Assembly (NCBI GenBank): GCA_964494155.1 | Contig: CAZBQX010000002.1 | Coordinates: 67,780-129,941, forward strand | DNA: 62,162 nucleotides | Direction of reading: 5' to 3' | DNA from: an uncultured Syntrophales bacterium | Lineage (GTDB): Bacteria > Desulfobacterota > Syntrophia > Syntrophales > JAAYKM01 | Shown: positions 1 to 62,162 of the stretch, one piece after another | How positions within the stretch are numbered: the first letter of the stretch is position 1 | Layout of the letters: each line of letters begins with the position of its first letter | Made by a program: the position numbers and the translations under genes | Notes under the pieces: generated by a model | Seen by the model: only the letters and a program-made list of their open reading frames with translations | What the model was told of the DNA's origin: nothing | Database searches by the model: none

Positions 1-16
1 GAAAGCGAAGACAGTC

Positions 17-1615
17 ATGCGTTACCAGGTAACGGGTCTTTCCCTTGGGCTTCAAGAGGATGAAGAAAGGTTAAAGATCGAAACGGCCAAGTCGCTAAAA
101 ATATCGGAGAACGCTTGGCAAAAGTTCCGTGTTGTCCGAAAATCGCTTGATGCCCGGCGTAACCGGCCGCCTCGTTTTGTTTACACCATCGAGATTGAGC
201 TTCCGGACGACACGGGACTTTTACTGGGAACCGTTAAAGGTGTTACGGTGGCGAAAGCCCCCGAATCGATTAAACCTTTGTCCTGGACACGACGGAAAAA
301 GCTGGAATATCAGCCGGTCATCATCGGAAGCGGCCCTGCCGGGCTCTTTGCCGCTCTGACATTGGCTATGCAGGGGGTTCCCGTGCGCCTGCTCGAACGA
401 GGCGGGGAGGTCGGCAGCCGGGTCAAGGCCGTGAACCTTTTCTGGGAAAAAGGGATTTTCAGCCGGGAGAACAACGTCCAGTTCGGGGAGGGTGGAGCCG
501 GCACCTTTTCCGACGGGAAACTGACCAGCCGGGCGAAAAACCCCCTGGCGGACTGGGTGAAGGGCGTACTGGCGGAAATGGGGGCGCCGTCGGCCATTCT
601 GACCGATGCCAAACCGCATGTCGGAACGGACAACCTGCGGAAAGTTGTGATCAACTTACGAAAAAAGCTTACCGGTCTGGGTTGTGAAATCCTGTTTCAC
701 GCCCGGATGAGTGGGCTGGTTCTGCACCGAGGAAGAGTGAAGGGCGTCATCGTCAACGATGAAGAAGAGGTTCAGACTCACCATTTGATTCTTGCTCCGG
801 GACAGAGTGCCGACGATACCTACCGGATGCTCCAGGAGCACGGCATTGCGCTCGAACCCAAACCTTTCGCCATGGGGTTGCGGGTAGAGCATCCCCAAGA
901 ATTAATTAATCGCATCCAGTACGGATCCTGGTGGACCGATCCCCTCCTGCCACCGGCGGAGTATGTGTTGACGGCCCAGGTGCCGGTGATGACTCGGGGT
1001 GTCTACAGTTTCTGCATGTGTCCCGGCGGCCGGGTGATCGGCTCCAGCGCCGACGCGGGGCGAATTGTTACCAACGGCATGAGCGATGCCCACCGGGACG
1101 GCCCTTTTGCCAACAGCGCCGTCGTCGTTACGGTGCGGACGGAGGATTTTGCCGCGGAAAAGGCTGATCCTCTGGGTGGGCTGGCTTTCCGTAAGCAATG
1201 GGAGGCGGCGGCGTTTGCCCTGGGTGGCCGAAATTATCATGCCCCGGCACAGGGGTTGCGAGACTTTCTGGCCAGCCGGGAAGGGGTGCTCCCGCAATCG
1301 ACCAGTTTTTGCCCCGGCGTCCGAGCCGCCGCCCTCCGGGACGTTATCCCTCGGTTTGTGGCGGAGGCGATGAAAGCGGGACTCCAACTTTTTGAACGGA
1401 AGATGCCCGGTTTCATCTGCCGGGAGGCCGTTCTGATCGGCGTCGAGACACGCACCTCCTCCCCGGTTCGGATTAAACGGGCCGAGAACGGACAATGTCT
1501 TGGGATAGAGGGGATTTATCCCTGCGGGGAAGGCTCGGGCTACGCGGGGGGCATCATCAGCTCCGCTCTGGACGGCATCGCGGCGGCGAAACATCTTTTA
1601 GAATCAATCAAATAG
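17..1615 (+). CDS. FAD-dependent oxidoreductase/dehydrogenase (uncharacterised family)
   Basis: 532-aa ORF; Rossmann motif IIGSGPAGLFAA, GEGGAGTFSDGKL, FCMCPGG, GVETRTSSP and C-terminal GEGSGYAGGI. Confidence 0.85.
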   Translation: MRYQVTGLSLGLQEDEERLKIETAKSLKISENAWQKFRVVRKSLDARRNRPPRFVYTIEIELPDDTGLLLGTVKGVTVAKAPESIKPLSWTRRKKLEYQPVIIGSGPAGLFAALTLAMQGVPVRLLERGGEVGSRVKAVNLFWEKGIFSRENNVQFGEGGAGTFSDGKLTSRAKNPLADWVKGVLAEMGAPSAILTDAKPHVGTDNLRKVVINLRKKLTGLGCEILFHARMSGLVLHRGRVKGVIVNDEEEVQTHHLILAPGQSADDTYRMLQEHGIALEPKPFAMGLRVEHPQELINRIQYGSWWTDPLLPPAEYVLTAQVPVMTRGVYSFCMCPGGRVIGSSADAGRIVTNGMSDAHRDGPFANSAVVVTVRTEDFAAEKADPLGGLAFRKQWEAAAFALGGRNYHAPAQGLRDFLASREGVLPQSTSFCPGVRAAALRDVIPRFVAEAMKAGLQLFERKMPGFICREAVLIGVETRTSSPVRIKRAENGQCLGIEGIYPCGEGSGYAGGIISSALDGIAAAKHLLESIK

Positions 1616-1701
1616 AGCCCTTTACCGGAACAACCGGTTCATATCCGGCGGCAAAAAACTTTAAGAAAAACAGCTTGGTTCACCTGAGTTCCAGAATTTT
1701 A

Positions 1702-1731
1702 AAAGCCGCCTCAGACAAGTGAGGCGGCTTT
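1702..1731. terminator. Probable bidirectional intrinsic terminator
   Basis: Perfect 12-bp stem aaagccgcctca/tgaggcggcttt with 6-nt loop, between convergent genes. Confidence 0.8.
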
Positions 1732-1752
1732 ATGGGAAAATATTCGGAAATA

Positions 1753-2202
1753 TCAAGGTTTAATGAGCATAACCGCGCATTTGGCACCCTTGAGAACTTT
1801 ACTGGAAACGCTGCCCATAAGTTGTTTCAAAACGCCCGTCTTTCCGTGAGACGCAATAACGATCAAATCGATCTTCTTGGCTTTCTGTTCACTCAAGATG
1901 ATTTCCGAGGGATTGCCGGTTTTGACATCAAAAACAACATTTATTTTCTTCGCTTTGACAATCGCATCCACTTCTTTTTTCAGTTTGTCTTTGGATGCCT
2001 TGAGGCTACCCTTTTCAAGCTGTTTGACAACTTCTGTGCTGAGACAATAATCCGCAGCACACTGCTGGACGTGCTCGGCAATGACATGCAGGAGGTAAAT
2101 CCTAGAGCCGTGCTGTTCGGCAATCTCCACAGCCCTCTTTAACGCCGCATCTGAATATTTGGAAAAATCTGTTGGAACGAGAATATTCTTTGGTGCAAAC
2201 AT
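1753..2202 (-). CDS. Universal stress protein (UspA family)
   Basis: KNILVPTDFS...LLHVI...DLIVIASHGKTG...GSVSSKVL; start set at ATG 2202 behind a GAGGAGG RBS. Confidence 0.92.
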   Translation of the reverse strand: MFAPKNILVPTDFSKYSDAALKRAVEIAEQHGSRIYLLHVIAEHVQQCAADYCLSTEVVKQLEKGSLKASKDKLKKEVDAIVKAKKINVVFDVKTGNPSEIILSEQKAKKIDLIVIASHGKTGVLKQLMGSVSSKVLKGAKCAVMLIKP

Positions 2203-2574
2203 GATAAATCCTCCTCTCTGAATTTTTACAGATTTTACATAATTCAAAATATATTTACTACATTTATTCCAAAGGCCTACGGCATGAGCTGTTTAAGGTA
2301 ACAAATGTTTCGTCCATGAGAAAGGCTGTATTTTGCATAGATCTGTTAACTGGCACGGACTTGACATGCTTCAACAAGCCGTTCTCCGGAATGTCCCGTT
2401 TCTTTTTTAGCGGGATTCCGAAGCAACGATGCGAAGTCGTCGTGGGAGGTCAGTTTGATGCTCAGTAAAAAGATGGTCCTGATCGGCGGTGAATCGTCCG
2501 CTGGAATCGATCAAAGTGTTAGGTTTTTATTTAAGCCATCAAGCCCTGAATACAGGTAGAGTTCGGGAAACCGG

Positions 2575-3198
2575 TCAAGAAATCGGTTTTATGAAAATCT
2601 TTTCAATAATTACCTGACTGTCAGGCACGTCATCCATGAAACCCTTGGGTTGTGTCCTGACCGCCTCGATTTTATCCACTACATCCATGCCGCTTATGAC
2701 TTTACCAAAGACGGTATAACCATATCCTCGGGTTGTCGGGGCGGTGTGGTTCAGGGGATAGTTATCCCGGGTATTGATGAAAAACTGGCACGTCGCCGAA
2801 TGCGGGTTGCCGGTTCTGGCCATGGCGATCGTGCCCCGCTCGTTTTTGAGGCCGTTATTGGCTTCACTGGTGATGGGCTCCCGGGTCGCCTTCTGTTCCA
2901 TCTCCTTGGTGAAACCGCCGCCCTGAATCATGAAGCCATAAATGACGCGATGAAAAATCGTTCCATCGTAGAAATGGTCGCTTACATACTGCAGGAAGTT
3001 TTTGACGGTGTTCGGCGCTTTTTCGGCATTTAGTTCCACTTCGATGTTTCCCATATTGGTCTGGATGACGACCACCGGTGCGACCGGTTGTTCGGCGGCC
3101 TGGGCCGGTACCGATAATGCCAGCAGAATCAGGGAAATCCACAAAGTTATCCGGCTGTTGACCGTGTAAACAGATCTGTGTTGATGTGTTCTTTTCAT
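2575..3198 (-). CDS. ppiA: Cyclophilin-type peptidyl-prolyl cis-trans isomerase with signal peptide
   Basis: FYDGTIFHRVIYGFMIQGGG, GTIAMART, QFFIN, GYTVFGKV; hydrophobic N-terminus ending AQA. Confidence 0.92.
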   Translation of the reverse strand: MKRTHQHRSVYTVNSRITLWISLILLALSVPAQAAEQPVAPVVVIQTNMGNIEVELNAEKAPNTVKNFLQYVSDHFYDGTIFHRVIYGFMIQGGGFTKEMEQKATREPITSEANNGLKNERGTIAMARTGNPHSATCQFFINTRDNYPLNHTAPTTRGYGYTVFGKVISGMDVVDKIEAVRTQPKGFMDDVPDSQVIIEKIFIKPIS

Positions 3199-3237
3199 TG
3201 TCCTATTCCTTGGTTTAGTCTTGATGCCTTTAACCTG

Positions 3238-4323
3238 CTACGTTACCCTTCCGTCGAGGATTACATCGGGACCACTGCGGGAAATCTTTTTAAAAGACAG
3301 CTTTAAGGCCTGATTCATGTCGGTGATTCCCAGATTGCCCACTGTGTTCAATCCATCTCCGACGATCTTGGGGGCGACGATGGCCACGATCCGGTCGGCC
3401 AAGCCTTCTCTGAATACGGAGGTGATCATGCCGGCCCCACCTTCGACCAGCAGGGAGGAGATTTTTTTCTGCGCCAGGATCGTGAAAAGCGCTTTCAAGT
3501 CAAACAAATTGCCTTCACTCTGGTTGAAGGGGAGTATTTCCACGCCCAGGGCCTGAATGCGCTTTTGTTTGGCGGGGGCGACTTGCGGACGGGCTACGAT
3601 CAACGTCCGGGCCTGGTCTTGGTCATGGAGCATTTTTGCATCCAGGGGGATCTCCAGGGTCGGATCGATGACGATCCGCAGGGGATTGCGGCCCTTGACA
3701 TGCCGGACTGTCAATTCCGGGTCGTCTTTCAGGACCGTCCCCGCTCCGACCAGCACGGCGTCGTGGAGGCTCCGCAACTGATGGGCATAGCGGCGCGATT
3801 TTTCGCCGCTGATCCATTGGGAGTGCCCTGTTGCCGTGGCGATCCGGCCGTCCAGGGTCTGGGCGAACTTGACCGTTACGTAGGGCCTGCCCGTTTCCAT
3901 GTACTTGATGAAAGTTTCGTTCAGTTCCCGGCAGTCTTTTTCGAGCACGCCTGTGGTGACGTAAATGCCGTGGTTTTTCATCGCGCTGATACTTTTCCCG
4001 GCAACAAGGGGATTGGGATCCACCATACCGATGACGACGCGCTCGAATTGGGCGGCGATGACGCTTTCGATACAGGGCGGGGTTTTTCCATGATGATGGC
4101 AGGGTTCCAGCGTGACATAAAGCGTGGCGCCTTCCAGGGGAACCTTGGCCGCCCGGATGGCGTTGATTTCAGCGTGGGCTTCTCCGTAGCGCTGATGCCA
4201 GCCTTCGGCGATAATCCGATTATATTTGACGATGACCGCACCCACCATGGGGTTGGGACTGACCCAGCCAGTGCCCTTCCGGGCAAGCGTAAGGGCTCGC
4301 TTCATGTAGAATTCGTCGGACAT
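3238..4323 (-). CDS. ribD: Bifunctional riboflavin deaminase/reductase RibD
   Basis: SPNPMVGAVIV, HAE, TLEPCHHHGKTPPC, reductase TLDGRIAT and LLVEGG. Confidence 0.96.
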   Translation of the reverse strand: MSDEFYMKRALTLARKGTGWVSPNPMVGAVIVKYNRIIAEGWHQRYGEAHAEINAIRAAKVPLEGATLYVTLEPCHHHGKTPPCIESVIAAQFERVVIGMVDPNPLVAGKSISAMKNHGIYVTTGVLEKDCRELNETFIKYMETGRPYVTVKFAQTLDGRIATATGHSQWISGEKSRRYAHQLRSLHDAVLVGAGTVLKDDPELTVRHVKGRNPLRIVIDPTLEIPLDAKMLHDQDQARTLIVARPQVAPAKQKRIQALGVEILPFNQSEGNLFDLKALFTILAQKKISSLLVEGGAGMITSVFREGLADRIVAIVAPKIVGDGLNTVGNLGITDMNQALKLSFKKISRSGPDVILDGRVT

Positions 4324-4474
4324 GGGGATGACCTCGCTGAAATTGATGATTGTAATGGCGGTTGATTTGAGGTAACTTATTACAACTTTTCGGGGCGTAT
4401 AAAAAGTTTTTTTTCAGACAACCTTAATTTAATCCGTCGTAAATAAACAAATCAGTCTGCAGGGAGGTTTAAAA

Positions 4475-4906
4475 ATGTTTAATGTGAGAGGCGTGTACAA
4501 AGAGGATCCGTTTGCAGATCTCTACAGGGTTAAATGTTGGTGGTCCCGGCGCATGATGTGGTCTCTGGCGCTTGTGTTCCTTCTCGGGATGATCTTACCC
4601 GGAATGGCCACGGCCCATCCACCCAAAGAAGTTAGCTTGAGCTATGACACGAAGGCGAAAATCCTAAAGGTAAAGATTCTGCACTCATCACCCGCACCGA
4701 GTTGGCATTACATCAAGACCGTTGCTGTTGAGAAAAACAAAAAGCCTGTGGCGACTTACCCTTATCAAAGCCAGCCGGGTAAGGAGTTTACTTATGAATA
4801 CGAAGTTACCGCTCAACCGGGTGACACATTTGTGGTGACCGTCACCTGCAATATGTATGGGTCCCGCACGGAGAGCCTGACCATTCCGGCCGTGGCCAAT
4901 CCGTAA
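4475..4906 (+). CDS. Exported small beta-rich protein with superoxide-reductase-like metal ligand pattern
   Basis: GGGAGG RBS; signal peptide ending ATA-H; H48, H70, H78 (WHYI) and C125-N-M-Y-G; alternative start ATG 4553. Confidence 0.6.
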   Translation: MFNVRGVYKEDPFADLYRVKCWWSRRMMWSLALVFLLGMILPGMATAHPPKEVSLSYDTKAKILKVKILHSSPAPSWHYIKTVAVEKNKKPVATYPYQSQPGKEFTYEYEVTAQPGDTFVVTVTCNMYGSRTESLTIPAVANP

Positions 4907-4941
4907 CGGCACAGAGTGGGGCTGGACCGGAGACCTGGAAG

Positions 4942-5358
4942 GTGAATTCAATGGAATTCTTTTACTATGTACATCTTTTTTTGATGCCCTTGGGTTTTCT
5001 CCTTTTGGCTGCCGGGGTTGTTACGGTACGGTATTTCCGAAAAAAGAAATGGTGGTTTCGCCTCCATAAAACGCTGGGCGTCCTGGCAACAATTTTTTTC
5101 GGGGCAGGAGGGATTGCAGCGGTCTTGATGGTCTATTCCGCAGGGGGAGCCCATTTTGCTGTTCCCCACACCTGGATGGGAGGGGCCGCGATCGTCCTCA
5201 TGATGGGAACCCTGACTGCAGGTTTTGCCCAGACCCGGGTCGTGAACAAAAAACGCATGCGGCTCGTTCACCGCAGTTTGGGGCGAACCGTTGCGGTTCT
5301 GGCGCTGATTGCTGTGATTACGGGGGCGATGGCCGCCGGGATTATACCGGGTCCCTAA
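4942..5358 (+). CDS. Cytochrome b561-like four-helix membrane protein
   Basis: Four hydrophobic segments with His11, His42 (WWFRLH), His76 (PHTWMG) and His110 (VHRSLGR); start may be ATG 4951. Confidence 0.72.
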
Positions 5359-5422
5359 GAGAATATTAACCGGGCTTCTTACAAACACCGAAAACACTCG
5401 AAAACAGAGGAGGTTTAAGGAA

Positions 5423-6034
5423 ATGAAGATTCTGGTCGTTTTTTATTCCGCCTATGGTCACATCTATCAGATGGCCGAGGCAGTGGTTTCCGGAGCAAAA
5501 GAAATACCCGGCGCCGAGGTTTCCCTAAGGCGTGTTCCGGAAACGCTTTCTGATGATTTGCTCAAGAAAATCGGCGCCTTCGAAGCACAAAAAGCATTCG
5601 CGCATGTACCGGTCTGTGCGGTGGAAGAACTGACGGAACCGGACGCGATTATCTTCGGCACCCCGACCCGGTTCGGCAACATGTGCGGACAGATGCGGCA
5701 GTTCCTGGACGGGACCGGCGGCCTCTGGGCGAAAGGGGCTCTGGTCGGCAAGGTGGGGAGCGTTTTCACAAGCTCCGGCACGCAGCACGGCGGCCAGGAA
5801 TCGACAATCCTCAGCGTTCACACGACCCTTCTGCACCAAGGCATGATTATCGTCGGCCTGCCTTACACCTTTACAGAACAGACCCGGACGGATATCGTGG
5901 CGGGTTGTTCTCCCTATGGGGCTTCGACTATTGCGGGCAGCTCGGGTGAGCGGACGCCGAATGAGCCTGAACTGGCCGGGGCGCGCTACCAGGGACGCCA
6001 TGTGGCCACCATCACGGCTAAACTGGTAAGGTAG
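5423..6034 (+). CDS. wrbA: NAD(P)H:quinone oxidoreductase WrbA
   Basis: [39 protein letters not shown]. Confidence 0.95.
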
Positions 6035-6107
6035 TGGGCTTCACGCGTCTCATCAGGAGAGGCGGCGACCCTGAAAAGCAGAAAGACGGAGAAAGGCCGG
6101 TTCGTCC

Positions 6108-7816
6108 ATGTTTCTTCCCACAACGCTGAAAGAGATGAAAGAGCGGGGCTGGGAAGAAGCGGATATCATCCTGGTGACAGGAGACGCCTATATCGACAGT
6201 CCCTTTGTGGGCGTTGCCGTTATCGGCCAAATTCTTATCAGTGCCGGATACCGGGTGGGGATGATCGCACAACCGGATATCAGAAATCCACAAGACATCG
6301 GTCGTCTGGGAAAACCTGCCCTTTTCTGGGGTGTCACCGGCGGCTGCCTGGATTCCATGGTTGCCAATTACACGGCGACAAAAAAAAACGGAACCGCGAT
6401 GATTTTACTCCCGGCGGCCGCAATGTTAAGCGCCCCGACCGGGCGGTTATTACCTACACAAATTTGATCCGTTCACTGCCGGGCGAGAGGGCGTCGATTG
6501 TCTTGGGCGGCGTGGAGGCCAGTCTCCGGAGAATTGCGCACTACGATTACTGGACTGACCGGGTGCGCCGGTCGATCCTCTGTGACGCACCGGCGGATTA
6601 CCTCCTCTACGGCATGGCCGATCAGAGCATTTTGGAACTTGCCGCGGCGTTAAGAACCCGTAGCGATCCCCACAACATCCGTGGGCTCTGCTATCTGTCC
6701 AAGGAGAAAAGGACGGATTACCTGGAGCTGCCTCCTTTTGAGACCGTGTCTTCAGACAAAGACGCCTTCATCCGGATGTTTCAACTCTTTTACGAGCATA
6801 GCGATCCTGTTACCGTCAAAGGCCTTTTGCAACGACAGGACAGCCGTTTCCTGGTTCAGAATCCGCCGGCTTTGCCTCTGAGGCAGGAGGAACTGGATGC
6901 CGTGCATGCCCTGCCGTTCATGAATGACGTTCATCCCTTTTATGGGAAGCAGGGACAGGTCAAGGCGCTGGAAACGATTCAATTTTCTATCTTGACGCAT
7001 CGTGGCTGCTATGGAGAGTGCAGTTTCTGCTCCATCGCCGTCCACCAGGGGCGGATTGTACAGTGGCGGAGCGAAGCGTCCATTCTGGATGAGGCGAGAC
7101 GTTTGGTCGTGCATCCGAAATTCAAGGGATACATCAGTGACGTCGGCGGTCCGACGGCAAACATGTACGGATTTGAGTGTTCAAGAAAGTTGGAGAAGGG
7201 TAGCTGCCGCCGCAAGCGGTGTCTTTTTCCAAAGGTTTGCAATCGGTTACCCGTCAATCATGGCCGACAGAGGTTGTTGCTTTCGAAATTAAGGCGTATT
7301 TCGGGTGTGAAGAAGGTCTTTGTCGCCTCCGGGTTGCGTTACGATCTGCTTCTGTACGACGGTCAGAACGGTCCGGCTTACCTTGAAGAGATCATCGACC
7401 ATCACATATCGGGGCAGTTGAAGGTGGCCCCGGAGCACACGGTGGAACACATCCTCAACCTGATGAAAAAACCGGCGGGATGGCAACTGATCGATTTCAA
7501 AAACATTTTCGATCAGCTAAACCGAAAGAGCCGGAAAAAGCAGTTTTTAACCTACTATTTCATTGCTGCCCATCCGGGATGCCGGGAGCACGATATGGAA
7601 ATCCTGCGATCTTTTGTCCATCGGGAGTTGAACATCCATCCGGAACAGGTTCAGATTTTCACACCTCTTCCTTTGACCTACTCCAGTGTCATGTACTACA
7701 CGGAGAAGGACCCCTTTACGGGGAAAGAAATTTTTGTGGAAAAAAGCATGGCGGGAAAGGAAAGACAGAAACGATGTTTGACCGGGGAGGTGAGGCGTCA
7801 TCGCAGAAGGGACTGA
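6108..7816 (+). pseudogene. ygiQ: YgiQ-family radical SAM protein split by a -1 frameshift at an A9 tract (pseudogene, recoded gene or sequencing error)
   Basis: ORF 6108-6467 has GDAYIDSP and MVANYTA; the -1 frame after A9 (6380-6388) reads RNRDDFTPGG...KRPDRA and joins ORF 6464-7816 with CYGECSFC and QIFTP. Confidence 0.85.
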
Positions 7817-7834
7817 AAAACGACCGAATGGATT

Positions 7835-8674
7835 TCACAGAGAGATTTCCATATCCTGGCGGACCGCAAAGCACTCAAGAACGCGGTTCTGTCCAGAGAT
7901 GATGCGGTGACATGCCTGGACCATGCGGTCGATTCCCCGATCCGGTCGATCCTGGTTATGATGGAACAGGCCGAAGCGGCGGGCATTCGCCTCCAAAGCC
8001 AGCCTCAGCGCATCCTTGTAAACCGAGTGTCCCCAGGCCTTCGTTTTCCTATAGTCCGTTTCCGTATATTCGGCGTCGTGAACCAGCAGGTCCGCATTCC
8101 GGGAAAACTCGAGGTAAGCGTTGTAATCGTGTCCTCCCCTATGTCGATAGGTGAGTTCATTGTCCGTGAGAAAAACGAAGGATTTTCCCTCTTCAGTCAG
8201 ACGGTATCCCACGCCCTGATTGGGATGGCTGAGGGGGATACGGTCAATCGTAACCGAATTGACGGAAAAACGAGTGTTGGTGAATTCGTGGAAATCAATC
8301 TGCGCCCGGACATCGTCCACGTGAACAGGAAAATGCGGCGGCGCCATGATGCCGGCCAGCATATCCTTGGTTGACTTCCGCGTGTTGGGGCATCCGTATA
8401 TGTTCATCCGGGTTGTTTTGAAATAGAGCGGTTTGAAAAAGGGAAATCCCATCACGTGGTCCCAATGGGCGTGCGTCAGGATCAAGGTGATGTCTTGGTT
8501 GCGTTCGGCGATCAGGCGCTGGCCGAGTCTTCGGATACCTGAGCCTGCGTCGATGATAATAATATCACCGTTTTTTGAGCGGACTTCAACGCAGGTTGTA
8601 TCTCCTCCGTAGCGGAGATATTCCCTGCCGCTGACGGGAATGGATCCTCTGGCGCCCCAGCAGCGGATGATCAT
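7835..8674 (-). CDS. MBL-fold metallo-hydrolase
   Basis: WGARGSIP, GGDTTCVEV, IDAGSG, THAHWDH, LVHDAEY, WGHS, FHH. Confidence 0.88.
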   Translation of the reverse strand: MIIRCWGARGSIPVSGREYLRYGGDTTCVEVRSKNGDIIIIDAGSGIRRLGQRLIAERNQDITLILTHAHWDHVMGFPFFKPLYFKTTRMNIYGCPNTRKSTKDMLAGIMAPPHFPVHVDDVRAQIDFHEFTNTRFSVNSVTIDRIPLSHPNQGVGYRLTEEGKSFVFLTDNELTYRHRGGHDYNAYLEFSRNADLLVHDAEYTETDYRKTKAWGHSVYKDALRLALEANARRFGLFHHNQDRPDRGIDRMVQACHRIISGQNRVLECFAVRQDMEISL

Positions 8675-8897
8675 TGCAGAATCACTCTGATGTGATTTTT
8701 AAGACAGACGATCCAGTCGGTTATTTTCTCCAGCGAAATTCCTCTATACAATTCCAATCCTCATGATTATATTCGACATGGTAAAGACGGAGAGATCATA
8801 ACAACACAACGCGCTCATTTCAATGCCTTTTTCGATGAAATAGTTCCTCTAAGACAGGAAGATTGAATAAATTCAAAAAAAATGAATCAAGGAGGTC

Positions 8898-9101
8898 ATG
8901 ATGAAGAGCATGATGATCAAAGGGATGTCATGTCAGCATTGCGTAATGGCTGTGACCAAAGCGCTGAACAGTGTGGCGGGCGTGACGGATGTCAAGGTGG
9001 ATTTGGCAACGGGCCGGGCAACTTTTGAGGAAGCGGCGCCTGTCGATATGGCGGCTGCAGCCGCCGCGATCCGAAAGGCGGGTTATGACGTCGCCGAGTA
9101 A
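8898..9101 (+). CDS. copZ: Copper chaperone CopZ-like HMA protein
   Basis: GMSCQHC metal motif, 67 aa, GGAGG RBS, directly upstream of a P1B ATPase. Confidence 0.88.
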
Positions 9102-11556
9102 AGCGGTTTTCCATGTCGGGGGACTGAATTGTGCCGCGTGTGTTCACCGCCTTGAGCAAGGATTGGGCAACCAACCCGGGGTCAGGGAAGCGACCGTTAA
9201 TTTGGTTACGGAACGGGCGACCGTGGTTTATGATCCGACGATAACGGATTCCGATCGACTGGCCAAGGCCGTGGCGGAGATTGGCTATAACGTTCGGATG
9301 GTGGAAGAATCGGACCGCGAAGACCGGCAAAAGCTCACCGTATCCGTGGGGGGAATGACCTGTGCCGCCTGTGTCCGCCGCGTCGAGCAGGCCATTCTTG
9401 CGGTGCCGGGTGTTCGGGACGTGAATGTGAATCTGGCCACGGCGCGAGCATCCTTAACGTATGATTCCCAAATGTGGGGTGGTCTGGAAGCGGTCCGGCG
9501 CGTGATAACCGACGCCGGCTACGAATATCTGGGCATTCCAGATGACATGGGGGACGATCCGATATCGCGGGCCAGGGAGCAGGAAGTCCGGGATTTGAAG
9601 AGACGGGTGGCCGTAGGGGCGGTGCTGAGCGTCATCATTTTCCTGGGCTCCATGCAGCACTGGTTTCCTTTCCTCAATGCGTTTCCCCGCTCTGCGGTGC
9701 TTTACACGCTTTTTATCCTGACGACGCCGGTCGTCTTCTGGGTCGGGGAGCGGTTTTTAGTCGGAGCTTACAAAGCGGCCCGTCAGAAAACGAGCGACAT
9801 GAATACCCTGGTGGCTGTGGGCGCCCTGTCGGCCTATGGCTACTCCACGGCCGCGACGCTTTTCCCAGGGTTATTTACCCAGGCTGATTTAGTCCCCTAT
9901 GTCTATTACGACGGGGCGGCCATGATCATTACCCTGATTCTCCTGGGACGCCTCCTGGAGGCCAAAGCGAAGGGGCGGACATCCCAGGCCATCCGGAAGC
10001 TTATGGATTTAAGACCAAAATTTGCCAGGGTGATCATTGATGGCGAGGATAAAGACGTCCCTGTGGAAAAGCTGGTTACAGGAGACCTGATTCTCATCCG
10101 TCCGGGAGAACAAATTCCCACGGATGGTGTGGTCACCGCCGGTGAATCTTCCGTTGATGAATCCATGTTGACCGGAGAAAGCGTCCCCGTGGAAAAAAAC
10201 GTGGGGAGCAAGGTGTTTGCGGCAACATTGAACAAAACCGGGAGCTTTCAGTTCCGGACGACGGGAATCGGAGCCGATACGGTTTTTGGACAGATCGTCC
10301 ATCTCGTCCAGGAGGCCCAGGGCTCGAAGGCCCCGGTCCAGCGTCTGGCGGACCGAATTGCTTCCATATTTGTGCCCGTCGTTTTTGTCGTGGCCTTGAT
10401 AACTTTCCTTGTCTGGTATTTTCTTGTCCCGAACGCCGCCTTCAGCCGCGCGCTTTTGAATTTCGTCTCCGTTGTCGTCATTGCCTGTCCCTGTGCGCTG
10501 GGATTGGCCACGCCTACGGCGGTGATGGTGGGAACCGGAATTGGAGCTGAGCGGGGGATTCTGATCAAGGGTGGTGAAACCCTGGAAAAGGTCCATCATC
10601 TGACAACGGTGGTTTTTGATAAAACCGGGACGTTGACCCGGGGGGAGCCCGTCGTTCAGGATATCGTGCCGGCCGCAGATACTGCTGCGGAGGATATCCT
10701 GCAAATCGCCCTTTCTGTGGAAGCCGTGTCAGAACACCCTTTGGCGCAGGCGGTCGTTCGTGCGGGGCGCGCCCGGGGCTTAACGCCGCAGCCCCTGGGA
10801 AATTTTGAGGCCGTCTCCGGGAAGGGCGCAAAAGCCGTCATCGATGGAAAAATCTGTCTTGTGGGAAATCTGAGACTGATGGAGGAGATGAACATTTCCC
10901 TCCAAGGCCTGGAGCGCGAAGTCGATGCCCGCTCCGAACGAGGGGAGACCTGTGTTTTTGTGGCATTGTCTGACAGGATGCTGGGGATTGTATCTTTTGC
11001 CGATCAGCCGCGGGAATCCGCGTTGTCGGCGGTCAAGTCGCTCAAACAGATGGGACTGAAACTCATGATGATTACAGGAGACCATCCGGCGACCGCGCAG
11101 GCCGTCGGCCGATCTCTGGGTATAGCTCATATCATGGCCGGTGTTTTGCCCGGTGACAAAGCGAAGACCATACAAGGCCTTCAGGCACAGGGTCAGGTGG
11201 TGGCCATGGTTGGAGATGGAATCAACGATGCTCCGGCCCTTGCTGCAGCCGATATCGGCATTGCCTTAGGCGCCGGGACCGATGTGGCTATGGAAACCAG
11301 CGACATTACACTGATCCGGAATGATCTGGATATGGTTCCTGCGGCAATCCGATTATCCCTGAATACCTTGAAAGTCATCCGCCAGAACCTGTTCTGGGCG
11401 TTTATTTATAATATTGTGGGGATTCCCATTGCGGCAGGTGTTCTATATCCCTTTTGGGGGATACTTCTCAACCCGGAATTTGCCGCAGCGGCCATGGCCT
11501 TGAGTTCGGTTTCCGTGGTGACCAACTCCCTGCGTCTCAGGCGGTTTCCGGTTTAA
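9085..11556 (+). CDS. copA: Copper-translocating P1B-type ATPase
   Basis: Two CAAC HMA domains, [22 protein letters not shown] and MALSS; start set at ATG 9085. Confidence 0.95.
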
Positions 11557-11572
11557 TAAGGAAAGCTTTCCC

Positions 11573-11601
11573 TTGACTTATCATGGTCAAAAAACTAAAT
11601 T
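11573..11601 (+). promoter_or_regulatory. Sigma70-type promoter with overlapping TTGAC-N8-GTCAA palindrome
   Basis: TTGACT (11573-78), 17-nt spacer, TAAATT (11596-601); palindrome 11573-11590. Confidence 0.55.
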
Positions 11602-11692
11602 GAATGCCATATTGGACATATAAAGGTGGGTTTCCCTCAGCGGGCATTGTGGCTGAAAAGGTTTTCAAACGAAACTTACAATAAGGAGGCAT

Positions 11693-12211
11693 ATGATGAG
11701 TGACAGTAGATTGGATGCGTTGAAACGCGCACTGAAAATGGAAGAGGACGGAAAAAAATTCTACGAAAAATGTCTGCGGGAGACTAAAAACGACACCGGT
11801 CGCTGGATGTTCGAGTTCCTGATCCGGGCCGAAGAGTCTCATATAAGAAAATTCAATGAGTTGTACAAAACCCTCGAGAGTTCAGGTAACTGGCCGAAGC
11901 AGGAGACCTCCGAAGCCCGAGATGTGCCGGTCAATATCTTTGCCGAGGCACTGGTAAAAAGCAAGGATAAGGAAGCCGGAACCGCCGATGACATTGAGGC
12001 CATCAAAACGGCGGCCGGGTTTGAGGAAGACGGGATCAAGTATTACCAGTCGCTGGCGGCGGGCGCGACGGATCCCATGGAAAAGAAGTTTTATATGCTT
12101 TTGGTAAATGAAGAGACGGAACATTTTCTCAGCCTGATGGATTCCCTGGCTTTCATGGAAAATCCCCAGCTTTATTACCATCAGAAGGAAATGACGCGGG
12201 GACACTGGTAG
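11693..12211 (+). CDS. Ferritin-like (rubrerythrin/erythrin-type) di-iron protein
   Basis: Duplicated E..(FY) and ExxH motifs: MEEDGKKFY/AEESH and FEEDGIKYY/EETEH; no rubredoxin domain. Confidence 0.85.
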   Translation: MMSDSRLDALKRALKMEEDGKKFYEKCLRETKNDTGRWMFEFLIRAEESHIRKFNELYKTLESSGNWPKQETSEARDVPVNIFAEALVKSKDKEAGTADDIEAIKTAAGFEEDGIKYYQSLAAGATDPMEKKFYMLLVNEETEHFLSLMDSLAFMENPQLYYHQKEMTRGHW

Positions 12212-12240
12212 AGTCGAATACGGCATATTTGTCCTTTTTT

Positions 12241-12279
12241 CAGCGCCCTTCGGCTCAACACCGGAGGCGCTGGCATTTT
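12241..12279 (+). terminator. Possible terminator after ferritin-like gene
   Basis: Stem cagcgcc...ggcgctg followed by a short T run. Confidence 0.4.
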
Positions 12280-12418
12280 AAAAGGTTCTTGAATACAAGG
12301 GCAGGCGATTCCCTTTCTATTAGTGATTGCCGGAGTTCTCGAGATTATGGTATAGGCAAAGACCTTCTGAAGAATAAAAACGTTATATGTGCGAGAAGGC
12401 ATAAACGGAGGGTTGGGC

Positions 12419-13438
12419 ATGTTCAAATCCGCGATAACCGAAATGTTTGGTGTCAAGTACCCCATCATCTGCGGAGCCATGATGTGGTTGTGTAAACCCA
12501 AATTCTGTGCCGCAATTTCCAATGCCGGTGGCATGGGAAATCTCACGGCGGGCAATTATTCAACCGAAGAAGAATTCCGCAATGCCATCCATGAGACTCG
12601 GAAACTGACGGATAAGCCATTTATGGTCAATATAACCTTTGTACCTTCGTTTCGCGAGTATTACCGTTTACCGTCTCTGAAAGTCACAACGGCACAGCAC
12701 GACGAGTTCATCCGGGTTTGTATCGAAGAGCAGGTTGCGGGAATCGAGTTTTCCGGGATGCCTCTGGATATCGCATCAGGGATGAAAACCGTTGAGATGC
12801 TGAAAAAGGCTAACGTCAAGATATTCCATAAGTTGGGATCGGTGAAACATGCCCTGCATGCTCAGAAGGTGGGTTATGACGGCGTGTATGCCGTGGGGTT
12901 TGAAGGCGGCGGCCATCCTCAGAAGGATGATGTGACCACCATGCTGCTCACGCCCCGGGTGGTTGATTCCATAGAGATGCCTGTGATCACCGCAGGCGGT
13001 ATCGCCAACGGTCGTTCCATGGCGGCGGCCCTGGTGCTGGGTGCCCAGGGCGTCATGATGGCCACCCGTTTTATTGCCACACGGGAATGTGATGTCCATG
13101 AGAATATCAAGCATGAACTGCTTCGGCGGGGCGAATCCGAGACGACTATTTTTGGCCGTACGGTTGGCTTTCAGGGAAGAGCTTTGCGCTGCAAGCTGAT
13201 TCAGGATATCGTGGATGTGGAACAGCGCCATGGCGGTCTGCGGGAACTCATTCCACTTCTTTCCGGTCAGAAAATCAAGCAGGCCTGGGATGCGGGCGAT
13301 GTCGATCGGGCACCACTGATGATCGGTCAGTCCATCGGACTGATCCAGGATATTCCTTCCTGCCAGGAGCTTTTGGACCGCATGGCCAAAGAAGCGGTGC
13401 AGCACGTGAAAAAGGTCACAGCCATGATCCAGGCTTAG
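12419..13438 (+). CDS. Nitronate monooxygenase / FabK-like flavin oxidoreductase
   Basis: YPIICGAM, SNAGGMG, GFEGGGH, VITAGGIANG, GAQGVMMATRF, IGQSIGLI; start ATG 12419 after GGAGG. Confidence 0.88.
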   Translation: MFKSAITEMFGVKYPIICGAMMWLCKPKFCAAISNAGGMGNLTAGNYSTEEEFRNAIHETRKLTDKPFMVNITFVPSFREYYRLPSLKVTTAQHDEFIRVCIEEQVAGIEFSGMPLDIASGMKTVEMLKKANVKIFHKLGSVKHALHAQKVGYDGVYAVGFEGGGHPQKDDVTTMLLTPRVVDSIEMPVITAGGIANGRSMAAALVLGAQGVMMATRFIATRECDVHENIKHELLRRGESETTIFGRTVGFQGRALRCKLIQDIVDVEQRHGGLRELIPLLSGQKIKQAWDAGDVDRAPLMIGQSIGLIQDIPSCQELLDRMAKEAVQHVKKVTAMIQA

Positions 13439-13522
13439 GTAAGGGGTGTTCTTTATCATGAAATTGTGCGGAACCTTACCCTGGGGGGTGATCCGGAGGT
13501 CGGATCGTCACCTCAAGGAGTC

Positions 13523-14293
13523 ATGAAAATGTTAGTCGATTCACATGCCCACCTGGAGATGGAGGATTTTGACGAAGACCGGGAACAGGTCATCGCCAGA
13601 GCCCGGGAAGCCGGTGTCAGCCGGATCATTACGGTGGGAATCAATCTTGCCGATTGCCGCCGGGCGGTTGCACTTGCGGAACAATTCGATGGAGTCTATG
13701 CTGCTGTCGGTATCCATCCTCACGATGTAAAGGAGATTGGTCAAGACACCTACGACCAATTGGGCGCCCTTGCCCGGCGGGAAAAGGTCGTGGCTTATGG
13801 GGAAATCGGGCTGGATTTTTTCCGGAATTATGCGCCACGGGAAATGCAGATCCGGTGTTTTGGAGAACAACTGGATTTTGCTCAGAGCCTTGATCTGCCT
13901 GTAATCATTCACGATCGCCAGGCGCATCGGGAAACCGTGGATATGCTGAAGGGGTGGAAAGGCCGCAATCGAGGTATCATTCATTGTTTTTCCGGTGATT
14001 ACAATCTGGCCCGTCAGTGTCTCGATCTGGGTTTTTTTATCTCTATACCGGGAACGGTCACTTATCCCAAGGCTGAAGAGCTTCGCGATGTCGTGAAGCG
14101 GGTTCCCCTGAGTGATCTGCTGGTTGAAACGGATTGTCCCTTTCTGGCGCCCCAGACATACCGAGGTAAGCGGAATGAACCGGCTTATGTCGTCCAAGTT
14201 GTTAAAAAGATTGCCGAAATCAAAGGTATTTCCCTCCTGGAAGTCGAGGAGGCAACGACCGGTAATGCCCAGGAGGTTTTTGCTTTACATTAG
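13523..14293 (+). CDS. tatD: TatD-family hydrolase
   Basis: DSHAH, GIHPH, GEIGLDF, IHDR, IHCFSG, ETDCPFL; start ATG 13523 after AAGGAG. Confidence 0.93.
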   Translation: MKMLVDSHAHLEMEDFDEDREQVIARAREAGVSRIITVGINLADCRRAVALAEQFDGVYAAVGIHPHDVKEIGQDTYDQLGALARREKVVAYGEIGLDFFRNYAPREMQIRCFGEQLDFAQSLDLPVIIHDRQAHRETVDMLKGWKGRNRGIIHCFSGDYNLARQCLDLGFFISIPGTVTYPKAEELRDVVKRVPLSDLLVETDCPFLAPQTYRGKRNEPAYVVQVVKKIAEIKGISLLEVEEATTGNAQEVFALH

Positions 14294-14342
14294 AGACTCA
14301 CTGTGTTAGGTCTCCGCCCGAGACGGGTTCTCTGAATTTACT

Positions 14343-14422
14343 GTTGTTTCGTAAAAGGGGTGCCGATTTGGCTGAGATAATACCCTTCGAACCTGATCTG
14401 GGTAATGCCAGCGTAGGGAGTG
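14343..14422 (+). ncRNA. TPP riboswitch (THI element)
   Basis: GGGGTGC...GCTGAGA...ACCCTTCGAACCTGATCTGGGTAATGCCAGCGTAGGGA upstream of thiamine genes; end coordinates approximate. Confidence 0.95.
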
Positions 14423-14447
14423 GCAAGATACATTGATTTGGTACTAC

Positions 14448-14484
14448 AAAGGCCATGTTCCGGATGTCGGGAGTGGCCTTTTTT
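14448..14484 (+). terminator. Riboswitch-controlled intrinsic terminator
   Basis: aaaggcca...tggcc followed by T6, between the aptamer and the first ORF. Confidence 0.8.
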
Positions 14485-14504
14485 GTTGATGGCATGAATC
14501 AGGG

Positions 14505-15227
14505 GTGCTGATCATGATTCAGGGTCGTAGATCCGGGCGGGCAGCAGGCCGAAACATCGTTTTCATTGTCGCCGGTGGACCGCTGACGGATATCCTTTTT
14601 CTGCGACAGAGGATTTTGGAGGCAAATCCCGCGGAGGTGATCTGCGCGGACGGCGGGGCGCGTCATGTGCTGGCGCTGGGTATGATGCCCCGGACGATCA
14701 TCGGCGATATGGATTCCCTGTCATCGGAAGTCCTGGGTAACCTTCGGAAATCGGGCTGCCGAATTCTGGAGTACCCGGTGCGTAAGGATGAAACGGACAC
14801 AGAACTGGCCCTCCGGTATGCCCTGGAGTTAAAACCCTTGGAAATTGAGATTTACGGCGCCTTGGGCGGAAGAATCGACCACACGTTGGCCAACATTTCC
14901 CTCCTGGTCATGGCCGCCCGGAAGGGGATCAAAACAAGGATCGTCGATGCCGCGACGGAAATGTTTGTCTTATCTGGAGACTCAGAAATTACAGGAAATC
15001 CGGAAGACATCGTTTCCCTCTTTCCCCTAACAACAGAAGTATGCGGCATCACCCTTGAGGGATTTGAGTTTCCTTTGCAGCAGGCGACGATGGCAATCGG
15101 GAAACCCTATGGCATCAGCAATCGCTTACTGGCGCACAGGGGGACCATATCCATGACGTCCGGTTACCTGCTGGTGATTAAATCTCGGCCGGATGAGAAG
15201 CCCAAAATAGGAGGTGGTGAATCATGA
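14505..15227 (+). CDS. thiN: Thiamine diphosphokinase
   Basis: CADGGA, IGDMDS, KDETDTELAL, GALGGRIDHTLANI, GISN; start GTG 14505 or ATG 14514. Confidence 0.9.
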   Translation: MLIMIQGRRSGRAAGRNIVFIVAGGPLTDILFLRQRILEANPAEVICADGGARHVLALGMMPRTIIGDMDSLSSEVLGNLRKSGCRILEYPVRKDETDTELALRYALELKPLEIEIYGALGGRIDHTLANISLLVMAARKGIKTRIVDAATEMFVLSGDSEITGNPEDIVSLFPLTTEVCGITLEGFEFPLQQATMAIGKPYGISNRLLAHRGTISMTSGYLLVIKSRPDEKPKIGGGES

Positions 15228-16030
15228 AACCTGCCCGGGTTTTGACAATTGCCGGGTCCGACTCCGGGGGCGGCGCGGGTATTCAGGCGGACCTGAAAAC
15301 GATTACCGTGCTGGGGGGGTTCGGGATGAGTGTCATTACGGCGCTGACGGCTCAGAATACCATGGGGGTGCACGGCATTTTCGATGTGCCGCCGGAATTT
15401 GTGGCCAGGCAGTTTGATGCCGTGCTGACGGATATCGGGGTTGACGCCGCCAAGACGGGGATGCTGGCTCAAGAGGATATCCTGCGGGTTGTGATCGATA
15501 AGATACGTGAATATCGCATCGCAAAACTGGTTGTGGACCCGGTCATGGTGGCCAAAGGCGGGGCTCTTTTGATTCGGGGAGATGTAATGACCCTCCTGAA
15601 AACAGAACTGATCCCCCTGGCTTTTGTGATTACGCCGAACATTCCCGAGGCGGAAGTGCTGGCGGCGATGCCCATTAAAACGCATGACGATATGAAAGAA
15701 GCGGCCAGGCGGATTTTCGCGCTGGGCGCCCGGCATGTCCTTGTCAAAGGGGGGCATCTGGAGGGGGCGGCTCTCGATATCTTTTATGATGGCGCGAACT
15801 TTCAGGAGTTCATGGCGGAGCGGATCGACACACCGAATACCCATGGTACGGGATGCACCTTTTCGGCTGCCCTGGCGACAGGGATTGCCCAGGGGAAGAA
15901 TATTTTGGAAGCGGTGACGCAGGCAAAAGACTACATTACGGAGGCAATTCGCTATGCCTTTCCCCTCGGGTCGGGTCACGGCCCGACGAACCATCTCGCC
16001 CCCGTAGCCAGGAAGTGGGGCGCCCTGTAA
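15224..16030 (+). CDS. thiD: Hydroxymethylpyrimidine/phosphomethylpyrimidine kinase
   Basis: IAGSDSGGGAGIQADLKT, KTGML, DPVMV, TPNIPEAE, THGTGCTFS. Confidence 0.96.
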   Translation: MKPARVLTIAGSDSGGGAGIQADLKTITVLGGFGMSVITALTAQNTMGVHGIFDVPPEFVARQFDAVLTDIGVDAAKTGMLAQEDILRVVIDKIREYRIAKLVVDPVMVAKGGALLIRGDVMTLLKTELIPLAFVITPNIPEAEVLAAMPIKTHDDMKEAARRIFALGARHVLVKGGHLEGAALDIFYDGANFQEFMAERIDTPNTHGTGCTFSAALATGIAQGKNILEAVTQAKDYITEAIRYAFPLGSGHGPTNHLAPVARKWGAL

Positions 16031-16113
16031 AGCCTCAGGGCTTTTGGTCGCAATAAAGATTTTGTATAATACTCGTAGAGGCACGAAGATACAGATCCCG
16101 GATCTGTTGGAGG

Positions 16114-17409
16114 ATGTTTATGACACAGTTGGACATGGCACGAAAAGGCATCGTTTCGGAAGAAATGCAGCATTGTGCCGACGTGGAGAAGGTCAGTCCC
16201 GAATACATCCGGAAGGGTGTTGAGGACGGGACGATTGTGGTGGTCAGAAACCGGAAACACCAGGGGTGCGTCCCGGTCGCCATCGGACGAGGGTTGAAGA
16301 CGAAGATCAACGCCAATATCGGGACATCCCAAGATCACCATGATATCGCTTTTGAATTGGAAAAGGTGCGGATTTGTGTCGAAGCCGGCGCCGACGCGGT
16401 GATGGATTTATCGACGGGCGGTGATATCCGCTGCATTCGACGGGCTGTGATGGCTGCTTCGCCCCTGGTGGTGGGAACCGTGCCCATTTACCAGGCCGCT
16501 GCCGATACCCTGGCGGAAGGGCGTTCCATCGTCGAAATGACCGGTGATGACCTCTTTCGGGCCATTGAAGAACACGGAGAAAACGGCGTCGATTTCATTA
16601 CCGTCCATTGCGGAGTGACCAAAAGAAGCATCGGTTGTATTGTGGAAGAAGGCCGTCTGCTGGGGATCGTCAGCCGGGGTGGTTCGATTCTCGCCCGCTG
16701 GATTGACTATAATGACTGTGAAAATCCGCTTTATGAAGAATATGACCGCCTTTTGGACATTGCCTATCGCTATGACATGGTTTTAAGTCTTGGGGACGGT
16801 TTGCGCCCGGGTTGTATTGCCGATGCAACGGACCGAGGGCAGGTCCAGGAACTGCTTTTGCTGGGAGAACTGACCGAAAAGGCCCGTCAGCACGGTGTCC
16901 AGGTCATGATTGAAGGACCGGGTCACGTGCCTATCGGACAAATTGAGGCGAATATGCTCCTTCAAAAAAGACTTTGTCATGGCGCCCCTTTCTATGTCCT
17001 GGGTCCCTTACCAACAGATATTGCTCCCGGCTATGATCACATCACGGCCGCCATCGGCGGAGCCATTGCCGGGGCTGCCGGGGCGGACTTCCTGTGCTAT
17101 GTGACGCCTTCGGAGCATCTGCGCCTCCCCAATCTGGATGATGTCCGTGAAGGGATTATGGCCTCCAAACTGGCGGCCCATATTGCCGATCTGGCCAAGG
17201 GATTGCCCGGGGCGTTTGAACAGGATGCCCAGATGGCCCGCTACCGGAAGGAATTCAATTGGCAGGGGCAGATCGACTTGTCCATCGATCCTGTCCGGAC
17301 TGCAGCGTGGCTTGAGAAAAGCGAGGCAGCCAAGGAAGAGGGTTGCACCATGTGTGGAGAATTGTGTGCCATTAAATTGGGTAAACGGGACAGCCACCGG
17401 ATGTTCTAA
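16114..17409 (+). CDS. thiC: Phosphomethylpyrimidine synthase
   Basis: KINANIGTS, SRGGS, SLGDGLRPG, MIEGPGH, APFYVLGP, C-terminal CTMCGELC. Confidence 0.97.
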   Translation: MFMTQLDMARKGIVSEEMQHCADVEKVSPEYIRKGVEDGTIVVVRNRKHQGCVPVAIGRGLKTKINANIGTSQDHHDIAFELEKVRICVEAGADAVMDLSTGGDIRCIRRAVMAASPLVVGTVPIYQAAADTLAEGRSIVEMTGDDLFRAIEEHGENGVDFITVHCGVTKRSIGCIVEEGRLLGIVSRGGSILARWIDYNDCENPLYEEYDRLLDIAYRYDMVLSLGDGLRPGCIADATDRGQVQELLLLGELTEKARQHGVQVMIEGPGHVPIGQIEANMLLQKRLCHGAPFYVLGPLPTDIAPGYDHITAAIGGAIAGAAGADFLCYVTPSEHLRLPNLDDVREGIMASKLAAHIADLAKGLPGAFEQDAQMARYRKEFNWQGQIDLSIDPVRTAAWLEKSEAAKEEGCTMCGELCAIKLGKRDSHRMF

Positions 17410-17517
17410 TCGATACGCCGGGCTCGACATCTTTGACACACCTCTCTCCACAGCGGGTTCGGTATGTTAAGATATCATTGATGTGCTAAAGTTTGAAACA
17501 TACGGGGAAAAAGCCCT

Positions 17518-18870
17518 TTGACGGAACCGATGTCCAGTCATCAGCCGCCTCCTCGCGAGACGGCGACCCAGATTATCCGGCGCCTGAAAGAAGCGGGTTA
17601 CGAAGGATTTCTTGTCGGGGGCTGTGTTCGGGATTTGCTTTTAGGGACGGAACCCGAGGATTTTGATATCGTGACCTCCGCCCGGCCCGAGCATGTACAG
17701 GCCTTGTTTTCCAAGACCGTTCCCATCGGTCTGGCCTTTGGAATTATTCTGGTGATTGAGGCGGATCATGCCTTTGAGGTGGCCACCTATCGCCGGGAAG
17801 GAGGCTATGCGGACGGGCGGAGACCCTCTGAGGTCAGCTTCGGCAGCGCCGAGGAAGATGTGCAGCGCCGCGATTTTACCGTGAACGGTCTTCTCATGGA
17901 CCCCGAAACGGAGGTCGTCGTAGATTATGTCGGCGGTAAAAAAGATATAAAAAATCGCCTGATCCGCACCATCGGCTTTCCGGAAGAGCGGTTTGCCGAG
18001 GATCATCTCCGCATGCTAAGAGCCGTTCGGTTCGCCGTCAACCTCGATTTCGACCTCGATCCCCCTGTCTTTTCCGCCATCCGGGCTCATGCCGCCGCCA
18101 TCGGCCGCATCAGCGCTGAACGTATCCGTGAAGAATTGAACAAAATCCTCCTCCGGGGTCATGCCCGGCGGGGGATGGAACTGCTTGAGCAGTCGGGTTT
18201 GCTGCAGGAAATCCTGCCGGAGGTCACCGCTTTGCAAGGGGTCATGCAACCGCATCAATATCACCCCGAGGGGGATGTCTGGTCGCATGTGCTGCGTATG
18301 CTGGATTTCTTTTCAGGGGGATTCGGCGTCGAAAAAGATCAGCGACTGGCTTGGGCCGTTTTATTGCACGACGTCGGAAAGGCGGAAACACGTTCCACAG
18401 ACGACCGGGGCGTCCATTTTTACGGCCACGCCCAAAGAAGCGCGGAAATCGCCGAGAAGATACTTAACCGATTAAAATTCTCCACCGCGGATATGGAGTC
18501 TGTTCTTGCCCTCATCCGCCAGCACATGGTATTCATGTCTGTCAAGGAGATGCGGTGCCATCGTCTGAAGCGTTTTCTCCGCATGCCGGATTTCGATCTT
18601 CACTTGGAGCTGCACCGCCTGGATTGCCTGGGGAGCTTTGGTATGCTCGATGCTTATCTTTTTTGCCGGGATCAGTTGTCAGTTTTGTCCCGGGAAGCAC
18701 TCCATCCACCCCGGTTGCTGACCGGCCATGATCTGAAGGCGATGGGATTCCGTCCGGGCCCCCTGTTTCAGGAAATTCTTGATGCCTTGGAAACGGCGCA
18801 ACTGGAAGGAGAACTGACGACGGAAGAAGAAGCCCGCCGGATGGTACTTGACCGCTGGCATCCCCAGTGA
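17518..18870 (+). CDS. cca: CCA-adding tRNA nucleotidyltransferase with HD domain
   Basis: LVGGCVRDLL, DFDI, EVATYR, RRDFTVN, EDHLRMLRAVRF, HPEGDV...LLHDVGK. Confidence 0.9.
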   Translation: MTEPMSSHQPPPRETATQIIRRLKEAGYEGFLVGGCVRDLLLGTEPEDFDIVTSARPEHVQALFSKTVPIGLAFGIILVIEADHAFEVATYRREGGYADGRRPSEVSFGSAEEDVQRRDFTVNGLLMDPETEVVVDYVGGKKDIKNRLIRTIGFPEERFAEDHLRMLRAVRFAVNLDFDLDPPVFSAIRAHAAAIGRISAERIREELNKILLRGHARRGMELLEQSGLLQEILPEVTALQGVMQPHQYHPEGDVWSHVLRMLDFFSGGFGVEKDQRLAWAVLLHDVGKAETRSTDDRGVHFYGHAQRSAEIAEKILNRLKFSTADMESVLALIRQHMVFMSVKEMRCHRLKRFLRMPDFDLHLELHRLDCLGSFGMLDAYLFCRDQLSVLSREALHPPRLLTGHDLKAMGFRPGPLFQEILDALETAQLEGELTTEEEARRMVLDRWHPQ

Positions 18871-19327
18871 GAGACCCATGATATCCCATTCGACATATCG
18901 AAAGATATTGCTCCAAGGAACAACTTTACTTTTAATTCTCATCCTGTTAGCCTGTGCGGGAAAAGGGACGGTACCGACATCACCTCCGGCGGTCAAAGCA
19001 CACCGGGAACTACCCCCCACCCCGGTTGCTGACCGGCCATGATCTGAAGGCGATGGGATTCCGTCCGGGCCCCCTGTTTCAGGAAATTCTTGATGCCTTG
19101 GAAACGGCGCAACTGGAAGGAGAACTGACGACGGAAGAAGAAGCCCGCCGGATGGTACTTGACCGCTGGCATCCCCAGTGAGAGACCCATGATATCCCAT
19201 TCGACATATCGAAAGATATTGCTCCAAGGAACAACTTTACTTTTAATTCTCATCCTGTTAGCCTGTGCGGGAAAAGGGACGGTACCGACATCACCTCCGG
19301 CGGTCAAAGCACACCGGGAACTACCCC
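18706..19327 (+). repeat. Exact 311-bp tandem duplication (18706-19016 and 19017-19327)
   Basis: Both copies read base by base appear identical; the ORF track shows duplicated peptides [10 protein letters not shown]... and ...[11 protein letters not shown]. Confidence 0.95.
18878..19042 (+). pseudogene. Truncated duplicate of the NlpC/P60 lipoprotein N-terminus
   Basis: First repeat copy encodes the signal peptide and lipobox LLACAG, then runs out of frame into the cca copy and stops. Confidence 0.7.
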
Positions 19328-19968
19328 GCATGGGATATACCATCCAGGTGGGGGCTTTCGCCAAGGTGGAAAATGCGGCCCGGTTGGCCGATGGATTACG
19401 AAGCCGCGGCTTGAACGCCATTTACTATGTGAGCCACCGGGATCTCTATAAAGTCCGGTTCGGCAACTATCCGACCCGGGAAGCGGCCAGACTGAGGGCG
19501 GAGAGACTTCAGGCAACAGGCATGATCGATGAGTTTTACATCGTCAGTCCCGATGCCTACGCAGTTGCAAATCAAGACAAGTACGGTACATCGTTCTTAA
19601 GAGGCGAACTTGTTAAGACGGCGGAAACGTTTATCGGGGTTCCTTATCTCTGGGGCGGCAATTCCGTGGACACGGGTTTTGATTGCAGCGGCCTGACCAT
19701 GACGGTTTATCAGCTGAACGGTCTCGATTTACCCCGTCATTCGGGCGATCAATTTGAGATCGGATTGCCCGTCGAACGTGAAGAACTGCAACCGGGTGAC
19801 CTGATTTTCTTTCACACCCGGGGAAACGGTAAAATTTCTCACGTGGGCATCTTCGTGGGTGGAGATCAATTTATCCACGCCCCGGGAACAGGAAAGACCA
19901 TTCGCAGGGATTTCCTCTCCAGTGCATATTACCGCACGCGATATGTGGGAGGGAGAAGTTATCTCTAA
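19189..19968 (+). CDS. SPOR-domain NlpC/P60 peptidoglycan endopeptidase lipoprotein
   Basis: Lipobox LLAC; SPOR YTIQVGAF...LYKVRFG; NlpC/P60 PYLWGG, FDCSGL, HVGI, IHA. Confidence 0.92.
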   Translation: MISHSTYRKILLQGTTLLLILILLACAGKGTVPTSPPAVKAHRELPRMGYTIQVGAFAKVENAARLADGLRSRGLNAIYYVSHRDLYKVRFGNYPTREAARLRAERLQATGMIDEFYIVSPDAYAVANQDKYGTSFLRGELVKTAETFIGVPYLWGGNSVDTGFDCSGLTMTVYQLNGLDLPRHSGDQFEIGLPVEREELQPGDLIFFHTRGNGKISHVGIFVGGDQFIHAPGTGKTIRRDFLSSAYYRTRYVGGRSYL

Positions 19969-20058
19969 GGATATATATTATGATTGTTGCGTCTAGTAAT
20001 GTTCACAGGTTTAAATTTTTCTAATCCGCCAGAAAACTTGCATGTATGGTGAACCAGG

Positions 20059-21477
20059 ATGGCTGAAGTATTGATTGTGGACGATAACGAAACGACCGTT
20101 GAAGTGTTGAAGAAAATCGTCCAGAAAATGGGTCATAATGTGAGCACCGCACTGACCCTGAATAAGGGGCTTTATCTCTCCACGATCAAGGAATTTGACG
20201 TGGTGATGCTCGATGTGCGCCTTCCCGATGGGAACGGCATTGCCTCGCTGACTGAATTTCAGAATGTCCCGTCATCGCCGGAAGTCATCATCATGACCGG
20301 TTACGGCGACGCGGACGGCGCGGAACTGGCGATCCGGAGCGGCGCCTGGGATTATATTGAAAAACCGGCTTCATTGCCGATGATGACCCTGCCGATTATT
20401 CGCGCGCTTCAATATCGGGAAACAAAAAAACAGAAGAACAATCTCAAATCCCTGAAACGTGAAGGCATTGTCGGAAGAAGTCCTCAATTGGACGCCTGTC
20501 TGGATTTTGTGGCAAAAGCGTCCGTTTCCGATGCCAATGTCCTGCTCAAGGGGGAATCGGGGACGGGAAAAGAACTGATTGCCAAGGCGATTCATGAAAA
20601 CAGTGTCCGATCTCTCAAGAATTTTGTGATTGCCGACTGTTCATCGTTGCCGGTTACCATGCTGGAGAGTGTGCTGTTAGGTGACGTACGAGATGCCTAC
20701 AGCATCGATGACAAAGTCAGAACCGGTCTGTTTCAGCAGGCCGATCGGGGTACAATTTTGCTGAAAGACGTCGAAGAAATGTCCCTTACCCTCCAGAAAA
20801 CCTTCCTGCGGGTCTTGGAAGAGCGTCATGTCCGGCCTGTGGGAAGTCGCCAGGATATTAAAAGCGACTTCCGCCTGGTGGTGTCCACAAAACGGGATCT
20901 GGAAGAAATGACCAACACGGGACTCTTTCGCGGAGATCTTTATGAAAAACTGCAGTCCCTGACCTTGGAGATTCCTCCCCTGCGTGAACGTAGAGAGGAT
21001 ATCCTGGAAATCGCCCTCTTTCATTCTACAAAAATCTGCAAGCGTTTCGCTATGGGCGTCAAGGGTTTTGCTCCCGATTTCGTCGATGTCCTGATGGCCT
21101 ATAACTGGCCCGGCAACATGCGGGAATTGATCCATGCCTTGGAGATGGCCCATAACGTTGCCCTGGATAGTCCGACTCTCTTTGGCCAACATCTTCCCCT
21201 GTATGTTCGGGTGAATGTAAAACGGTCCATGATTAAAAACGTTGACCCCACCGACATGTCCCCTGCGGAAGAGGCGCAAACTTTTCCCAGTTATAAAGAA
21301 ATGCGAACGGAGACCATTGATAAGGCGGAGCGACAGTATGTCATCAATCTCCTGTCTTTTTCCGGAAACAGTATTAAAAAGGCCTGTGAGATTTCCGGCA
21401 TGTCGCGGCCACGGCTCTATGAATTGATGAAAAAGCATCATATCGACCGGCACAATGTAACCGATGAAATGCCATAA
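20059..21477 (+). CDS. NtrC-family REC-AAA+-HTH regulator with degenerate sigma54-activation motifs
   Basis: REC DVVMLD and KP, Walker A GESGTGKE, WPGNMREL and HTH are present; GAFTGA is replaced by DAYSID and Walker B reads LLKD. Confidence 0.9.
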   Translation: MAEVLIVDDNETTVEVLKKIVQKMGHNVSTALTLNKGLYLSTIKEFDVVMLDVRLPDGNGIASLTEFQNVPSSPEVIIMTGYGDADGAELAIRSGAWDYIEKPASLPMMTLPIIRALQYRETKKQKNNLKSLKREGIVGRSPQLDACLDFVAKASVSDANVLLKGESGTGKELIAKAIHENSVRSLKNFVIADCSSLPVTMLESVLLGDVRDAYSIDDKVRTGLFQQADRGTILLKDVEEMSLTLQKTFLRVLEERHVRPVGSRQDIKSDFRLVVSTKRDLEEMTNTGLFRGDLYEKLQSLTLEIPPLRERREDILEIALFHSTKICKRFAMGVKGFAPDFVDVLMAYNWPGNMRELIHALEMAHNVALDSPTLFGQHLPLYVRVNVKRSMIKNVDPTDMSPAEEAQTFPSYKEMRTETIDKAERQYVINLLSFSGNSIKKACEISGMSRPRLYELMKKHHIDRHNVTDEMP

Positions 21478-21505
21478 TCATAATAAGGAATAAGAGCGGA
21501 CGGCG

Positions 21506-21874
21506 ATGAAGGTCATTCTGTACATAGCTAAAGATCACCGGGAAGGGCAAAAACTGCAGTCCGCTGTCGAGAAGATAATACCGAAGCACTTGCTGGTCGT
21601 CTTCAATATGATTACGGCCCTGTCCCAAGGGCTCAGGGGCCCCCTGTCCGATACGGTGCTGGTGCTTTGCCCTTCCTGCAAAGAAGACGTCCGGGAACTC
21701 GTGGCCTTACGGGAATTGATCCAGGGTGTACGGACGATTATGGTGCTTCCCGACGACGAGCGGGAGACGGTGGCGATCGGACACCGTTTCCAGCCCCGTT
21801 TTCTGACCATGTCCACCCCGGATTTCAAGGATGTTTCCAAAGTGCTGGGGAAAATGCTCCATCTGCGGGATTGA
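21506..21874 (+). CDS. Hypothetical protein, predicted pseudo-receiver fold (copy 1)
   Basis: 122 aa; shares VLPDD-x-ET...H...PR-[FY]-L with 53738-54217. Confidence 0.7.
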   Translation: MKVILYIAKDHREGQKLQSAVEKIIPKHLLVVFNMITALSQGLRGPLSDTVLVLCPSCKEDVRELVALRELIQGVRTIMVLPDDERETVAIGHRFQPRFLTMSTPDFKDVSKVLGKMLHLRD

Positions 21875-22132
21875 TGGTGCGGTTTTCTCCGTAGAATTTC
21901 TTTTTATGGTTTGGTGCGATATCTTTTCCGGCCAGCGTTTTCCTGAATGTCGCATGAAAGCAGACCCTGAAAAGAATTGGCAAAATCAAGCGGTTAACCT
22001 GTCATCTGTCATCATTTTTTATTAAAGTCCTGATTCGATCATTCCGATATACCATTCAAGTGTGTAACCAGATTTACATAAGAATCGGTTCTGCCGAAAG
22101 TGCATCAAACTGGGGGAGAAAGGAGGGAAAAC

Positions 22133-22645
22133 GTGGATAGTGAAATCAGTGTGATAGATCAAACCGTTCGGGCGATTGCCGTCAAAGAGGGGAAATACTT
22201 GACTTTTACTCTCGCCGGAGAGGAGTACGGCATCGGGATTCTGAAAGTCAGGGAAATTGTCGGCATGATGAACATTACCCGAATTCCACAGACTCCATCG
22301 TATGTCAAGGGGGTCGTCAATCTGCGGGGAAAGGTCATCCCAGTTGTTGACCTGCGGTTAAAGTTCGGTATTGAGGCCATGGACTACACGGACCGGACCT
22401 GTATTATCGTCGTCGAGATTGTGGGGACGGGCAAAGACATACCCATGGGTGTTGTTGTTGATGCGGTTTCGGAAGTCATCAATATCCGCCAAAGTGATAT
22501 TGAGGAAACGCCCAACTTCGGAACACGTATCGATACGGATTACATTTTAGGCATGGCCAAAACCAACGGGGGTGTAAAAATCCTCCTTGATATTGATCGG
22601 GTCCTGTCGGCAGCGGAAGTCACAGCATTGGAGCAAGTCATGTAA
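22133..22645 (+). CDS. cheW: Chemotaxis adaptor CheW (copy 1)
   Basis: KYLTFTL..EEYGI.ILKVREI, GVVNLRGKVIPVVDLR, ILLDID; GTG start after GGAGG. Confidence 0.95.
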   Translation: MDSEISVIDQTVRAIAVKEGKYLTFTLAGEEYGIGILKVREIVGMMNITRIPQTPSYVKGVVNLRGKVIPVVDLRLKFGIEAMDYTDRTCIIVVEIVGTGKDIPMGVVVDAVSEVINIRQSDIEETPNFGTRIDTDYILGMAKTNGGVKILLDIDRVLSAAEVTALEQVM

Positions 22646-22720
22646 CCTGATCCACACAAGTCTTAAATCTTATCTTGCCGGGGGGATAAATCATGAAAAA
22701 TTGTGAGGTGAACATGAAGT

Positions 22721-22736
22721 CGGCAGGGCTTTTGCG
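22721..22736 (+). promoter_or_regulatory. Possible sigma54 -24/-12 promoter upstream of MCP copy 1
   Basis: CGGCAGGGCTTTTGCG has GG-N10-GC spacing and TTGC. Confidence 0.35.
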
Positions 22737-22847
22737 CCATATCGTCCTGTTGGTTTGTCCGGTCAGGAGGGAAGGGGTGGTTCCATTTCTTTCCGATAAT
22801 CATATCATATAATCTTCAATATCAAATCTTTCTGGGGGGAAAAAATC

Positions 22848-24473
22848 ATGAAAAATATGAAGTTGAGTGTGAAGCTGGTGGGAAGCTTTGTTGCTGTTGC
22901 ACTGCTGACCTGTCTGGTGGGACTGGTGGGAACCTTTTCCATTTATTCGATTGATAATGCGGATACCGAACTGTATGAGGTGAACACGCTTGCCTTAAAC
23001 CATGTGGGAAAACTTAAAGAAGATTTTCAGAAGATGCGCAGTGTTTTTCGGGACGGCATGATGACCAAGTTCCTTTTTAATCGGGATGCTGCGGAGCATT
23101 TTTCCCAGGTCAAGGAACTGGACGGCACCATGCAGAAAACGTTGTCCGAGCTTGAAAAAATTATGAAGACGGATGATTTGAAACAGGCGTTGGCCGGGGT
23201 CAATGCGGCACTCAATGAATATTATCCGGTCCGTAACAGGCTGTCCGGTCTCGTGGAGGAGGGCAAACAGGAAGAATCGTTCAGCCTGCTTCAGGGAGAT
23301 GTGGCGGTTTATGGAAAGAAGCTGGGCGAGGCCATTGTCCGGATAGATGAACTGGCGGTGGATCAGGCCAAGGCCAAGTCGGAAGGAAACACCCGGAAAG
23401 CAAATTGGGCGGTTCTCATGATGTGGTTTTTAACATTTGCGGGAACCTTGCTTGCCGTGGCCCTTGGCGCTCTGGCTTCGCGTTCTATTGTCCGGCCGAT
23501 TCAACGGGTTGTGGACGGGCTGTCGGAAGGCGCCGCCCAGGTGTCGGCTGCATCGACGCAGGTTGCGTCATCCAGCCAGAATCTGGCGGAAGGGACTTCG
23601 CAACAGGCAGCATCCCTCGAGGAGACGTCTTCCTCCCTGGAGGAGATTGCTTCCATGACACGTCAGAATGCCGAGAATACAGCCCAGTGTGATCAGGTGC
23701 TAAAAAACGAAGCAGCGCCCAATTTCCAGATTATCAGTGACCGCATCGAGAAAATGAAGGTGGCCATTGAGGAAACGGTCCGGGCAAGCGATGAAACCTC
23801 CAAGATCATCAAGACCATTGACGAAATTGCCTTCCAGACGAATCTTTTGGCGCTCAATGCCGCGGTGGAAGCAGCCCGGGCAGGCGAAGCCGGGGCCGGA
23901 TTTGCTGTCGTGGCGGATGAAGTGAGAAACCTGGCTATGCGGGCTGCCGAAGCGGCGAAAAACACCTCCGAACTCATCGAAGGGTCCAACAGACGGATCA
24001 AGGATGCTTCGACTTTGTCGGAACAGGTCATCGAAGCCATCGGCGAGAATGCGAGGATCGCCCAAAAAGTAACCCAGTTGACCGAGGAAATTGCCGCCGC
24101 AAGCCAGGAACAGTCCCATGGCTTAAATCAGGTGAATATTGCCGTCTCCGAAATGGATAAGGTAACCCAGCAGGCGGCGGCCAATGCGGAGGAATCGGCC
24201 AGCGCGGCGGAGGAAATGAACGCCCAGGCATCACAGATGCTGACCTACGTTCACGAACTTTTATCGATTGTCGGAGGTCATCAGGCCGATACCGTACAGC
24301 ACAATACATATTCAACCGAACGGGCGATGCCGTTGCATCCGCTGTGCCATCGCTCTCGCACCTCCCGTTCCGTAACCAAACGGCCGGCACGTATCGCCGC
24401 GGTGGAAAAGAAGCAGGTGGTCAGACCTGAAGAAATTCTGCCTCTCGAAGAGACGGAATTCAGGGATTTCTAA
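22848..24473 (+). CDS. Methyl-accepting chemotaxis protein (copy 1)
   Basis: Two TM segments flanking a helical periplasmic domain; tip IDEIAFQTNLLALNAAVEAARAGEAGAGFAVVADEVR; C-terminal EFRDF. Confidence 0.96.
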   Translation: MKNMKLSVKLVGSFVAVALLTCLVGLVGTFSIYSIDNADTELYEVNTLALNHVGKLKEDFQKMRSVFRDGMMTKFLFNRDAAEHFSQVKELDGTMQKTLSELEKIMKTDDLKQALAGVNAALNEYYPVRNRLSGLVEEGKQEESFSLLQGDVAVYGKKLGEAIVRIDELAVDQAKAKSEGNTRKANWAVLMMWFLTFAGTLLAVALGALASRSIVRPIQRVVDGLSEGAAQVSAASTQVASSSQNLAEGTSQQAASLEETSSSLEEIASMTRQNAENTAQCDQVLKNEAAPNFQIISDRIEKMKVAIEETVRASDETSKIIKTIDEIAFQTNLLALNAAVEAARAGEAGAGFAVVADEVRNLAMRAAEAAKNTSELIEGSNRRIKDASTLSEQVIEAIGENARIAQKVTQLTEEIAAASQEQSHGLNQVNIAVSEMDKVTQQAAANAEESASAAEEMNAQASQMLTYVHELLSIVGGHQADTVQHNTYSTERAMPLHPLCHRSRTSRSVTKRPARIAAVEKKQVVRPEEILPLEETEFRDF

Positions 24474-24491
24474 CACCCGGTGTTATCTTGT

Positions 24492-24531
24492 GCGGCAGGT
24501 TCCCTTCCGGTTTTGGAAGGGAACCTGCCGC
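24492..24531. terminator. Strong hairpin between convergent genes
   Basis: Perfect 17-bp stem gcggcaggttcccttcc/ggaagggaacctgccgc with 6-nt loop. Confidence 0.75.
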
Positions 24532-24578
24532 GGTTCGGGAAACATGTTTAAGCGGGGTGTCTGGGCGCCGTTTGTCTG

Positions 24579-25094
24579 TTAAACGATGAAATAGGCCATC
24601 CGTGTCGAGACCTTCTGCATCAAATTGTTCAGCAGGGTGGTGTCTATTCCCGGCTGGTAGCGCGTGGCGGAAGGGTCACCGCAGTTGAGGCTTCCCATGA
24701 CGGTGGCGTTGCAAGCCAAGGGGCAGATGGCAAAGGATTTGATGAAATATTTTGTGTTGCCGGGTAAAAGACGGTAAAAAGGGGCCACATTTTCATTGAC
24801 GAGCACGGGGAGCGCCCCCTTCCCGACAATTTCAGAAAAGGCATCCCGACTGATTAAATTCAGTCGTTCTGAGAGATAAGCGGATGAAACGAGTTCCTTT
24901 TTCAGATAAGCCGTTGCCGGTTCATCGATGAGGGTCATCCAGACAAAGGGGATATTAAATTCCTGCCCCATCTCCAGCAAAAGCTTTTCGCAGAGTTCCG
25001 TGACGTTATCGCAGGTAAAAAGATCCGCCTGTATTTTTTGAAATTTTCTCAGCAGATCTTCGTTGACCTTCTGCACATTCCAAGTGTCCGGCAT
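24579..25094 (-). CDS. GAF-like protein, DUF484-like
   Basis: 171 aa; C-terminal FAICPL...GSLNCGDPSATRYQPGIDTTLL resembles GAF/DUF484 proteins. Confidence 0.55.
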   Translation of the reverse strand: MPDTWNVQKVNEDLLRKFQKIQADLFTCDNVTELCEKLLLEMGQEFNIPFVWMTLIDEPATAYLKKELVSSAYLSERLNLISRDAFSEIVGKGALPVLVNENVAPFYRLLPGNTKYFIKSFAICPLACNATVMGSLNCGDPSATRYQPGIDTTLLNNLMQKVSTRMAYFIV

Positions 25095-25115
25095 GATCTG
25101 TAACCCTCCTGTTTC

Positions 25116-25898
25116 TCAATGAAATTCGGCGACCAATATCGTATGGTCCGACGGTTTCTCCGCCCTTCTCGGTTCCAGGTCAATGGAGCATGACTGGGAT
25201 TTTTCGGCCAGCGGCTTTGTCGCCAGGATATGATCGATACGCCAGCCCAGACCCCGCTCCAGAGTCTGGGGGACGCGATAATCAAAAAATGTGTACTGTT
25301 GGGGTTCGCCGGGATGGTGCTTGCGAAAAACATCCGCAAACCCCCATTCGCGGACGCGGGCATAGGCTGCCCAGACATCCGGATTAAAACAGACATGCCC
25401 CAACAGGCGTTTGGGGTCATAGACATCGATCGTTTCTGGAGCGACATTCAAATCCCCACACCAGATGAGACGGTCGTCGGATTGCCAGTGTTTATTGATG
25501 AAAGCCTGCAATCGGTCAAACCACTGCAGTTTATAGCGAAACTGTTCCGATTCCCGGTCACGTCCCTGGGGCACATAGGTGTTGAGAATATGGGTGTCCC
25601 CGATTTTCAAGGCTATCAGGCGGTCCATGTCTGCCGGCCCGCCGTCGTCCAGACCGTATTCAATATGATCCGGTTTTTTCCGCGAGACAATGGCGACGCC
25701 GTTATATTGCTTGCTGCCCCGGAAGGCGACATGGTAACCGGCATCGCTGAATGCCTGCAGGGGGAATTTTCCGTCTTCAACCTTGGTTTCCTGCATGCAG
25801 AATACATCCGGATGATGATCAACCAGCCAGGGAATGATGATGTGTAACCGAGACCGGATCGAATTGACATTATAGGTGGCAAGTTTGAAATGTTCCAT
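25116..25898 (-). CDS. xth: Exodeoxyribonuclease III
   Basis: [39 protein letters not shown]. Confidence 0.95.
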
Positions 25899-25915
25899 CG
25901 AGGAACTCCTTTATC

Positions 25916-27640
25916 CTAAGGTGAGAAATTTTTCAATCCCATGGGCATATCAACCTTAAGCGCCCGATGATATTCCTGTTCCAGATACGATCGGTCGGTT
26001 GCCGTCGCAATGAAATCCCAGGGCAGAAACTCAGTAAAGGGCTTCTGCCGGTAGACAAAGAAATCGGCGTTCAGAGAGACCGCTTTGAGGGCCTGAGACC
26101 AGTTTCCTTCCAGACGATGAACTGTGGAAAGCATCTGTCCCACCCGTCGGTCTCCCAAAGACAGAAGGGCTTGGATATAATTCCATTTGGGCAGGTCGTG
26201 GAGAATTCGCACACCGGGTTCTCCCTTCAGCCCCTGGCTGATGCGCTTGATCCGTCGGTTCACCACGTGGATATCCTCCAGGGGATGCCATTGAAAGGGA
26301 GTTTGGGGTTTGGGGATGAACTGATTGATGCTCAGCGTCAGGCGCCGGAAGGTTTTCTTCCCTTCGGTGTGGGCCAAAGTATGGTGCCGCATCCGTTTCA
26401 CAAGGCGAATCAGGTCGTCGATATCCGCATCGCTTTCCGTCGGAAGTCCGACAAGAAAGTACAGGCGAAGGTTCTGGACATCTTGGTCGATCAGGTATTC
26501 CAGAGCGTTGAAAATCTGCCGGTCCGTGATGTTTTTGCGGATGACTTCGCGCAAACGCTGTGACCCCGCCTCAGGGGCCAGGGCGATGGTGTCGATATGA
26601 GCCTCATGAATCAATTCGGCGATTTCGGGTGTGATGCGGTCGATGCGCAGCGAACTCAGAGAAAGGCGGCCGCCCTTGCCGAGGACCGTTCGGCAGATTT
26701 CCTCAAGATCTGGATGATCCGAGACGGCCGTCCCCAAAAGACCGATTTTCTTCCCCTGAGCCAAGCCTGCCTCTAAAGATGGAGATAGGGTCTCCTTGGT
26801 TCGGTAGCGCACGGGGCGGTAAATAAAACCCGCCGCACAGAATCGACATCCCCGTCGGCATCCCCGGCTGATTTCCGTAATGAACATATCGCCGAATTCC
26901 GTTTCATCTGTGGTCAGGATCTGGTCGGTGCTGAAAGTGTTGATGTCCGACATCCAGCGCCTTTGGATTTTTGCAGGGAAACAGTCTTCTTTGGGTCGGA
27001 TATCGAGAACGGTTTGATCTTCCGTGTAGCGTACTTCATAAAACCGGGGGCAATAAACGCCCTCCACCGTCTGTTGGATATTTCGCAGTCTATCTTCTCT
27101 GTGCAGTCCCCTGTCAAAGGATTTTTTCATTTCCCCAAAGAACTCGGGGATCAGGGTTTCCCCCTCCCCGATCAGAAAGGCGTCCATAAACTCGGCCAGA
27201 GGTTCGGGATTCAAGGTAACGGAGATGCCGCCGGCCAGGCATAGAGGATCATCTTCACCCCGCTGGTCGCCTCGTACCGGAATTTTCCCCAACTCAAGTA
27301 TTTTCAGAATGTTGGGGTAGTCATTTTCGAAGGGGATGGAGAAGGCGACAAAGTCGAATTCGTGCAGCGGTTTCTGGGATTCCATGCTGAAAAGAGGGCG
27401 AGAATGCTTCCGAAATTGTGCCTCGTCTTCCGCGGGAGGGAGAAAGACACGCTCGCACAGGCAGAAAGGAATGTCGTTGATAAGCTTGTAAACGGTTTGG
27501 AAGCCGAGGTTGGACATGCCCGTCTGATAAAAATGGGGGTAGGCAAGACAAATTGTCAAGCCTTCCCCCCATACTTTCTTCCGGGAGCCTGTTTCGCGAT
27601 CCAGGAGCGCCTGGTTTTTCCTTGTCAGTTCCCAGGACAT
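25916..27640 (-). CDS. Radical SAM protein with N-terminal B12-binding-like domain
   Basis: GMSNLG, CERVF, EISRGCRRGCRFC, APEAGSQRLR, LYFLVGLP, FIPKPQTPFQ. Confidence 0.88.
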   Translation of the reverse strand: MSWELTRKNQALLDRETGSRKKVWGEGLTICLAYPHFYQTGMSNLGFQTVYKLINDIPFCLCERVFLPPAEDEAQFRKHSRPLFSMESQKPLHEFDFVAFSIPFENDYPNILKILELGKIPVRGDQRGEDDPLCLAGGISVTLNPEPLAEFMDAFLIGEGETLIPEFFGEMKKSFDRGLHREDRLRNIQQTVEGVYCPRFYEVRYTEDQTVLDIRPKEDCFPAKIQRRWMSDINTFSTDQILTTDETEFGDMFITEISRGCRRGCRFCAAGFIYRPVRYRTKETLSPSLEAGLAQGKKIGLLGTAVSDHPDLEEICRTVLGKGGRLSLSSLRIDRITPEIAELIHEAHIDTIALAPEAGSQRLREVIRKNITDRQIFNALEYLIDQDVQNLRLYFLVGLPTESDADIDDLIRLVKRMRHHTLAHTEGKKTFRRLTLSINQFIPKPQTPFQWHPLEDIHVVNRRIKRISQGLKGEPGVRILHDLPKWNYIQALLSLGDRRVGQMLSTVHRLEGNWSQALKAVSLNADFFVYRQKPFTEFLPWDFIATATDRSYLEQEYHRALKVDMPMGLKNFSP

Positions 27641-27684
27641 GACGGGTGCATATTATTGTTTTGCCTTTGTCGGTAGGTTGCCCT

Positions 27685-28839
27685 TTAGTCGGCCTGTCTT
27701 CTCAGAAACGCCGGAATCTCGAAATCGGTCTCGCCGCTTTCGTCAATCGTGCCGATCTTGACGCTGTTCATCGTTTCAAGGGATTTGTCCTTGCGCATAA
27801 AGGCCGGGATGTTCAGGTTTTCCTTCTTGTATCCACCCAGGGATGTGACATTGGAGAGGTTCTTCCCGCCCCGGCTGGTGTCTTCGAATCCCGTGGCGAT
27901 GACCGTCACCCGGATTTCCTCAGACATCGTTTCGTCCACAACCGTACCGAAGATAATGTTGGCGTCCTCATGGGCTTCCGACTGGATCAGGGATGAGGCT
28001 TCGTTAATTTCGTAGAGCGTCATGTCGGGTCCGCCGGTAATGTTGAGGAGGACACCCCGGGCGCCTTGAATGCTATTGTCTTCAAGCAGGGGCGAAGAGA
28101 TCGCCTTCTGGGCGGCCTCAACGGCGCGGTTTTCTCCGGTGGCGTTTCCGGTTCCCATCAGGGCCAGGCCCATCTCCGACATGATTGATTTCACGTCGGC
28201 GAAATCAAGATTGATCAAACCGGGAATGGTGATCAAATCCGAGATGCCCTTGACGGCATTATAAAGAATGTCGTCGACTTTCTTGAACGCTTCGGGGAAG
28301 GAGAGGTTCCGTCCGCCCAGACTGAGGAGTCTCTGGTTGGGAACGACGATCAGGGTATCGACGATTTTCCGCAGGGCGAGAATGCCTTCTTCAGCCTGCA
28401 GGATGCGTCTTTTTCCTTCAAAGGGGAAGGGCTTGGTTACAATCGCCACCGTTAATGCTCCGATTTCCTTGGCGATTTCCGCGACAACGGGCGCGCCGCC
28501 GGTTCCTGTACCCCCGCCTTCACCGGCAGTAATGAAAACCATGTCTGCGTCTTCCAGATAGCGGCGGATGACATCCCGGGATTCCTCGGCAGCCTGCTTC
28601 CCGATCTCCGGGTTGGAGCCGGCCCCAAGGCCTTTCGTCACTTCGCTTCCCAGTTGAATCTTGACGGGCGAAGTCGACGTTCTTAAGGATTGGGCATCCG
28701 TGTTGGCAGTAATGAACTCCACGCCCCGCAGATTGTAAGAAATCATCGTATTGATCGCGTTTCCGCCGCCGCCGCCGATACCAATGACCTTAATTCTTGC
28801 CGAGCAGAGTTCATTTCCTTCGTCTGTAAGTTCAAACAT
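27685..28839 (-). CDS. ftsZ: Cell division protein FtsZ
   Basis: [26 protein letters not shown]-terminal [12 protein letters not shown]; start ATG 28839 after GGGAGG. Confidence 0.98.
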
Positions 28840-28850
28840 AGTTTCCTCCC

Positions 28851-30074
28851 TTAAAAGAATTCTAGACACCAGTTTTTTAATCGCTTGTATGTTCTTGTTA
28901 AGGCATTACCCGAGCCGCTTCTCATTTTCTTGGATACGTTTTGGCTGCCGTAGAGGACCAGGCCCACACCCGTTGCATGCATGGGGTGGTTTATCTTTTC
29001 GCTCAAGCCTCCCAGTTTCTGGGGGAAGGCGCGTCTCACCGGCATGTTCAGGGTCTGCTCCGCCAGTTCGGTGATGCCCGCCATCATCGATGTTCCGCCT
29101 GTGAGAACGGTACCGGCGGCCAACAGGTCTTCATAACCCGATTTGCTGATTTCCTTGTAGGCAAGGTTGAGGATCTCCTCCATGCGCGCCTCGATAATTC
29201 TCCCTAAAATCTGCCGGGAGACTTCCCGGGGTTCCCGGCCGCCCACACTGGGCACTTCAATGGTTTCTTCCCGGGGGATCATGGGACCGTAAGCGCAACC
29301 GTGCTGGATCTTGATGCGTTCCGCCTCAGCTATGGGGGTGCGGAGTCCCGTGGAAATATCGCTGGTAATATAGTTGCCGCCCACGGGAACGACGGCCGTC
29401 GCCCGGACGGTCCCTTCATAATAAACGACCATATTCGTGGTGCCGCCGCCGATATCCAACAGAACGACGCCCAGGTCTTTTTCATCCTGGCTGAGAACGG
29501 CTTCACCCGCCGCAATGTGCTCGAGGACGATCTCGTTGATTTCGAGCCCGACCCGGTTAACCGACTTGATGATATTTTGAATGGAGGTGACGCTCCCTGT
29601 CACAATGTGAACCTTGGATTCGAGACGGACACCGGTCATCCCGACGGGGTCTTTGATCCCGTCCTGGTCATCGACCATGAAGCTCTGGGGCAGGACGTGA
29701 AGAATTTCCCGATCTGTCGGAATACTGACTGCCTTGGCCGCTTCAACGGCACGCTGAACGTCTTCCCGGTCCACCTCTCCGCCTTTGATGCCGACTATTC
29801 CCAGGCTGTTCTGGCCCCGGATATGTCCACCGGATACGCCGACATAAACGGAACGAATGGCGCAGCCCGACATGTGTTCCGCTTCATCGACGGCTCCCTT
29901 GATGGAGTCGACGGTGTTTTCGATATTTACCACCACGCCTTTGCGCAGTCCGTCCGACGGGGTCGTGCCAATACCGATGATATCGATGCCGTTTTCCGTC
30001 ACTTCACAGACCAATACCGATGTCTTGGTGGTCCCAATATCTAAACCGGCGATCAGATTAGTCTTTTTTGCCAT
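28851..30074 (-). CDS. ftsA: Cell division protein FtsA
   Basis: [37 protein letters not shown]. Confidence 0.97.
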
Positions 30075-30138
30075 TTTTCTGTTTACCTTTCCCTCGCGTC
30101 ACTTTTTTCCGCTTTAAATCAATTTGTTTCGGCGCCGG

Positions 30139-30990
30139 TTAAGTCCGGTATTCTGTTCCCTCGACGGTGGATTTCGGAGGAACGCTTTTGACCTTGCTCT
30201 GAACAGTAATCTTTGCGGGATCCCGCAGATCAATGTGGAGCAGGGCCATATCAATATTCTTTTTTTCCAGGCCTTTGAGTACAGCCGGCAAGGCCTGAAG
30301 TTTATTTACATAATCGTCGACACCCAGGACCAGGCAAAGCCCGGTGTCGGTAATCAGAGACAGTCCGAATATTTCGTCCAGGTGGACCTCCGAGAGGTTC
30401 TGGTAGGCGATCGGCGCCTGTTTTGTATCGGATAAATACGTCAAGAGTTCAAGTGATTTTTTTAAAAGCTTTGTCTGCAGTACGCCGTTTTTATAACACC
30501 CCGTCAGTACGGGAAGATCGAGACTGTCGTTTTGCTCCAGGCCTTTGAAAATGATTCCTTCCCGATCCACAATCTGAAATCCCTGCTTTTTTTCCACCAG
30601 TGCCAGAGGTGTCCGCTCACGGACTTCCATGATCAGGCGATCCGGCAATTCCCGCCCGACATGGGCCTTCTTGATCCAGGGATTGCTTTCAATGCGCCGG
30701 GCAATTTTCTCAAGACTGACGGAAAAGAGATTCTGACCGGGACGCAATGCTGCAAGGGTGAGGACCTCCTGCTCGGTGACCTCACGACAACCCCGGACGA
30801 CCGTTTCCTGGATACGAAAATGGGGGTCGCTCAAAATATAGCTATAGATAAAAATGAGGGTGGAAGTCACCAGAAGGGTCGCCAGGACGATCAGGCCGCA
30901 GGCCGCGAAATCCCGGAGGAAATGTCCGGAGTAACGCTGCAAACGGTTTTTCCTGACACGAAGCGTAGACTGGGATATTTTCCGCATCAT
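30139..30990 (-). CDS. ftsQ: Cell division protein FtsQ/DivIB
   Basis: Single TM, POTRA-like segment (NPWIKKAHVGRELPDRL), IDLRDP; position before ftsA. Confidence 0.88.
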   Translation of the reverse strand: MMRKISQSTLRVRKNRLQRYSGHFLRDFAACGLIVLATLLVTSTLIFIYSYILSDPHFRIQETVVRGCREVTEQEVLTLAALRPGQNLFSVSLEKIARRIESNPWIKKAHVGRELPDRLIMEVRERTPLALVEKKQGFQIVDREGIIFKGLEQNDSLDLPVLTGCYKNGVLQTKLLKKSLELLTYLSDTKQAPIAYQNLSEVHLDEIFGLSLITDTGLCLVLGVDDYVNKLQALPAVLKGLEKKNIDMALLHIDLRDPAKITVQSKVKSVPPKSTVEGTEYRT

Positions 30991-30993
30991 AGG

Positions 30994-31923
30994 TTATCTC
31001 TCACCCAAAAGCTTGACTTCCAGCTCTAAAACCACACCCCTGTCGCGTTGAATGCGCTCCTGAACGTGGTGGATCAAAGCCAGGATGTCATCTGCCGTAG
31101 CATGGCCCCGGTTAATAATAAAATTCCCATGTTTTTCAGATATCATGGCATCGCCGATGACGTATCCTTTCAAGCCCGCTTCTTCGATGAGCCTCCCCGC
31201 AGGGATCTCCTTGGGGTTCTTGAAAATGGACCCGGCGTTTTTATACTGAAGCGGGTGTTTATTTCGCCTCTCTTCCATGATTTTTTTCACTTTTTCCCCA
31301 ACTTGTCCTTCGGGATCCTTCCACAATCGAAAAACAGCCTCGACGATCATTGTGTCTTCCGGCAGGTGGAAATTTCGATAGTCAAATTGCAGTTCCTGTT
31401 TTTCCAGACGTTGCACGGCTCCCTGGGCGTCCATGAGTGTAACGGTTTCAAGGACTTCAGAAATGCTGTGGCCGTAAGCGCCGGCGTTCATCCGGACCCC
31501 ACCGCCGACGCTGCCGGGAATCCCGGCGCAGAATTCAAAACCGGTCAGGTTTTCCCGGACCGCAAGGGCAACCACTTCGGATAAAGAGGCGCCGGCTTCA
31601 GCCCGGATCCACATGGAGGCTTCCCTTTGCTGCAGGGTGTCGATCCGGTTTAATCCCCTGGTGCAAATGAGGGCTCCCCGGTAACCTTTGTCGGTGATGA
31701 TGAGATTGGTCCAGTTTCCGACGATGGCGTGTGCTGTGCCCTGACGGTTCAGCAGGCGGATCATTTCAGTCAGATCTTTGACCGACTTGGGATTCAGGAG
31801 CATGTCGATTCGACCTCCTACGCCCATGGACGTGTGATCCGCTCCTGCCTCGGTGAAATACACCGCATCGGGAAAAAGAGATTCCCAGGCAGGGCTTTCG
31901 ACTGTTTTATCCATAACCGGCAT
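30994..31923 (-). CDS. murB: UDP-N-acetylenolpyruvoylglucosamine reductase
   Basis: GIPGSVGG.V.MNAGAYG, NAGSIFKNP, ISEKHGNF, LELEV. Confidence 0.95.
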   Translation of the reverse strand: MPVMDKTVESPAWESLFPDAVYFTEAGADHTSMGVGGRIDMLLNPKSVKDLTEMIRLLNRQGTAHAIVGNWTNLIITDKGYRGALICTRGLNRIDTLQQREASMWIRAEAGASLSEVVALAVRENLTGFEFCAGIPGSVGGGVRMNAGAYGHSISEVLETVTLMDAQGAVQRLEKQELQFDYRNFHLPEDTMIVEAVFRLWKDPEGQVGEKVKKIMEERRNKHPLQYKNAGSIFKNPKEIPAGRLIEEAGLKGYVIGDAMISEKHGNFIINRGHATADDILALIHHVQERIQRDRGVVLELEVKLLGER

Positions 31924-31925
31924 GA

Positions 31926-33347
31926 TTATCCTTTGGTTGTCCTTCTACTTTTTAGGCGTTTGCCCAGTGCTTCCCCGATTTTCCAGACGTTGCCCGCCCC
32001 AAGGGTGAGCACCGTATCCTTCGGACGCACCATGGATACGAGATGCTCCACAATGTTATCGAAAGCCTGGATATGCAATACGTTCTTCTGTCCACGGGCG
32101 ATTAAGCTTTCCTGCAGTCCTCCTGAGGAAACCCCGGCAATGGGATCTTCGCCGGCGGGGTAGATGTCCATGAGGATCAGCTCATCCGCTTTTTCAAAAC
32201 ATTCGGTAAATTCCGGGAAGAGGGCCTGGGTGCGGCTGAAGCGATGGGGCTGAAAAACGACGATCAGACGATTCGGCCAGACCTGTTTTGCGGCAGCTAA
32301 GGTTTCCCGGATTTCGGTCGGGTGGTGACCGTAATCGTCGACGATGGTGACGCCTTTTACGCTTGCTTTCACTTCCAGTCTCCGCTGGGCGCCTGTAAAC
32401 AGTCTGATTCCTTCACGAATCGCTTCAAACGACAGATCGAATTCCCTGGCCACGGCAATGGCCGCCAGAGCATTGGCAACGTTAAACCGGCCGGGGACAT
32501 TCAGAACGATTTCACCAAGGGAGGCGTTCTTTTCGACAACTTCAAACCGGCTGCCCAGCTTTTCGGGACGGATGTACTCGGCACGGTAATCGGCCGGTTC
32601 ATTGATTCCGTAGGTCAGTACCTTCCGCTTGATCTTCGGCAGGATTTCCCGGACGTGATCGTTGTCTGTGCAAAGGACCGTGATGCCGTAGAAGGGGACG
32701 CTGTTGGCGAAACGGAGGAAGGCATCCTTGATCTCGTCAATGTCTTGGTAGTGGTCCAGATGCTCACGGTCGATGTTGGTAATGACTGCCAGATTCGGGG
32801 AGAGCTTCAGGAAAGAGCCGTCGCTTTCATCCGCTTCGGCCACGATAATTGCGCCGTCGCCCAGCTTGGCATTGCTGCCGATGCTGCCGAGCTTGCCGCC
32901 GATGACCATCGTGGGATCAAGCCCGCTATGGGCAAGAATTGTCGAGATCATAGAGGTCGTCGTGGTCTTGCCGTGGCTGCCGGATATGGCGACGGAGAAC
33001 TTCATTTTCAGAAGTTCCGCAAGCATTTCGGCGCGTGGAATGACAGGAATGCCGCGCAGGTGGGCTTCCTGTACCTCCGGATTGTTTGAACGCACAGCGG
33101 TCGAGGTAACCACCACATCGGCGTTTCCGATATGGTCTTCCCGATGGCCTTGAAAAATCCGGGCACCCAGTGCGCCAAGACGCTGGGTGGTGTCGGTCAC
33201 GTTAAGATCGGAGCCGGTGACGGTATACTTGAGATTAAGCAGCACTTCGGCAATACCACTCATCCCGATTCCCCCGATTCCCACAAAATGGATGCATTTG
33301 ATTTTTCGCTGCATACCATGGATGGGATCATATTTTTTCATAAGCAA
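31926..33347 (-). CDS. murC: UDP-N-acetylmuramate--L-alanine ligase
   Basis: HFVGIGGIGMSGIA, GSHGKTTT, EADESDGSF, DDYGHHPTE; exact start uncertain. Confidence 0.96.
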   Translation of the reverse strand: MLMKKYDPIHGMQRKIKCIHFVGIGGIGMSGIAEVLLNLKYTVTGSDLNVTDTTQRLGALGARIFQGHREDHIGNADVVVTSTAVRSNNPEVQEAHLRGIPVIPRAEMLAELLKMKFSVAISGSHGKTTTTSMISTILAHSGLDPTMVIGGKLGSIGSNAKLGDGAIIVAEADESDGSFLKLSPNLAVITNIDREHLDHYQDIDEIKDAFLRFANSVPFYGITVLCTDNDHVREILPKIKRKVLTYGINEPADYRAEYIRPEKLGSRFEVVEKNASLGEIVLNVPGRFNVANALAAIAVAREFDLSFEAIREGIRLFTGAQRRLEVKASVKGVTIVDDYGHHPTEIRETLAAAKQVWPNRLIVVFQPHRFSRTQALFPEFTECFEKADELILMDIYPAGEDPIAGVSSGGLQESLIARGQKNVLHIQAFDNIVEHLVSMVRPKDTVLTLGAGNVWKIGEALGKRLKSRRTTKG

Positions 33348-33405
33348 ATTACCTTTTATCTTTCCGGTCGAGGGAACGGATCTTGCCGCATGCCCCTCCT
33401 TTATA

Positions 33406-34497
33406 TCATGAACCTCTCTTCTTATCGATCATCAATGCGCATTCGTTTACAATTTCCGACACCGCATGCGGGCGCGCGAGTCGGCGGGCGCAGGTCTCCA
33501 TCCGGCTGATCCGAGTCGGGTCACGGTAAAGAGACAGAATCTCGTCCGCGAGTTTTTCTCCGGTCAACACCCTTTCGGGCAGCATGATTGACGCCCCGGC
33601 ACGGACGAGGACCTCGGCGTTTTTCGTCTGGTGATCGTTGGCGGCATAGGGGTAGGGGATAAGAATAGAGGCTCGGCCGCTGGCTGTCATTTCTGCAATG
33701 GATGTCGCGCCCGCCCGGCAAACAAGCAAATCAACCTGGGCGTAAACGCGTGGCATGTCCATGATAAATGTATGTACCTCGGCATCAAATCCCCTGCTTT
33801 TATAGGCACTGTCGATCCATTCAAGTTCTTGGGCTCCGGTCTGATGAATAATATGAAGCCCCTGTCGTATTTCTTCCAGTTTATCCAACGCAGCAAGGAC
33901 CGCCTGGTTGATGGCTCTGGCGCCCTGGCTGCCGCCGAAGACCAGCAGTTTGAATTTATGCTCTGCATCCAACGGTTTGTCCGGTGGCGACAGGAAGGCT
34001 GCCCGGATGGGGTTGCCTGTATGAAGGGTTTTCCTCTGTGGAAAGCGCTTTTCTGTGTCGGGGAAGGTCAGAAAGATCCTGTCCACAAAACGGGCCAGGA
34101 TACGGTTCGTCACCCCCGGGTAAGCATTTTGTTCCGCGATGGCGGTTTTTATGCCCATGAGGTGGGCGGTCAATACGGCCGGCCCTGAGGCGTAGCCGCC
34201 GACACCCAGGACCAGATCCGGCTGGAAGGACCGGATAATCTGAACGGATTGCATAAAACTTCGGGGAAGTTTGGCCAAGGCGGAAAACATGCCGATTGGC
34301 CCCTTTCCCTTGATCCCCGCGACGTCGATCAGGGCCAGGTCATACCCCAACCCGGGAAGGACACGCTTTTCGATGCCCCGTTCCGTACCCACGAAGAGGA
34401 CGCGGTTGTTTCCGTCACGAATCAAGATTTCCTCGGCGATGGCGATACCCGGAAAGAGGTGTCCTCCGGTGCCGCCGCCGGCAATGATGATTTTCAT
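33406..34497 (-). CDS. murG: Undecaprenyl-PP-MurNAc-pentapeptide GlcNAc transferase
   Basis: GGGTGGHLFP, GGYAS, EQN, GNPIR, GGSQGA, RAGA, HQ.KNA. Confidence 0.97.
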   Translation of the reverse strand: MKIIIAGGGTGGHLFPGIAIAEEILIRDGNNRVLFVGTERGIEKRVLPGLGYDLALIDVAGIKGKGPIGMFSALAKLPRSFMQSVQIIRSFQPDLVLGVGGYASGPAVLTAHLMGIKTAIAEQNAYPGVTNRILARFVDRIFLTFPDTEKRFPQRKTLHTGNPIRAAFLSPPDKPLDAEHKFKLLVFGGSQGARAINQAVLAALDKLEEIRQGLHIIHQTGAQELEWIDSAYKSRGFDAEVHTFIMDMPRVYAQVDLLVCRAGATSIAEMTASGRASILIPYPYAANDHQTKNAEVLVRAGASIMLPERVLTGEKLADEILSLYRDPTRISRMETCARRLARPHAVSEIVNECALMIDKKRGS

Positions 34498-34509
34498 GGT
34501 CGGCTCACC

Positions 34510-35613
34510 TTAAGCCTCCTGTGATGAAATGTTCAGTAAGATTCCTATTGTAGCCAGGCTCATCATGAGCGAGGTTCCTCCATAACTTAAAAAGGGAAGG
34601 GTCAACCCTTTTAGGGGAATTAAACCCATCACGCCGGCGATATTAATAAATACCTGCATGAAAATCAGGATCGTCAGGCCTGCGGCCAGAAGCATGCCGA
34701 ATAGATCGGGGGCCTTGAATGCAATGATGAAGCCCCGAATGATCAACACGGCGTAAAGCAGAATTACGACCGATACGCCGAGAAAACCACTTTCCTCGGC
34801 GATGACGGAGAGGATAAAGTCGGTGTGCGGTTCCGGCAGGTAAAAAAGCTTCTGCATGCCGTCGCCGATGCCGACGCCGAAGGGACCGCCGGACCCGAAG
34901 GCGATCATGGACTGGATGATCTGAAAACCGGTACCGTGAGGATCTTTCCAGGGATCAATAAATGCCGTCACGCGTTTCCAGCGGTAACCCTGACAGAGGG
35001 CCCAAATAACAAAAGGGGTGAACATCCCGATCAGCCCGAGCAGATGGACCAGCCTGGCCCCGGCAAGATAGAGCATGATCATGACCGTCACCGCCAGGAT
35101 GGCTGTCGTGCCGAAATCGGGTTGGAGAATGATGAGTCCCATCAGGCAGGCCGTCACGATTAGAGGGGTAAGAATGCCTCGAATGATTTCCTTGACGTGC
35201 TGCCTTTTCCGGGTCAGGAAAAAGGCCAGAAATAAGACGATGGAAACCTTTACCCATTCGCCGACCTGGAAGGCGATGAAACCCAGGTTCAGCCAGCGGG
35301 TGGCGCCGCCGACCTTTTTCCCCAGGAAAGGCACAAATAAAAGCAGCAGCATGACAAAGGAGAGGGCGATCGCCGGATAGGCCACCACTTTCAGTTTTTG
35401 ATAGGGCAAACGAGACATAAAGTACATAAGTCCCAGTCCGAATCCGACGAAAATGATCTGTCTTTTTAGAAAGTGCTGTCCGTCTTGGAAACGTTCCATG
35501 GCCATGATGGCACTGGAACTGTAGATCATGACCGTTCCGATTGTGACCAGCACCAGGGTAGCGATCATCAGAATAAAATCTTGTTTGTTCTGCGAGACAG
35601 ACAGCGATTCCAT
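34510..35613 (-). CDS. ftsW: SEDS peptidoglycan glycosyltransferase FtsW
   Basis: GATRW, QPDFG, LPEPHTDFI, LPFLSYGG. Confidence 0.96.
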   Translation of the reverse strand: MESLSVSQNKQDFILMIATLVLVTIGTVMIYSSSAIMAMERFQDGQHFLKRQIIFVGFGLGLMYFMSRLPYQKLKVVAYPAIALSFVMLLLLFVPFLGKKVGGATRWLNLGFIAFQVGEWVKVSIVLFLAFFLTRKRQHVKEIIRGILTPLIVTACLMGLIILQPDFGTTAILAVTVMIMLYLAGARLVHLLGLIGMFTPFVIWALCQGYRWKRVTAFIDPWKDPHGTGFQIIQSMIAFGSGGPFGVGIGDGMQKLFYLPEPHTDFILSVIAEESGFLGVSVVILLYAVLIIRGFIIAFKAPDLFGMLLAAGLTILIFMQVFINIAGVMGLIPLKGLTLPFLSYGGTSLMMSLATIGILLNISSQEA

Positions 35614-35614
35614 G

Positions 35615-36967
35615 TCACAACTTTCTCACCAGGGTCTGAAAAAAGTTTCCCCGGTCTTTGTAGTCGGTAAACTCATCGAAACTGGCACAACCGGGCGACA
35701 GCAAGACCACATCTCCCGCTGTGGCCCGACGGTGGGCCTCCAGGGTTGCTTCCCGCAAGGTGGGGCGGACATCTGTTTCCACGAGCCCCCCTACCTTTTC
35801 CTTGATCCGTTCCCGGGCTTCTCCGAACAGGATGAGCGACTTCACCCGCTCCTTGATCAAGGGGCCCAGGGTTTCAAAATCGCCGTCTTTGTCCCTTCCA
35901 CCCAGAAGCAGGATCACCGGATTGTGAAATGTTTCCAGAGCCCTGACGACGGCGCCGACATTGGTGCCCTTGGAGTCGTCATAATAGGCAACGCCCTGTC
36001 TTTTATCAATATATTCGATACGATGGGCGATGCCCCGGAACCTGGAAATGGTCTCGATGATCCTTTCCGGCGGACAGCCACACATCCGTGCGCTGATGAT
36101 GGCTGCCATGACATTTTCAACGTTATGGAGGCCCGGGATTTTGATCATGTCCCGTGGATAAAATTCGTCTTGACCGCTGAAACCGGAAAGAACCAGTTGA
36201 TCGCCGCAGATGGAAAAACCTTGCGTGACATGTCGTGTCGAACTGAAAAACAGGGTTTTGGCTTTCAGCCGTTTTGAGAGGCCTTGGGTGTAATCCTCAT
36301 TGGCGTTGAGAATGGCGAGGTCGCTTTTGTCCTGGTTCAGGAAAACCCGCTCCTTGGCCTCCTGGTAAGCGGTAAAACTGCCGTGGTAATTCACATGATC
36401 ACAGGTCGTATTCAGCAGGACGGCGCAACGGGCATGAAATGCCGTGACCCACTGGAGCTGGAAGCTGCTGACCTCGACGACCACAAAATCCTCGTTCTGG
36501 GGACCTTCGCAGTACTCAATAAGAGGGATGCCGATATTGCCGCCGACGAAAACCTTTTTACCTGCATCATTCAACAGTTGTCCCGTAAGGGTGGTCGTGG
36601 TGGTCTTCCCGTTGGTGCCGGTGATGGCGACCATGGGCGGCTTCAGAAAGCGGCAGGCGATTTCCAGTTCACTGTGGACGGGGATGTTTTTGCAAACCGC
36701 TTCCATCAGCAGGGGATCGTGCGGGGGGACGCCGGGGGATGGGATGACCATGTCGATGTGCTGCAAGGACATGGCATCATAAGCGGCAATGTCGATGGAG
36801 ATCCCTGCATCCCTCAGTTCCGTAAGGGCGCTCTCGATTTCCTCCGGCGTTTTCTGGTCCGCGACGGTGATTCTGGCCTGTTGTTTGGCCAGAAAGCGGG
36901 CTGTGGCGAGGCCGGTCTTGCCCAGGCCGATAATAAAGATTTTTTGACCGCTTAAATCCATACACAT
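35615..36967 (-). CDS. murD: UDP-N-acetylmuramoyl-L-alanine--D-glutamate ligase
   Basis: GLGKTG, SPGVP, ITGTNGKTT, EVSSFQL, DSKGTN, LLSPGCASFD. Confidence 0.97.
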   Translation of the reverse strand: MCMDLSGQKIFIIGLGKTGLATARFLAKQQARITVADQKTPEEIESALTELRDAGISIDIAAYDAMSLQHIDMVIPSPGVPPHDPLLMEAVCKNIPVHSELEIACRFLKPPMVAITGTNGKTTTTTLTGQLLNDAGKKVFVGGNIGIPLIEYCEGPQNEDFVVVEVSSFQLQWVTAFHARCAVLLNTTCDHVNYHGSFTAYQEAKERVFLNQDKSDLAILNANEDYTQGLSKRLKAKTLFFSSTRHVTQGFSICGDQLVLSGFSGQDEFYPRDMIKIPGLHNVENVMAAIISARMCGCPPERIIETISRFRGIAHRIEYIDKRQGVAYYDDSKGTNVGAVVRALETFHNPVILLLGGRDKDGDFETLGPLIKERVKSLILFGEARERIKEKVGGLVETDVRPTLREATLEAHRRATAGDVVLLSPGCASFDEFTDYKDRGNFFQTLVRKL

Positions 36968-36971
36968 TCCT

Positions 36972-38051
36972 TTAACGCAATTTTAATGTGCTGATGGCAA
37001 CCAGGGCCAGCAGGATCGAGATGATCCAGAAACGGACGATGACTTTAGGCTCCGGCCATCCCTTCAGCTCAAAGTGATGGTGGATCGGGGCCATCCGGAA
37101 GATGCGCTTGCCTTTGCTGATTTTGAACCAGCCTACCTGGAAGATAACAGAGAATGTCTCGAGGACAAAAATACCACCGACGATGGCGAGGAGGATCTCC
37201 TGCTTCGTCAGGATGGCCAGGGTACCCAGGGCGCCTCCCAGAGACAGAGAACCGACATCACCCATGAAGACCTGGGCTGGGTAGGTGTTATACCAGAGAA
37301 AGCCGATTCCGGCACCGACGATGGCCCCGCAGAAGATCGTGAGTTCTCCCGCTCCGGAGACATAGGGGATTTGAAGATAATGTGCGATCTTGATATTTCC
37401 AGCGAAGTAGGCAAAAAGAAGATAGGTCATAAAGCATGTGATGGCCGGACCGATGGCCAGACCATCGAGGCCATCCGTCAGATTGACGGCGTTAGCCGAT
37501 CCGACGATAATGAAGGTGGTCAGTAAAATGTAAAAAAGGCCGATATCCGGCAGGGCGGTTTTAAAGAAAGGAATCGTTACCGTTTGACTGAATTCGGGGC
37601 GGATGTAAATGACAACACTGACAAAAAAAGCGATGATGATTTCAGCCGTCAGGCGGGTTTTGCCGGACATCCCCTGGCTACTTTGGTTGGTGAGCTTACG
37701 GTAATCGTCAAAGAAGCCGATGATGCCATAACCAACCAGGACCAGGATGACAAGCCAGACATAGGACACCGTCAGATTCGACCACAGCAGCGTGGAGACC
37801 ACAACGGCGAAAATAATCAGGATTCCCCCCATTGTTGGGGTCCCCTTTTTGGACAGATGACTCTGCGGTCCGTCTTCCCGGATGGACTGCCCCACCTTGA
37901 GACTTTGGAGTTTCCGAATCAGCCATGGGCCGACGATGAAGCAGATGATCAGGGCCGTGATCGCGGCATAGATTGTCCTGAAAGTGATATAGCGGAAGAC
38001 GTTAAAGGAGGAAAACGTCGTATGCAGCGGATAAAGAAGATGATAGAGCAC
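36972..38051 (-). CDS. mraY: Phospho-N-acetylmuramoyl-pentapeptide transferase
   Basis: [35 protein letters not shown]. Confidence 0.98.
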
Positions 38052-38091
38052 GGTCTATTCTCCTTGGCTGTCATGTTTCATAAGTAGAGTC

Positions 38092-39507
38092 CTATCCCCC
38101 GAACAGCCGGATGTCCGGAATCAATTCATCGAGATGCATTTTTCGTGAACCCTTGAGGAGGATCCAGTCACCCTTGGATACAACTTCCCTCAAGGCCGGG
38201 ATCGCCGTTCCTTTGCCGTCGAAAAAGAAAATATGATTTCTGTCCAAGCCGGCGCTCTCGGCGGCACTCGCCGTGATGCGGGCCAGATCACCCTTGAGAA
38301 AGAGGGCGTAAATTTTTGATGCACCGATTTGACGCCCGATTTCTTCGTGATATGCGGCCGAATGATCGCCCAGTTCCAGCATGTCTCCAAAAACCACGAT
38401 GCGTCTGCTGCTGCCTGAAAGCTCGACCAGCGTTTTCAGTGCTTCGGCAACCGACAGGGGGTTGGCGTTATAGGCGTCATGAATGAGATGCGCCCCGCTG
38501 GGCAGGATTTCAATTTCCATCCTGCCGGTGATGGGTCGGAAGGCATGCAATCCCCGGCTGATCAGCGAGGGTTCACAACCGACAGCGGTGGCTGCTGCTG
38601 CCGCCGCCAGGGCGTTGTGGACATTGTGACGACCCGGAATGGATAAAACGATCTCTTCTTTCGTTCCCCGGATGTTCAGAATAAAGGCGGTTTTCCAGGT
38701 CTCAACGGGGCGAATATTTTCGGCGGTGACGTCGGCCGGAGTGGACAGGGAGAAGGTGATCTGGTTGCCTTGCCAGCGTTTTCGGAGAAGGTTGATTTCC
38801 GGATCGTCCAGATTCAGGATCGCCGTTCCCTGATGATTCATCACCGCAAAGAGCATTCCCTTTTCTTCCCGGACATCTGCGAGGGTTCCCAATCCCTCGA
38901 GGTGGGCCGGTCCGATGTTGGTCAGGACGCCGACATCCGGTGCGGCCAGGCGGGTCAGGCGTTCGATTTCTCCCGGAGAGTTTGTGCCCAGTTCCAGGAT
39001 AGCCAGATCGATTTCCTCCTGAAGCTTAAGGAGCGTCAGCGGCAGGCCGACCAGATTGTTCAAGTTGCCTTCTGTCTTGAGGATTTTCCGATTTAGCGAG
39101 CAAATGGCGGCCGTCATTTCCTTGGTGGTGGTTTTCCCTGCAGAGCCCGTGACGGCTATGACCCGGCAGTTCGCCTTTTTACGCCAGCTATGGGCGATGT
39201 CACCTAATGCCCGTAACGTGTCCTCGACTTCGATCCAGACGATTTCTTCCGTAAAGGCAGGCACATCACCTCGATGGCATTTCTCCGTCAGAAAAGCCGC
39301 GGCCCCGACGCCAACCGCTTTAGTGAGGAAGGCGTGCCCGTTGAAATTGGGGCCGGTGAGAGGAATAAAGAGATTTCCCGCCTCGAGGGTTCGGGTATCC
39401 GTCGAAACACCGCGTACCGCTTGTTCCCGGCGGCCTCTGATTAGTGAACCACCGGTGGCTTCGATGATATCTGTGATTGTCAGCACGGGTGAAGGAAAGT
39501 TGGTCAT
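38092..39507 (-). CDS. murF: UDP-N-acetylmuramoyl-tripeptide--D-alanyl-D-alanine ligase
   Basis: TDTR, TGSAGKTTTK, NLNN..G.P, ELGT, DAYNANP, GDMLELG, KGSR. Confidence 0.96.
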   Translation of the reverse strand: MTNFPSPVLTITDIIEATGGSLIRGRREQAVRGVSTDTRTLEAGNLFIPLTGPNFNGHAFLTKAVGVGAAAFLTEKCHRGDVPAFTEEIVWIEVEDTLRALGDIAHSWRKKANCRVIAVTGSAGKTTTKEMTAAICSLNRKILKTEGNLNNLVGLPLTLLKLQEEIDLAILELGTNSPGEIERLTRLAAPDVGVLTNIGPAHLEGLGTLADVREEKGMLFAVMNHQGTAILNLDDPEINLLRKRWQGNQITFSLSTPADVTAENIRPVETWKTAFILNIRGTKEEIVLSIPGRHNVHNALAAAAAATAVGCEPSLISRGLHAFRPITGRMEIEILPSGAHLIHDAYNANPLSVAEALKTLVELSGSSRRIVVFGDMLELGDHSAAYHEEIGRQIGASKIYALFLKGDLARITASAAESAGLDRNHIFFFDGKGTAIPALREVVSKGDWILLKGSRKMHLDELIPDIRLFGG

Positions 39508-41036
39508 AAGCGGGCCTCGCTTCGCTTTGCCAGGCTTTCCCGGGCGGCAATCCGGTCGTCAAAGAAAAGGCGCTCCTTGCCGATAATCTGGTAATCCTCG
39601 TGACCTTTTCCGGCAATCAGGACGATATCGCCCGGCTCGGCTGCCATGACGGCGGTTTCGATCGCTTCTCTCCGGTCGGGGATAATACAATATGCCTTTC
39701 CCTTATGTTCCGAACTCAATTCTGCTTTGGTTATTTTGGTAATGTCTTTGCGCAGAACCCCGCCTTCTATTTGTCCGATGATGGATAAAGGCTCTTCCGA
39801 GCGCGGATTATCGGAGGTGACGATCACCACATCACTGAGCGTAGCTGCGACAAAGCCCATCAGAGGCCTTTTCCCTCGGTCTCGGTCGCCGCCGCAGCCG
39901 AAGACGGTAATGATGCGGCTGTTGCCGAAGCCCAGCAGGTTTTCAATGGCTTTCCTCAAAGCGTCATCCGTGTGGGCGTAATCGACGAAAACATGCGGTT
40001 CATCCGGTCGACTGACCTTTTCCATTCGTCCCGGAACACCCTTCATGTTTGCAACGCCCCGCTCAATTGCCGACGGAGAAATCCCGACAGCAAAAGCTGC
40101 GGCTGCTGCAGTCAAGATATTGTAAAGATTAAAGCGACCGATTAACGGCGACGTAATCCGCAGAGTCTGTCCCGGTATCCTGACACGGGCTTCGATCCCC
40201 TCCAGGTTGAGGTTGAACTGTTCGGCCCATACATCGGAACCGCTGTCCAGGCCGAAGGTCAATCCGGCGCCTCCGCAAGCGGCAATGAGCTTTTTACCCC
40301 AAGGATCATCGCCATTGATAATCGTCCCGTAGGGATTGTGTTTGTGACTTTTTGGTAACAGCTCGAGGAAGAAACGCTGTTTCGCCTCGTAATAGCGCTC
40401 CATGCTGAGGTGGTAATCCAGGTGGTCCTGGGAGAGGTTTGTGAAAACGGCCACGTCAAAATCACAGTCGTCCACGCGCCCCAGATCGAGGGCGTGGGAA
40501 GATACCTCGGAAATACAGTGAGTTACACCATCATCGACCATCTGCCTTAAAATTCTCTGAAATTCCAGCGATTCCGGCGTGGTATTCGGAGCAGGCAGGG
40601 TTTTCCCTCGAAAGCGGTAGTTTACCGTTCCGAAAACCCCCGGAAAAAATCCGGCGGCTGAAATGATCGACTCCAAGAGATAAGTTACCGTCGTTTTCCC
40701 GTTTGTTCCGGTAATCCCTATCAGGCAGAGGGTTGAAGAGGGATGGGCATAGAAATTTCTTCCTGTGATCCCCAGGGCTCTCCGACCGTCGGAAACCTGC
40801 AAACAGGTGATATGATCAGGGGAATCAAAAGGTTTTTCATGAACGATCCAGCGGGCGCCCCGGCGAATCGCATCGTCGATGAATTTGTGTCCGTCTGTGC
40901 TCAGACCGGAGACAGCAACGAAAAGACTGTTTTCTTCACAGGATCTTGAATTGTAGCAGACAGATGATACTTCTCCGGAAAGCGCTCCTGTGGTACTTGT
41001 GAGCTGAAGATCTTTGACGACGTCTGAGATGTCCAT
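39504..41036 (-). CDS. murE: UDP-N-acetylmuramoyl-dipeptide--diaminopimelate ligase
   Basis: ITGTNGKTT, TTPES, EVSSH, DYAHT, GCGGDRD, DNPR (DAP-type), AGKGHE. Confidence 0.97.
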   Translation of the reverse strand: MDISDVVKDLQLTSTTGALSGEVSSVCYNSRSCEENSLFVAVSGLSTDGHKFIDDAIRRGARWIVHEKPFDSPDHITCLQVSDGRRALGITGRNFYAHPSSTLCLIGITGTNGKTTVTYLLESIISAAGFFPGVFGTVNYRFRGKTLPAPNTTPESLEFQRILRQMVDDGVTHCISEVSSHALDLGRVDDCDFDVAVFTNLSQDHLDYHLSMERYYEAKQRFFLELLPKSHKHNPYGTIINGDDPWGKKLIAACGGAGLTFGLDSGSDVWAEQFNLNLEGIEARVRIPGQTLRITSPLIGRFNLYNILTAAAAAFAVGISPSAIERGVANMKGVPGRMEKVSRPDEPHVFVDYAHTDDALRKAIENLLGFGNSRIITVFGCGGDRDRGKRPLMGFVAATLSDVVIVTSDNPRSEEPLSIIGQIEGGVLRKDITKITKAELSSEHKGKAYCIIPDRREAIETAVMAAEPGDIVLIAGKGHEDYQIIGKERLFFDDRIAARESLAKRSEARL

Positions 41037-41206
41037 TTTCCTTCCTTAAAGGTATCATATCTTGGTGCATCGGTGTTGCCCGTCTTTCATCCCGCGGCCG
41101 TGTTGCGGCGATTCTGGGATCGGTTGGTCCGGGATCGGATTTGCGGGAACAATGACTGCCTTCCGCCATTATTCGTCCCTGGACGAAGGGTTCGGGTGTT
41201 TCCGGA

Positions 41207-43213
41207 TTAACGCTCCGTCTTAAATGAAACCACGCAGTATGGATGCGAACGGATAGGCACACCGGCTTGCGGAACCTGCGAAACCGCCCAGCCCGATCCG
41301 TCAATTTTCAACTCAATACCTCTTTCTCTTGATTTCTTCAAGGCCTCTCTCACGGTCATGCCCTGAAAATTCGGTATGGTTGATTCGTCTTCAATATCCA
41401 TGACTTCTAACTGTCCTGTGGTTTCCGGAACGATCTGTGTTGCGGAAACAAGCTTAACTTTCGGCGGTTCGGGGAAGATGTTTTCCTCCGGAACGAACAG
41501 GGAGGGATCCTTAATATAGGACTTAAAGCAGGTCAGCATCTGTTCGCCGATATTTTTGAATACAGGCGCTGCAGCGACGCCGCCCCACTTATCCCGCTGC
41601 GGTTCATCGAGGGTGACCAGAATGGCGATCTGGGGATTTTCTGCCGGGAAAAAGCCCATAAAGGAGGTCCGTACCCTGTCTGAAGAGTAGACGCCGCGGC
41701 TGAAATCAAATTTCTGTGAGGTGCCTGTCTTGCCGGCGACCATTAAATGCTTGATCCGGGCGTTCTTGCCCGTGCCGTCCTCATCCTGTACAACACCCGT
41801 CAGAATGGAGGTCATTGTTTTTGCAGTGGCCGGTGACACCACATTGCGGACGATTGTCGGAGAGAACTGCTCGACTACCCGGCCCTTTTTATCAACCAGC
41901 GCCCGGACAATATAGGGCTTCATCAGGACGCCGTTATTGGCGATGGCGGAAAGGGCGGTCAGCAGTTGAATGGCCGTGACGGAGATGCCCTGACCGAAAG
42001 CAATGGTCGACGTATCTACACGGGTCCAGTCGGAAACAGGCCGAAGCAGGCCCGAGGCTTCTCCGGTGAGATCGATTCCCGTCTTGGATCCGAAACCGAA
42101 ATCTCTAATATACTGATAGAATCGCTCTTTTCCCAGCTTCTCCGATACCTTGACACAGCCAATGTTACTAGAATACTTGACGACTTCGCGGATGGTCAGA
42201 GAACCGTGACGTTTACGCTGGGCTTCGTGAAACACCCGGTCGGCAACCTGATAGTGACCGTTTTCGCAAAACACACGGTCGTTTTGGCGGACCACTTTTT
42301 CCTCCAGTGCTGCAGCAATCAGAAAAGGCTTAAAAGTGGAACCGGGATCGAAAACATCTGCAATCGCTTTATTCTTAGCATGCCCAGGTGCCGCTTTGGT
42401 ATAAAAATTTGGATTGAACGTGGGCTGGTTGGCCAGCGCCAGGATTTCCCCCGTCCGGGGATTCATGGCAATGGCATAACCTCCCTTGGCGCCCTTTGCC
42501 TGAACGGCGGCTTTCAACTGGGTTTCCACCAGATACTGAATGCGGCTGTCAATCGTCAGTACTATATTGTGAGCCGTGTCTTTGGTCATGGCAACGGTTT
42601 CCACCCTGGGATAAAGCCATTTTCCCTTGGCATCCCTTGCCCAGACCAGTTTTTGCTGTGTACCTTTCAGAAAACGGTCATAGCGGGTTTCCAGGCCCTC
42701 CAGACCGTTGGATTCCGTTCCAACGAAACCGAGAATTTGCCCGGCCAGTTCCCCATTGGGATACAGTCGCTGGGGTTCCTTGACGATAAAGATGGCTTCG
42801 TTGTTGAGTGATTCAATCGCCTTGGCCTGTTCGGGACCGACACGCCGGGCAATCCAGCAGAAGTTCTTTTTTCCGGAAATCCTTTTCAAGATGAGCGTTT
42901 TATTCACATTGAGCAATCCGGCCATTTGCGCGGCGAAGATTTGCGGCTTTTTGATCTTGGACGGATCAGCGCAGATGGAATCCATCTGGACGCTGGCTGC
43001 GAGCTTTTCTCCGTTGCGGTCGAAAATAATGCCTCTCTCCGGCAACATCTGGAGCGTTTTCATGTGCTGCCTTTGGGCAATGGATTTCAGCTCTTTTCCG
43101 GTAAGGATTTGCAACTGAAATGCCCGGGAGATGAGGGCAATAAAGAGAATGAGAAAAAAGACCAGAATCGTGCAAAGCCTAAATTTTAACCACTTGATGG
43201 ATTCGGTATTCAT
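41207..43213 (-). CDS. ftsI: Septal transpeptidase FtsI (PBP3) with C-terminal PASTA-like domain
   Basis: RGIIFDRNG, PGSTFK (SxxK), SSN, KTGT; C-terminal IPNFQGMTVREA. Confidence 0.95.
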   Translation of the reverse strand: MNTESIKWLKFRLCTILVFFLILFIALISRAFQLQILTGKELKSIAQRQHMKTLQMLPERGIIFDRNGEKLAASVQMDSICADPSKIKKPQIFAAQMAGLLNVNKTLILKRISGKKNFCWIARRVGPEQAKAIESLNNEAIFIVKEPQRLYPNGELAGQILGFVGTESNGLEGLETRYDRFLKGTQQKLVWARDAKGKWLYPRVETVAMTKDTAHNIVLTIDSRIQYLVETQLKAAVQAKGAKGGYAIAMNPRTGEILALANQPTFNPNFYTKAAPGHAKNKAIADVFDPGSTFKPFLIAAALEEKVVRQNDRVFCENGHYQVADRVFHEAQRKRHGSLTIREVVKYSSNIGCVKVSEKLGKERFYQYIRDFGFGSKTGIDLTGEASGLLRPVSDWTRVDTSTIAFGQGISVTAIQLLTALSAIANNGVLMKPYIVRALVDKKGRVVEQFSPTIVRNVVSPATAKTMTSILTGVVQDEDGTGKNARIKHLMVAGKTGTSQKFDFSRGVYSSDRVRTSFMGFFPAENPQIAILVTLDEPQRDKWGGVAAAPVFKNIGEQMLTCFKSYIKDPSLFVPEENIFPEPPKVKLVSATQIVPETTGQLEVMDIEDESTIPNFQGMTVREALKKSRERGIELKIDGSGWAVSQVPQAGVPIRSHPYCVVSFKTER

Positions 43214-43563
43214 TTGGCATGCCCCGGATCTTTAAGAAAAACAACCTGCTCCCGGTCAGGATAGGTCATCTGTAATTTCTCCATGGCAATGGAGGCAATC
43301 CTTTGGGGCGATCTCATGGTCGCCAGTTCGACACGCAACTTCTTCTGTTCTTCCAGCAGGGTTTCCTTTTTGCTTATTTCACTGGCAACTTTATATTCAA
43401 GCGCTGTCATGTAGTTGTGGGACCAGACATACAGGATGGCAACAGCCATGATGACCACGGCCATGAAGATAAAGGGGGAATATCCGAGGCTGGTCAGGGC
43501 GTATCCTGATTCGGATTCATCCTTGAGGGCCTCTGTGGATTCGATGACCAGATCTTTTGCCAT
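43210..43563 (-). CDS. ftsL: Cell division protein FtsL
   Basis: One TM plus coiled coil, RIASIAMEKLQM; position between rsmH and ftsI. Confidence 0.85.
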   Translation of the reverse strand: MAKDLVIESTEALKDESESGYALTSLGYSPFIFMAVVIMAVAILYVWSHNYMTALEYKVASEISKKETLLEEQKKLRVELATMRSPQRIASIAMEKLQMTYPDREQVVFLKDPGHAK

Positions 43564-43564
43564 G

Positions 43565-44503
43565 CTAAATCCTTTCCGCCGTTCTCAAACGGGCGCTCCG
43601 GGCCCGGGGATTCATCTTAATTTCCGTTGCCGTAGGTTTTACGGGTTTTGCCGTCAGGACTTTCAATTTGGGCTGGTGTCCACAGGTGCAAATCGGTACA
43701 CCGGGAGGACAGACACAATTCTTGGACCAGAGTCGAAAGGCGTTTTTCACAATCCTGTCTTCCAGGGATTGGAAGGAGATGATGGAAAAGCGCCCCCCCT
43801 CTTTCAATTTATCGATAGCGGGGGAGATACCCTTCTCAAGACTGTTCAGTTCATCGTTGACCCGGATGCGGATGGCCTGAAACGTTTTTGTTGCCGGATG
43901 CATCTTACGGTTCCGCTGGGAGGGAGGAAGCGCCTGGACCACGATGTCGCTCAAAGATGCAGCCGTCATGATCGGGCTGGTTCTTCTTGCCCTTACAATG
44001 GCGCGGGCGATTCTCTTGGCCATGATTTCTTCCCCGTATTCCCAGATCACTTTGCTCAACTCTTCCTCGGATGTCTGATTGATGAATTCGTAAGCCCCAC
44101 TTTTCTGATTCTGATCCATTCTCATATCCAGCAGGGAATTAGCCGCGGTAAAACTGAACCCACGTTCCGGAGTGTCCAGTTGATGGGACGATACGCCAAG
44201 ATCGAGAAGAATGCCGTCTACTTTAGAGATGCCAAGATCGGTCAGTATTTCGGAAATTTGGGAGAAGTTCGCCTTCCGCAAAATCTTTCTCGTTCCGAAA
44301 GAGGCCAAGTTTTTCTCCGATTCCCGAAGCGCGTCATCATCCCTGTCCAAGCCGATTAAAAGACCATCCGGTCCTGTGGTTTCCAAGATGCGTCGGGCAT
44401 GCCCCCCCCCGCCGACCGTTCCGTCGACGTAAATCCCGCCGGATTGACAGCGGAGGCTGAAGATTGCCTCTTCGAGCAAAACCGGCGTGTGATAGGGACC
44501 CAT
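43565..44503 (-). CDS. rsmH: 16S rRNA m4C1402 methyltransferase RsmH
   Basis: HTPVLL, DGTVGGGGH, DLGVSSHQLD, RGFSF, HPATKTFQAIRI, NPRARSARLR. Confidence 0.97.
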   Translation of the reverse strand: MGPYHTPVLLEEAIFSLRCQSGGIYVDGTVGGGGHARRILETTGPDGLLIGLDRDDDALRESEKNLASFGTRKILRKANFSQISEILTDLGISKVDGILLDLGVSSHQLDTPERGFSFTAANSLLDMRMDQNQKSGAYEFINQTSEEELSKVIWEYGEEIMAKRIARAIVRARRTSPIMTAASLSDIVVQALPPSQRNRKMHPATKTFQAIRIRVNDELNSLEKGISPAIDKLKEGGRFSIISFQSLEDRIVKNAFRLWSKNCVCPPGVPICTCGHQPKLKVLTAKPVKPTATEIKMNPRARSARLRTAERI

Positions 44504-44523
44504 GCATCCGCCTTCCTTATTAA

Positions 44524-44970
44524 TTAAATACCTAAGTCCACCATGCACTTCTCATAGGATTCGAGATTGCCTCCCGTATCCTTCATTTCGTTGTCGAAAC
44601 GTTCCTTGTTCCAGATTTCGATGTTTTTCAGCATGCCGGCCAAGACGATATCTTTGTCCAAATGGGCGTATTCCCTGAGATTCTGGGGGATTAAAACCCG
44701 TCCCTGACCGTCGAGGGTGCAGTGTACGGCTGCGGACATGAAAAAACGATTGAAAGCACGGACTTCTTTCTTTAATATGGATTGCTGTGACATTTTCTCT
44801 TCAATGACGTTCCATTCCTTGAAGGGAAAGACAATGAGATAACCGTCCCAGTTGGTGATGACGAGTTGGTTATCGTACTTTTCGGCGAAGATCTCGCGAT
44901 ACTTGGCCGGAAAGATGATTCTTCCCTTGTCATCAATGGTATGATTGTACTGGCCTCTGAAAACGGACAT
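44524..44970 (-). CDS. mraZ: Division/cell wall cluster transcriptional regulator MraZ
   Basis: FRGQYNHTIDDKGRI and DGQGRVLIP repeats, EIW. Confidence 0.96.
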   Translation of the reverse strand: MSVFRGQYNHTIDDKGRIIFPAKYREIFAEKYDNQLVITNWDGYLIVFPFKEWNVIEEKMSQQSILKKEVRAFNRFFMSAAVHCTLDGQGRVLIPQNLREYAHLDKDIVLAGMLKNIEIWNKERFDNEMKDTGGNLESYEKCMVDLGI

Positions 44971-45006
44971 CTCCAACATCCTCCACGATAAGCCACTTTC
45001 CTCCAC
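44971..45006 (-). promoter_or_regulatory. MraZ operator: four direct repeats at 10-bp period
   Basis: Minus strand GTGGAG-N4-GTGGCT-N4-GTGGAG-N4-TTGGAG directly upstream of mraZ. Confidence 0.85.
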
Positions 45007-45015
45007 TTGGCTCCG

Positions 45016-45044
45016 AATATAGAGGGGTAATTGGGGTTTGTCAA
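45016..45044 (-). promoter_or_regulatory. Sigma70 promoter of the dcw cluster
   Basis: TTGACA-N17-TATATT on the minus strand, just upstream of the MraZ boxes. Confidence 0.8.
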
Positions 45045-45052
45045 GCGGAAAT

Positions 45053-46114
45053 TTATTCTTTTTTTCCGTTAACTTGGTATTTTTTTACAGCTTGGTGGTG
45101 GGTAATATAGTTGGTGGAAAAAAAGTGGGTGCCGTTGTTTCTTGACACGAAGTAGAGATAATTGACCGTGGCCGGGTAGAGGGCAGCTTGCAGGGAGTCC
45201 AGACCGGGGTTGGCGATGGGGCCTGGGGGTAATCCGTTGATCCGGTAGGTATTGTGGCTTGATGCCATGTCGAGGTGGCGTCGCTTGATGGGACCGTTAA
45301 AATCTTTGAGATTATACACCGCCGTAGGATCGCTCTGAAGTTTCATCCCCTTTTTTAAACGGTTATGAAAAACAGCAGAAACCAGGTGTTTTTCTTCCCC
45401 ATAGCCGGTTTCCTTTCCGATTAACGAAGCCAGCGTAATCCACTCCTGGAGTGTAAATCCCAGCGCGTGGGCTCGGTTCTTCATGGCCGGGGTAATGTGC
45501 TTCCAGAATTCGGCCACCATGCGGATCATAATCTCCCGCGCCCCCATGGAGCGGTCGAAGTAATACGTTTCCGGGTATAAATAGCCCTCAATGGTATCGC
45601 CTTCAATACCAAGGGATGATAAAAATTCCGCGTCCTTGGATAGGTCTAGAAAATACTTCGGATCTATCAGACCGCACTGCGCGAGACGATTGGCGATCTC
45701 CTGCACGGTTAGATCTTCCGGAATCGTGACCCGGTAACGCTTAATATCACCCTTGACGAGCTTGTCCAGAATCGCGGATGGTGAAATCCCCGGGGGGAAC
45801 TCATATTCGCCCGCCTTGATATGATGTGCATCGCCTTTAATAAAGGCCAGCAAATAAAAAGACATCCTGTTGCGGATAACACCTTTGCTCTGAAGGGTGT
45901 CAACAATCGCAAGAAACCGTTCCCCTCGATGTATGTCGACCATTACGGTTTGATTTCGCCCCGGGACAGGGTGCTTAATATCGAAGAAAAAAGAGAAAGA
46001 TAAGGCAATGATGAAAATAAAAACGGCACCGATGAACAGGACTTTCTTTGAGAAAAAGGTTTTCATAACCGGTGTGGTTTTCCTGTTAAGAGGTTTTCCG
46101 GGACAAATGATCAA
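45053..46114 (-). CDS. mltG: Endolytic transglycosylase MltG
   Basis: KAGEY, IPE, EGYLYPETY, LASLIGKET, VFHNRL, LQSDPT, GLPPGPIANPG, YLYFV; exact start uncertain. Confidence 0.95.
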   Translation of the reverse strand: MIICPGKPLNRKTTPVMKTFFSKKVLFIGAVFIFIIALSFSFFFDIKHPVPGRNQTVMVDIHRGERFLAIVDTLQSKGVIRNRMSFYLLAFIKGDAHHIKAGEYEFPPGISPSAILDKLVKGDIKRYRVTIPEDLTVQEIANRLAQCGLIDPKYFLDLSKDAEFLSSLGIEGDTIEGYLYPETYYFDRSMGAREIMIRMVAEFWKHITPAMKNRAHALGFTLQEWITLASLIGKETGYGEEKHLVSAVFHNRLKKGMKLQSDPTAVYNLKDFNGPIKRRHLDMASSHNTYRINGLPPGPIANPGLDSLQAALYPATVNYLYFVSRNNGTHFFSTNYITHHQAVKKYQVNGKKE

Positions 46115-46526
46115 GGTAACCCTGCAGGATCAGCGTTGCAGCCAGCTTATCCACGATTTGACGTCGTTTTTTCCAATGGATTTCAGCCTCTTGCAGGATG
46201 CTTTCCGCTTCTTTGGTCGAGAGGGTTTCGTCCCATAAGATAACCGGCAGGCCAAAAACGGTTTCGATGTAACGCCCAAAATGATCGATCTTTTCGCATT
46301 GAATGCCCGCCGATCCGTCCAGACGCAGGGGATAGCCGATGACAATCCGTTCCACCTGATAACGGTTGATTTGCTGCTTCAATTCTTCCATGACCTGTTT
46401 GTTATTCTTGCGGACAATGGTGGCAACACCCTGGGCGGTCAGACCCAGTTCATCGCTCACAGCAACGCCGATTCTCTTTTCACCATAATCAAGACCGAGG
46501 ATACGCAAAGGATTCACCTTACTCAT
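46086..46526 (-). CDS. ruvX: YqgF/RuvX-family nuclease
   Basis: LGLDYGEKRIGVAVSD, VIGYP, WDETLST, DKLAATLILQ. Confidence 0.94.
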   Translation of the reverse strand: MSKVNPLRILGLDYGEKRIGVAVSDELGLTAQGVATIVRKNNKQVMEELKQQINRYQVERIVIGYPLRLDGSAGIQCEKIDHFGRYIETVFGLPVILWDETLSTKEAESILQEAEIHWKKRRQIVDKLAATLILQGYLDHLSRKTS

Positions 46527-46733
46527 TTATTTGGGCGGTAGTCTTAGCAGATATGTCCGTAAGTTTCCATGAGAAAAGCGAAAAGTACCGGACGGGTTGC
46601 TGATCGGTCCGAAATCAGGAGAAAGAAATAACAAGCATGCATTCAAGCGGACTTCGGGATCGATCCCCATCGGTTCACGAAAACGCTGTTTGGATCATCC
46701 ATACATATTACAAGGATAGTGTTAAGGAGAGGT

Positions 46734-46762
46734 GGGCCGCCTCAGGGGGGAAGAGGCGGCCC
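46734..46762. terminator. GC-rich hairpin downstream of rubrerythrin
   Basis: gggccgcctc/gaggcggccc 10-bp stem with 9-nt loop; no clear U tail. Confidence 0.4.
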
Positions 46763-46826
46763 TTGGGAAAGATGTGGAGATGTTATTGATTTACAGCCGG
46801 AAAAAACCGGCTCCGTATATTCTGTT

Positions 46827-47372
46827 TTACGCAAAATAACGCTTCAACAGGCCCTGAAAAACTTTGCCGTGCCGTGCTTCATCCTTGCACATTTCGTGTA
46901 CCGTATCGTGGATGGCGTCCAGATTCTGCTGTTTGGCCATGACGGCAAGTTCTTTTTTCCCTTTGCAGGCGCCATTTTCCGCTTCCAGGCGTCGCTGGAG
47001 ATTCGTCCTTGTGTCGGCCCATACGACTTCGCCAAGTAATTCTGCAAACTTGGCCGCGTGGTCCGCTTCCTCGAAGGCGATGCGCTTGTAGGCCTCGGCG
47101 ACTTCGATATAACCTTCCCGCTCGGCCTGGCGGCTCATGGCCAGATACATACCGACTTCGGTGCATTCGCCTGTGAAATTCATGCGCAGGCCTTCCAGGA
47201 TCTTGGGATCGACATCCTTGGCCACGCCGATAAAATGTTCATCAGCCCAGGTTAGTTCACCCGCTTCCTGTTCCTGAAATTTTGACGCGGGAGCTTTGCA
47301 CTGAGGGCAGTTTTCAGGGGCAGCCGTTCCTTCGTAGATGTAACCGCAAATCGTACAGACAAACTTTTTCAT
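46827..47372 (-). CDS. Reverse rubrerythrin (N-terminal rubredoxin + ferritin-like domain; NADH peroxidase type)
   Basis: [10 protein letters not shown]...[23 protein letters not shown]; start ATG 47372 after AAGGAG. Confidence 0.93.
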
Positions 47373-47507
47373 TTTCAGATCTCCTTTCATTTTTGGCTGA
47401 TATTTAATTTCAATGATGCAATCTTTTTTATGTTCCCTGAAAAGGGTTTTTACATTGCCATGGGAGTTTTTTAAAAATCCCGTCATGGGGCAAGGTCAAA
47501 AATACCA

Positions 47508-47526
47508 AAAGGATCATTATTGTCTT
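47508..47526. promoter_or_regulatory. Candidate Rrf2 operator A (upstream of rubrerythrin)
   Basis: AAAGGATCATTATTGTCTT, a GAC-N7-GTC variant. Confidence 0.45.
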
Positions 47527-47545
47527 TAACTAAAATAAAAAATTT

Positions 47546-47950
47546 TTACTTACCCGCCAGATCCTTCAATGTGACACCGCTCAAAACGGCCTTCATTTTT
47601 TCCTGAACATCCTTCCAGACGGGATGAACTGTACAAAAAGCGTCCCGGTCGCAGGCGCCTTCGTCGATGAGGCAGCGGTTCAACACGATAGGCCCTTCCA
47701 CCGCTTCAACGATGTCCAGCAGGGTAATTTTTCTCGGAGCTTTTCCCAGAATAAAGCCGCCGCCCGTCCCCCGGTAGGATTTGACCAGACCGGATTTACT
47801 GAACTGCTGAAAAATCTTGGCCAAAAGGGCCTGAGACACATCAACATTGGAGGCAATTTCGCTGATCAACGAGATCTGCCCTTCCGATTTTCCGGCCAGA
47901 TAGACCATGCCGCGAATCGCGTAATCGCCTTTTCTTGTCAGATGGAGCAT
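47546..47950 (-). CDS. Rrf2-family regulator with IscR-like Fe-S ligands
   Basis: LTRKGDYAIR, GLVKSYRGTGGGF, CLIDEGACDRDAFCTVH (3 Cys + His). Confidence 0.93.
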   Translation of the reverse strand: MLHLTRKGDYAIRGMVYLAGKSEGQISLISEIASNVDVSQALLAKIFQQFSKSGLVKSYRGTGGGFILGKAPRKITLLDIVEAVEGPIVLNRCLIDEGACDRDAFCTVHPVWKDVQEKMKAVLSGVTLKDLAGK

Positions 47951-47963
47951 TGTCAATACCTCA

Positions 47964-47985
47964 ATAAGACCTTTTTTGTCCCATT
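47964..47985. promoter_or_regulatory. Candidate Rrf2 operator B (autoregulatory)
   Basis: ATAAGACCTTTTTTGTCCCATT, GAC-N7-GTC just upstream of the rrf2 RBS. Confidence 0.5.
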
Positions 47986-48129
47986 ACAGGATTTCAAATA
48001 AGCTGTCAACATATTTTTCACATCGGACGATTTTTTTACCGGGAGAAATCTCTTTGCTGGGCAGCTTTTCTCTGATCCCTCTTTGGCAAACGATTCAGGG
48101 AAAAGATAGAATCAGAATGTTTATCTGTC

Positions 48130-48145
48130 TGGTACATATGTTGCT
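48130..48145 (+). promoter_or_regulatory. Candidate sigma54 promoter upstream of the hybrid kinase
   Basis: TGGTACATATGTTGCT, one mismatch to TGGCAC-N5-TTGCW. Confidence 0.45.
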
Positions 48146-48225
48146 TAAAAACACGCAGGATTTTTATATCCAGCCATGCTCGATTGCGCATTACATAACA
48201 TGCGTTACATAAAAAGATTTTTATA

Positions 48226-48248
48226 TTAAGGACAATATTGTACCCAAA
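48226..48248. promoter_or_regulatory. Candidate Rrf2 operator C
   Basis: TTAAGGACAATATTGTACCCAAA, GAC-N7-TAC; close match to site A on the opposite strand. Confidence 0.4.
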
Positions 48249-48361
48249 GAGACTTTTTGATTGCGTTTGGCGCGTTCCGTAAAGTAAGACCACACGCAAG
48301 CGTTCATCACCGGGGGGAATATGATGGTCGTAAGCTTCAATAGAAGAAAGCTCGATATTTT

Positions 48362-51300
48362 ATGTTGGACGAAAAAAAGACAAAGAAACAGCTTATTGAT
48401 GATATTAAATCATTAAGAGAACACCTCGCCACTTTTCAGCACCGTCAACTTGACGATCAAAAATCTGACATATCCATCGAAAAAACACTTGCCTGGAAGG
48501 ATTTTCTCCTGGGGCTTCACGAAAAATCCTGTGATTTTAACGACGAAGATCTTTATCGGTATATTCTGGATGAAGTCGTCCGCCTTACCCAAAGCGACAT
48601 CGGTTTTCTACACCTGGTGTCGGAAGATCAGCAGTCCGTGATTCTGACCTGTTGGCATGAGAAGGCGCTTCAGCACTGTACGGCGTCTCATGAAACCCAT
48701 TATCCCGTTGACCAAGCCGGCAACTGGGCGGATTGCCTTTACTTGAAACGTCCGGTTGTTTACAACGACTTTTCCCAAGCACCGAACCGGAAGGGTCTGC
48801 CTCCGGGGCATAATCCCATCCTGCGCTTTATGGGGATTCCCGTAATCGAGCAGGGCAAGGTGCGCATCATTCTGGGGGTCGGCAATAAATCGGAAGATTA
48901 TGACGATGAAGAGGTGTTTCAAACTCAGCTTGTCGCAAACAACCTGCAATCGATTTTAACGCGGCGACGTGTTGAAAAGCAGCTCCGGGAGAACGAGGAA
49001 AGATTGTTCCTGTCACTCCAGGCCACCCAGGATGCGATCTGGGACTGGAATATCGTTCAGGGAACCGGTTATGCCAGTCTAAATTATTTTACCATGTTGG
49101 GTTACAAGCCTGATGAATTTTTGATGAATTCTGAGTATTGGTGGCAACTTATACATTGTGACGACGTGCAAAAAGTCCGGGCGGCCATGGACCGGGTGAT
49201 GAACAATCCCGATTCCGGGCAGAACACTATACCCAGCGTCGAATTCCGGATGCGGAAAAAGACCGGTGAATGGCGTTGGATCTTGGCACGTGGAAAAGTT
49301 GTAACCTGGGATAGAGACGGTCGGCCGCTGCGCATGATGGGAACCCACACCGATATCACGGACCGCAAGCGGGCGGAGGAAGCCCTCAGGGACAGCGAAG
49401 AGCGTTACCGTAGTCTGTTCGAGACGGCAAATGACGCAATTCTGTTGATGGATCGGGATTTTATTTACGTTGACTGCAATTCAAAAGCTATGGAAATAAC
49501 TCGGCGCAGTCGTAACGAAATTATCGGGCACAATGCCTACGAGGATTCACCGCCCATACAGCCAGGCGGCAATGATTCCGAGACTGCAGCTCTTTTGTAT
49601 GTCAAAGAGGCTGTCTCCGGAAGGCCCCAGAAGTTTTACTGGCAGTCCCTGCGGAAAGACGGCACGCTTTTGGATCTTGATGTGTGTCTGAATAAGGTGA
49701 CCTTGGGGGAACAGGACTTCCTTCAGGTTATCGCGCGGGATATTACGGAACAAAAACAGGCGGAAAAGGCGTTACGTGAAAGTGAGGGTAAGTTCAAGGA
49801 CCTGGTGGAACAATCCATAGTCGGTGTCTATTTGATTCAGGATGGCCTTTTTCAGTATGTCAACGCAAAGTTTGCCGAAATATTCGGCTACGATATGGCT
49901 GAAATGACAGGTAAAATGGGACCAAAGGATGTCGTATTTGCCGATGATTTGCCCTTGGTCGAAAAGAATATCGACCAACGAATCTCCGGGGAACTCAAAG
50001 ATATCCATTATGCTTTCCGAATCGTCACAAAAACGGGTGAGATCAGATATATTGAGGTGTACAGTTCTCGGACAGCATATTGCGGGAGAACTGCCGTAAT
50101 CGGGACTTTGTTGGATTTAACTGAAAGACGGCAGATGGTAGAAGCTTTACGCCAAAACGAGGCCACACTCCGCAGCGTGTTCAATGCCAGCCCCATTGGT
50201 CTTTGCGCCATGAGAGGCCGTGTTTTCCAGAGCGCCAACAAGGCCTGGTATGACCTTTTCGGGTATACGGAAGCGGAGATTATCGGGCATACCACCCGGA
50301 TGTTATATGAAAATGATGGAGAATATGAGCGAGTCGGCCGTGAATTATCTGAAAACCTGAAAGACCGCGGATTGGCATCGGTTCAGACCCGGATCAAACG
50401 AAAAGACGGGGTCTTGCGTGATGTCATCGTGACTGCCGCGGCTCTGGAGAGGGAAAATCTTTTCCATGGAACCGTCGTGACCATTGAAGATATCACTGAC
50501 CGTATGCGAGCAGAGGATGAACTGAAGGAATCCCAGAGAAGGTTGTTCGATATTATCGAATTTCTCCCTGACGCCACGCTGGTGATTGACCAATACGGCA
50601 AGATCCTCGCCTGGAACCTGGCCATGGAGACCATGACGGGGGTCAAAAAGGAAGACATGCTCGGGAAGGGCAAGTATGAATACGCCCTGCCTTTCTATGG
50701 GACAAGACGCCCGATTTTGATTGATCTGGTCCTGCATCAGGATGAAGCGGTGGAAAACCAGTACGTAACGATCAGGAGATTCGGTGACGCCCTGTTCGCT
50801 GAAACACGGGCGCCCAATCTGCCGCCGGGTGATGTGATCCTTGCCGCAACGGCGTCGGTTTTGCGCGATTCCGATGGTGAGATTATTGCCGCCATCGAGT
50901 GTATTCGGGATGTAACCCATCAAACTCGGCTCGAATCAAAGTTGCGCCAGGCCCAGAAAATGGAGGCCATCGGGACCCTCGCCGGCGGCATTGCCCATGA
51001 TTTTAATAATATTCTCGCTTCCACGATCGGTTACACCGAACTGGCGATCATGAACATTGGCAAGCCGAACCTGCTGAACGGTTATCTGGAGCAGGTGATG
51101 AAAGCCTGTGACCGGGCGAAGAATCTGGTCAACCAGATTCTGGTTTTCAGCCGCCAGCGGGAACAGGAAAGAAAACCGGTCGATATGACGGTTATTGTCA
51201 AGGAAGCCCTCAAACTGTTGCGCGCATCCCTGCCTTCGACCATCAAGATTAACCATCATTTCCCTTCAGAACCGGCGACAGTCTTGGCAGACCCGACGCA

Positions 51301-52081
51301 GATCCACCAGATCGTCATGAATCTTTGCACCAACGCGGCCCAGGCCATGCCGGAAAACGGAGGTGAAATGGATGTAAGTCTTTCCAGCTTTTCCGTTTCC
51401 ACCACGATGGCGGAGTGCAATCCAGTCTTCAAGGCGGGTGCGTATGTGCAACTGGTGGTCAAAGACACGGGCCATGGCATCGACCCGGCCATCATCGATA
51501 AGATATTTGATCCTTTTTTTACGACGAAACGGCATCAGGAAGGAACCGGTCTTGGGCTTTCTGTGGTTTATGGTATCGTCAACAGTTATAATGGTGTTGT
51601 TCAGGTCACAAGCGAGCTTGGACAGGGGACAATATTCAATGTTTACATTCCTGCAATAGAAGAAATTAAAGTTACTTCGGAACAGAAGACGAAGGAACCG
51701 ATTCACGGCGGCACGGAATCGCTCCTGTTGGTTGATGATGAGGAACTTTTAGTCCAGGCCATGGAGAAGTATCTGGGAGCCCTGGGCTACGATGTGGTAT
51801 CTTCCACCAACAGTCCCGAGGCCCTGTATATGGTTCAGGAAAATCCATGTCGGTTTGACCTGATGGTTACCGATATGACGATGCCGCATATGACCGGGTT
51901 AAAATTAAGCCGGGAGGTGCTGGCAATCAATCCGCTGCTGCCGATCATTCTCTGTACGGGATACAACGAATCGATCACGGAAGACGAAGTGAAACGCAGC
52001 GGCATTAAGGAATTCGTTTTGAAGCCCGTATCGCTGCAGAAAATGGCTTATCTGATCAGGCAGGTTCTGGACATGCAATAG
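48362..52081 (+). CDS. Cytoplasmic hybrid sensor kinase: GAF, five PAS/PAC, HisKA, HATPase, REC
   Basis: GAF ending GVGNK; five PAS repeats ending D[IVL]T; AHDFNN, NLCTNA, DTGHG, FFTTK, GTGLGL; REC VTDMTMP; no TM segment. Confidence 0.95.
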
Positions 52082-52106
52082 ACGAAATACTCAAGGAGAG
52101 CCGAAA

Positions 52107-53510
52107 ATGGCGCAAATTTTGATCATTGACGATGATGAAATGTTCTGTTCCCTGCTGTCCAGTGCTATTCAAAGCGAAGGCTATAATATTGAATGTGCCA
52201 ACACGTTGCAGAATGGCTTGGCCAGGGTAAGATCGGGTGCGTTCGATGTTGTCTTTCTTGACGTCAATCTTCCTGACGGCAACGGTTTGGAGCGGCTTGC
52301 GGATATCCGCGAAGCCCCATCGGCGCCGGAGGTGATTATTCTGACCGGTCTGGGTACCGCCGACGGGGCCGAGCTTGCCATTAAAAACGGCGTTTGGGAC
52401 TATATCCAAAAACCCTCCTCGATCCATGTCATGACCCTACCCCTGCTGCGAGCGCTGCAGTTTCGCGAGGAAAAATCGAAAGTCAAATCAACCGTCGGCC
52501 TGAAACTGGAAGGAATAATCGGCAACAGCGCGAAAATGAAAGCCTGTTATGAGCTGGTTTCACAGGCGGCCATGGCGGATGTGAATGTCCTGATAACGGG
52601 GGAGACCGGCACGGGCAAGGAACTCTTCGCCCGGGCCGTTCATGTGAACAGCGCCCGCACCGGCCGGAATTTTGTTGTGGTCGATTGTGCAGCCCTGCAG
52701 GATACGCTGAAAGAAAGCACGTTGTTTGGATATGAGAAAGGCGCCTTCACCGGAGCCGATCAAAGCCGCGAAGGGTTGATCAAGCAGGCGGACGGGGGAA
52801 CGCTGTTCCTCGACGAAATCGGGGAACTGCCGCTCCCCATGCAGAAAAGTTTTCTCCGTGTTTTGCAGGAACGCCATTTCCGCCCCCTGGGAAGTATAAA
52901 GGAGCTGAAAAGCAATTTCCGGCTCATTGCGGCTACAAATCGCGATTTGGAGAAATTATCCCAAACCGGCGGTTTCCGGGAGGATCTCCTGTTCCGTCTG
53001 CGCACCCTCACGATTGTCCTGCCGCCGCTCCGGGAGCATCCGGAAGATATCAGCGACATCGCGTCATATCACATCGCAAAAATCTGCAAGCGCAGCGGCA
53101 TTACGGAGAAAGCGCTGTCGTCCGATTTTCTGGAGGCGTTGATCTCCTATGATTGGCCTGGAAATGTTCGGGAGCTGGTCAATGCCCTGGAACGAGCCGT
53201 GGCCGCTTCCTTTACCAGTCCTACGCTTTTTCAACGCCATCTGCCGAGTTCCATCCGGGTAAAACTGGCCAAGGCCGCTATGGCCGCCGATCTGCCTGAC
53301 GAAGACCACTCCTCGGTATCATTTGACCAACATCCGCCCAGGTTGAAGGATTTACGCGAAATGACCTATGCCAAAGTGGAGAAAAACTATCTGCAACAAT
53401 TGCTAAAGGTTACCGCGGGGGATATGGAAGAGGCCTGCCGGATTGCCGATGTTGGGCGAACCCGACTCTATGATCTTTTAAGAAAACATCGCATACTTGT
53501 CCCACGTTAA
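52107..53510 (+). CDS. Sigma54-dependent response regulator (REC-AAA+-HTH), intact
   Basis: DVVFLD, GETGTGKE, GAFTGA, TLFLDEIGEL, FREDLLFRL, WPGNVREL, HTH. Confidence 0.96.
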   Translation: MAQILIIDDDEMFCSLLSSAIQSEGYNIECANTLQNGLARVRSGAFDVVFLDVNLPDGNGLERLADIREAPSAPEVIILTGLGTADGAELAIKNGVWDYIQKPSSIHVMTLPLLRALQFREEKSKVKSTVGLKLEGIIGNSAKMKACYELVSQAAMADVNVLITGETGTGKELFARAVHVNSARTGRNFVVVDCAALQDTLKESTLFGYEKGAFTGADQSREGLIKQADGGTLFLDEIGELPLPMQKSFLRVLQERHFRPLGSIKELKSNFRLIAATNRDLEKLSQTGGFREDLLFRLRTLTIVLPPLREHPEDISDIASYHIAKICKRSGITEKALSSDFLEALISYDWPGNVRELVNALERAVAASFTSPTLFQRHLPSSIRVKLAKAAMAADLPDEDHSSVSFDQHPPRLKDLREMTYAKVEKNYLQQLLKVTAGDMEEACRIADVGRTRLYDLLRKHRILVPR

Positions 53511-53538
53511 AATTGCTTTCCCTTATTCCCCAGTATCC

Positions 53539-53595
53539 GTCCATAAAAAGTGTACGAAATCCGCTTTTCCTGAACCAAGTCCGGAAAAACTGCAC
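53539..53595 (+). promoter_or_regulatory. Paired upstream activator-like sites
   Basis: GTCCATAAAAAGTGTAC (53539-55) and GTCCGGAAAAACTGCAC (53579-95), 40 bp apart. Confidence 0.55.
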
Positions 53596-53659
53596 AAACC
53601 TCAGTTCCTCAATTAACATATCTATCTGAAATAAATACATTTTACCGAAAGAATCGTTC

Positions 53660-53675
53660 TGGCATGTTCATTGAT
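53660..53675 (+). promoter_or_regulatory. Candidate sigma54 promoter for pseudo-receiver/cheW/MCP copy 2
   Basis: TGGCATGTTCATTGAT: strong -24 element, -12 is TTGA rather than TTGC. Confidence 0.55.
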
Positions 53676-53737
53676 ATATTACAGCAGTACAGGTGAAATG
53701 TTTCACAGTTAATGCTGGGGGGAGGAAAACCATCGTC

Positions 53738-54217
53738 ATGATTTTTTATATGCCGGCCTATGATGAAAAGGGCGAGGAGCTTTTGAACCGCATGCTCGCA
53801 GAGCTTGCCCCAAGAAGGATTGAAATCTACCGATCTTTCCAGAATCTGCGTCAGCGGATTCAACGTCCTTTCCCGGATGTCAAGGTGGCCGTTCTGTTTT
53901 GCATGACTCAGGCTGATCTTCAGGAAATCTTTACCCTAAGTGAATGTCTACAGGATTTTAAAATCATTCTGGTGCTTCCTGATGATGACACGGAGACGAT
54001 CATCAAGGCTCATAACTTAAGACCCCGCTACCTGTCGTGGATGGATCATGATTTTTTCGACATGGTGGCGGTGCTGAAGCGGATGGTTGATTTCTATGAT
54101 GCCCACCAGACCGAAGAACAAAAAAAAGACATACGCACAAAAAAAACCGGGCACACCAAAAGGCCCTTAAAAGAATTAATGGTGATGAAAGGAGGACGAA
54201 TCGGGCAATGGAATTAG
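53738..54217 (+). CDS. Hypothetical protein, predicted pseudo-receiver fold (copy 2)
   Basis: Paralog of 21506-21874; start set at ATG 53738 after GGAGG. Confidence 0.72.
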   Translation: MIFYMPAYDEKGEELLNRMLAELAPRRIEIYRSFQNLRQRIQRPFPDVKVAVLFCMTQADLQEIFTLSECLQDFKIILVLPDDDTETIIKAHNLRPRYLSWMDHDFFDMVAVLKRMVDFYDAHQTEEQKKDIRTKKTGHTKRPLKELMVMKGGRIGQWN

Positions 54218-54732
54218 CAGAAAACAGGTTAACGGATTACCACAATCAGCCGTCGGCCAACCGGGAAGGTAAGTACCTTACATTCAGCCTGGCCGGAGAG
54301 GAATACGGCATCGGGATCAGGAAGGTGAGGGAGATTATCGGCATGATGGCCGTTACACACATTCCCCAGACGCCTCCCTATATCAAAGGCGTCATCAATC
54401 TCCGGGGAAAGGTCATTCCTATCGTGGATCTGCGGTTAAAATTCGACATGGAATCCATGGCCTACACGGATCGGACCTGTATCATCGTGGTGGAGATCAA
54501 AAGCGCCGAGAAAACCATTGCGATGGGGATTATCGTCGACTCCGTTTCGGAAGTGATCAACATCAAAGGCGGCGACATCGACGATACACCCGGCTTCGGC
54601 AGCAAACTGGATACGGAATATATCCTCGGCATGGCCAAAACGGCCGGTAGCGTCAAGATCCTGCTCGATATCGACCGGGTCTTTGGTGAAGCGGAATTTG
54701 CGGTCGCGGGGAATATCCCTCCCTGCCAGTAG
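54208..54732 (+). CDS. cheW: Chemotaxis adaptor CheW (copy 2)
   Basis: KYLTFSL..EEYGIGI.KVREI, GVINLRGKVIPIVDLR, ILLDID. Confidence 0.95.
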   Translation: MELAENRLTDYHNQPSANREGKYLTFSLAGEEYGIGIRKVREIIGMMAVTHIPQTPPYIKGVINLRGKVIPIVDLRLKFDMESMAYTDRTCIIVVEIKSAEKTIAMGIIVDSVSEVINIKGGDIDDTPGFGSKLDTEYILGMAKTAGSVKILLDIDRVFGEAEFAVAGNIPPCQ

Positions 54733-54777
54733 TAATAATATGTTCATATTTCAAGATATTTATAACAGGAGAACAAC

Positions 54778-56400
54778 ATGAAGAACATGAAATTGGGCGT
54801 CAAACTTATTGGCGGGTTTATGATCGTGGCGTTGATTACGTTGGTTGTCGGGGTCATTGGCATGACCCAGATCAATAGCATTCAAAAGGCCGATGCTAAG
54901 TTGTATGAAGAAAATGTAAAAAGCCTGGCTGGCGTGGCGGAATTGAACGAGGCTTTTCTGGGCATGAGAATTCAGGTGGTTTATGCACTGGTCAACAAGT
55001 TTGCAAAAGAAAATGATATCTCAGACGCGGTCAGTGACATAAAACAGAGAAGTCAGAATATCACCGCTTTGGCAGAGAAGTTGAATGGGACCATAGCAGA
55101 CCCAAACGCCAAGAAGCAGTTCGATCAATTCAAGACGGAGTGGTCGCCTTATGTGTCAATTGTGGAATCTGTTTTACAGTCTGCGGTGGCCGGTAATAAG
55201 GACGAAACATTTAATACATTGGCCGGAGGAACGGAATCGGGGAAAAAACTCTCTGCTGCGATGAAGAATTTAATTGATCTCAATGTCGATCTGGCCAAGC
55301 AGACGGCGGAACATAATGCGGCCATCGCCAGTCGGGCGAACTGGATTTCCATCATCATTACCGTTTTGGGTATTGCGCTGGCTATGGGAATCGGCAGTCT
55401 CCTGACGCTGGCCATCACACGGCCCATCAATCGCGTGGTTGTCGGATTGACCGACGGCGCCGATCAGGTGGCTGCGGCCTCCAACCAGGTGTCATCGTCG
55501 AGTCAGCAACTGGCGGAAGGAACATCGGAACAGGCCGCCTCCCTGGAGGAAACATCTTCTTCCCTGGAAGAGATGTCGTCCATGACAAAACAGAATGCTG
55601 AGAACGCCCAGATTGCCAACGACATGATGACCAAGGAAGCGGCGCCCAACTTCCAGTTGATGGCGGAACGTATGGGTATCATGGAAAAGGCGATGCAGGC
55701 GTCGGTCTCGGCCAGTGGTGAAACGGCAAAAGTCATCAAAACCATTGATGAAATCGCCTTCCAGACCAACCTGCTGGCTCTCAATGCTGCCGTGGAAGCT
55801 GCACGGGCGGGTGAGGCCGGTGCAGGGTTCGCCGTGGTAGCCGATGAGGTGCGGAATCTGGCCATGAGAGCCACCGAAGCGGCCAAGAATACCCAGGATC
55901 TGATTTCGAATTCAACGGATCGGATCAAGGAAGCAACGGGTATTTACGGACAGGTATCGGAAGTGATGGATAAGAACGGACAGATTGCCAAGAAGGTCAC
56001 GGAATTGATCGGCGAAATCGCAGCGGCGTCTCAAGAACAGGCGCACGGCATTGCTCAGATCAACATCGCCGTCTCCGAAATGGATAAGGTCACCCAGCAG
56101 GCGGCGGCGAATGCCGAGGAATCTGCGAGTGCCTCGGAAGAGCTTAATGCCCAGGCCGAACAGATGAAATCGTTTGTCGCCGAACTGGCCCAGGTCGTCG
56201 GCGGCAGCCAGGATGGTTCTTCCGTCGTAGCCAGGAGGAGCGGTCGATCCGGTAAGCGGTCTGTAAAGGCGGTTAATCTTCCTGCACATACGGGAAAAGG
56301 CAAAGCGCTTGCCTTGGCCACAGGCCGGAGCGGTCAAGGGCGGGTGATCGATCCCAATCAGATCATTCCCATGGACGAGGAAGCGTTCAAGGATTTTTAG
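54778..56400 (+). CDS. Methyl-accepting chemotaxis protein (copy 2)
   Basis: Same architecture and tip sequence as copy 1; C-terminal AFKDF. Confidence 0.96.
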   Translation: MKNMKLGVKLIGGFMIVALITLVVGVIGMTQINSIQKADAKLYEENVKSLAGVAELNEAFLGMRIQVVYALVNKFAKENDISDAVSDIKQRSQNITALAEKLNGTIADPNAKKQFDQFKTEWSPYVSIVESVLQSAVAGNKDETFNTLAGGTESGKKLSAAMKNLIDLNVDLAKQTAEHNAAIASRANWISIIITVLGIALAMGIGSLLTLAITRPINRVVVGLTDGADQVAAASNQVSSSSQQLAEGTSEQAASLEETSSSLEEMSSMTKQNAENAQIANDMMTKEAAPNFQLMAERMGIMEKAMQASVSASGETAKVIKTIDEIAFQTNLLALNAAVEAARAGEAGAGFAVVADEVRNLAMRATEAAKNTQDLISNSTDRIKEATGIYGQVSEVMDKNGQIAKKVTELIGEIAAASQEQAHGIAQINIAVSEMDKVTQQAAANAEESASASEELNAQAEQMKSFVAELAQVVGGSQDGSSVVARRSGRSGKRSVKAVNLPAHTGKGKALALATGRSGQGRVIDPNQIIPMDEEAFKDF

Positions 56401-56558
56401 TCCGGCTGTTGAAGTGAATAAAAACAGATAAAAATCTTGATGAAATATTGAAGTTTTATGTGATAGGTATGCCAAACGGAACGGGTTTTTCGATTGATTT
56501 CGAGAATCCGTTCCGTTTCGTGCGGCGAGTGCGCACAGATTCGATCAAGGGATCCCTC

Positions 56559-56927
56559 ATGAGAGAAAAACGACAATTCGAAAGGTTCGACATCCAGGTG
56601 CCCGCTGTTGTTAAAATCCCCGGCGATAACGGCAACACTGTAAAATTGGATCTGAAAACGCACAATCTGTCGGCGGGAGGAACTTTCGTAAAACTGGGAG
56701 AATCACTTTCCTTAGGTTGTGAAGTGAAAATAGATATCATGTTGTCTTTCGAAGAGCTGAAAACGCCAATCGATCCCCTCGGTTCTCTAATCCTGTCCAC
56801 GACAGGGCGCGTGGTGAGGTCTGATCCGAATGGTGTTGCCATCTGCTTCAATGAAAATTATGAATTTAAAACCCGCCTGGATTTTCTGCATCAGAATCTG
56901 GATGGCGTGACACCCATCGCTGACTGA
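56559..56927 (+). CDS. Single-domain PilZ protein
   Basis: RQFER (RxxxR) and NLSAGG (N/DxSxxG); start set at ATG 56559. Confidence 0.85.
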   Translation: MREKRQFERFDIQVPAVVKIPGDNGNTVKLDLKTHNLSAGGTFVKLGESLSLGCEVKIDIMLSFEELKTPIDPLGSLILSTTGRVVRSDPNGVAICFNENYEFKTRLDFLHQNLDGVTPIAD

Positions 56928-57084
56928 AAAGGGACCCGCCGTCATTCTTAACAGTATCTGTATCTATTCTTGTCCCTTCTCAGAGCATCAAGGCCGATTT
57001 CTCTTTTCCACAATCCACAACTGCGGCCCGATCAATCCCTGAAACGGCAATCAGCGGGATGAAAAGGTTTTACCTACCTTTTAG

Positions 57085-57113
57085 TTGTGACGGAAACACA
57101 ATTCTGCTATCGT
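57085..57113 (+). promoter_or_regulatory. Sigma70-like promoter for selB operon
   Basis: TTGTGA-N17-TATCGT. Confidence 0.45.
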
Positions 57114-57151
57114 GGCCCGCGTAGCGAATATTCAGCCCCGAGAATCCATAC

Positions 57152-59065
57152 ATGAAACATATCATTTTGGGCACGGCAGGACATGTCGATCACGGCAAGA
57201 CCTCGCTGATCAAGTCATTGACCGGTGTCGACACGGACCGGTTGAAAGAGGAAAAGGAGCGCGGGATCACGATCGAACTCGGTTTTGCCTCCCTTGCTCT
57301 GCCCGGCGGTCTGCAGTTGGGGATTGTCGATGTTCCCGGCCACGAGCGTTTTATCAGGAACATGGTGTCCGGAGCCTCGGGAATTGATCTGGTGATGATG
57401 GTCATCGCCGCCGATGAAGGCGTCATGCCTCAGACGAAGGAACACCTGCAGATCTGTTCTTTTCTGGGGATTAAAAAAGGTCTGGTCGTTATCTCCAAGA
57501 CCGATATGGTTGATAAGGACTGGTTGGAACTGGTGAAGGAGGATGTCGGTCATTTTCTCGTGGGATCATTTTTGGAGGGTGTTCCCATCATTCCCGTTTC
57601 CGCACTGAAGGGCGAAGGACTGGATGAACTGATCCGGACCCTGGATGCCCTGTCCCGGGAGATCGAAGAAGATGCCGACGCCGGTATCTTCCGGCTGCCT
57701 GTTGACCGGGTCTTCACCATGAAGGGATTCGGTACGGTCATTACGGGGACCCTCATGTCGGGAGCGATCGATCTGGGTGAAACGGTGGAAATTCTTCCTT
57801 CGGGCGTGTCCACGAAGATTCGGGGTATTCAGGTGCACAACGCTTCGGTGGAACGGGCCGAGGCGGGCCAGCGGACGGCGATCAACTTCCAGGGGCTGGA
57901 GAGGGAATCCGTCAGCCGGGGGGATGTGGTGGTCCGGCCGGGCACGTTGATTCCGAGCAGGAGTCTGGATGTGTGCTTCGAATACCTGCCCGGATTTGAG
58001 TGGAAACTGAAGAACCGCGCCCAGGTGCGTTTCCATTATGGGACCAGCGAAATCATGGCCCGCCTGATTCCCATGGACCGGGATGAGGTCAAATCCGGCG
58101 AGAAAATATTCGCCCAGTTGGTGCTTGATGAACCGGCCATGGTCATGGCTGGCGACCGCTTCGTTATCCGGAGCTATTCTCCCGTGACCACCATCGGTGG
58201 CGGTCTTATTCTCGATCCCCATCCCCCGAAGCATAAGCGATTCAAGGCTGATGTCCTTGAAGCGTTTTCAATCCTGATGAATGGGGACGATGCTGCGAAG
58301 GTCGGTGTGATGATCGGCCGCACCGGATTGACCGGGATAACCCTCCACGAACTGATTTTACGTACCGGCATGCCCCGCAATTTGCTGCGCAGAATTTTGG
58401 ACCGCCTGTTTTCCGACCGGGAGGCCATTCTTTTAGACAAGGAAGAAATCCGGGTCGTTTCTCATACGCCATATGGGGTCCTCCTGAATCATTTTCTGAC
58501 GGAACTGGAACAGTATCACCGGAAAAATCCTCTGCGGGAAGGGTTGCCCCGTGAGGAGTTGCGCATGAGCCTTGGCCTCGGGGGGAACCTGAAAATCTTT
58601 ACCATGGCCATGAAGGATCTGGAAAAGCAGGGAAGAATTGTCGTGGACCGGGAAAATGTCCGTCTTACGGCACACCGTGTCGATCTGGGAATGGGACTTG
58701 AAGAGATGCGGCAGGAAATCGAGACCCTTTATCAAAAGGCGGGGCTGACACCGCCGACTGTAAGGGAAATCCTGGAAAAGTTTTCCGGAGAAAAGTCGAA
58801 GGTGAACGACGTCCTGTCGGTCTTGCTGAAAGAGGGAACCCTGGTGCGCATCTCGGAGGATCTCTATTATTATAAAGAGACAATTGGAAAGCTCCGGGAG
58901 GACTACAAGAAATTCCTTCTGGCCCAGGGACAGGTCAATCCATCCGGTTTCAAGGACTTGACGGGTCTGTCCCGCAAATTTATCATCCCCTTGATGGAAT
59001 ATTTCGACCTGAGCAAGCTGACCATTCGTTCCGGCGATGTCCGTATATTGAGGGAGAAGGAATGA
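57152..59065 (+). CDS. selB: Selenocysteine-specific elongation factor SelB
   Basis: [33 protein letters not shown]...GTVITGT; long winged-helix C-terminus ending [13 protein letters not shown]. Confidence 0.96.
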
Positions 59066-59874
59066 AGCACACGGTAAACAGCGATGATTTGACCAGCCTG
59101 GAGCATTATCCTGTGATCCGTTACGATGGGATCGGTTTTGACTGTGCCGAAGCACCGTTGATCCGCGAAATCGCCCTGAAAATTGTTTACAATCACGACC
59201 AAGTCATGACCATTGCCTGTGCCGGAAATTATCTCGACGAACTGGCGGTGGGTTTTCTCAGGTCCGAGGGGTTGCTGCGGTCAGCGGCGGATATTGAAAG
59301 GTTGACGGTGCATGCGGCGGACCGTCAGGTCGAAGTGGTTACAGCCGATCACCGCAGGGCCAAGGCCGTGGTGGGGCAGGGGGGCGGTGCGTTATTCTCG
59401 AGCGGTGCCCGGGGTATCGGCGGTGGAAAGCATCCGGGAAAGAAAAATCTGCGGGATCTGGGAATGACCCTGGACCCGAATAGGGTGCTGCTGTGGATGG
59501 AAGAACTGGTGGACCGTTCCGTTCTGCACAATACAAGTCACGGTACTCACTGTTCTGCTTTGGGAGATGTCCACGGCATGATCATCAGCCGGGAGGACAT
59601 CGGTCGCCATAACACCATTGACATGATCGGCGGCTATACCCTGCTGCACGATCTCGACTGTTCAGACAAGATTATCATGACAACAGGGCGTATCTCCTCG
59701 GAGATGGTGAATAAGGTCTGGAATCTGGGCATTCCGGTTATCATTACCCGGTCCGCCCCGACGGCGGAGGCGATCCGGATTCTCGACGGGGCGGGTATGA
59801 CCCTCGTCGGTTATGTCCGCAACGGCCGGATGAACGTTTACACACACCAAGACAGGGTTAAGACAGGTCTATGA
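59062..59874 (+). CDS. fdhD: Formate dehydrogenase accessory sulfurtransferase FdhD
   Basis: ELAVGFLRSEG, GTHCSAL, REDIGRHN, TGRISSEMV, TLVGYVR. Confidence 0.92.
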   Translation: MKHTVNSDDLTSLEHYPVIRYDGIGFDCAEAPLIREIALKIVYNHDQVMTIACAGNYLDELAVGFLRSEGLLRSAADIERLTVHAADRQVEVVTADHRRAKAVVGQGGGALFSSGARGIGGGKHPGKKNLRDLGMTLDPNRVLLWMEELVDRSVLHNTSHGTHCSALGDVHGMIISREDIGRHNTIDMIGGYTLLHDLDCSDKIIMTTGRISSEMVNKVWNLGIPVIITRSAPTAEAIRILDGAGMTLVGYVRNGRMNVYTHQDRVKTGL

Positions 59875-60827
59875 AAAATATCTATATCTCGCAGATCAAA
59901 GCAGGCGATAAGGTCAACGATTTATTTCTTGTGGAAGAAAAGAATCTGGCCTTTTCACAGAAGGGTTCCCCCTATCTGAGTTTGCGCCTCAAGGATAAAA
60001 CCGGCCAACTGGACGGCCGGGTCTGGGACAACGCATCCAATCTGGATAAGGTTTTCAGGAAGGGCGATATCATCTACATCCAATCCCGGGCGGTGAGCTT
60101 CAAGGGTATGATCCAGTTGTCCGTCATCGATGTCCGGACGGCGACACCCGAGGAGATGACCTGGGAGGCCTTTCTACCGACCGTCAAAGGTGATATCGAC
60201 GCCATGTACGCGGAATTGATGGCTCTTGCCGGTCAAGTCGTCGCACCGCCTTTAAAGGCCCTGCTGGATGCGTTTCTTGCCGATGAGGGAATCGCATCCC
60301 TATTCCGTCGTGCACCGGCCGCCAAAGGGTTTCACCATGTCAACATCGGGGGGCTGCTCGAGCATACCCTGTCGGTGACAAAACTGCTGACCATGGTTGC
60401 GGATCACTATCCCAAAAGCAACCGGGATCTGTTGATTGTTGGCGGAATTCTTCATGATATTGGGAAGATACGCGAGTTCACCTACCAGGGGAACATCGAT
60501 TACAGCGACGAGGGCCGTTTGATCGGACACATCGTTATCGGACTGGAGATGCTGGATGAAAAGATTGCGACGATTCCCGATTTTCCCCCCCAACTGGCCA
60601 TGGAACTGCGGCACCTGATCCTCAGCCATCATGGCATGCTGGAGTTTGGCTCACCAAAACGGCCGAAAACCGTCGAGGCCATGATCGTCCACCAGATTGA
60701 CGATATGGACGCCAAAGTCAATGCATTTCAGGAGTATATCAGCAACAGCGAAGACAACGATTCCGATTGGACGCCGTTTCACCGGTTGTTTGAACGCTAC
60801 ATCTACAAGGGGAGTTCCATCGAATAA
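59871..60827 (+). CDS. OB-fold + HD-domain protein (YhaM/Cbf1-like 3'-5' exoribonuclease)
   Basis: N-terminal OB fold (LKDKTG...W), APAA..FHH...GGLLEH, HDIGK, GHI, SHHG..E.GSP, DDMDA. Confidence 0.88.
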   Translation: MKNIYISQIKAGDKVNDLFLVEEKNLAFSQKGSPYLSLRLKDKTGQLDGRVWDNASNLDKVFRKGDIIYIQSRAVSFKGMIQLSVIDVRTATPEEMTWEAFLPTVKGDIDAMYAELMALAGQVVAPPLKALLDAFLADEGIASLFRRAPAAKGFHHVNIGGLLEHTLSVTKLLTMVADHYPKSNRDLLIVGGILHDIGKIREFTYQGNIDYSDEGRLIGHIVIGLEMLDEKIATIPDFPPQLAMELRHLILSHHGMLEFGSPKRPKTVEAMIVHQIDDMDAKVNAFQEYISNSEDNDSDWTPFHRLFERYIYKGSSIE

Positions 60828-60931
60828 TCGTGACCGGGGTGCAATGGCCACGTATTGCATGATGCATGTTCTTTATATAAGTAACGTGCTGATCATGCGC
60901 TGCAGTTTTTCCAATGTTCTTAACCGCTGCC

Positions 60932-61702
60932 TCAAAAAGTCGACGGCTTCAAATACTTGAAAAGGTCATTCATTTCATCTGAGTATTCCTTGACTGTCTT
61001 GTAGATAAAAAGCGGGGGGAGAATATGCAGCTCTTCCCCGCCTTCATTGATTCCTTCCACAAGAATAAATTGCGCTTCCGAATCCGGATAGGAATGGACG
61101 ATACGCATCCGCTTGGGCTCGATCTTCTCGTGACGCATGCGTGAAATGGCTTCGGCGCACCGCGGGGCCGGATAGATGAAGGCCGCACGGCCGCCGGGCT
61201 TGAGGACATGGCGTGCTCCACGGAGGAAATCCGCGAAGCTGCCTTCCACTTCGTGGCGTGCGACGGCCTTTTGCAGGTTCGGATTGACTTTTCCCGAATG
61301 CATCCGGCGATAGGGAGGATTGAAGATGACGGCGTCAAAGGAGGAAGAGGGAAGGCTTTTTACCATCCGGCGGATATCACCCGTCCGAATTTCAATCCGG
61401 TCAGACAAGTGATTCATGGCGGCGTTGCGCCGAGCCAGGTCGGCTAGGTCTTCCTGAATTTCAATGCCGGTCAGGTGCAAGTTGTCTGTGCGTAGTGCCA
61501 GGATAAGACTGATTATTCCGCTTCCGGGGCCGATTTCCAGAACATGATCAGCCGGTCTTTCCTGGAAAAAGGCAGCCAGCAACAGGGCATCGACGGAAAA
61601 CCGGTAGCCCTTGGCTGGCTGAAGCACCTTCAAGCGGCCGTCAAAGAGCCTGTCCAGGGTTTCCCCCTCTTTCCGAAAAGCCGATAAATTCGCCTCGGGC
61701 AT
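60932..61702 (-). CDS. tRNA1(Val) A37-N6 methyltransferase-like (YfiC/TrmN6 family)
   Basis: QPAKGYRFSVDALLLA, LEIGPGSG, NPPY, ARHE. Confidence 0.85.
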   Translation of the reverse strand: MPEANLSAFRKEGETLDRLFDGRLKVLQPAKGYRFSVDALLLAAFFQERPADHVLEIGPGSGIISLILALRTDNLHLTGIEIQEDLADLARRNAAMNHLSDRIEIRTGDIRRMVKSLPSSSFDAVIFNPPYRRMHSGKVNPNLQKAVARHEVEGSFADFLRGARHVLKPGGRAAFIYPAPRCAEAISRMRHEKIEPKRMRIVHSYPDSEAQFILVEGINEGGEELHILPPLFIYKTVKEYSDEMNDLFKYLKPSTF

Positions 61703-61755
61703 GATGGCTTCCTTTCCGGCTGTCCCGCGTCCGCTATCGGGACGGTTTCATGTTG

Positions 61756-62162
61756 TTAATCCAGCAAATGGACAAATACACCGCTTCTTAATTTCGGTTC
61801 GAACCAGGTCGATTTGGGCGGCATGATGCGTCCCGCATCGGCCACCTTGATCAGTTCGTCCAGTGTGGTCGGATACATGGAAAACGCCACCTTGAACCCA
61901 CCACCGTCCACGAGACGTTCCAACTCGCCCATGCCCCGGATGCCGCCGACGAAATCGATCCGCTTGTCTGTCCGGGGATCCTGAATACCAAGCACCGGAC
62001 CGAGCAGGCTGTTCTGCAGAATAGACACGTCGAGGCTGCCAATGGGATCGTCCGCCTTGTAGATTTCAGGTTTGGCCTTTAGTTTATACCACCGGCCGCC
62101 CAGGTACATGCCGAATTCATGCGCTGCCGTCGGGCTTTTGTCCTTAAAATCGGGGGAAACGA
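61756..62162 (-). CDS. DUF1015-family protein, C-terminal part (runs off the window edge)
   Basis: Frame open to the edge; RIDFVGGIRG and MPPKSTWFEPKLRSG. Confidence 0.85.
   Translation of the reverse strand, partial: VSPDFKDKSPTAAHEFGMYLGGRWYKLKAKPEIYKADDPIGSLDVSILQNSLLGPVLGIQDPRTDKRIDFVGGIRGMGELERLVDGGGFKVAFSMYPTTLDELIKVADAGRIMPPKSTWFEPKLRSGVFVHLLD

Follow-up and report, generated by a model that had tools for sequence, protein, structure and literature searches.

A putative transmembrane electron conduit in an uncultured Syntrophales bacterium: an exported protein with a superoxide reductase-like fold, a minimal cytochrome b561 and WrbA

The stretch of DNA analysed here, referred to as the window, comprises 62,162 nucleotides from an uncultured Syntrophales bacterium. 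It carries three co-oriented genes, ORF1, ORF2 and wrbA (Table 1), which the initial annotation had reported as a trio with gaps of about 35-65 bp. All three are real genes. ORF2 had been started at GTG 4942, 35 bp from ORF1; because all ORF2 homologues are 135 aa long, ATG 4951 is the likelier start, which makes the gap 44 bp. ORF2 and wrbA are separated by 64 bp. The naming of the third product as WrbA was borne out by two NCBIfam equivalog profiles that matched residues 1-202 far above their cut-offs, NF002999 (321.2 bits, cut-off 141) and TIGR01755 (299.7 bits, cut-off 132.5).

Table 1. Positions of genes, candidate ligand codons and flanking features in the window
Feature	Position	Strand	Description
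Intergenic block, divergent ribD / ORF1	4339..4414	.	Candidate promoter/operator; conserved
Shine-Dalgarno GGGAGG	4462..4467	+	7 nt 5' of ORF1 ATG; direct sequence reading
ORF1	4475..4906	+	143 aa; exported SOR/SoxZ-fold beta-sandwich, uncatalogued family; AF2, Foldseek, homologue conservation
His48 codon	4616..4618	+	Predicted mature residue 1 (A-x-A/H-P-P); column-equivalent of SOR ligand H16
His70 codon	4682..4684	+	Invariant; equivalent of SOR H41
His78 codon	4706..4708	+	H-Y-I motif; invariant; equivalent of SOR H47
Cys125 codon	4847..4849	+	C-N-M-Y-G; invariant; PF01880 column 89, like SOR C111
ORF2	4951..5358	+	135 aa; alternative GTG at 4942; minimal four-helix cytochrome b561; N- and C-termini predicted outside
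His8 codon	4972..4974	+	Predicted outer (periplasmic-side) haem, axial partner His73; invariant; aligns with 4o6y His
His39 codon	5065..5067	+	Predicted inner (cytoplasmic-side) haem, axial partner His107; invariant; aligns with 4o6y His
His73 codon	5167..5169	+	Predicted outer haem; invariant; aligns with 4o6y His
His107 codon	5269..5271	+	Predicted inner haem; invariant; aligns with 4o6y His
wrbA (ORF3)	5423..6034	+	203 aa; FMN-dependent NAD(P)H:quinone oxidoreductase type IV; NCBIfam match
YgiQ-family radical SAM gene	6108..7816	+	73 bp 3' of wrbA; RNA contig enters it
MBL-fold hydrolase	7835..8674	-	279 aa; loosely associated with module

The trio is a single transcription unit. A single metatranscriptome contig (run X2) covers 4407-6586 and hence ORF1, ORF2 and wrbA, at a depth of 39 compared with 10-23 for the neighboring genes; the RNA contigs are assemblies in which DNA carry-over is possible. 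The unit probably extends into the YgiQ-family gene, which is possibly a fourth operon member. In the window, a frameshift within an A9 run (6380-6388) splits this gene. It follows the ORF1/b561 pair in loci L001-L004, L010, L029 and L105, and directly follows ORF1 in L071.

RNA was absent between 4353 and 4406, and the operon RNA contigs begin at 4399-4407. The block between ribD and ORF1 retains ~90% identity in loci whose ORF1 proteins are just 59-63% identical, and it contains the inverted repeat TTGTAAT-N22-ATTACAA (4350-4356 and 4379-4385). The block gave no Rfam match to an FMN riboswitch or any other RNA family. A scan for consensus promoters and terminators yielded nothing exceeding shuffled sequences and placed no terminator inside the trio.

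ORF2 had been described as a four-helix membrane protein with four spaced histidines, and it proved to be a cytochrome b561. PF03188 matched residues 10-130 of 138 (counted from the GTG) at 34.2 bits against a gathering threshold (GA) of 23, and every ORF2 homologue carries this domain; PF01292 reached only E=0.61. The AF2 model was compared with known structures using Foldseek and resembles the b561 of A. thaliana (4o6y/4o7g, TMq 0.77-0.82) and Dcytb (5zle, 0.78). The ORF2 family profile also matches 4o6y (E=0.0047), and all four histidines align with histidines. These residues, numbered His8, His39, His73 and His107 in the 135-aa protein (His11, His42, His76 and His110 in the initial annotation), had been named beforehand as one of the points on which the proposal could fail. 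They are invariant in partners with as little as 35% identity, and a fifth, His68, is less conserved.

ORF2 has four transmembrane helices rather than six, and these match helices TM2-5, the core of 4o6y. Loops 1 and 3 each hold seven Lys and Arg residues; loop 2 and the two termini hold none. Because of this bias, which makes the inner loops strongly basic, the N-terminus is placed outside, in agreement with natural fusions that have an exported domain ahead of TM1. The predicted haem sites would then lie one at each membrane face.

The product of ORF1 had been proposed to be exported. It carries a predicted cleavable signal peptide of residues 1-47 (4475-4615), with a long n-region, a hydrophobic core and an A-T-A/HPP site, and the predicted mature domain has 96 residues beginning at His48. 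S-R-R precedes the hydrophobic core in the window's protein. Because this twin-arginine is not conserved among close homologues, export is probably by the Sec route. An A-x-A site followed by a predicted N-terminal His is found in 64% of family members, and about a third have T, N or D instead. The N-terminal His is more frequent in b561-linked members (26/29) than in others (39/76, p=2.5e-4).

The ORF1 family comprises 1524 representative clusters at 50% identity, 677 of them at E<=1e-10, and has no Pfam or NCBIfam model. H70, H78, Q100, C125 and G129 are invariant across 68 to 111 diverse homologues, so the metal-ligand pattern noticed at the outset is a property of the family. The AF2 model (domain pLDDT ~96) was searched with Foldseek, which placed SoxZ and the one-iron superoxide reductases (1Fe-SORs) at the head of the list with equal rank (E ~5e-4). 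Matches to 1Fe-SORs had E values of 5e-4 to 8e-3 and TM scores of 0.45-0.6, and SoxZ was equally good. Judging by strand order, the putative metal ligands would cluster at one pole of the beta-sandwich.

At the level of sequence the relation to SOR is weak. PF01880, the SOR family, scored 13.3 bits on ORF1 (GA 22.2) and 17.1 bits on the best family member; sub-threshold matches were seen in 26/68 members. A local HMM built from three archaeal SORs gave marginal matches to the ORF1 family in which the Cys loop was consistently aligned. Comparison of the family with three archaeal SORs using hhalign gave a probability of 1%, and the family profile searched against PDB sequences (E<=10) found no SOR, only chance PX-domain matches. 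On PF01880, an SOR cut at G115 ends on column 93, as does G129 of ORF1; SOR H16 falls on column 9, as does the N-terminal His20 of P0071. The ligand spacings of 22, 8 and 47 in ORF1 are consistent with one 5-column deletion and a 2-residue insertion relative to SOR.

The fourth SOR histidine (H114) is Tyr128 in the window and F, Y, A, G or S in the family, with His in 1 of ~160 members. Because this ligand is absent, ORF1 is not a canonical SOR. The SOR Glu-Lys-His-x-Pro motif is also absent; what precedes His48 is the A-x-A of the cleavage site, which lies within the signal peptide predicted to be removed. The earlier label "SOR-like" thus holds for fold and ligand topology and fails by the family criteria. 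The window as a whole encodes no canonical SOR. In ORF1 a mononuclear redox site would be formed by His70, His78 and Cys125 together with His48, whose free amine may also take part. The analysis defines a large uncatalogued domain family (~1500 clusters) that has lost the fourth SOR His and has the first at the predicted processed N-terminus.

Genome loci were found using a degenerate DNA pattern for H-x7-H-Y-[IV]..[IV].[IV].[KR]-N-G; about 115 of the 120 pattern loci carry the ORF1 domain, in a sample biased to that motif and to related lineages. In these 120 loci and 13 others, b561 was adjacent to the ORF1 domain in 31 occurrences, fused in 9, near in 2 and missing from 80. When family members were clustered at 70% identity, b561 was adjacent or fused in 29/79 clusters (~37%). 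Fusions of the ORF1 domain to b561 account for 13 of the best 150 representatives, and 4 of those 13 also carry a DOMON domain (PF03351; P0097, P0102, P0134 and P0155). The analogy originally drawn with eukaryotic b561-DOMON proteins has a counterpart inside the ORF1 family. Pfam finds no DOMON domain in ORF1 or ORF2 themselves. The pair also occurs in unrelated genomic contexts (L005, L009, L013, L019, L038). Because adjacency recurs in many contexts and natural fusions exist, the exported protein and b561 are supported as a functional pair, and the expected co-occurrence of their homologues was found. The arrangement, split or fused, is shared by syntrophic bacteria and archaea and spans Syntrophales to Methanomicrobiales, Thermoplasmatota and Hadarchaeota. 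An iterated b561 HMM revealed no further, more divergent b561 beside the members that lack one.

WrbA is less tightly tied to the module. It shares the RNA contig, and several bacterial and archaeal lineages independently have it downstream of b561, among them those with the Methanoregulaceae/Methanolinea fusion genes (L049, L062, L064). The Methanoregulaceae fusion in L049 (1477-2277) encodes 266 aa. Only some 25% of b561-linked loci include WrbA. At 70% clustering, 7/29 b561-linked clusters and 1/50 others have a same-strand WrbA gene downstream (p=0.003); the p value depends on the clustering and is 5e-5 at 90% and 0.075 at 60%. The physiological role of WrbA is still debated, and the module gives it a concrete genomic partner.

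On balance, and with some reservation, we favor the view that the trio is an electron conduit from cytoplasm to periplasm that ends at an exported SOR-type metal protein reducing an extracytoplasmic oxidant. In this scheme the cytoplasmic FMN protein WrbA would draw electrons from NAD(P)H and pass them, directly or via menaquinol, to the inner b561 haem (His39/His107). The electrons would move to the outer haem (His8/His73) and on to the 96-residue exported protein, docked on the outer face of b561. Its site, formed by the N-terminal His48 with His70, His78 and Cys125, would have the ligand topology of SOR without the fourth His. Once reduced, it could reduce an extracytoplasmic oxidant, and in a strict anaerobe superoxide or another O2-derived species is the most likely candidate. 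The quinone step is questionable for the Methanomicrobiales copies; Methanomicrobiales are not known to have respiratory quinones. Several observations count against the conduit. The relation to SOR is weak by sequence, and metal-free SoxZ scores equally by fold; in ~60% of family members b561 is not found in the vicinity; WrbA, whose enrichment is marginal at the loosest clustering, is missing from some three quarters of b561-linked loci. With export probably by Sec, the metal would be loaded outside the cell, which suits Cu no less well than Fe. Long archaeal proteins place four or five Ig repeats between the domain and DOMON-b561, which makes direct electron transfer awkward in them.

A literature search found no description of the trio or of an SOR-like/b561/WrbA module, in keeping with what had been supposed. 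Its parts do resemble known systems. Eukaryotic b561 and CYBDOM proteins (PF03188; CYB561B2 4o6y, Dcytb 5zle) have the four-helix two-haem core predicted for ORF2, with four histidines on consecutive helices, and CYBDOM proteins pass electrons through a membrane to a beta-sandwich domain outside the cytoplasm, as is proposed here; DOMON+b561 polypeptides occur among the ORF1 relatives. Eukaryotic b561 proteins have six helices and ORF2 four, and ascorbate is an unlikely donor because the host is prokaryotic. The window's outer partner is a separate protein with an SOR-type fold and His/Cys ligands, not a haem-binding DOMON domain.

Superoxide reductase (PF01880; 1do6, 4d7p; neelaredoxin/desulfoferrodoxin centre II) has the Ig-like beta-sandwich that is predicted for ORF1, and likewise occurs in strict anaerobes. 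The three His and the Cys of ORF1 fall on the H16, H41, H47 and C111 columns, and a C-N-x-x-G loop is common to both. ORF1 differs in having no equivalent of H114 or of Glu14/Lys15, in being exported rather than cytoplasmic, and in its proposed donor, a membrane cytochrome instead of rubredoxin. SoxZ (PF08770; 2oxg) matches the fold on a par with SOR, but SoxZ is metal-free and acts with SoxY, and neither SoxY nor other sox genes are present here. The CybB superoxide oxidase of E. coli (PF01292) is also a four-helix di-haem membrane protein that handles periplasmic superoxide and is coupled to the quinone pool. It belongs to another family and oxidises superoxide at the haem itself, without an exported partner.

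The logic of the proposed chain matches that of MsrPQ (E. coli YedYZ), where electrons pass from a cytosolic flavoprotein through a membrane b-haem protein to a periplasmic redox enzyme. In that system a cytosolic NADH flavin reductase works with MsrQ, the haem protein in the membrane, and with MsrP in the periplasm to control oxidative damage in the envelope (PMC12525009). MsrQ is an FMN-binding member of the NOX/STEAP ferric-reductase-domain superfamily and MsrP a molybdoenzyme, and neither is related in sequence to ORF1 or ORF2. A "standard" redox system of the plant plasma membrane runs from a WrbA-type NAD(P)H:quinone oxidoreductase through vitamin K to cytochrome b561 (PMC9137787). It has the same three kinds of component in the same proposed order, but it is eukaryotic, its genes are unclustered, its apoplastic acceptor is different, and it is itself only partly established. 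The module would be a prokaryotic counterpart to this system and to the CYBDOM proteins.

A bolder extension of the conduit is offered tentatively and seems to us rather doubtful. ORF1 would be the first of a new class of superoxide/O2 reductases that work outside the cytoplasm and are powered through the membrane. The free amine of His48 would replace the fourth SOR His to give an N4S centre, reduced via b561 fed by WrbA. If true, this would supply the missing envelope-side defence of strict anaerobes against reactive oxygen species, and would place a haem b561 protein in Methanomicrobiales, which are regarded as cytochrome-free methanogens.

We consider it unlikely that the locus serves metal handling instead. 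ORF1 would then be a periplasmic Cu- (or Fe-) binder with an N-terminal site resembling a histidine brace and further His/Cys ligands, and b561 a Dcytb-like cupric/ferric reductase acting on the Cu(II) or Fe(III) bound to it, for detoxification with CopZ/CopA or for uptake. In histidine-brace copper proteins of the CopC, YcnI or LPMO type, the first residue of the mature chain is a His that binds Cu through its amine and its imidazole. The predicted mature N-terminus, His-Pro-Pro, is strongly conserved beside the A-x-A site and would suit such a role, although about a third of the family begins with T, N or D. Sec-type export, predicted in most members, is typical of extracellularly metallated proteins. 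The ORF2 model resembles the ferric/cupric reductase Dcytb, and copZ-copA or HMA genes are found no more than a few kb away in the window and in L001-L004, L010, L012 and L088. These Cop genes are confined to related Syntrophales loci, on either strand, and so may be residual synteny. Weak CopC matches occur in 3/68 members, yet no CopC, YcnI or cupredoxin was found among the 50 fold matches listed or the PDB profile matches (E<=10), and the ligand topology of ORF1 is SOR-type, not CopC-type.

Cell-surface electron exchange for syntrophy, with the ORF1 domain as an outward- or inward-facing redox relay between membrane b561 or other carriers and external partners, minerals or shuttles and not as a detoxifying enzyme, is less plausible again, and the argument for it is purely circumstantial. 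Members come mainly from organisms that are partners in methanogenic consortia (Smithella/Syntrophales, Methanothrix, Methanoregula/Methanolinea, Thermoplasmatota, Asgard archaea), but the Methanothrix copies have no b561 nearby. Many archaeal members are surface-anchored or tip Ig-repeat stalks with DOMON+b561, and PQQ-type GSDH dehydrogenases, which require an electron acceptor, are found fused to the domain or beside it. One mononuclear site in a domain of 10 kDa would nonetheless make a poor long-range wire, and the loci examined showed no link to pili or multihaem cytochromes.

A sulfur carrier like SoxZ/SoxY, holding a persulfide or thiosulfonate on Cys125 from which b561 electrons would release sulfide, is very improbable. 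SoxZ heads the Foldseek list, and 15/68 members have weak SoxZ Pfam matches (best 1.3e-4), but the Pfam SoxZ model is sub-threshold in every member and TIGR04490 (SoxZ) scored 12.1 bits on ORF1 against a cut-off of 76. Sulfur genes do occur nearby, as rhodanese and MBL-rhodanese genes upstream in L012, a rhodanese near an L009-type locus and, by eye, a NifS/IscS-like ORF between b561 and wrbA in L016, but they are not recurrent. ORF1 has no GGCGG motif, no SoxY-like gene was seen in the neighborhoods examined, and a thiol carrier would leave the two invariant histidines and the N-terminal His unexplained.

It is scarcely credible that ORF1 is a Tat-exported canonical SOR. SORGOdb predicts seven such TAT-SORs in deltaproteobacteria, and its definition of the class includes a complete active site II (PMC3116461). 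The S-R-R of the window's protein and the JGI name "desulfoferrodoxin (superoxide reductase-like protein)" carried by two homologues point this way; the unconserved RR motif and the sub-threshold PF01880 scores point away from it, and the missing fourth His ligand, in a family where the C-N-x-H-G His is all but absent, contradicts it. Least credible of all is that three unrelated genes merely share local synteny: the closest relatives keep the entire ribD-to-copA neighborhood and so prove nothing alone, but chance adjacency of ORF1 and b561 is refuted by the natural fusions and unrelated contexts, to which the cluster statistics and shared transcript add.

The oxygen defence of strict anaerobes is thought to be mainly cytoplasmic, relying on SOR, rubrerythrin and rubredoxin, and protection of their envelope is poorly understood, as is outward electron export without multihaem cytochromes. 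The conduit would offer a testable answer, combining a "eukaryotic-type" four-helix b561 with a small exported putative metalloprotein.

Further genes accompany the family. In other Syntrophales loci the gene immediately upstream of ORF1, in the same orientation, is an orthologue of the MBL-fold hydrolase, and this gene accompanies 11/29 b561-linked clusters and 1/50 others. Neighbors of other ORF1-domain subfamilies include a rubredoxin-like protein with a transmembrane segment at 7 loci, cytochrome bd at 6 and, at L011, a Redoxin/AhpC protein, all of which speak for the conduit reading.

Three co-oriented ORFs lie between the divergent ribD gene and a YgiQ-family radical SAM gene (table). 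The start of ORF2 was placed at an ATG, because all homologues are 135 aa long and begin with M-E-x-F-F. The initial annotation gave the three genes a common orientation, which holds, and gaps of about 35-65 bp; with the ATG start ORF1 and ORF2 are 44 bp apart, and ORF2 and wrbA 64 bp. A scan of these intergenic gaps gave no terminator-like sites between ORF1, ORF2 and wrbA. The ORF1 N-terminus has a 25-residue polar n-region with S-R-R, then a hydrophobic core, then A-T-A/H-P-P.

Features of the ORF1-ORF2-wrbA region and of related loci
Feature	Locus	Coordinates	Strand	Remarks
Universal stress protein	window	1753-2247	-	upstream of ribD
Cyclophilin-type peptidyl-prolyl isomerase	window	2575-3198	-	signal peptide; upstream of ribD
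ribD	window	3238-4323	-	
Conserved intergenic block	window	4339-4414		between ribD and ORF1
ORF1	window	4475-4906	+	143 aa; GGGAGG upstream at 4462-4467
ORF2	window	4951-5358	+	ATG 4951 (ORF listing: GTG 4942); GGAAGG precedes ATG
ORF3 = WrbA	window	5423-6034	+	equivalog-level match, 321 bits vs cut-off 141
ygiQ	window	6108-7816		two overlapping ORFs (6108-6467, 6464-7816)
MBL-fold hydrolase	window	7835-8674	-	inverted, 2.9 kb downstream
MBL-fold hydrolase in relatives	L005, L010, L012, L029, L071, L088, L105, L115, L120, L123			
copZ and copA	window	8898-11556		after the cluster
Ferritin-like/rubrerythrin-type protein	window	11693-12211		172 aa; next after copA
186-aa rubredoxin-like protein	L017; also L030, L047, L059, L093, L104, L117	4196-4756 (L017)		directly upstream of ORF1-family genes
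Fusion locus	L049	1477-2277 and 796-1410		L062, L064 alike

ORF2 is a minimal cytochrome b561. The Pfam model PF03188 scored 34.2 against a gathering score of 23. The AF2 model (pLDDT 80.6) has four long helices, and its first structural matches were A. thaliana b561 4o6y/4o7g (TMq 0.77-0.82, 22-24% identity), followed by human Dcytb (TMq 0.78). A profile of eight partners, with identity down to 35%, matched 4o6y among PDB sequences (E=0.0047), and in that alignment a plant histidine stands opposite every one of the four conserved ORF2 histidines; these plant residues we take to be the four conserved haem-ligating histidines of b561. The initial annotation had named a b561 with four spaced histidines (11, 42, 76 and 110, here His8, His39, His73 and His107); the assignment was borne out by the Pfam score, the model and the profile match to plant b561, and the histidines are invariant in the homologues. 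Loops 1 and 3 each hold seven Lys/Arg residues, whereas the termini and loop 2 hold none, which places the N-terminus outside. His8 and His73 would therefore lie at the outer face and His39 and His107 at the inner face, presumably as in helices 2-5 of plant b561. The same N-out orientation is required, independently, by natural fusions in which the exported domain precedes helix 1.

ORF1 represents a large, unnamed, new domain family. A word-index search gave no more than ten close relatives; when 1.84 billion representatives were searched with a profile, 1524 clusters came up at E≤0.001, 677 of them at E≤1e-10. Pfam and NCBIfam hold no model for the family, and its members are annotated as hypothetical, or twice as 'desulfoferrodoxin (superoxide reductase-like protein)'. 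Among 68-111 diverse members His70, His78, Gln100, Cys125 and Gly129 are invariant, as is Tyr97 in the 111-member set. Directly behind the A-x-A cleavage motif 64% of members have His and the others Asn, Thr or Asp; [PAS]-P comes next in every case. In a confident AF2 model (pLDDT ~96) the domain is a seven-strand sandwich. Judged from strand order, His48, His70, His78, Cys125-Gly129 and the Tyr97-Gln100 loop would come together at one pole. SoxZ and 1Fe-superoxide reductases (SORs) were the top Foldseek matches (E ~5e-4, target TM 0.5-0.6).

At the sequence level the relationship of ORF1 to SOR is weak. PF01880 scored a sub-threshold 13.3 bits on ORF1 and gave sub-threshold matches to 26/68 family members, and hhalign of the family against SOR, whose profile was thin, gave no match. 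The register was examined using shortened versions of the P. furiosus SOR sequence (identical to 1do6) scanned against PF01880. Ended at Gly115 the sequence reached column 93, ended at His41 it reached column 36, and residue 9 fell on column 2. With residue 9 and Gly115 so placed, SOR His16 falls on column 9 and Cys111 on column 89. ORF1 63-129 aligned with columns 24-93, which puts Gly129 on column 93 and Cys125 on column 89. Residues 19-102 of the family member P0071 aligned to columns 8-93, with the N-terminal His20 on column 9 and Gly102 on column 93. His78 and Cys125 of ORF1 are 47 residues apart, matching the 47 columns from SOR His47 to SOR Cys111, and the spacings His48-His70 (22) and His70-His78 (8) are consistent with one 5-column deletion (the G-K-E-I-P loop) plus a 2-residue insertion. 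By this agreement of columns and spacings, three of the four His that ligate the SOR iron, and the Cys with them, are kept in register. In contrast, the fourth SOR ligand, the His of C-N-x-H-G, is Tyr in ORF1 and F/Y/A/G/S in other members, and the Glu-Lys before the first His of SOR gives place to the signal-peptide cleavage site. Since the fourth His and Glu-Lys are missing, ORF1 falls outside the SOR family as defined. The 'SOR-like' metal-ligand pattern reported earlier thus holds for the ligand register (three His plus Cys) and the fold, but not for family membership. ORF1 most probably shares the SOR fold and the position of a putative metal site; we speculate that its free N-terminal amine supplies the missing fourth nitrogen. 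The TAT-SOR class of SORGOdb has a complete site II and is hence distinct.

The closest relatives share the entire ribD-to-copA neighbourhood and so are no proof of an ORF1-b561 link, but distant members do show it. The ORF1 domain is followed by four-helix b561 in one polypeptide in 13 of the best 150 representatives, and in 4/13 of these fusions b561 is preceded by Ig repeats and a DOMON domain (PF03351) as well. Nine database proteins were located by exact sequence for neighbourhood comparison. b561 was downstream of ORF1 in L005/L006, L009, L012 and L013, frameshifted in L010, and absent near ORF1 in L007/L008 and L011. A pattern scan using one genome per species yielded 120 loci, and local HMMs were used to score 133 loci (including the exact-sequence ones) together with the window. 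b561 was ≤400 bp downstream in 31 occurrences, fused in 9 and nearby in 2; 80 were without it and 17 were at contig ends. The pairing proposed from the window therefore recurs, with 29/79 clusters b561-linked when the domain was clustered at 70% identity. In the sampled loci split pairs were bacterial (Syntrophales and relatives, a Planctomycetota MAG and a MAG labelled Bacteriovoracaceae), and the nine fusions were all archaeal (Methanomicrobiales, Thermoplasmatota, Hadarchaeota). The N-terminal His was found in 26/29 b561-linked members vs 39/76 of the rest (p=2.5e-4). The L010 b561 (4441-4938) matches its family over the first 60 residues only and then diverges in a frameshift-like manner, as does the fused b561 of protein P0129; both breaks are probably assembly errors in high-GC contigs.

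The association of WrbA with b561 is real but partial. A same-strand WrbA gene lay within 3 kb in 7/29 b561-linked clusters vs 1/50 others (p=0.003, 70% clustering); the counts were 10/36 vs 1/73 at 90% clustering, and p was 0.075 at 60%. WrbA is downstream of b561 in nearly all WrbA-bearing b561 loci. It is the next gene in L012, in the clade of the window and in the fusion loci of Methanoregulaceae/Methanolinea (L049, L062, L064); one gene separates the two in L016, L027 and L037, and ~600 bp in L055 and L129. L014 has wrbA upstream of the ORF1 gene and no b561. Fusions followed by WrbA were seen in Methanoregulaceae and Methanolinea MAGs and in one MAG labelled only Methanobacteriota. Methanomicrobiales are not known to have respiratory quinones. 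On this textbook view the archaeal loci favour direct WrbA-to-b561 transfer over the quinone step of the initial annotation. The order is usually described as without cytochromes and quinones, and the fused b561 in Methanoregulaceae/Methanolinea MAGs implies a haem b protein in a supposedly cytochrome-free order.

Two sludge-reactor metatranscriptomes contained 87-90% of the sampled words from the window stretch. In RNA run X2 one contig (4407-6586, depth 39) extended from the ORF1 leader through ORF1, ORF2 and wrbA to end 480 nt into ygiQ. Flanking pieces had depths of 15-18 (ribD), 10 (remaining ygiQ), 23 (MBL gene) and 8-13 (copZ/copA), and a DNA run was flat at ~108-120. Metatranscriptome contigs over the window gave no RNA at 4353-4406, and the contig of RNA run X3 begins at 4399. 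The contig span, depth step and RNA gap, from assembled contigs without strand information, therefore indicate that ORF1, ORF2 and wrbA form an operon starting near 4400, and the single X2 contig agrees with co-transcription of wrbA. Across loci in which ORF1 protein identity is only ~60%, the 75-nt intergenic block is still ~90% identical. The inverted repeat TTGTAAT-N22-ATTACAA lies within the block, whose end coincides with the start of the RNA contigs, and Rfam gave no match to it. It looks like a common operator/promoter on which a regulator would act.

Other genes adjoin the family. Seven Smithella/Syntrophaceae loci have one ORF1-type gene or two in tandem (N-terminal Thr/Asp/Asn) behind the gene of a 186-aa protein. 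This protein begins with a rubredoxin-like domain (PF21349), and its multi-TM part contains H-T-H-P-x-x-x-H. This protein may be a second type of cytoplasm-to-outside electron donor. Cytochrome bd subunit I adjoins the family in 6 loci, and a Redoxin/AhpC protein in L011. PQQ-type GSDH (glucose/sorbosone) dehydrogenases (PF07995) are near the domain in 12 Thermoplasmatota loci (including L084 420-2006) and fused to it in protein P0173, which hints that the domain is there the electron acceptor or relay of an extracellular dehydrogenase. copZ/copA or HMA genes are nearby in several related loci.

The ORF1-b561 pair is probably a transmembrane electron conduit, the best-supported reading; whether WrbA is its electron input is evenly balanced. 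A cytoplasmic reductant would reduce the inner haem of b561, electrons would cross to the outer haem, and the outer haem would pass them to a putative metal site in the exported domain, whether this is docked or fused. CYBDOM proteins are a precedent for b561 feeding an outer beta-sandwich domain. Further precedents are MsrPQ, in which electrons pass from a cytosolic NADH oxidoreductase through a membrane haem protein to a periplasmic enzyme (PMC12525009), and the plant system from NAD(P)H:quinone reductase through vitamin K to b561 (PMC9137787). Long stalks between the ORF1 domain and DOMON-b561, however, count against a direct transfer in some members at least. The finding belongs with b561-type electron transfer across a membrane to a domain outside the cytoplasm, here with a new domain family. 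Full-text literature yielded no published description of SOR/desulfoferrodoxin, b561, DOMON and WrbA combinations, or of these with the host taxa, in agreement with the earlier statement that no account of the trio was known.

The substrate of the conduit is possibly, though doubtfully, superoxide/O2, the outer site then serving in defence; the SOR ligand topology of ORF1, hosts that are strict anaerobes, and neighbours that include a rubredoxin-like protein, cytochrome bd, Redoxin and WrbA point that way. Copper or iron handling is a possible alternative, consistent with the predicted processed N-terminal His of ORF1, its apparently Sec-type export, the Cop genes nearby and the Dcytb-like b561 carrier.

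A 279-aa MBL-fold gene is present in 11/29 b561-linked clusters, in Syntrophales usually immediately upstream on the same strand. This hydrolase, with weak RNase Z/cyclic-nucleotide phosphodiesterase similarity, is the commonest Syntrophales neighbour of the pair, and ygiQ often lies downstream. The universal stress protein and cyclophilin-type isomerase genes are both retained in the syntenic relatives L001-L004. CopA is a Cu-exporting P-type ATPase with two N-terminal HMA domains; its longest ORF (from 8989) overlaps copZ, and the true start is probably further downstream. The ferritin-like four-helix protein has weak NCBIfam matches only. The window ygiQ is frameshifted in an A9 homopolymer (6380-6388), where one added A restores an intact 569-aa ORF. 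X2 has an extra A in this run, X3 has one A fewer, and the contigs of DNA run X1 break ~6 nt upstream of it, at 6385/6386; the difference reflects a variable tract or else an error in homopolymer length.

Follow-up and report, generated by a model that had tools for sequence, protein, structure and literature searches.

The window analysed here, a stretch of 62,162 nucleotides from an uncultured Syntrophales bacterium, contains at 20059..21477 (+) the gene of a degenerate NtrC-family enhancer-binding-protein (EBP) homolog composed of receiver (REC), AAA+, lid and Fis-type helix-turn-helix (HTH) domains. As judged from its sequence this protein cannot be a conventional sigma-54 activator, and yet it is encoded by a functional gene, since its orthologs carry the same motifs, its dN/dS is about 0.05 and it is transcribed. 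The best reading is that it represents an independent lineage of the atypical bEBP kind, to which VpsR, NtrX, HupR and TyrR belong. We consider it rather probable that the protein is a functional atypical bEBP homolog, namely a phosphorylation-controlled, sigma-54-independent DNA-binding regulator whose AAA+ domain is predicted to be dead.

Domains and motifs of the degenerate protein

The reading frame encodes 472 amino acids and has no internal stop. Pfam places Response_reg at residues 4-106 (1.2e-20), Sigma54_activat (PF00158) at 137-303 (3e-48, profile positions 1-167 of 168), AAA_lid_14 at 309-386 and HTH_8 at 421-459, the latter slightly under the Pfam cut-off, as it also is for the intact paralog encoded at 52107..53510 (+). 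The homologous AAA+ domain of the Sigma54_activat type places the protein in the bEBP family by descent, and the gene assignment further draws on the paralog alignment, the orthologs, dN/dS and RNA contigs. In the annotation, proteins of this clade carry the label "sigma-54-dependent Fis family transcriptional regulator". For these proteins the label is almost certainly mistaken. The degenerate EBP and the paralog share 48% identity across 463 residues, and of the folded domains the HTH has diverged furthest (38% identity).

The receiver domain (20059..20418, +) retains an intact phospho-acceptor pocket formed by the acidic residues D8 and D9, the phospho-acceptor D52 and the conserved T80 and K102, all five of which are invariant in the ortholog alignment. 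The Fis-type HTH (21319..21435, +) is retained and conserved in the clade. The AAA+ alpha/beta subdomain (20467..20967, +), in contrast, is remodelled: of the positions that are conserved in the family it keeps 51 of 81, compared with 44 of 49 in REC, 25 of 27 in the lid and 9 of 10 in the HTH. The losses are concentrated in the AAA+ motor core (Fisher p=4e-5, core versus other domains).

The first-pass annotation had reported changes in GAFTGA, Walker B and the arginine finger, and each of them was found again in our alignments at the place it had given. In the L1 loop (20692..20709, +) the paralog and clade alignments show DAYSID in place of GAFTGA with unchanged length, GYEKGAFTGA of the paralog having become GDVRDAYSID. 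In Walker B (20764..20769, +) TLFLDEIGE has become TILLKDVEE, so that Lys-Asp (K236 D237) replaces Asp-Glu. The second Arg of FRxDLxxRL, the arginine finger, is replaced by Lys (R297K; 20947..20949, +; DLLFRL to DLYEKL), as in eight of the nine clade members. To these we add a change that had not been listed, sensor I Asn to Lys (N278K; 20890..20892, +; ATNRDL to STKRDL), which is invariant in the clade. Taken together, the residue set for hydrolysis (Walker B Asp-Glu, sensor I Asn and arginine finger) is lost through D236K, E237D/G/N, N278K and R297K. Walker A, the phospho-acceptor Asp, WPGNxREL and the HTH had been described as retained and the frame as full length, and Pfam and the alignment agree. 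Walker A (GESGTGKE, residues 165-172; 20551..20574, +) varies at position 167, where Thr gives way to Ser, Ala or Gly across the clade, and sensor II (WPGNMREL, residues 350-357; 21106..21129, +) is retained in the ortholog and family alignments.

In a 235-member family alignment the four motifs are altered in all nine members of the degenerate clade and intact in the 226 others, which argues that the losses are not due to chance. All of these 226 closest relatives carry G[AS][FY]TGA at L1, and the sole deviation among them is one DD at Walker B. Within the clade the Walker B Lys is invariant and followed by D, G or N, and D236K and N278K are fixed, while the L1 loop, with the variants NAYSME, GACNLD, NALNVE, HDYSID and HTYSLE, drifts.

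Orthologs, selection and transcription

The nine clade members belong to a narrow Syntrophales clade, are 82-98% identical, lie in syntenic loci and all show the same motif changes, so that the recent decay that an ortholog comparison might have revealed is not borne out. A metagenome scan with the intact paralog (FGYEKGAF pattern) yielded generic EBPs of 34-43% identity; the orthologs came from other searches. The check on dN/dS that had been proposed was run as well and speaks for purifying selection: pairwise values among the orthologs are 0.03-0.07, with dS from 1.2 to saturated. By domain they are 0.02-0.04 for REC, 0.06-0.09 for AAA+ and 0.03-0.09 for the HTH, and locally 0.11-0.37 for the L1 loop. 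The REC-linker region is well conserved among the orthologs. In one genome pair the degenerate EBP is more constrained (omega 0.050, dN 0.065) than the intact paralog (0.086, dN 0.103), cca (0.156) and the kinase of the paralog (0.125).

The clade is monophyletic (SH-aLRT 100), with a stem of about 1.0-1.2 substitutions per site and a crown depth of at most 0.25. It nests among canonical Syntrophales EBPs and branches, on its long stem, outside the clade of the intact paralog.

The gene is transcribed together with the next gene, and RNA coverage was found in four metatranscriptomes (X2, X18, X26 and X27). In X2 a single RNA contig covers 19298-21941 at a depth of 34, where the DNA depth is flat, compared with 0-9 for cheW and mcp and 12 for the intact paralog. 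In X2 and X18 the sigma-54 operon of the second cassette, described below, is nearly silent, and the degenerate gene is expressed more strongly than the intact paralog. These data would fit constitutive production from a housekeeping-like transcript that comprises the NlpC/P60-SPOR hydrolase gene, the EBP and the pseudo-receiver; cca, whose RNA contig is separate, is probably part of it as well.

Two cassettes with different promoters

Upstream of the degenerate EBP lie cca and the NlpC/P60-SPOR gene; downstream follow a 122-aa reading frame, cheW and mcp, and then a DUF484 gene on the opposite strand. In none of the ortholog loci did the 10 kb to the left and right contain a kinase gene, in line with the earlier statement that none is adjacent, and the degenerate EBP is an orphan regulator. 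The 122-aa product (21506..21874, +) matches nothing in Pfam and NCBIfam. Its AF2 model (pLDDT 91) shows a (beta/alpha)5 CheY-like fold with Cys at the phospho-Asp position, and the top Foldseek matches are receivers and CpaE/TadZ pseudo-receivers (TM 0.64-0.69). The gene of this pseudo-receiver adjoins the EBP on its 3' side in every ortholog locus at a distance of 18-29 bp, and the pair is invariant in eight loci. The two genes are co-transcribed, and the pseudo-receiver is probably the protein partner of the degenerate EBP. After it comes a weak terminator-like hairpin with a T-rich tail (21878..21893, +); the X2 RNA contig stops at 21941, and the one of X26 continues past the hairpin to 22107.

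The cheW and mcp genes of this first cassette (22100..24473, +), defined by reading frames and ortholog synteny and low in RNA depth, are optional: four ortholog loci have both, two have cheW alone and two have neither. Upstream of cheW lies a sigma-28 (FliA)-like promoter, TAAAGTCC-N12-TCCGATAT (22023..22049, +), the sole match in the window, at a position that is conserved in four orthologous loci (L007, L001, L003 and L005). The naming follows the FliA consensus, which we take to be TAAAGTTT-N11-GCCGATAA. No -24/-12 element was found in the intergenic regions of this cassette, where the conserved site is the sigma-28-like one.

The second cassette looks different. The intact paralog has canonical GAFTGA, Walker B DE, sensor I and arginine finger, as judged by reading frame, Pfam and alignments. 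Directly 5' of it, in four genomes, lies the gene of a hybrid GAF/PAS histidine kinase (48362..52081, +), which by this conservation pairs with the intact paralog rather than with its degenerate counterpart. The suggestion that this kinase phosphorylates the degenerate protein is therefore unsupported, the more so as receiver helix alpha-1 differs at most positions between the degenerate EBP (ETTVEVLKKIVQKMG) and the paralog (EMFCSLLSSAIQSEG). Downstream of the paralog, ortholog comparison reveals a conserved dyad, TTTTCCTGA-N6-TCCGGAAAA (53565..53588, +), inside a conserved A/T-tract block (about 53545-53597), which is probably the enhancer (UAS) of the intact paralog. It is followed by a sigma-54-type promoter, TTGGCAYG-N4-TTG[AG] (53659..53675, +), the positions of which are invariant in four orthologous intergenic regions; nowhere else in the window does the pattern match exactly. 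A scan of the window for TGGCAC-N5-TTGCW was no richer than shuffled sequence, and we relied only on ortholog-conserved sites. The promoter precedes the genes for a second pseudo-receiver, cheW2, mcp2 and a PilZ protein (53738..56927, +; reading frames and ortholog synteny); the second pseudo-receiver (53738-54217) is a paralog of the first (E 6e-18). Thus, a conserved -24/-12 promoter with its dyad in the second cassette stands against a sigma-28-like promoter in the first.

Comparison of ortholog-conserved intergenic sites and dyads gave no conserved operator common to the two loci. Neither a target promoter nor an operator of the degenerate EBP came to light; the 90 bp in front of its own gene are poorly conserved among orthologs. 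Several candidates were discarded. The dyad AATTTTTCT-N8-AGAAAACTT at 20014-20039 is a chance occurrence, missing from the 98%-identical ortholog L007. The 16-mer AAGAATCG(G)TTCTGGCA, common to the promoter region of the second cassette in the window and the first-cassette spacer of L007, had suggested a relic sigma-54 promoter in the first cassette, but it is unconserved in the other orthologs at either locus. The 11-mer CTTTTCCTGAA present in both spacers, as well as a scan for TTTTC-N11-15-GAAAA (5 matches where 1.4 were expected, 4 of the 5 being intragenic), are too weak for a common enhancer.

Function, alternatives and known regulators

The degenerate EBP probably arose in an ancestor of the narrow Syntrophales clade, when a cassette in which a sigma-54 activator was joined by pseudo-receiver, cheW and mcp became duplicated; a burst of change mostly in the AAA+ core and strong purifying selection would have followed. 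The receiver is predicted to be still phosphorylatable and the Fis-type HTH still to bind DNA. Conversely, with Walker B DE changed to K[D/G/N], sensor I N to K and the arginine finger R to K, the AAA+ core would have lost ATP hydrolysis, and engagement of sigma-54 would be lost through the scrambled GAFTGA. Most likely, phosphorylation by a non-adjacent kinase would then alter the oligomeric state on DNA, with the dead AAA+ domain serving only as a nucleotide-binding or oligomerisation scaffold. Like VpsR, NtrX, HupR and Rhodobacter capsulatus NtrC, the protein would repress or activate promoters of the ordinary sigma-70 type at other places in the genome. Among the mechanisms that the first-pass annotation had offered, it is the sigma-54-independent regulator, in its atypical bEBP form, that we favour; the dominant-negative partner found no specific support.

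This latter idea can be extended to a dedicated anti-activator that forms mixed dimers or rings with the intact or other family paralogs, or occupies enhancers, and so acts as a phosphorylation-dependent brake on the sigma-54-dependent chemoreceptor cassette. We think it unlikely, although several observations fit. Three genomes (the window, a 704-kb contig of L001/L167 and GCA_016929155.1) have both copies at a distance of about 30 kb, and by established AAA+ logic the incorporation of a subunit devoid of Walker B, arginine finger and L1 would strongly poison an assembly. HrpR/HrpS and FleQ/FleT are hetero-oligomeric EBP pairs. RedR1/RedR2 form a further hetero-oligomeric pair (PMC10084136). 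The REC-linker region, well conserved here, is the part that mediates off-state dimers in NtrC1-type proteins. The near silence of the second cassette in X2 and X18, with the degenerate gene as the better expressed regulator, is explained equally well by absence of the kinase signal. Against the anti-activator stand the low identity of the paralogs, above all in the HTH, the long-stemmed branching outside the paralog's clade and the lack of a common conserved operator, while strong selection on the protein's own receiver and HTH fits an autonomous regulator. A more elaborate proposal, to which we give rather little credence, is a purpose-built "pseudo-EBP" in which the conserved Lys triad that replaces Walker B Asp, sensor I Asn and the arginine finger would lock a non-hydrolysing, possibly Mg-independent pocket bound to nucleotide or a new ligand and which, together with the pseudo-receiver, would act as a phosphorylation-gated anti-activator via mixed oligomers or enhancer occupancy. 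If true, the sigma-54 control of chemoreceptor cassettes without CheA would have a natural layer of dominant-negative regulation.

That the protein serves mainly outside transcription, be it as a phosphate sink or by scaffolding the pseudo-receiver and the CheA-less CheW/MCP proteins, with DNA binding being secondary, seems quite improbable to us. In favour of it, conservation is highest in the receiver, the pseudo-receiver always lies next door and chemosensory genes adjoin in some genomes. However, HTH and lid are likewise under strong purifying selection, and cheW and mcp are absent from half of the ortholog loci. Very improbable is a sigma-54 activator that works with non-canonical catalytic residues. 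Walker A, sensor II and the first Arg of FRxDL (R291) remain, and six of the nine clade members keep A-Y-S in the L1 loop; since PspF tolerates single F-to-Y or T-to-S changes in its GAFTGA loop, a residual contact with sigma-54 stays conceivable. But four independent essential elements have changed together (both Walker B residues, sensor I Asn, the arginine finger and both Gly of GAFTGA), the L1 loop drifts at an omega of up to 0.37 and no -24/-12 promoter was found in the first cassette. Finally, a decaying pseudogene or a recent loss in one genome, suggested by the missing catalytic motifs, deserves next to no credence and is refuted by the full-length frame in all eight complete copies, by identical substitutions across genomes with saturated synonymous sites and by an omega of about 0.05, below that of the intact paralog; transcription of the gene also speaks against it.

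The atypical bEBP remains the reading that we favour, and the protein has what is typical of this kind: a AAA+ domain devoid of a functional GAFTGA, a retained DNA-binding domain and a gene under selection. Homologs of bEBPs that lack GAFTGA, some of them also with a non-consensus Walker B (DE to ND in VpsR), activate or repress transcription from sigma-70 promoters (PMC6158489; bioRxiv 10.1101/2023.06.06.543975). VpsR of Vibrio cholerae (PDB 7v2b) has the same REC, AAA+ and HTH order, no GAFTGA and a retained phospho-acceptor Asp, and works at sigma-70 promoters without ATP hydrolysis (PMC6158489). In both proteins the Walker B Asp-Glu is replaced, by ND in VpsR and by K[D/G/N] here. Unlike VpsR, which requires c-di-GMP, the degenerate EBP has also exchanged sensor I and the arginine finger, all three sites having turned to Lys, and it has an intact sister cassette in the same genome. 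The two proteins are related only distantly (phmmer E 1.8e-32, AAA+ domain), which suggests an independent origin.

NtrX of Brucella and other Alphaproteobacteria (PDB 5m7n) is likewise an NtrC-family response regulator without GAFTGA, and is a repressor (PMC6158489). Its L1 loop is shortened (bioRxiv 10.1101/2023.06.06.543975), while that of the degenerate EBP is of full length and scrambled. The degenerate EBP is not an ortholog of NtrX (243 bits with the NCBIfam NtrX model, cut-off 600), nor does it reach the cut-off of the TyrR model (182 against 576 bits). NtrX has an adjacent kinase, NtrY, which the degenerate EBP lacks. In NtrC of Rhodobacter capsulatus and Caulobacter, HupR, TyrR/PhhR and HsfA, GAFTGA is defective or deleted and sigma-70 promoters are served, some of these proteins needing ATP binding and not hydrolysis (bioRxiv 10.1101/2023.06.06.543975; PMC6158489). 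They belong to other lineages, have other sensor domains, and most of them keep the Walker B Asp-Glu that is replaced here. That the degenerate EBP is a lineage of its own follows from the absence of any NCBIfam equivalog at cut-off and from its nesting among canonical Syntrophales EBPs. The best matches of solved structure are Aquifex NtrC1 and NtrC4 (PDB 1ny5, 4l4u, 3dzd; E 6e-67 over residues 3-364), which share the REC-linker-AAA+ layout and differ in being true sigma-54 activators with intact GAFTGA, Walker B, sensor I and arginine finger. PexR was considered as a precedent and set aside, being a canonical GAFTGA-containing EBP (PMC12754779).

Atypical bEBPs are regarded as markers of evolutionary transitions between control by sigma-54 and by sigma-70. 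To our knowledge, those that have been characterised belong to old lineages and lack a close canonical sister. In the present case the same genomes carry, some 30 kb from each other and under diverged promoters, two copies of one four-gene cassette, of which one is predicted to be ATPase-dead and the other is canonical. Such a compact natural pair allows one to ask how a AAA+ motor turns into a passive scaffold, which residues must change on the way and what becomes of the regulon.

Motif changes in the degenerate EBP

[quoted passage not shown] The ORF is full length, as the first-pass annotation had described, and runs uninterrupted over 472 residues. Pfam assigns a receiver domain (residues 4-106), a full-length Sigma54_activat AAA+ domain (residues 137-303, 3e-48), an AAA+ lid (residues 309-386) and a Fis-type HTH (residues 421-459), the last slightly below the gathering score, as is the HTH of the intact paralog (52107-53510). 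BLASTP aligns the two proteins at 48% identity over 463 residues with one gap, and each substitution quoted in the annotation lies where it had been placed. In the L1 loop GAFTGA has become DAYSID (20692-20709), Walker B has changed from LFLDEIGE to ILLKDVEE (K236-D237 at 20764-20769), and in the arginine finger region DLLFRL reads DLYEKL (R297K). A further change, in sensor I (ATNRDL to STKRDL, N278K), had been overlooked. Walker A (GESGTGKE), sensor II (WPGNMREL), the phospho-acceptor and the HTH are intact, as had been claimed, and the first arginine of FRxDL and the receiver residues D8/D9/D52/T80/K102 are likewise retained. In the strain of metatranscriptome X2, two codons (6 nt) are deleted at 21473, at the extreme C-terminus, and hence the protein can do without the residues that follow the HTH.

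Conservation and clade history

A search of 5.8 billion proteins returned eight relatives at 82-98% identity, followed by a sharp fall to about 53%. Intact motifs in orthologs had been proposed as a sign of recent decay; all eight close relatives share the altered motifs. In a family alignment of 235 members, drawn from two homolog searches, G[AS][FY]TGA, the sensor-I Asn and the arginine finger are found in 226/226 proteins outside the degenerate clade, and Walker B reads D-E throughout, save one D-D. The canonical set is missing in all nine clade members, the window's own copy included. The species-representative genomes in which the clade occurs are MAGs of uncultured Syntrophales, each recovered from a digester or sludge. 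Since complete copies are all 472 codons long, the orthologs align without gaps. The partial ortholog P0008 ends, at a contig end, in about 40 codons (3730-3846 of its locus in GCA_016929155.1) that keep the frame and are wholly unlike the other members, probably a chimeric assembly end.

Every pair has a dN/dS (Nei-Gojobori) of 0.03-0.07, and dS ranges from 1.2 up to saturation except in two near-identical pairs (0.06 and 0.21). This check, suggested earlier, reveals purifying selection on all folded domains: 0.02-0.04 in REC, 0.06-0.09 in the AAA+ core and 0.03-0.09 in both lid and HTH. The L1 region reaches 0.11-0.37 and the linker preceding the HTH 0.12-0.95. For one genome pair, the window and a 704-kb contig, omega is 0.050 (dN 0.065) for the degenerate copy and 0.086 (dN 0.103) for the intact paralog, and thus the degenerate copy is under the tighter constraint. 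The values for cca, the kinase and thiC are 0.156 (dN 0.148), 0.125 (dN 0.200) and 0.037 (dN 0.041), respectively.

A maximum-likelihood tree built from 68 family members recovers the degenerate clade as monophyletic (SH-aLRT 100, a support that concerns the clade itself and not its attachment point). The stem of the clade measures about 1.0-1.2 substitutions/site, crown paths at most 0.25 and all other branches at most 0.6. Among 169 family-conserved positions (those with at least 90% conservation across the 226 canonical relatives), the clade has kept 130, while 19 are fixed or nearly fixed to another residue (in at least 8/9 members), including D236K, N278K, R297K and K211R, and 20 are variable, including L1 212-217 and E237. 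It is the AAA+ alpha/beta subdomain that has lost most (Fisher p=4e-5), keeping 51/81 positions, compared with 44/49 in REC, 25/27 in the lid and 9/10 in the HTH. As read from these substitutions, the pattern is that of an apparent burst of motor remodelling followed by stasis, not of uniform relaxation.

Gene neighbourhood, promoters and expression

The eight degenerate EBP loci are orthologous and syntenic: thiN-thiD-thiC, cca, an NlpC/P60-SPOR hydrolase gene, the degenerate EBP and a 122-aa ORF (21506-21874 in the window) are followed on the opposite strand by DUF484 and the ftsZ/ftsA end of the dcw cluster. The 122-aa ORF starts 18-29 bp downstream of the EBP in all eight. Behind it, four loci have both cheW and mcp, two have only cheW and two have neither gene; what never varies is thus the pair of EBP and 122-aa ORF. 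The window also carries an exact 311-bp tandem duplication (18706-19327) of the cca 3' end and the NlpC/P60-SPOR 5' end, found in none of the orthologous loci, where these genes lie about 10 bp apart. Depth in the DNA run X1 is 147 over the repeat unit against 113 in the flanks, and 47 for a contig over the junction of both copies (18987-19046), so the duplication looks real, though seemingly present in only part of the population.

The 122-aa protein has no match in Pfam or NCBIfam. A paralog of it is encoded at 53738-54217 (E 6e-18). The 122-aa protein is predicted to fold into a (beta/alpha)5 domain (AF2 pLDDT 91), with CpaE/TadZ pseudo-receiver (N-) domains and true receivers as best PDB matches (TM 0.64-0.69, E ~1e-3). 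Throughout its family a Cys occupies the phospho-Asp position. This pseudo-receiver family has 73 members in a large protein database, all labelled 'hypothetical', shares the motif VLPDD-x-ET...H..PR and is confined to Syntrophales/Thermodesulfobacteriota, always beside EBPs of the family studied here.

The intact paralog belongs to a second cassette about 30 kb away, of conserved order: hybrid kinase (48362-52081), EBP, a spacer of about 200 bp, pseudo-receiver, cheW, mcp and PilZ. Three genomes have both copies. The PilZ-domain protein (56448-56927), downstream of mcp2 and kept in all cassette-2 orthologs (L167, L168, L169), suggests a c-di-GMP connection for this CheA-less cassette.

The cassette-2 spacer holds an invariant sigma-54-type element, TTGGCAYG-N4-TTG[AG] (53659-53675), whose -12 part is non-canonical in 4/4 orthologs (TTGA or TTGG, not TTGC), and a conserved dyad, TTTTCCTGA-N6-TCCGGAAAA (53565-53588), inside a block of conserved A/T tracts. 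The two are the putative sigma-54 promoter and enhancer expected for the intact paralog. Another sigma-54-like site, CTGGTACATATGTTGC (48129-48145), precedes the kinase in both the window and L168 and hints that the kinase-EBP operon may itself be sigma-54 dependent. Given these sites, sigma-54 is presumably present in the host. No sigma-54-type element was found in the intergenic regions of cassette 1, where the EBP and the 122-aa ORF form one operon. Ahead of cheW1 the spacer contains TAAAGTCC-N12-TCCGATAT (22023-22049), conserved in L007, L001, L003 and L005, which, judged by the FliA consensus, we take to be a sigma-28-type (FliA-like) promoter; the paralogous cheW2 operon has the sigma-54-type promoter instead. 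Thus, the degenerate EBP has probably lost its regulatory link to the cassette, or the link has been rewired.

Expression was gauged by contig depth, a crude measure. A single X2 RNA contig (19298-21941, depth 34) spans the NlpC/P60 gene, the degenerate EBP and the 122-aa ORF and ends 67 nt past the latter, close to a weak hairpin (21878-21893). The cheW and mcp genes of cassette 1 reach depths of 0-9, where DNA run X1 is even at 113-117. The metatranscriptome X18 has the same pattern, and X26 and X27, from a different study, have low-depth contigs over the EBP and the 122-aa ORF, one running on to 22107. In cassette 2, X2 depth is 12 for the intact paralog, 4-7 for the kinase and about zero for the sigma-54-driven operon, which is at most 20% covered in any RNA run. 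The degenerate EBP is clearly transcribed, by crude contig depth at least as strongly as its canonical paralog, and it is co-transcribed with the pseudo-receiver.

Function and relation to known atypical bEBPs

We favour, with some confidence, a model in which phosphorylation would control DNA binding by the degenerate EBP, the AAA+ domain would serve as a scaffold and the bound protein would repress or activate sigma-70-type promoters elsewhere. The first-pass annotation had proposed a sigma-54-independent regulator, a repressor or a dominant-negative partner of the paralog, possibly phosphorylated by the kinase at 48362. The outline stands and places the protein as a new member in the already known class of atypical bEBPs. 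The kinase link is unsupported, as this kinase is a conserved neighbour of the intact paralog; none lies next to the degenerate EBP in the window, as had been noted, or within 10 kb on either side in the ortholog loci. Moreover, the receiver alpha-1 helices of the two EBPs are unlike at most positions, which, going by the known kinase-regulator specificity residues, presumably reflects different kinase specificity.

An anti-activator that poisons the paralog would fit the co-occurrence of both copies and the silence of cassette 2, but is unlikely given the paralog identity of only 48%, the diverged HTH (38% identity) and the long independent branch. A role as non-transcriptional scaffold or phosphate sink seems less likely still, and we consider it very improbable that residual sigma-54 activity is retained. 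A pseudogene is hardly conceivable, since orthologs share the altered motifs, complete copies have 472 codons and dN/dS is low.

Sigma-54-independent bEBP homologs lacking GAFTGA are an established class that includes TyrR, PhhR, HupR, HsfA, NtrX and VpsR (PMC6158489), and NtrC of R. capsulatus and Caulobacter is likewise GAFTGA-less and sigma-54-independent (bioRxiv 10.1101/2023.06.06.543975). The closest analogue of the degenerate EBP is VpsR, which is alike in architecture and also without GAFTGA; its Walker B carries ND instead of DE, and it needs no ATP hydrolysis to activate sigma-70 RNA polymerase. The degenerate EBP is orthologous to none of the named atypical bEBPs: NCBIfam equivalog scores fall far short of the cut-offs, the best PDB relatives are the canonical Aquifex NtrC1/NtrC4, ahead of NtrX (3e-51) and VpsR (1.8e-32), and the protein nests among canonical Syntrophales EBPs. 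We conclude that a known kind of protein has arisen here independently. The degenerate EBP is distinctive in that its L1 loop is scrambled and not deleted, conserved lysines replace three catalytic residues, the pairing with a pseudo-receiver is obligate and a canonical sister cassette persists in the same genome. Its added value is modest and lies in this natural pair of a canonical and a degenerate cassette.
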